In this document: piece after piece, positions 1 to 64,000 of the stretch | How positions within the stretch are numbered: position 1 is the first letter of the stretch | Layout: the number at the start of each line of letters is the position of its first letter | Assembly (NCBI RefSeq): GCF_001194135.2 | Contig: NC_068987.1 | Location: forward strand, 72,833,754 to 72,897,753 | DNA: 64,000 nucleotides | Reading direction: 5' to 3' | From: Octopus bimaculoides | Taxonomy: Eukaryota | Notes under the pieces: model-generated | What the model saw: the letters and a program-made list of their open reading frames with translations, nothing else | Databases searched by the model: none | Told to the model about the DNA's origin: nothing | Made by a program: the position numbers and the translations under genes

Positions 1-12805: not shown

Positions 12806-14329
12806 CTTATATATATATACACCATAATATTGAGAACAAAGGCTACAGTGAACTCGCCGCAGGGGAGTAGAAACTCTAAGCTTCGAGCAGCGTTCTTCTT
12901 TAGAAAAAGTTGACAGCTTGATTATACATATATATATATATTCACTTGTACACAGTTTATACATACTCATATATTTATACATGTACTCATATGCACACTT
13001 CTATCCATATACACAAATGTAATAAATAAATCTATGTATATACACACATTTATACTAAAATTAATACAATATTTCAGCTATCAAGAAAAATGAATTCATC
13101 AAAGGACTACAAAAATACACAAATATCTTAAAAAGTTTCAGTAATGCGTTCTTAAAATGTCATTATTTGACTTCTTCATTAATCAATGCTCGAAACGTTG
13201 ATTAATGGGACATCTCTTTGCTAATCAAGCACTGAATTAGAGTGAGTAAAGTTCAGATGTGAAAAGGTTTAATTTAGAATCCACAGTTTAGTTACGGTAC
13301 TTTATTTTTTTGAACTCCAATCTCATCGACGTGGATTTTGCTTTTCATCTTTATATACCAGCTAAACATTTTACACCTCTATTTCTATAATAGAGGAACT
13401 TGGCTCGGTTTCTAGATGGTTAGATACTCAACAAAATAAAGGATATTTAGCATAAAACATTCAAAAGTTGCCCAACCAACGTATTGGAATTTATAGATAA
13501 AAGCAAAACTTCTTGCAAAATCTCTCCGTTGTTTTCTACCAGAGCAGAACACAGCCTTCTAACAATAACTGCAACTTTAATTATAGTTTTGTCTGCTTTT
13601 CTGACGCCTCCTAAGATCATATGAATCTAAGCAGGTTGCCAGATCACTACTAAAGGTTGTATTTATATATGATATACCAAAGGCCAGTTAAACTGGTGGT
13701 GCACTGACCCCACCAGGATATTGATTAAAACTAGAAAATAAGATTAAGGACGCAGTTACCCGTTTGCCATCAATCCCTTTGGTTCTATGGTTCAACCCTG
13801 CTATAAAATATTCATATCTAAATGAAAACCTTCCGTTAGAAGTTCATATAAGAACCTACTTTTTGTAAATTTATGTTCCAATCATCAGTCTAATAATAAA
13901 AATGTTAATTATTATACTAAGGTCTTTATTATTTTTAAAATTAATTGTAACATACCGATGGGTTATATGAGCAGAATTGTAGAAAAGAAAGGTTTAAAAT
14001 GAAATTACTGAATCTAAAATTGAAGCATCATTGCAAAACTTATCATACAGATTTGATTTAAATATTCTGTTTGAGTTCAATGTGATGGTGGCACAATGAC
14101 TAACGGTTTAAAGCCCTCAATTAACTGATTCGTTCACTTCTTATCAGAATCATTGCGTTGTGTCACAAGATGGTTAGAAGTAGAAAGAGCAGCCCAGCTG
14201 TAAAAAAACAATTTCTCCATAAAATATACCACTCCAGCAATGTAAGTATTAAAAATAAATGTAAAGCAGTTATATGAATATACAAGATGAAAACAGCCAT
14301 GTATTCGCAAACACCAAGAAACATTTCAT

Positions 14330-15282
14330 TCGGTATTTATGCGCATACTTGTTCCATGGGTACTCTCAATTCGCTGACTGTAGCCGGAGTGACTTGAGAT
14401 CCGGTGAGAACAGTGGATATTCTACAATACTTCTTCGTTTAATCCAGCTGTTTGGCAAAACCTCATCTCCGTAGGCCCTTACATTACTATGGTAATGAGA
14501 AGGTGCCCCATCTTGCTGGAAATACAACTCCGCATCATCAAAGTTCTTTTGAATTCCTGGTGTGACAAATTGTTGTAGCAAGTTCAAGTAAATGGGATCA
14601 GTCACAGTGCCGGCAAAAAAGAATGGTCCAATTAATCCTTTTGAAAATAAACCGCACCATACTGTAACTCCTGGTAAATTAACATGACCTTCCTCCTTAA
14701 TGTGCAGTTTCTCAAGTCTCCAGTAGGTGCATTTGTGGAAGTTAATTGAGGCATTTAATTTAAATGTAGCTTCCTCACTCCAAACAATTTGTAGGAAAAT
14801 GTTCGTCTTCTACATCTTGCCAAATTCTATTCGCAAACCGCCACTCTTCGGACCAGACCATCCTCACTGAGGGCATCGACTATTCTCGGAATGTAATTTT
14901 TCCAATGACAGGGGTTCAAAATGCGATGGATGCTTGATTTTGAAATTCCTTTTGAAATCTCTTGTCTTGCTTGCTGCATAGATTTTCTTGAATGTTGGCA
15001 ATACGTTTTTAGTGCCTTTTCTTGCTTTGTGTGGCTCGTTCGATATCCGTGATCTTCTGGATCATTTTTAGTGAACATTTATATTATCCAAACTTATCAC
15101 TAATTCAAGAGATGGTAAGTCGTGTTGGTGGATCTATTTGAAACACCCTCCGAAATTGCTTTAGTTCAAAATTCCCTTTTTCAAAGTTTAATCTGGTTCC
15201 TTTCATTATTTTAATGCGTCAAATCTAAAAAGAAATGAAAACTAAGCTCTTAAAATGTGTATACATTTTTGGGAACGACCTG
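14330..15282 (-). mobile_element. Degraded Tc1/mariner (maT/rosa-like) transposon
   Basis: HTH (RKSMQQARQEISKGISKSSIHRIL), [26 protein letters not shown] and FSPDL; one TIR (CAGGTCGTTCCCAAAAATGTATACAC) with TA at 15283. Confidence 0.85.
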
Positions 15283-15474
15283 TATGTGTGTGTATTTCGA
15301 TCAAGGGATCGTTGTAATTTTCAATTAAAGAAGGACTAAATGTTAAAAACAAAGTAGGTGTATTTAGTTCATTTCTTCGTTTTTCCGTTTTTTTTACAAC
15401 ATGGCCATGATGTTTCAATTATTCTTCATTCTTCAGAAAACGTAACTGGTTATACAAGGTGAGTACTACATACA

Positions 15475-15506
<32 letters not shown>

Positions 15507-15614
15507 CACACACATATACATACAGACAGACAGACATATGTATTCATACATACGTATGTATATATATGTGTGTGTATATATATAGAAGTACACACACACA
15601 CACACACACACACC

Positions 15615-15665
<51 letters not shown>

Positions 15666-15692
15666 GTTATCCGAATTTTATAGTATTAAGTA

Positions 15693-15802
15693 TTCATCAC
15701 AACTGATCTTACTAATCGTCGGTTTCGCATAAAGAATACAATGGAGCGTTAGGTAATAATCCGATTATATAATTTTATGCTCATCAGAGATAGCCGATAT
15801 GG
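15693..15802 (-). ncRNA. Type I hammerhead ribozyme motif (inverted copy)
   Basis: On the - strand: CTGATGA (15787-15781); stem II gcataaa/tttatgc; GAAAC (15726-15722); GTA (15712-15710); stem I atct/agat. Confidence 0.75.
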
Positions 15803-16762
15803 AAGGGAAGATGGCGACTGCTCTCTATTGTCGGAGGTGGATTAATACAACCGGTCAGCGGTTGCTGTGAAAAAATGGTGAAACGAAAAAGGGTTCAGGG
15901 GATTGGTCCCTTGGTGTGAAACTGGCAAGAGTTATCTTGAAGTAGGGAAAGTGTGTATTATTAATACGGTGTCCCTGCGGGGATGGAGGTGTGAGATATA
16001 GGGTGTGTGGTATGTGTAGCAACGTCGTATGTGTAATTTTTTCCTGGGGTGTAGATATATATAGCTGTGCTCGTAGTCTTTTTTCTTTCTGTAAAGGATA
16101 AAGTCGTGTTTTTTTTTATATTAGCGTGCGGTGTGTAATGTGTGTAGGGGATGCGAGTCTGTGTATATGTGGGGGTAAGATTTGTGGGAATGGTTATGTG
16201 TTGGGGGGGGGGGCAGATAGTTATTTGCTGAGTGTCCGCCTTATAAGGTTGTTCGTGTGTATAAATGGGTGCATTGGTGTGTGTTTTGGTCAAACTCTTT
16301 TTGCCGGGCTCAAGGGCATTGGTGGAAGGTGGTTTACGGAAGGTTGAGGCAAGAGACCTGTGGTTGCAGTCATGTTGGAGTTAACATAATGTACTTCCTT
16401 TCATGCGGGCAAGGATTAAACATCTCACTTCTGTTATTCAGGTAAACATCCAGGCGTTAAGTACCTTTTAAAATCACTCTCTTCTCAGAGCCACGCATAA
16501 TTATACATATGACACCGTTAATTATACATATGACACCGCTATACATATCACACACCCCATCCCCGCAAGGGTACCATATATAATACACACTTGCCCCACT
16601 TCAAGATACCTCTTGCCAGCTTCACAGCATATCCAACCAAGGGACATAACTCCTAACCCAATCCCTTGAACCCTTTTTCGTTTCACCATTTGTTTCACAG
16701 CAGCCGCTGATCGGTTATGTTAATCCACCTCCGACAATAGAGAGCAGTCGCCTTCTTCCCTT

Positions 16763-16868
16763 CCATATCGGCTATCTCTGATGAGCGTAAAGTTATATAA
16801 TCGGATTGTTACCTAACACTCCATTGTATTCTTTACGTGAAACTGATTGGTAAGATCAGCCGTGATGG
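16763..16868 (+). ncRNA. Type I hammerhead ribozyme motif
   Basis: CTGATGA at 16778-16784; stem II gcgtaaag/ctttacgt; GAAAC at 16839-16843; GTA triplet at 16850-16852; stem I ggct-atct pairing agat-c-agcc. Confidence 0.75.
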
Positions 16869-17776
16869 ATATTTAATACTATAAAATTCGAATAGTATAC
16901 CCACTCTACTGACAGATATATGAGTGTATCTTCTCCCTAACTTATGGTCTTAGACAACTCACGCATGTATATATGTGTGTGTGGGTGTATTTATATATAT
17001 AGCATGGCTGCAGCCTCAAGGCTAAAGCATATAAAAGAATAAAAGGATATATATGGCACATATATTTATAATACTGGATGATAGATAGTAACAAAGACAT
17101 GGGGATTGAACAAGGAAAGTGTGAGGTAATGCTAAGAAAAAAAATGTGACGTTCTAAGAGGCAACGGGGGAAAGAGATTAGATGGGGAGAAAGAAGGGTT
17201 GAAAGTAAGAAGAGATGGGAAGAAAATTGTAAGAATAAATGATGGGGGAATAGGTAAGAGGATGGGTTAGTCGAAAGACGGATAAATAGACAGAGTGAAA
17301 ACGAAAAGGTAGGAGTGGATGACACAAAAATAAAAGGTGCAGTAAAAGAAAGAAGAAAAGGAGAAAAAAAGACGGACATGTGAGTAGTGTAAATTGAAGA
17401 TTGAAAGCAGGGTAGGGAAGTCACATGCAGGCACATACATGCGCTTACACACGTTCAGCTGTTAAATATGTACCGATTAAAATATTCAAGATGACTATAC
17501 TGCCGATAGAATAATTCTGTAAGTTGTGTGAAATACGCTTCTAGATTCACACATTCAAAAACCAATTAAGACATAAATAATTTAAATGATTAGCTTTCAT
17601 ATACAAAATTTAGAATATAATTAAAGATATAAAGTTAATTAATGCAGCTGAAGACGATTAGAAATCTGTGGAATGAAAACTGATTCGATTGTGTTGAAAT
17701 ATCATTAGTACACAATGTCAATAAATAAAGGGACTTATGAGGATATATTATGGCTTTTAGCTTTTATTTATTTAAG

Positions 17777-19390
17777 TTATTCTCTGATCTCGGGTCCAAT
17801 GAAAATGCTTGCTTTCAGTTTTGCGTCACTTTTCTCTGCACCAAATTTTACTCTTAGGTACTGGAAGCCACAACCATCGTATGTCATTACTTTTATGAAG
17901 TTTTTCATGCGGCGAGTTTGATGTGAAGGGGTGGAAGGAAGAGCTTTTTGCGGGTCTACCAGTGGCATATGAAGCACACTGTACCGACTAGCTATGCGCT
18001 CATCTCTTTTAGGCCAGTCTTTTGCTATGTAATGACTGCTGTCATGGTGGCTGTTCCAAACACACAAGAAGCACATATTTTTGGTATATCCAAGCTGCAA
18101 TCCTAGGAAGAGGGAAATCACCTTTAAATTACCAGAAATATTCCACTTGTGAACTGAGTAATTAACTCCTTTCAGAAATAGTTCCATCGATTCATAAGTG
18201 TCTTCCATACCGACAACATGACCCACAGGAATGGAAGGTTTTTCATTACCATTACGTGACAACACAGCTTTGAGGCTAACCTTACTCGAGTCTATAAATC
18301 ATCTCCATTCGTTAACCTCATGCACGTGTCCTAGTTTTTGCATGAATGTATTAACGTCAGTACAGAAACAAGCATACTTTCTTGCTTGAAAAAGACAAAT
18401 AAGCCTTTATGACGAGAACGGAAAATGGAAATGTTCGTACCTTGCTGTAGAAGATTCCGTTGTTGTAGTTTGGATCCCAAAACTTCTGCCCTCTCCTTCG
18501 ACAATGCTAGGTCTCTTACTAAATCGTTCAAATCTTCTTGATTAAATTAGCCTGGCTCATTTTTCTTAGAATCATCTACGTCCTCTTCGTCGATAGGAGA
18601 GTCAGACGGTTCATCGCGCGATGTGTCAAGATTTTCAAGTGAAGCATGTGAGAGAGGAACTGGGACAGGGTTCTCGAAGTCATGTGAGACCGGTTTTAGA
18701 GCCGACTTACAATCTGCATACGCCATTTTTGCTTTGGTCTTCTTTGACAAACCACTAATATTAGTCATGCAAAAGTAACAACCAGAGACATGATTGGTTG
18801 GCTGTAAAAGGCATTCCCTTCCGTTTTCCATTCAGCCACTGTATAAGCCCTGAGTAACACACGGTATAGCATATATGAGGTGCCCACCTCTTGTCTTGGT
18901 CCCCAACTTTACACCCGAAATATTTATTTATCGGCAATTTTTAATTTGGGGCAATGTTCCTCCGTTGGTCACGCGGAGCAAATTTTCCACTGACATAACA
19001 AAAGTTGTCTCGATGATTCACACAGCCTCTCCTATTCATAATCTAACACAATGCACACAGTAAAAACAGTAATCATACAGAGCGAGAGATACCAATAACA
19101 AACTGACGTATTTGGCATTGCACACAATACATCAGCGCCATCTATTGCTAAACTAAATAATGAACTTTCTCATCGCTTGTTTTATTGCTGTTATTTTTAA
19201 ATTTTGAATTAAGACAAATTTTATAATACGGCCGATATCTAATTGAAAGTATGGTTATAATCTTTCGCATGCGCATAACTCAAAATCCGGACATGCTAGA
19301 ACAATTCTGAGTGCGGATTCGGAATCAGCATCTTCGATTTAATCTGAAACACTCGCTTTTACCCCAGTAGCAAAACTTTGTTGTCCAATG
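17777..19390 (-). mobile_element. Chapaev3-like (CMC) DNA transposon, 3'-truncated
   Basis: ATG at 19039 gives MNRRGCVNHRDNFCYV...YFGCKVGDQDKRWAPHIC, then QPTNHVSGCYFC and PSIPVGH...LKVISLFLGLQLGYTKNMCFLCVW. The terminus reads CATTGG with adjacent TAA at 19391. Confidence 0.8.
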
Positions 19391-20022
19391 TAATATACGT
19401 ATATATTTAGTCGAGTGGTTGGAGATTTGAGTACAGAAAGAGAAGTTACTTCAATTACAGTTGCTTGAAGTCGTAGATTTCGAACCAGTTTTCTTAAGTT
19501 TAATTAGACAAGGCGATAAATTGGTTAAACTTGAGAGATGTGGGGTATAAGATTTTTATTATATCTTATCGAACATTTAATGATAGTTATGTTCTAGGAA
19601 ATTTCTTTCTGAATTAATCAACAGATGTAAACTTCTTCTGTAGAGGTTCTTTCAGAATATATTTCTCCTTCTTCTTTTCTTTTTTTTTGTTTTAATCAAT
19701 GTACCATGTGAGAATATATAATGTTGAAATGTGATTTTGTACACGGTTTCTGAGAGGAACACATTGCATATTCCCACAGCCACAACAAATTTGGATGTTT
19801 TAATTCTTGCTTTAAAATACTCGCTTAAGTCGTGGTGAGGAAGAACGACGCCAATAAAATAATATAATTAAAACGCAATGGGCTTATACTGTAAAAACCA
19901 TACATTTTGTTTAGTCTAAAAACTAACAAGCCATAAACAGTATAAGTAGATATTATTGGCTGGGAATAGCATTTCGCATAATTTTCATACTACACACACA
20001 CAAATATATGTGTATGTATGTA

Positions 20023-20240
20023 TAGTAACCCCTCGCCATATCGCGGTTCACCTATTGCGGTTTATTATTTAAGCTTACGTCGATTCCTCCGTGGTGTTGT
20101 TTTGCATTTATAATAAAATAAATATATACAGCTTCTAAAAATAATTTTAAAAATATATACAGTATTATTTCTACTTCGCAGATTTTTATCTTTTAGTGGG
20201 GTTTTGGTACGTAACACCCGCGATAGTCGAGGGATTACTG
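20023..20240. mobile_element. pogo/Tigger-like MITE
   Basis: TIRs (C)AGTAACCCCTCG..ATCGCGG / CCGCGATAGTCGAGGGATTACTG. Confidence 0.75.
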
Positions 20241-20338
20241 TTTAGAATATATATGTATATGCTCATATAAATACGTAAAGGTAAGATCCAAGGATCAAGA
20301 TGTAGGAAGTTAGTAAGCTTCGAGTAGTCCGTAGGAGG

Positions 20339-21361
20339 TGTAGTGTAGACTCAGGTGAAATTCCTCTTCTCCATTTATTATATATATGTGCATTCGAACG
20401 TAGCAGGGAACAGCTAGCCTTTGACTGCTATTTGGATCATATTGTGTCCACTACTCTGATTGGTTGGTATTGGTGCAATTTGTCTCATACTCGATTGCCA
20501 CAGCTTGTCGCGGATAACCAATCAGAGGCTCTAAATTGGATCACGTGGGACTACCTTGTTTTAGTCTACAGCCCCTTATAAAAAAAACTCAGCTTTTCCT
20601 TGTTCCGGGTCTTTGGTTCCAGACATTTTAAGGTCTAGCCACTGACAACGAAGACACAGCCAGTTCCAGCGACAACACTACCACAGCAGCTACGTTGAGA
20701 CTTGCCAACTTTGCGGCAACCTCCTTCGTCGCCACCATCATGTCCTTCTTAACGTTGTCAACATCATCTCTCTACGTACACAGCTCAGCAAGCAATTCAC
20801 CCCGGTTCCAACAGTTCACTGTTTGTGAATTATTTCATTACAGATCAACAGCGAATATACAACCTGCATGAACTCCCGTACAAGTGACCCAAGCAGCAGC
20901 ATCACAACCACGACTTTACGTACGACACTTATCTGTAACCGGCTCAGCATCCTGGCCGCAACTTCTTGGTACAGTATCTCAACTACCGTGTACTAGACTA
21001 CGAACTAGTATTATTATCTTTCTTGTGTCTATGAACTTACTTCTCACTTCGATGGCTATAGACGTTTTCACTGCTTTCTTCTTATTGCCACCCTTAAATG
21101 TTTTTAACATGCGCATACATCTATGCCTACACACACACATACATTTTGTTCTCATGACGGCCTATCAATTATTTTGTATACATGACATATACAGACACAC
21201 ATGTTATCACATCGATAAATGTTCTCTTAATCATTTTTATGCGGTTGTGTCTCTTTCCATCTGGTATTCATTTGTTCTATTCAATTTCTCTTTATTGTAA
21301 AGGTCGTGTAATGTGGTACAAAAGAGCCATTCTCCTCACCTCACATCGCACGGCCATTACA
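20339..21361 (+). mobile_element. Solo LTR
   Basis: Termini TGTAGTG...CATTACA; 4-bp direct repeat GAGG at 20335-20338 and 21362-21365; internal CCAAT, CACGTG and TATAAAA. Confidence 0.75.
20454..20587 (+). promoter_or_regulatory. LTR U3 promoter-like cluster
   Basis: Inverted CCAAT boxes ctctgattggtt (20454-20465) and aaccaatcagag (20516-20527); E-box CACGTG at 20542-20547; TATAAAA from 20577. Confidence 0.55.
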
Positions 21362-21789
21362 GAGGTATAAAAAACTACTTTCGAGAACAATTTATTAACG
21401 TAGAAGGGTGTAAATTTTTCCCACATCGACGTTCGATCAACAGAAAAAGTTATTTCATAGCTCACGGTTAGCAGCTGGGGTTGCTGTGTATGCGAATAAA
21501 AATCCAAATTTAGGGAATAAAGTATATAAATTCAGGCTACACAATTCGTTGCTATTATGTTAAACTGTCGTGTGTCCAAATTTAGCCAAATGCGTTTTTT
21601 TTTGTTTTTTTTCAATATTTAATTTTGCTTGCAATAGCCGGTTCTTTTGGTCAAACTATCGTATCTTCAGCTGCCTCAGATGAAAATTTATCAAAGTGCA
21701 GTACAAAGGTTTAGCATTTTTCAAAAGTGTAGTAAGCCTACCTACGACAGTTTTGCAAAAATGTTTCTGACTGAAAATATCATACATGC

Positions 21790-21969
21790 ATAGAGCACCA
21801 GGTTCCGGAGCCGTCTTGAGACCATGGTGGAAGCACAATGCGGCTATTTTGAGTAAACTGTTACCCTGCAGCCATAATTCGTTTGATATTTCCTACTTTT
21901 TAAAATACTATTTTCTATCTGTTTTCTTTTCCTTTAATACAAATTGTTAAATTTAGCCCGAACACCCTG
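21790..21969 (+). mobile_element. Mariner 3' remnant
   Basis: RFRSRLETMVEAQCGYFE* C-terminus and a right TIR ending ...gaacaccctg|ta. Confidence 0.6.
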
Positions 21970-23499
21970 TATATATACACACATATATAAGCATAAACAT
22001 ATAGAAATAGACACACCTGCATATAGGTTCATTTTATGGATACAGTAATAATGAAAAACGCTTACACATACAGATATACTTGAACACAGATGCATGCACA
22101 CACTTGCACATGTATGTATAAAACGATGTACGGAAATTAATAGAGCGAATAGAAGTAGCAGACAAAAATACCAAGACGTTGAAAATTAGTAAATAGAAAG
22201 TATCGGTTGCGGGATTATGGTCTTACGAGATCTCGTTAATGTGTGAAAATATAACGATATGAAAGCACAGACATATCAAATCAATAGGAAATCATTGTGT
22301 GTGTGTGTGTGGAAGGCGCATGGCTTTCTGGCTAGGGTATTCGGCTCAGGATCTTAAGGTCGTGAGTTCGATTCCCTGCAGCGCGTTCTGTCCTTAACCA
22401 AGACACTTTATTTCATGTCGCTCCAGTTCGTTCAGTCGGTAAAAATGAGTAGTCCTTATAATTCAAAGGAGCCAGCCTTGCCACATTTTGTGTCACGCTG
22501 AATCTCCTTGAGAACTATATAAAGGGTACGCGTGTGTGGAATATTCAGCCACTTGCACGTTAAATTAAGAGCAGGCTATTCAGTTAATCGGATCAACTTG
22601 AACCCTCGTCGTCGTAACTGACGGAATGCTAGTTATTATATATGTGTGTGTGTGTGTCGAGGGGTGGGGTGGGGGGTTGAATAAGATCACGGAAGACAGC
22701 AATCTTTCTACTGTAAAGTTTTAGACATCTGATTCATTTTAGACAGCAGCAAATTTTACCTTTACTATGCATCAAATGAATGGCTATTTTACATCAATAA
22801 GAACTCTAAATCTGTTAAGCATTCTCGTAGTTTATAGTCTTTAGGATTAGCAGGCATTTTACCTCTTTATTCATTTTATCAGACGAGAAAGTATATAATA
22901 GTGCTTCACATTATTACAACAAAGCACTGAGATGCCATGAACTTTCAGAAAGGATGAATTACATACTTGAACCACTTGTTCCTAAGTGTTAAAATAGATC
23001 CAGGAGAATTTGTAATACAATTAAGCTGTGGTCTGATATTTCTATGAAATTCTTGATCTTGATCTTTCTCTTCACTTTTCAATCCACCTATCTGCAAATG
23101 CCACTTCATCGATAACATTTTCATCCTTATGCATGACTACAAAAGATCTTGTAAATACCAGAGAGTTCTTTTCAGTGGAGTTCCTTGTTAATATTCTATT
23201 GTGGTTAAAATGGATTAAAGAAATAAATATTTTGATTAAATATTATTGGTTTCACTTGTAACACCTCCTTCATATTCTAGCCTTAAAGAATTTAAGGTTT
23301 TTTTTAATATTACAAGATTCTCACTGCAGTTAGATGAAAGTTTGGAGGGATTTAATAGATGTAATTGTTAAGAATATAATGCAAGCAATCCAAAGATGCA
23401 GTGTTGGATGACACAACTGTGCTGATAAAGATTAAATATTACGATCTTGTACACTTGCTTAATGATTCTTCCTTTACTGCTTTGGCAAACACAATGAAG

Positions 23500-23552
23500 T
23501 TTATGCTTTGCTGATGAGGCTACAATAATACTGAAACATGTATGGAGTTGTC
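23500..23552 (+). ncRNA. Degenerate minimal hammerhead-like motif
   Basis: CTGATGA-GGC-tacaataat-ACT-GAAAC-AT-GTA, with palindromic ACATGT at 23536-23541. Stem I is wobble-rich (ctttg/tggag) and stem II has one mismatch. Confidence 0.4.
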
Positions 23553-23838
23553 TCTCATACTTGAAGAAATAATTAAAGGATATAGTTCTTTGAAAAGTGG
23601 TTGATGATTAGAAAGGCATGCAAAAAACAATGGCAACAACAAAGAATTGCAGTTTTCTTTATTGTTGTTTATACCAGATGACAAAGCTAAAATGCAGGGT
23701 TAAAACAAATCTGTTCAACCCATGCTAGCATTGGAAAAAATGTATGTTTTTGTAATATTTTCTGCAATAGGAATTTTAACAGAAGCTCCACTATTGAATA
23801 TCACAGTTTCATACTAAAATAAGTACCATATGCATTCT

Positions 23839-23910
23839 TCAGACGACTGTTGCAGAACATTCGACTGTCCATGTTTCCTTTTCATTGCATGGTATCAAAA
23901 ATTGACAGAC
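23839..23910 (-). CDS. EFCAB7: EFCAB7 last coding exon
   Basis: cttctttcAG acceptor. VCQFLIPCNEKETWTVECSATVV* matches VCQHVMPLNERQEW; an AATAAA lies on the - strand at 23658-23663. Confidence 0.9.
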   Translation of the reverse strand, partial: VCQFLIPCNEKETWTVECSATVV

Positions 23911-24020
23911 CTGAAAGAAGTCATAGAAATAACATTTAAGAATTATTTTGTATCATTAACACATTTTTTTTTAATCCTGTGTGAGATTGTCTGGTTTCTA
24001 AACAAAACTTCTAGTTTTAA

Positions 24021-24235
24021 CCCTTTAACACTCAGATTACTCTGTCAAATTTAATGTTTATTTATTTACATTGTTTTGAATTAATCATACATTACCTCAT
24101 AGCTTTGAGATTTTGATGATGTGTTTGTTTATTTTCAGAATGACACTAAAGTGTAGGTGTAAGAGGCCAGATCTGGCTGGTTTGAATATAAAAATGGTAG
24201 AATAATTCGGTTGAATATGGCTGAATACTAAAGGG
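24021..24235. mobile_element. piggyBac-like MITE
   Basis: TTAA|CCCTTTA ... TAAAGGG|TTAA. Confidence 0.8.
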
Positions 24236-24980
24236 TTAAAATGTTTGCATTTAAATTTAAGCTTTCTGTCATAGTTACATAAGAGCATGCTTTTGTTATA
24301 TTATATTCCAAATATTGGTTTGATAATTGGTTCTGATATAAGCACAAAGTCAAAATTTGGGCCTAGAAGAGGGATGTTAGTCAAATTGATCCCAGTATTT
24401 AAATGGTATTTTAAAGTTGATCTCAGTGGCATTTGAACTCAGAACACGAAGAGTGGAAACAAATACTGCAAGGCATTGTGACATATGCTTAAATGATCCT
24501 GTTAATCTGTCACCCTTACACTATCTTAATAATGGTTTCATAATGAATACAGTTAGTGAGAGGTTGGCATCCTATCCAGAAGAAATTTATTTTGTCTGTG
24601 TTCCACACTTTCATATAGCACACATATCTATAAATAAGGGTATGTTGCTACATATACATGAATATCCTAGACTACTTTCCAAGATATCATATAAGTGATT
24701 AAAGCAGGTTCCCCCATAGACGTGCTACAATCCCTACATTTTGATTTTTATCCCAAATATCTAATAACACCGAGCTCCAAGTAGATTATCATCATCCAGT
24801 CTGCTTTCAGTATAGTTGTTTAGCTACTACTATACTTATCACTATTACTAATTAAGATACACAGAGCTAATGTGGGAGATATTACAATAAGCACAAGTTT
24901 ATACCACAACAGTGAAACATATGTAGGAAGAAATGGTATAAACTTGTGTATATCACAATTTCTCATTTATTAAATATATA

Positions 24981-25200
24981 CAGGGTGCAGATTTTAAATT
25001 GGTGCCTTTGTTTAAACAAAAAAAAAAAATATATACTATTTTGAAAGCTGAGGTGCAAACTAATATCATTTTCCTTTCAGATTGTCATGTCTGCACTTGT
25101 ACTCTTTCTGTGCAAGACTTTCACAATTGCTACAAATATGTGCCACACTTTCAACTTTCTCCCCACACATTCTGCAGAGGTTCTTTGCACTTGTGTAGTA

Positions 25201-25236
<36 letters not shown>

Positions 25237-50668: not shown

Positions 50669-50745
50669 CTTTGAGCTGTTAGTGCCTTTGGTGCCTTTGA
50701 GCTGTTAGTGCCTTTGGTGCCTTTGAGCTGTTAGTGCCTTTGGTG
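50669..50745. repeat. 26-bp tandem repeat x3
   Basis: CTTTGAGCTGTTAGTGCCTTTGGTGC repeated essentially perfectly. Confidence 0.9.
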
Positions 50746-50779
50746 ACAAAGTACAAAGAAATGCATTACAGGTCCACAA

Positions 50780-51190
50780 ATACACAGAAAAATGAAGCCG
50801 TAGAACTCATGCTTACATATGGTTGTGCGACCTGGAACATCTAGAAACAAGTACAAATGTTGCAGAGAGGTGGGTCTTTAGGAGAATACTGAAGTTGTTC
50901 TGTGAAGGTAGAGTGGCAAACATTGAGGTTTGACAAGCGAAAACCACCAGAGAGCTTTTCAACAACATAAAGTGACAACAGAGTCAGTTCATTGGACACC
51001 ATTAGAGAAGAGAATGCCTTGAGCTTTTGGTGGCAACCAGGGAAGTGAAAGGAAGAAGCCAAGGAAGACAGAGAGAGAAAATACTTGACGATTTTAACAG
51101 CTGACTTCAGAAAGACCAGTCATATAATATACTATGTTGTGAGGGATCATGAGGGTGTGGAGGCCCATGATCACTGTCATCTATAACCAT
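50780..51190 (+). mobile_element. RTE LINE 3' fragment
   Basis: LTYGCATW, RILK, and LELLVATREVKGRSQGRQREK, typical of the RTE C-terminus. Confidence 0.7.
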
Positions 51191-52256
51191 GAAAAGAGAG
51201 AGATTTAATAATATTCTTTCAATAGTATTTGCTTTTATAAAACTCCACCCAGTAATCACCTCTGACCAACAGCAAGTAGGTTCCCTTTAACCCCTAACAT
51301 GACAAATATGATCAGTCACCAATAACATAATTATTCCAGCTTACCAGTTTACTGTAAGCTCCCCAACCATTCTAGGAATTCATACAAACCCATCAGCCTA
51401 TCATATGATCTTCCTTGCTCCACTTCCTAATGCCACACTCTTAACAACTACCTCATAATTGTTTTTAGGAGTGTCAATAAAGAAGATTTGGCTGCTTCAT
51501 GGAAGCTCCTCCATGGGCTTATATATAAAAGATTAAATAATGGCTAATTACTAAATATCTGAGCTGAATTATTGTTAATCCAGTTACTGTTTTTCAAACG
51601 ATTAATTTCGTTTTTAAAGATGAAAAAATTTTCAGTATTTACATCTATACAATGTTTCAAACTCTTTGAAATCTAATTGCCAACCCACATCTTATCTTAT
51701 TTATGAATGAGTTCAGAGAACCAGGTGTACATCATTAAACAATGAAATCCCCACGATAGAGAACAATTGTGGAAACTTCAAAATAATTGAAAGGATCAAT
51801 ATATAGATGCAATCATGGCTGTATAGATAGGGGCATGGTTACAAAGTTTGTTTTGCTGCCATGTGAGCAAGTATCTTCGACAACTCTGGGAAGATTGGTG
51901 TCTTGTGAGTGAATTTGGTAAACATAAGCTGTGTGGAAACCTGTAATATATGAGGAGGTGCTGAAAAGATCCTGGCTTTTGGTAAAAGAAAATACAGGAG
52001 GATCGGTTAATTATGATTTTATTCAACATGTTCCCCTCTCAGATTCACATACTTATTGCAGTGGTCCTTCAGTTTTTATAAGCCCTGTAAAAGAACTGAG
52101 AAGGTTGGCCCTCCAACCAAGCCTTTCATGATACCCTTAAAGCCAGGAACTTTTCAGTACCCCCTCATATGTATGTATATGTACACACACACACATATAT
52201 GTATGTGTCTTTCTACTTGTGTTTGTATGCCCTCATTTGCCACATGTATATATATA

Positions 52257-52333
<77 letters not shown>

Positions 52334-52533
52334 GATGGACTGTCATCTACTAAACTCACTCACAGAGCATTGGTCAGTTCAGGAATCTAATACCACACAT
52401 TCAGCCAAGGTGCTGTACTGTGGGACTGAACCTCAAACCACATAGTTGCAAATTGACAAACCTAACTACACTGCCATGCCTGATTACAAAAGAGCTAAAA
52501 AGAGAATGTGATTAAAAGAAATAGAACTCTTAC

Positions 52534-52737
52534 TCGAGGAATCTCTCTTGATTTCAGTGGCTTCAGTTGAAGAAGTGGTGGGTATGACAATATCATCATC
52601 ATCATCATCATCATTATCATCATCATCGTTGATGATTATTGACTCCTCAATAACATCGTTGTCAAATGAAATGTTTTCATTTTGGTTTCTGATTTCAACA
52701 ATTTTCTCTGGAGATGATGTTGAGTCAGAGTGAGAAG
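52534..52737 (-). CDS. EFCAB7: Candidate EFCAB7 linker exon with poly-Asp tract
   Basis: ttattctgtAG acceptor and A|GTAAGA donor; 204 bp, phase 1 to 1, stop-free (SHSDSTSSPEKIVEIRNQNENISFDNDVIEESIIINDDDDNDDDDDDDIVIPTTSS...). Phase fits the next exon; no homology support. Confidence 0.55.
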
Positions 52738-53534
52738 CTACAGAATAACAAGTGAAGAAAAAGTAGTGGGTGGACAGCTGGTAAATTAAGTTGACTGTTT
52801 GGTTTAGTACCTTGAGAGTTTTTATTTTGCTCTGGAATCCCATCACTACCATCTTTGCTTTCTTGTCAGCTACATAATGTAGGGTAGCCATGTATCTCCT
52901 CTATAGAAGGATACGTGTGCTAGTGCTAGCCCCTCTGGCATATTTTAGCCTCTCTACACTTGGTATAAGGCCAAATCCTCCTCCCAGATACTCCCCACCC
53001 ACTTAGTTGATGGGTGGGGGTGAGGTTTCTAGAGCTTTTTTCTGTTTTGCAAATTACTTGGTGACTTCACTAATGTCAGTGGCATGATAAAAGTATGATG
53101 AAGGTAAAGAATGCGCACAACCGGTGTATAGGATTAGGGTTAGGGTTAGGTAGGAATAATGCTGCTGATGATGATGATGATTACTTTACAATGATACAGT
53201 CTATTTTGCTGATGACATTGATGATGATGATGATTACTTTACAATGATACAGTCTATTTTGCTGAGAAGAGGCACCAACAATGGTCAATCTTACTGCAGA
53301 TAGCCTTCACGAGTTGATGATAATGCCAACATGAGCATCCTTGTCTAGGACTTCTAGACAGCTGCTGAGGATGTAAACTAGAGTTCTCCCCTCTCACTTA
53401 TAATGTCATATTTCTGACACCTCCATCCCTATCTCAAAAAAATTTAAAAAAAAAAAAAATTAAATAAAAATGTATTATCCAATGAAATTTAGATAGAAAT
53501 AACAAGAATTTTGCACAAGTAAATCCAGACATAG

Positions 53535-53590
<56 letters not shown>

Positions 53591-53594
<4 letters not shown>

Positions 53595-53663
53595 TACAGA
53601 AAATTGCACTACTGGGTACTGCACACATCCTACGCAAAACACTTTCAATACAGTAACCATAAG
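53591..53663 (+). mobile_element. R4/Dong family A 5'-truncated copy after (TAA)n
   Basis: IQKIALLGTAHILRKTLSIQ*, near-identical to 2837-2900; runs into a gap. Confidence 0.8.
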
Positions 53664-54602
53664 NNNNNNNNNNNNNNNNNNNNNNNNNNNNNNNNNNNNN
53701 NNNNNNNNNNNNNNNNNNNNNNNNNNNNNNNNNNNNNNNNNNNNNNNNNNNNNNNNNNNNNNNNNNNNNNNNNNNNNNNNNNNNNNNNNNNNNNNNNNNN
53801 NNNNNNNNNNNNNNNNNNNNNNNNNNNNNNNNNNNNNNNNNNNNNNNNNNNNNNNNNNNNNNNNNNNNNNNNNNNNNNNNNNNNNNNNNNNNNNNNNNNN
53901 NNNNNNNNNNNNNNNNNNNNNNNNNNNNNNNNNNNNNNNNNNNNNNNNNNNNNNNNNNNNNNNNNNNNNNNNNNNNNNNNNNNNNNNNNNNNNNNNNNNN
54001 NNNNNNNNNNNNNNNNNNNNNNNNNNNNNNNNNNNNNNNNNNNNNNNNNNNNNNNNNNNNNNNNNNNNNNNNNNNNNNNNNNNNNNNNNNNNNNNNNNNN
54101 NNNNNNNNNNNNNNNNNNNNNNNNNNNNNNNNNNNNNNNNNNNNNNNNNNNNNNNNNNNNNNNNNNNNNNNNNNNNNNNNNNNNNNNNNNNNNNNNNNNN
54201 NNNNNNNNNNNNNNNNNNNNNNNNNNNNNNNNNNNNNNNNNNNNNNNNNNNNNNNNNNNNNNNNNNNNNNNNNNNNNNNNNNNNNNNNNNNNNNNNNNNN
54301 NNNNNNNNNNNNNNNNNNNNNNNNNNNNNNNNNNNNNNNNNNNNNNNNNNNNNNNNNNNNNNNNNNNNNNNNNNNNNNNNNNNNNNNNNNNNNNNNNNNN
54401 NNNNNNNNNNNNNNNNNNNNNNNNNNNNNNNNNNNNNNNNNNNNNNNNNNNNNNNNNNNNNNNNNNNNNNNNNNNNNNNNNNNNNNNNNNNNNNNNNNNN
54501 NNNNNNNNNNNNNNNNNNNNNNNNNNNNNNNNNNNNNNNNNNNNNNNNNNNNNNNNNNNNNNNNNNNNNNNNNNNNNNNNNNNNNNNNNNNNNNNNNNNN
54601 NN

Positions 54603-54795
54603 CCAACTTGTACAAATGCAAAACAAAAGTCAAACATAAAATAATAATAATAATACGCAAAACACTTTCAACACAGTAACCATAAGAGCATCACAGCAAA
54701 CCACAGCACATACCCAAGGTGCACAGAGCTGCGCTCAGTAGTGAAGTGAGAGCATGCTATAAAAATAAAACTACTGAATAATAATAATAATAATG
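54603..54795 (+). mobile_element. R4/Dong family B tail + (TAA)n + family A 3' UTR + (TAA)n
   Basis: 54603-54637 matches the 3' end of 4181-4220; 54654-54776 matches 2741-2860. Confidence 0.75.
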
Positions 54796-55067
54796 ATGAT
54801 TTCAAATTTTTGCCACAAGGGCAGCTTGTGAGAGGGGATTAGGTCGATTACATTGATCCCCAGTGCGTAACTGGTACTTATTTAATTGATCTCGAAAGGA
54901 TGAAAGGTAAAGGCGACCTTGGTGGAATTTGAACTCAGAATGTAATGATGGACGAAATACTGCTAAGCATATCACCAGGCATGCTAACGATTCTGCCAGC
55001 TCACCACCTTAATAATAATGATAATAATAATAATAATAACAATAATAATAATAATAATGACAATAAT

Positions 55068-55420
55068 AACAAGAGCACTCAGATAGTGCAAACCTCTGCC
55101 AAGGCAACACCAATGTCCTCTCAATGATAAGCCAGAGGTGATTTTTAAAACGAGAATATCTGAAATAAACTCGACTGCTCTCACAAATGAGAATACTAAA
55201 AGTGAACCCAACCACTCTCAAATATTAAGTAAAAAAAACAGGGAAAATAATCCAGAATCCTTGTCTGGTATCAGATCAATCCCAAAATCTAATCAATTTG
55301 TGCCAGTCACGAGGCCAAACATCCCTGAAAGTTTCATCCGAATCCATTCAGCAGTTCTTGAGATATCTTGTCCACGGACAGACAAACAAACAAACAAATA
55401 TGACTGAAGACGACAGACAA
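55068..55420 (+). mobile_element. Helentron/DINE-1-like non-autonomous element
   Basis: Starts AACAAGAGCACTC..CCTCTGCCAAGGC; ends GAGATATCTTGTCCACGGACAGACAAAC(AAAC)n. Confidence 0.45.
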
Positions 55421-55880
55421 ACAACAACAACGACGACGAGGAGGAAGAGGAGGAGGAGGAAGAGAAGGAGGAGGAGGAGCAGAAGAAGAAGANNNNNNNN
55501 NNNNNNNNNNNNNNNNNNNNNNNNNNNNNNNNNNNNNNNNNNNNNNNNNNNNNNNNNNNNNNNNNNNNNNNNNNNNNNNNNNNNNNNNNNNNNNNNNNNN
55601 NNNNNNNNNNNNNNNNNNNNNNNNNNNNNNNNNNNNNNNNNNNNNNNNNNNNNNNNNNNNNNNNNNNNNNNNNNNNNNNNNNNNNNNNNNNNNNNNNNNN
55701 NNNNNNNNNNNNNNNNNNNNNNNNNNNNNNNNNNNNNNNNNNNNNNNNNNNNNNNNNNNNNNNNNNNNNNNNNNNNNNNNNNNNNNNNNNNNNNNNNNNN
55801 NNNNNNNNNNNNNNNNNNNNNNNNNNNNNNNNNNNNNNNNNNNNNNNNNNNNNNNNNNNNNNNNNNNNNNNNNNNNNNNN

Positions 55881-55908
55881 NAATAGTTTCTTCCATTGTT
55901 TTGCTAAA
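55881..55908 (-). CDS. EFCAB7: EFCAB7 exon, 5' part only (runs into assembly gap)
   Basis: Long pyrimidine tract ttctttcttctttaccatttcatAG, then FSKTMEETI (cf. FCKLYMTT); truncated by Ns at 55880. Confidence 0.75.
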
Positions 55909-56002
55909 CTATGAAATGGTAAAGAAGAAAGAAAAAAGTACAGTGGTAAACAATGATGACATTTCAGCATATACTTTCTTACCAAACTGAAGTTTGTACA
56001 TA

Positions 56003-57625
56003 CACTGGTCAAAATAAGTTAATGACAGTTCTATTCATTCATTAATTTATTTTTAACAAAACTGTATAAGATAATTTATGTAGAATTTTTTTCTCTTTCG
56101 AATGATATAGGCTTTATATATCTTTCTGCAATTTGAATAATATTAATGCGCAATTAATTCAAATGATTAAAAATTGTCGGCAAAATAAGTTTAAGACCGT
56201 ACCGACATTATTTTGTTTAAGACTGTACCAAGATTATACAAATTAATAAACCAAATGGGTGGTCATATGGCTGGTTGTACTGCACTGTTTTGTTTAATAA
56301 TTGAGCATTGTTACATATTAATTCACTATGGGAAAGCGTCATAGTATCAGCCCAGTTACTAGATCAAAGATCGTATTGCTTCATCAGCAAAATGTGTCTT
56401 TCATGAATATAGCAAGCAATTAGGATGCAGCAAAACGGCTCATGTTCAAGTCTGGAAGCTTTACCAAGCCACTGGCCAATACAAAGTTCAGCAAAGAATA
56501 GGCGCTCTGAGAAAAACAACAGTATAGATAGATCAGTAAATTCATAGCCTCTCTGAAAATAACCGAATCCTAACAGCAGTGGACATTTGCAAGCAATTAT
56601 CTGATGAGACTGACATCAGCTTTACACCACAAACTGCCAGAAACCATCTAAAAGAATTTGGACTGTTCAGCCAGATTGCTCAAAAGAAGCTCATGATTTC
56701 TGAGATGAACCGGCGGCAGCGGAACAAGTTTGCTAAAAGCCATATTGAATGGACAGCTGAAGACTGGTCAAAAGTTCTCTGGAACAATGAATCTCGCTTT
56801 TGCATCTTTGGATCAGATGGAAAGACTTATGTTAGACACCATCCAACAGAAGAATTCCACCCTAAGTGTGTCAAGAAAACAGCACAAGTGGAAGGGTTAG
56901 GGTAATGGTGTGGGTTATATTCAGCAACTTAGGTGTTGGTCCAATTGTTAGGGCTGATGGCAGACTGAACAGTGTAGGCTATCTGCAATTAGTAAATGAA
57001 AATGTGCTGCCATATTTAAATAATCAGATACCACCGGGGTCTATTTTCCAGCAGGACAATTGCCCTGTTCATAAGGCAAGGAAAGTTTTGCAATAATATG
57101 GTGGTTATTGAGTGGCCTCCACAGAGCCCAGATTTAAATCTGATAGAAAATTTATGGAATTATGTTTGTAAAAGAGCTTTTGCTAAAAAAATCCCCAACA
57201 AATTTGTCCTAATTATATAACTTTATTAAAGAAATATGGCAGAACATTCGAAGCAATTTTTGTGCTCATTTGTCGAACTCCATATCCCACCGTTGTAAGG
57301 CCACAATTGAAAATAATGGCTATGGAACTAGATACTAATAATAAATTTTTGTTCGTTGATCATTTGTGCTATAAATTTTCAATTTAAACAAAATAATGTT
57401 GGTACAGTTTTAAACTTATTTTGCTGACAATTTTTAATCATTTGAATTAAATGCGCATTAAAATTATTCAAATTGTAGAAAGATATATAATGCCTGTATT
57501 ATTCAAAAGAGAAAAAAATCCTACATAAACTGTAAAAAGTAAAATAATTTTATACAGTTTTGTTAAAAATAAATTAATGAAGGAATAGAACTGTCATCAT
57601 TGGTCTTAAACTTATTTAACTGGTG
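56003..57625 (+). mobile_element. Tc1-family transposon with ~200-bp IR-DR type TIRs
   Basis: Long inverted arms at ~56003-56205 and ~57400-57625 in TA; KVLWNNESRF, MVWVIFS, FQQDNCPVH and WPPQSPDLNLIENLW; frameshifted. Confidence 0.9.
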
Positions 57626-58427
57626 TATGTTAGAAATCAGTATTTACATTTCAGTTAATTTGGTCTCTGATTCTGACTCACACCAAATGTTTTATGTCTG
57701 TGTGTAGTAGTAGATCAAATCTGAAGTTTTATTTCTAAAATACCAGTCTAATACTACACATGCAAACACACACACACACACACACACATTCATGTATATA
57801 TGTAGCTCCTCTCCAGCAAGAAACCTGTTCTGCTCTGGCCCTTCTCTCATGTTCCCACCCCTCAGCTAGCATAAAGCTGTTGCTTTAGGATTCAGGATCT
57901 TACAGGCTGCAGTGTGAACTCATTAGTACTGGTATAACAAAAACAAAAAAGCACCCAGTACATATTGTAAAGTGGTTGGTGTTAGGAAGGGCATCTAGCT
58001 ATAGAGACGATGCCAAAGTAGACGCTGGAGTATGATGCAGCCCTTGGACACTTTGGATTCTTTCAAACCATTCAGCCCAAGCCAGCTTGATATATGGACG
58101 TTAAATGACAATGATGATGATGATGATGATGATGATATATATATATATATATATGCCAGTGAAATGTAAAAGACATATGTTAGTGACATGTAAAAGGGCA
58201 CCCATGCCAGTGACATGTAGAAGACACCCAGTATACTCTGTAAAGTGGTTGGCATTAGGAAGGGCATCCAGATATAGAAACCAAGCCAAAACAGATGACT
58301 GAAGCCTAGTGCAGCTCCCAGTTTTACCAGCTCCAGTCAAACCATCTAACCCATGCAAGCATGGAAAATGGATGTTAAATTATGACGATGATGATGATGA
58401 CATACATACATATTGTATATGTATGTG

Positions 58428-58458
<31 letters not shown>

Positions 58459-58463
58459 ATATA

Positions 58464-58669
58464 CAGTAGTCCCTCACCATATCATGGTTCACCTATCGTG
58501 CACTCAGTACATCACAGATTTTTCAGGCTAATATATGTAAATTTATATCGCGAACTCTTCAGTATATCACAGGTTTCTGCAGCTGATAGGTATTTATATT
58601 TTTTTAGATTTTAACTATTTCTGTGGGAGGTTTTGGAACATAACACCCACAATAGTTGAGGGATTAATG
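58464..58669. mobile_element. pogo/Tigger-like MITE (same family as 20023-20240)
   Basis: CAGTAGTCCCTCACCATATCATGGTTCACCTAT ... GTTGAGGGATTAATG flanked by TA. Confidence 0.75.
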
Positions 58670-58935
58670 TATATACATACAGATATAAATACAACACCTG
58701 CTAATGATGAGAGACCAATGAAACCAAATGAGATATAGTGTAAATGTAAATATTAAGCATTTCATCACTAAATGCAAGGTTAAAAGTCAGGAAAGTAAAA
58801 CTGTATTATTATAGTAGTTCTGTTTCTTATAGTTGTATCAGTGTAATTCCTCATGGCACCTAATAATACTAAGGTGTATTGATCCCCTCGGAGTTCTTTG
58901 CTAACAATGCAACACAGCAATGGTGCATAATGTAA

Positions 58936-60671
58936 CACTGGGGAACAGGGTTTTTGTTGTCAGATGTTGGAGATGTTTCCTACTGGGGTGCTGATTTCAA
59001 AAATGAAATTCATTTTGCTCTGTCACGTTAAGATTTTCCACAAACTTAGATGTCCATTTTTCAACATTTCTGGTATTGTCACCATCTCTAAGGAGAGATT
59101 TGACTTCATCAAATGCGAACCCATGTATGGAGCATGACATAACTTTGAAAATATAGTTTTGAAATGTCATTTAAAGTAAATACAACTACAAAAGTGAAAA
59201 CAAAAGTCATGATTTAAGTACCTTCAGTAAATGATAAGCATCAAACTTGAGCAACTTTCACTATTTTCAACCTAACCAGTTTCAAATGTCATGATGATGA
59301 TAGAAATGTTCTTTATATAATTAGATATTAAGAAACACCATACATGTCTCGTATTTGTGGAATTTATCTGCAGATATGGGCATGCTCTGCTGAATTTAGT
59401 GTGATTATCATTGCAAACTAGACAAGACATGTTTAATTGAACTTTTAAACCATTTCTCATGAAAATTGGTATTTTGAACGTGTCCTTAATGTTTTAATTG
59501 TGAGTTCATACGGGTCAAGGTCACTTTTTGTCAAGCATGGTCAAAAGACTGTAAAAAGAACTTCATGGTATGCATGCTCTTTATGAAACTTTGCCATCAC
59601 AAATCTGCATGTGCTTACTTTATAGCTGTTGACTATTCTGAAAGTACTTTTCCCAGGTGACAACTGGCTTGAATATGTTCTGTGTTTCAGAAATATAGCC
59701 AGTTGTGAGAGAAGAGAATGTAAGAACAGCCCTGATGTCTTCTGCTTATTTTTGGATTAGGCAGTGAAATAAACTCACAGATTTTGTGAAGAGAGCTTAC
59801 CTTACTTCCTTACTTACTTTAGCATGAAACTGGGTGACAAGACAAAGCCTGGGTGCCAAATAGAGTGCACAAAACATGTGTTGAAACACTGAAACAGTGA
59901 CTGCTTCAAATGCTTAAGCAGAAAGTTACCAGTTTTGTCTTGTGAGAAAATTAAGGTTGGTGTATTTGATGGGCCACATTTCAGGATGAGCTATTTTTGA
60001 AGATCATGTCTGGCATTGAAAAATAATCACAGGATGCTTTTGCTGCAGTTGTGTCTGATTTCCTGGGAAACATGAAGTCATTAAATTATGAAAATGTTGT
60101 GCAGATCCTTTTAAGCAGTTTTCAAGCACTGGGCTGCAACATGAGTGTAAATGTGCACAGTCATCTGGACTACTTCCTTGAAAATCATAAGGCAATAAGT
60201 GATGAGCAAGGAGAAAGATTCAACCAAGACATTGAGAACATTGGAGACTAGGTATCAAGGCCGGTGGAACACCAACGTGATGTTGTCTACTGAAGGTCAC
60301 CATAAAGAGACTGACATGATGAAATTTATTCACATAAAGCAGCAAAAAGAATGTTAATTCCTTGAATACCTGAAACTCCAGTTTGACAGAAAGATCTATT
60401 CTAAGATGTGTAATTAAATATTTGTGTAATTAAATATTTGTGTTAAACAATAAAAAGTACAATTTGATTTGTGTTAGTTTCTTATTTCAGCATTGCATTT
60501 AATGACAAAGTTGACATTTTTGGTAAAAAAAAAATGAATTCCTGTTTAACAAAAAACTTGACATCATAGAAAATTTCTGAGGGCATTTCTGAACCTGGCA
60601 ACAACAATTTAGATAGGATTAATTGTAAAAAACAAGACAACTAAACTTTTTTTCAAAAACATTACCCACTG
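58936..60671 (+). mobile_element. Chapaev3-like transposon, internally deleted, both ends present
   Basis: TAA|CACTGGG ... CCCACTG|TAA; C-terminal motif FLGN...LGCNMS..HSHLDYF..N..AISDEQGERFNQDI..YQGRW at 60050-60270. Confidence 0.8.
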
Positions 60672-60740
60672 TAATTTTTCAGGGTCACTCATTATTTGGT
60701 CTATGAATGCTTCAAAACAGGGAGGGGGGAAAATGCTTAC

Positions 60741-60827
60741 CTTTTTATAGTCTATCATTCCATTACTGTCAACATTGAGTTCTTCCATCAGCATTTTGGC
60801 ATCAGCAGAAGACATTTTTTCTCCTTT
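60741..60827 (-). CDS. EFCAB7: EFCAB7 exon (EF-hand)
   Basis: 87 bp, phase 0 to 0, donor GTAAGC. KGEKMSSADAKMLMEELNVDSNGMIDYKK matches EFCAB7 RGEKMT...ADVNADGKFDY. Confidence 0.9.
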
Positions 60828-61446
60828 CTTGCAAAATTATATTTTGAAATTAAATTAATCAAGTGACATAAATGAACACACACACACACACACGTGTATG
60901 TGTATATGCATATATGTGCATGTGTGTATGCAGACATGCACATATGTGCATGCACACACATACATACACTGACATGCAAGCACATGCACACACAAAAGTA
61001 CATACACATGTCCACATACATACACATACAACCAAAAGTATAACTATATAAAATAAAAATAACATGACAATACATATTTTTTTGTAATGGTTTAGTCATA
61101 AAATGAGGGGCTACATCCATCCATGAGATTTTCTATAAGGCTTCAAAGACTGGTGAGGGAAGGAACAAGGGTTATTATCATTCCACAGAGTGGACTCCAC
61201 AAAAAAGTACCCAAGGTGGTTATGTTAAACTGGGCATCATATTACATCTACCTCATCCCTCCCAAGAGAATGTACAGTCCATCTGAAAGACTTCTGAACA
61301 ATTTCCATGTTCCAAATTTCATTCACAAAGTTTCAGTCAACCTGAGCCTAAAGAAGAAGACCATGCAGAGGAATCAAACTTGGAGAATGTCTGTGATGCA
61401 AAACTTTTTGAGCACATAGTTATAGCTTTACCTATATACATATTGT

Positions 61447-61826
61447 GGAGGTACAATGGCCCAGTGTTTAGGGCAGCAAACTCGCGGTTGTAGGATCGCA
61501 GTTTCAATTCCCGTACCGGGCGTTGTGAGTGTTTATTGAGCGAAAACACCTAAAGCTCTACGAGGCTCCAGCAGTGGGTGGTGACGAACCCTGCTGTACT
61601 CTTTCACCTCAATTTTTTCTCACTCTTAGTTCCTGTTTCTGTTGTGCCTGTAACTCAAAGGGTCAGCCTTGTCACACTGTGTCCCACTGAATATCCCCCG
61701 AGAACTACGTTAAGGGTACACATGTCTGTGGAGTGCTCAGCCACTTGCACATTAATTTCATGAGCAGGCTGTTCCTTTGATCGGATCAACTGGAACCCTC
61801 GTCGTCGTAACCGATGGAGTGCCAAC
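61447..61826 (+). mobile_element. tRNA-derived SINE family C
   Basis: A/B-box head TGGCCCAGTG.TTAG..GTTTCAATTCCC; conserved core GAGTGCTCAGCCACTTGCAC..AATTTCA.GAGCAGGCTG. Copies at 22311-22630(+) and 63746-64000(-). Confidence 0.85.
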
Positions 61827-63018
61827 CGGTGCAGAATATACATATTGTATATCCTTACTGCATCATCACTTATAAATACTAGCTTAAAAGCCACCTGATA
61901 GGGCAGCTTTTAAGCTAGCTCTTGCGGAGGACGCTTCATTGGGCTTTGAGCCCAATAATGACACTTTATGCATTGAGTACATATTAAATTTTATTACACT
62001 TGACCAATATTTTTCAAGCAATGAACAATTTACATCAAAACAATGATATAATGTGTCGACTTGGAACTTATTACAAATCTTCATGATAAACAATTTTTTT
62101 TTCTGTCTAACCACTTTCTTTCTCTCTCTCTCTCACTTTCTGTTGATTGTTTTCAACCATCACCATCACCAGTACCACCACCATCGCCACCACAACTGCC
62201 ATACACACACCATTCAGACTTCTGACGCCACCACCAACAATACTTTTGACTTTCCCACCTTCCCCTCCACCACCATCACCACTGTCTTTCCCATCGCTTA
62301 CTATCACCGTCATCCCTAACTGCCTCGGCTACTGTTGAGGAGACTGAAGCAGTGAAAAATGAAGTGTTTTTGCTAAAGAACACAAGGAGTGTTTCTTTCT
62401 TTTTCTTTTAAGACAGTAAGACGTGATTTGAGGGTGATTTGGTTGCTATTTCTAACAGAACAAGCAATAAAACAGAGGTTCCCTGATATTTTAAGAGTGT
62501 AAGCAGCAGAGCTGTAAAATGACCGAGTTTTTCATTAGCCAATAATCTTGAGTTCAAATCTTCTTGACGGTTTAGAGAAGACAATGGGACACTACCCCAA
62601 TGTATTTGTCCACTGAATCAATACAACAGAAGAATGGTTTTCCCCAGTTGTGCCTAAATGCACGACCCAAAACTATCAAATAATTAATCCCAGATGCAGG
62701 CATGGCCATATGTTTAAGAAGAATGCTTTGCGACCATGTGGTTACGAGTTCAGTCCTGCTGCGTAGCACCTTGGGCAAGTGTCTTCTGTTATAGCCTTGG
62801 GTCAAACAATGCCTTGTGAGTGAATCTGGTAGATGGAAACTGTGTAGAAGCATTGTCATCATCATCATCATCATCATCATCATTTAATGTTTTTTTTTCC
62901 ATACTGGCATGGGCTAGATGGTTTCACAGGATCTGGTGAGCCACTGTGGGTGGGGCNNNNNNNNNNNNNNNNNNNNNNNNGGGGCGGGGGGGACTGCATT
63001 GAGCTCTAAAGCTTGACG

Positions 63019-63055
<37 letters not shown>

Positions 63056-63292
63056 TTTGTGCCTGTGTCTGCTCCCTTCCCACACATACATACACACTGC
63101 TTGACAACCAGTGTTGCTTTGTTTACATCCCCATAACTAAAAAAAAAAAGGTACAGGGGTTGAATTGTTCAATTAAACCCTTCAAAGGAGTGCCCCAGCA
63201 TGATCGCAATTCAAGGACTTATACAAGTTAAAGACGAGAGAAGGAAAAAAAAAAACTCATTGCAAAACAAGAACAATAACTCAAAGACTTAC

Positions 63293-63438
63293 TGTTGTCA
63301 TAAGATTAAACAGTTTAGTGTCGGAGATGTAACCATCACCATCTGTGTCAAGACATTGGAATGCTTGAACAACATCATTTGTAGATGTTTGAGGTTCATC
63401 GGAGCATATCTTGCAGAAATCTTCAAAGCTCAAGGAAG
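63293..63438 (-). CDS. EFCAB7: EFCAB7 exon (EF-hand)
   Basis: tgttatAG|..|GTAAGT; 146 bp, phase 1 to 0. SLSFEDFCKICSDEPQTSTNDVVQAFQCLDTDGDGYISDTKLFNLMTT matches EFCAB7 LNFDDFC..F..LDVNDDG.I...LYKFLT. Confidence 0.9.
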
Positions 63439-63681
63439 CTATAACACAAAATAAATAAATAAATAAATCTTCACCACCACCACCACTGTCATCATCATCA
63501 TCATTGTTACATCATGTTGTATCTTGAGAGAGCTGTTAAGACAATAATAAACTGGTTTTATTTTACTTCTTTTCATTCTCATCATTTAACATCCATTTTC
63601 CATGCTGGCGTGGGCAGGACGGTTTAACAGGAGCTGGCAAATCGGAGGGTTTCCCTAGCTCCAGTTATAATAGTAGTAGTA

Positions 63682-63747
<66 letters not shown>

Positions 63748-64000
63748 GAGCACTCCGTCGGTTACGACGACAAGGGTCCCAGCTGATACGAGTAACGGAA
63801 TAGCTTGCTCGTGAAATTAATGTGCAAGTGACTGAGCAATCCACAGACACGTGTACCCCTAATGTAGTTCTCAGGGAAACTCAGTGTGACAAGGCTGGCC
63901 CTTTGAAATACAGGTACTACTCACTTTTGCCAGCTGAGTGGACTGAAGCAATGTGAAATAAAGTGTCTTGCTGAAGGACACAACGTGTCGCCAGGAATCG

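What the first reader, a model, noticed from the sequence alone, without database searches (positions are those of the whole stretch)
15691..16872. Penelope-like remnant capped at both ends by outward-facing hammerhead ribozymes
Seen: two ~315-bp inverted arms flank a Penelope GIY-YIG C-terminus. The outer end of each arm carries a complete type I hammerhead core: stem I, CUGAUGA, a 7-8 bp stem II with a ~38-nt loop, GAAAC, and a GUA cleavage triplet. Established: Penelope-like elements often carry inverted pseudo-LTRs with hammerhead motifs, and metazoan retrozymes use such motifs to process transcripts. Inference: this is a cephalopod PLE family with an unusually long stem II loop. Read-through transcription from either side would give a self-cleaving end and a long dsRNA hairpin. 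The ORF track gives no hint of it.
Basis: partly seen in the sequence, partly recalled or inferred. Interest (0 to 1): 0.85.

Follow-up and report, generated by a model that had tools for sequence, protein, structure and literature searches.

The report
Fossil octopus retroelement with twin hammerheads
This is an old, decaying inverted pair of truncated copies of a mobile element in the Octopus bimaculoides genome, each ending in an intact-looking hammerhead ribozyme motif; that layout is already known for Penelope-like retroelements, and the claimed endonuclease-coding remnant is not there.

Summary
The window is Octopus bimaculoides chromosome CM046607.1. The inverted repeat is real and larger than reported: window 15663-16899, two arms of about 380 bp around a unique centre of about 480 bp.

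Each outer end carries a complete type I hammerhead motif pointing outward, with H17 at A16852 (+ strand) and 15710 (- strand). A descriptor scan finds only these two strict motifs in 64 kb. Simulated sequence gives 0.0125 relaxed hits per window and 0 of 400 with stem II of at least 7 bp. The "38-nt loop" is an extended, roughly 22-bp imperfect helix II. Helix III is weak. Rfam reports no hammerhead.

No GIY-YIG or reverse-transcriptase remnant exists. Pfam, a regex, tblastn with a reference PLE ORF, and a 64-protein PLE profile were all negative.

The same insertion sits at the orthologous site in O. vulgaris and O. sinensis with the centre deleted, so it predates their split. It evolves at about the flank rate.

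Best reading: a head-to-head pair of 5'-truncated copies of a hammerhead-bearing, probably non-autonomous, PLE-type retroelement. It looks like a fossil, not a working device. No other family copies could be retrieved, so the PLE link is circumstantial.

The parts
15663..16040 (-). Left arm: the 3'-terminal ~380 nt of an element copy whose sense strand is the - strand. Its 3' end is at 15663.
   Evidence: Inverted repeats I1, I2, I4, I7 and I8. BLAST gives 83.7% over 356 nt. Alignments.
15694..15802 (-). Left hammerhead motif. CUGAUGA runs 15787->15781, stem II is GCAUAAA/UUUAUGC, then GAAAC. Loop 3 carries a 3-nt insertion. H17 = A15710.
   Evidence: Descriptor hit; alignment A1; pair counts. 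The fold is not distinguishable from shuffled sequence, z = -1.35.
16041..16519 (.). Unique centre of about 480 nt, G/T-rich on the + strand and C/A-rich on the - strand. Probably the further 5' part of the longer (- strand) copy. No coding signal.
   Evidence: No other copy in the window or in the fetched loci. No Pfam, tblastn or HMM signal. The C/A-rich composition continues that of the sense-oriented arms (read from the sequence).
16498..16538 (+). A 21-bp tandem duplication (2 copies) at the inner edge of the right arm.
   Evidence: TRF and the repeat finder family D4.
16520..16899 (+). Right arm: the 3'-terminal ~380 nt of the second copy, in + strand sense. Its 3' end is at about 16899.
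   Evidence: Conserved at the orthologous site in O. vulgaris (L007 113709-113995) and O. sinensis (L008 85133-85419).
16763..16868 (+). Right hammerhead motif. Stem I 16763-16777 / 16853-16868, core CUGAUGA 16778-16784, helix II 16785-16838, GAAA 16839-16842, stem III 16842-16851, H17 = A16852.
   Evidence: Descriptor hit. RNA fold z = -5.7 for the 121-nt stretch 16755-16875 that contains the motif. Stems I and II fold in every copy. 92.8% of cells are paired, against 32-44% in slid controls.
16869..16899 (+). A 31-nt 3' extension beyond stem I, present in both arms. It is mirrored at 15663-15693.
   Evidence: Inverted repeat I2; alignments.
15626..15665 (.). (AT)20 microsatellite directly abutting the left end, a possible insertion target.
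   Evidence: TRF. The same (TA)n abuts the element in O. vulgaris and O. sinensis. A (TA)n or AT-rich target is reported for PLEs.

Best explanation
This is a dead, head-to-head pair of 5'-truncated copies of one hammerhead-bearing retroelement of the Penelope-like / retrozyme kind.

INFERRED steps. The RNA of the source element carried a type I hammerhead about 47 nt from its 3' end. A PLE-type enzyme nicked both DNA strands at an AT-rich site and primed reverse transcription from the same RNA 3' region on each strand. That left two copies with their 3' ends, and so their hammerheads, pointing outward. One copy is about 380 nt and the other about 857 nt. The element itself is probably non-autonomous. 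In the source element the hammerhead would have processed multimeric transcripts, most likely as a dimer because helix III is weak.

SHOWN steps. The inverted anatomy, the two complete motifs, the absence of any RT or endonuclease coding sequence, the presence of the insertion at the orthologous site in O. vulgaris and O. sinensis, and decay at about the flank rate. In the O. vulgaris/O. sinensis lineage the palindrome centre and the left hammerhead core were deleted. At this locus nothing indicates a present function.
For: Anatomy. The arms, the outward-facing motifs and the shared 31-nt 3' extension are.

Significance. Two motifs are observed against 0.0125 expected; 0 of 400 simulations hit with stem II >=7 bp.

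Structure. It is kept in all four full copies, with 92.8% of cells paired against 32-44% in slid controls.

Age. The orthologous element is at L007 113631-113995 and L008 85055-85419. The Octopus species split 13-33 My ago (PMC13282606).

Neutral decay. All 11 hammerhead differences between the arms are transitions, and several fall at CpG sites (read from the alignment). Between species the hammerhead is 94.3% identical against 92.4-92.9% for the flanks.

Published PLE behaviour. Inverted 5'-truncated copies and a microsatellite bias. Dual hammerheads on opposite strands 100-700 bp apart, with helix II of 7-8 bp. PAc cleaves and extends both DNA strands at AT-rich DNA. The left end abuts (AT)20.
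Against: No other family member could be retrieved, so homology of the arms to any RT/EN-encoding PLE is unproven. No PLE ORF lies in the roughly 290 kb of Octopus DNA examined. Rfam gives no hammerhead hit. Only one compensatory pair exists, and it consists of two CpG transitions, so there is no statistical covariation. Helix I is long (13 bp) and helix II very long, unlike the published PLE minimal hammerhead with a helix I of 4-5 bp. The right flank is not a microsatellite, and no target-site duplication can be read.
Confidence: 0.6

Rival explanations
1. One reading: a remnant of an autonomous Penelope-like element, with the C-terminal part of its GIY-YIG endonuclease ORF lying between the two pseudo-LTR arms.
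For: The layout and the hammerheads fit PLE pseudo-LTRs. In Poseidon_Ac the stop codon lies only about 126 nt upstream of the unit junction that carries the hammerhead.
Against: No GIY-YIG or RT signal in any frame: Pfam at E<=10; the families seen on real PLE proteins, PF00078, PF28514 and PF26215, were not among the hits), regex, tblastn with the PAc ORF, best E = 1, and a 64-protein PLE HMM with negative scores. The arms are only about 8-16% diverged, so a coding remnant should still be visible.
Confidence: 0.07
2. A single hammerhead-bearing copy (retrozyme monomer, SINE-like element or solo pseudo-LTR) inserted first. A later local inverted duplication of host DNA then turned it into a palindrome, unrelated to the transposition mechanism.
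For: The arms differ by about 8-16% and by three indels, so they need not date from one event. Palindromes are unstable and do rearrange here, as the centre deletion in O. vulgaris and O. sinensis shows.
Against: Both arms end at the same element terminus, and the symmetry stops exactly there. A random segmental inversion would usually carry flanking DNA with it. The structure already existed before the species split.
Confidence: 0.15
3. A foldback or MITE-type DNA transposon with long terminal inverted repeats. The hammerhead-like motif is either accidental or was captured from a retroelement.
For: The terminal inverted repeats run to the very ends. A TA or TATA target duplication cannot be excluded, because the left flank is (TA)n and the right flank starts TA(G/T)A. 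There is no retroelement ORF.
Against: The full motif is very unlikely by chance, and it sits in the position and orientation typical of PLE termini. The centre is asymmetric and C/A-rich on one strand, like a longer copy continuing. No transposase remnant was found in the element.
Confidence: 0.12
4. An exapted functional locus. The hairpin or the ribozyme is used by the host, for example as a dsRNA source for small RNAs or ADAR editing, or as a processing site for a transcript running out of the upstream CABIT-domain gene.
For: The right-arm hammerhead core is intact in three Octopus species. The element lies 4.2 kb downstream of the last coding exon of LOC106869748 on the same strand.
Against: Conservation equals that of the flanks, 94.3% against 92.4-92.9%. 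O. vulgaris and O. sinensis have lost the hairpin and the left core. Stem III varies by indels. No expression data are available.
Confidence: 0.04

Closest known systems
Hammerhead motifs in the pseudo-LTRs of Penelope-like elements (Cervera & De la Pena 2014, PMC4209133; Craig et al. 2021, PMC8557442; PAc study, PMC11167929)
   Same: A type I hammerhead close to the element's 3' end in the terminal repeats. A large helix II stem of 7-8 bp. A weak helix III. Pairs of motifs on opposite strands a few hundred bp apart. Inverted 5'-truncated copies. An AT-rich or microsatellite insertion site.
   Different: No RT/GIY-YIG ORF at this locus. Helix I is long (13 bp with a bulge and an internal loop) rather than 4-5 bp. 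There is no unpaired base between A9 and 10.1. Helix II continues into a 54-nt rod of about 22 bp. Stem III has 2-3 bp plus a 4-6-nt loop rather than the minimal form. Homology to an ORF-bearing PLE is not shown.
Metazoan non-LTR retrozymes (Cervera & De la Pena 2020, PMC7229834; Li et al. 2026 preprint, 10.64898/2026.07.22.740005)
   Same: A non-coding, low-GC element of a few hundred nt carrying a type I hammerhead with a short helix III. These elements are thought to be non-autonomous PLE derivatives.
   Different: Retrozymes are head-to-tail tandem arrays of 170-400-bp units that yield circular RNAs. Here there is no tandem array, only two copies on opposite strands.
Schistosoma Sm-alpha and amphibian satellite 2 hammerheads (as described in PMC4209133 and PMC7229834)
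   Same: Genomic, repeat-borne type I hammerheads whose weak helix III makes them work as dimers.
   Different: Those have compact helices (I about 6 bp, II about 4 bp) with conserved loop 1-loop 2 contacts. The octopus motif has neither compact helices nor recognisable loop-loop partners.

Membership tests
Hammerhead ribozyme, type I | Conserved core: C3 U4 G5 A6 N7 G8 A9, G12 A13 A14, the A15.1-U16.1 pair, and H17 not G. | tested here: met
   All core positions are present and invariant in both arms and in the O. vulgaris and O. sinensis right-arm orthologues. The cleavage triplet is GUA.
Hammerhead ribozyme, type I | Three helices around the core, with helix I open-ended. | tested here: met
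   Stem I has 13 bp and stem II has 7-8 bp plus an extension. 92.8% of cells are paired, against 32-44% in slid controls. Stem III has only 2-3 bp and ViennaRNA never predicts it.
Hammerhead ribozyme, type I | The G10.1-C11.1 closing pair of helix II. | tested here: met
   G-C in three of four copies and G-U in the O. bimaculoides right arm (pair 23-76).
Hammerhead ribozyme, type I | A match to the curated covariance models (Rfam hammerhead families). | tested here: not met
   No hammerhead hit at gathering score or at E<=10. This is weak evidence, because a compact, textbook-shaped motif at L007 72213-72251 was also missed, and the 54-nt helix II is heavily penalised.
Hammerhead ribozyme, type I | Covariation supporting the helices. 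| tested here: inconclusive
   Only four near-identical sequences are available. There is one compensatory G-C to A-U change, made of two CpG transitions, and the shuffles match it.
Hammerhead ribozyme, type I | Self-cleavage 3' of H17. | not testable with these tools
   This needs in vitro transcription or mapping of RNA ends.
Penelope-like element (EN+) | A single ORF with a TERT-like RT and a GIY-YIG endonuclease. | tested here: not met
   Searches are all negative for the element. There is also no PLE ORF in the roughly 290 kb of Octopus DNA in hand.
Penelope-like element (EN+) | Terminal repeats (pseudo-LTRs), direct or inverted, formed by 5'-truncated copies and carrying a hammerhead. 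| tested here: met
   The copies are head-to-head, their 3' ends face outward, and a hammerhead lies 47 nt from each end. This matches the descriptions.
Penelope-like element (EN+) | Insertion into a microsatellite or AT-rich target, with an optional 30-40-bp tail at one end. | tested here: inconclusive
   (AT)20 abuts the left end in all three species, but the right flank is unique sequence. Both arms carry the same 31-nt extension, so there is no one-sided tail.
Penelope-like element (EN+) | Sequence homology of the arms to the 3' end of an ORF-bearing PLE in the same genome. | not testable with these tools
   No whole-genome nucleotide search of Octopus is available. The protein route gave no Octopus PLE among the 120 hits listed.
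Non-LTR retrozyme | A head-to-tail tandem array of 170-400-bp units, each with a type I hammerhead. | tested here: not met
   There are no tandem copies. TRF and self-BLAST show only the inverted pair.
TIR DNA transposon / MITE | Terminal inverted repeats flanked by a target-site duplication. | tested here: inconclusive
   The inverted termini are present. A TA-type duplication cannot be told apart from the (TA)n flank.

The most novel reading that the evidence does not exclude
Octopus may harbour a distinct hammerhead lineage whose helix II has grown into a rod of about 22 bp and 54 nt and whose helix I has 13 bp. Such a ribozyme could fold and cleave without the usual loop 1-loop 2 contact. 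The palindromic insertions it generates could be recurrent sources of long dsRNA, for small RNAs or ADAR editing, in cephalopod transcripts.
Probability: 0.08. Interest if true: 0.6.

Novelty: new member of a known kind. Interest (0 to 1): 0.27.

Why it matters
It adds a cephalopod example to the known link between type I hammerheads and Penelope-like or retrozyme elements. It also shows a motif variant, with a very long helix II and a long helix I, that the curated Rfam models do not pick up, so such motifs may be under-counted in mollusc genomes. The three-species comparison gives a dated natural history. The insertion predates the Octopus split 13-33 My ago and has decayed at about the flank rate. 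One lineage then lost the palindrome centre, consistent with the known instability of long inverted repeats. None of this changes current understanding, and the locus itself looks functionless.

Tried and rejected
- **Rfam.** Gathering-score and E<=10 scans gave no hammerhead, only microRNA-model hits on the (AC)n/(AT)n microsatellite at 15500-15680, which are low-complexity artefacts. A control on a compact motif in L007 was also missed.
- **Other family copies by protein search.** A concatenated six-frame translation of both arms gave no hit among 5,766 candidates.
- **Other family copies by DNA pattern.** An exact 19-mer scan of JGI metagenome contigs returned four loci that match the 19-mer only, so they are chance hits.
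- **Other family copies in fetched Octopus DNA.** No further copies in the 64-kb window, or in 118 kb of O. vulgaris, 90 kb of O. sinensis and 22 kb of Argonauta hians.
- **Empty site in Argonauta.** The flanks do not align, so there is no pre-insertion allele.
- **Octopus PLE proteins.** A search with the Poseidon_Ac RT-EN region found 4,622 hits, but the 120 listed are reptile, insect, spider, lamprey or unnamed. No cephalopod PLE locus could therefore be fetched.
- **Exact look-ups.** The window ORF 10248-11450 and P0001 were not on record.
- **SINE origin.** No tRNA-like gene was found between 15000 and 17500.
- **Selection on the hammerhead.** Rejected: its divergence equals that of the flanks.
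- **Supplements.** The Octopus vulgaris repeat paper has a single 6,437-character docx supplement, which I did not open. The Naiad paper has none held.

Full report
**Where the window comes from.** The window is 36.5% G+C, rich in microsatellites, and holds 11 runs of N. A 400-aa ORF at 10248-11450 matches CABIT-domain proteins of Octopus. Its 90% cluster contains O. bimaculoides XP_014771124.1. The genomic locus of that protein is L006, from GCA_001194135.2 chromosome CM046607.1. L006 is 100% identical to the window, and window position 1 equals L006 position 5168. By L006 coordinates, the element is CM046607.1:72,849,416-72,850,652. It lies 4.2 kb downstream of the last coding exon of LOC106869748.

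**The inverted repeat.** It is real and larger than reported. The repeat finder gives a 157-nt core at 92% complementarity (15719-15875 / 16690-16846). Extensions run out to 15663 and 16899 and in to about 16040 and 16520. BLAST aligns 356 nt at 83.7%, and MAFFT shows three indels. The centre, about 16041-16519, is unique. It is G/T-rich on the + strand, so it is C/A-rich on the - strand, like the sense orientation of the arms. I therefore read the - strand copy as the longer one, about 857 nt, and the + strand copy as about 380 nt. This is an inference from composition only.

**The hammerhead motifs.** The right-arm motif, on the + strand, reads as follows:
- Stem I: 16763-16777 pairs with 16853-16868. 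That is 13 bp with one bulged C and a 2x2 internal loop.
- Core: CUGAUGA at 16778-16784.
- Helix II: 16785-16838.
- GAAA: 16839-16842.
- Stem III: ACU[GAUU]GGU.
- H17: A16852, then stem I resumes.

The left arm carries the same motif on the - strand, with C3 at 15787 and H17 at 15710.

My own RNAmotif-style descriptor requires CUGANGA, stem II of at least 4 bp flush with GAAA, A15.1-U16.1 plus at least one further pair, H17 not G, and stem I of at least 4 bp. It finds exactly these two motifs in the window. 400 first-order Markov simulations gave 0.0125 hits per window, and none when stem II had to be at least 7 bp. A still looser descriptor (stem I >=3 bp, stem III >=1 bp) adds one weak, probably chance, hit at 23792-23842.

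It folds into AUAUAAU/AUUGUAU, GGA/UCC and UGUU/AACA. Helix II is therefore an imperfect rod of about 22 bp.

ViennaRNA predicts stems I and II in every copy but never stem III. The minimum-energy fold instead pairs the CUGAU box with loop 3. A weak helix III is the published norm for metazoan type I hammerheads, which work as dimers (PMC4209133; PMC7229834).

Rfam gives no hammerhead hit at gathering score or at E<=10. I give this little weight. Rfam also missed a compact, textbook-shaped motif that I found at L007 72213-72251.

**The coding claim.** No GIY-YIG or RT remnant is present. Four tests were negative:
- Pfam on all six frames at E<=10. None of the families seen on real PLE proteins (PF00078, PF28514, PF26215) was reported.
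- A GIY-YIG/YIGxT regex over the whole window.
- tblastn with the Poseidon_Ac ORF, taken from File S1 of PMC11167929. The best E-value was 1.0 in a 1.6-kb database, with random-looking alignments.
- hmmsearch --max with a profile of 64 PLE proteins, which gave negative scores.

The arms are only about 8-16% diverged from each other, so an ORF present at insertion should still be detectable. Within about 800 nt of its 3' end the inserted sequence was non-coding. That points to a non-autonomous element or a very long 3' UTR.

**Orthologues and age.** The orthologous sites are O. vulgaris L007 113631-113995 and O. sinensis L008 85055-85419. Both carry the same insertion, abutting the same (TA)n on the left and the same unique sequence (GACCCACTC...) on the right. 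Only about 365 nt remain there: the outer 78-80 nt of the left arm joined to about 287 nt of the right arm. The junction is AATGGA|TACC, which corresponds to window positions of about 15745 and 16607. So the palindrome centre and the left hammerhead core were deleted in that lineage. The insertion therefore predates the split between O. bimaculoides and O. vulgaris, put at 13-33 My (PMC13282606). The flanks do not align in Argonauta, so there is no empty-site allele.

**Selection.** All 11 differences between the two O. bimaculoides hammerheads are transitions. Several fall at CpG sites, as read from the alignment. The single compensatory change in helix II, G-C to A-U, is made of two such CpG transitions. 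Divergence between the arms is 10% in the hammerhead, 8% upstream of it and 13% in the tail. Between species the hammerhead is 94.3% identical, against 92.4-92.9% for 1-kb flanks. With four sequences, the shuffles reproduce the covariation measures. The motif is inherited from the source element and is drifting at about the flank rate at this locus.

**Mechanism.** Three published observations frame the reading:
- Insertions of PLE clades (shown for Naiads and described as shared with canonical PLEs) often carry an inverted 5'-truncated copy next to the main copy. Microsatellite targeting, such as (TA)n, is also reported (PMC8557442).
- Pairs of hammerheads on opposite strands 100-700 bp apart were seen in Schistosoma (PMC4209133).
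- The purified Anolis PLE protein cleaves and extends both DNA strands at AT-rich DNA (PMC11167929).

A head-to-head pair with both 3' ends outward, next to (AT)20, fits that behaviour. This step is inferred, not shown.

A read-through transcript would fold into a hairpin of about 380 bp, predicted at -670 kcal/mol. That is far more stable than the roughly -33 kcal/mol hammerhead fold. The two motifs are also on opposite strands, so they cannot dimerise in one transcript.

**What could not be done.** I could not retrieve any other family member. I could not retrieve any Octopus PLE either. The PLE assignment therefore rests on architecture and on the published association, not on homology.

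**Verdict.** The feature is real. It is a new octopus member of a known kind, with an unusually long helix II. It looks like a fossil, and the coding-remnant part of the finding is wrong.

Noticed in passing
L007 72213-72251 (+), O. vulgaris, inside the range of the CABIT gene model: A compact, textbook-shaped type I hammerhead motif: UUUAA-CUGAUGA-GGCAA[CGGAAA]UUGCU-GAAA-CUG[UCGU]CAG-UA-UUAAG. Stem I has 5 bp, stem II 5 bp and stem III 4 bp. The descriptor did not find it in O. sinensis (L008), and Rfam missed it at E<=10.
   Followed up: partly
L007 113631-113995 and L008 85055-85419, against window 15745-16607: O. vulgaris and O. sinensis lack about 860 nt of the palindrome: the centre, the inner arms and the left hammerhead core. 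The junction shows a GA microhomology. This is a natural example of deletion within a long inverted repeat.
   Followed up: yes
window 15500-15680: Rfam E-value hits to mir-297, mir-466, mir-3149, mir-1277 and similar families all fall on the (TACA)n/(AC)n/(AT)n microsatellite. They are low-complexity artefacts, far below gathering scores.
   Followed up: yes
window 6569-7030 (-); similar N-terminal-type ORF at L005 20123-20674 (+): An ORF containing '...IGSTTYFKQQYAAHLHSFRYDKHSKSTTLASHIHHLKN...'. From memory it resembles the GIY-YIG-like tail of a repeat protein widespread in invertebrates. Pfam gave no hit for the window ORF at E<=0.01 (the L005 ORF was not scanned). It lies 9 kb from the element and is not part of it.
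   Followed up: partly
window 17777-18265 (-): A 162-aa ORF 0.9 kb to the right of the element ('...GYTKNMCFLCVWNSHHDSSHYIAKDWPKRDE...'). It looks transposon-derived, but that is from memory. Pfam gave no hit.
   Followed up: partly
window 41137-42324 (-): A reverse-transcriptase-like fragment ('GVKQGDIPAPSLFAIYF...') interrupted by a 960-N assembly gap. It is probably a LINE remnant. The 68-aa piece gave no Pfam hit at E<=0.01.
   Followed up: partly
window 23792-23842 (-): A weak hit to the relaxed hammerhead descriptor (CUGAAGA, stem II 4 bp, stem III 1 bp). It is of the quality expected by chance.
   Followed up: no
protein P0061: A protein 61% identical to the Anolis Penelope-like RT-EN is deposited as 'hypothetical protein, partial [Escherichia coli]' on a 2.6-kb contig. 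This is almost certainly eukaryotic contamination in a bacterial assembly.
   Followed up: no
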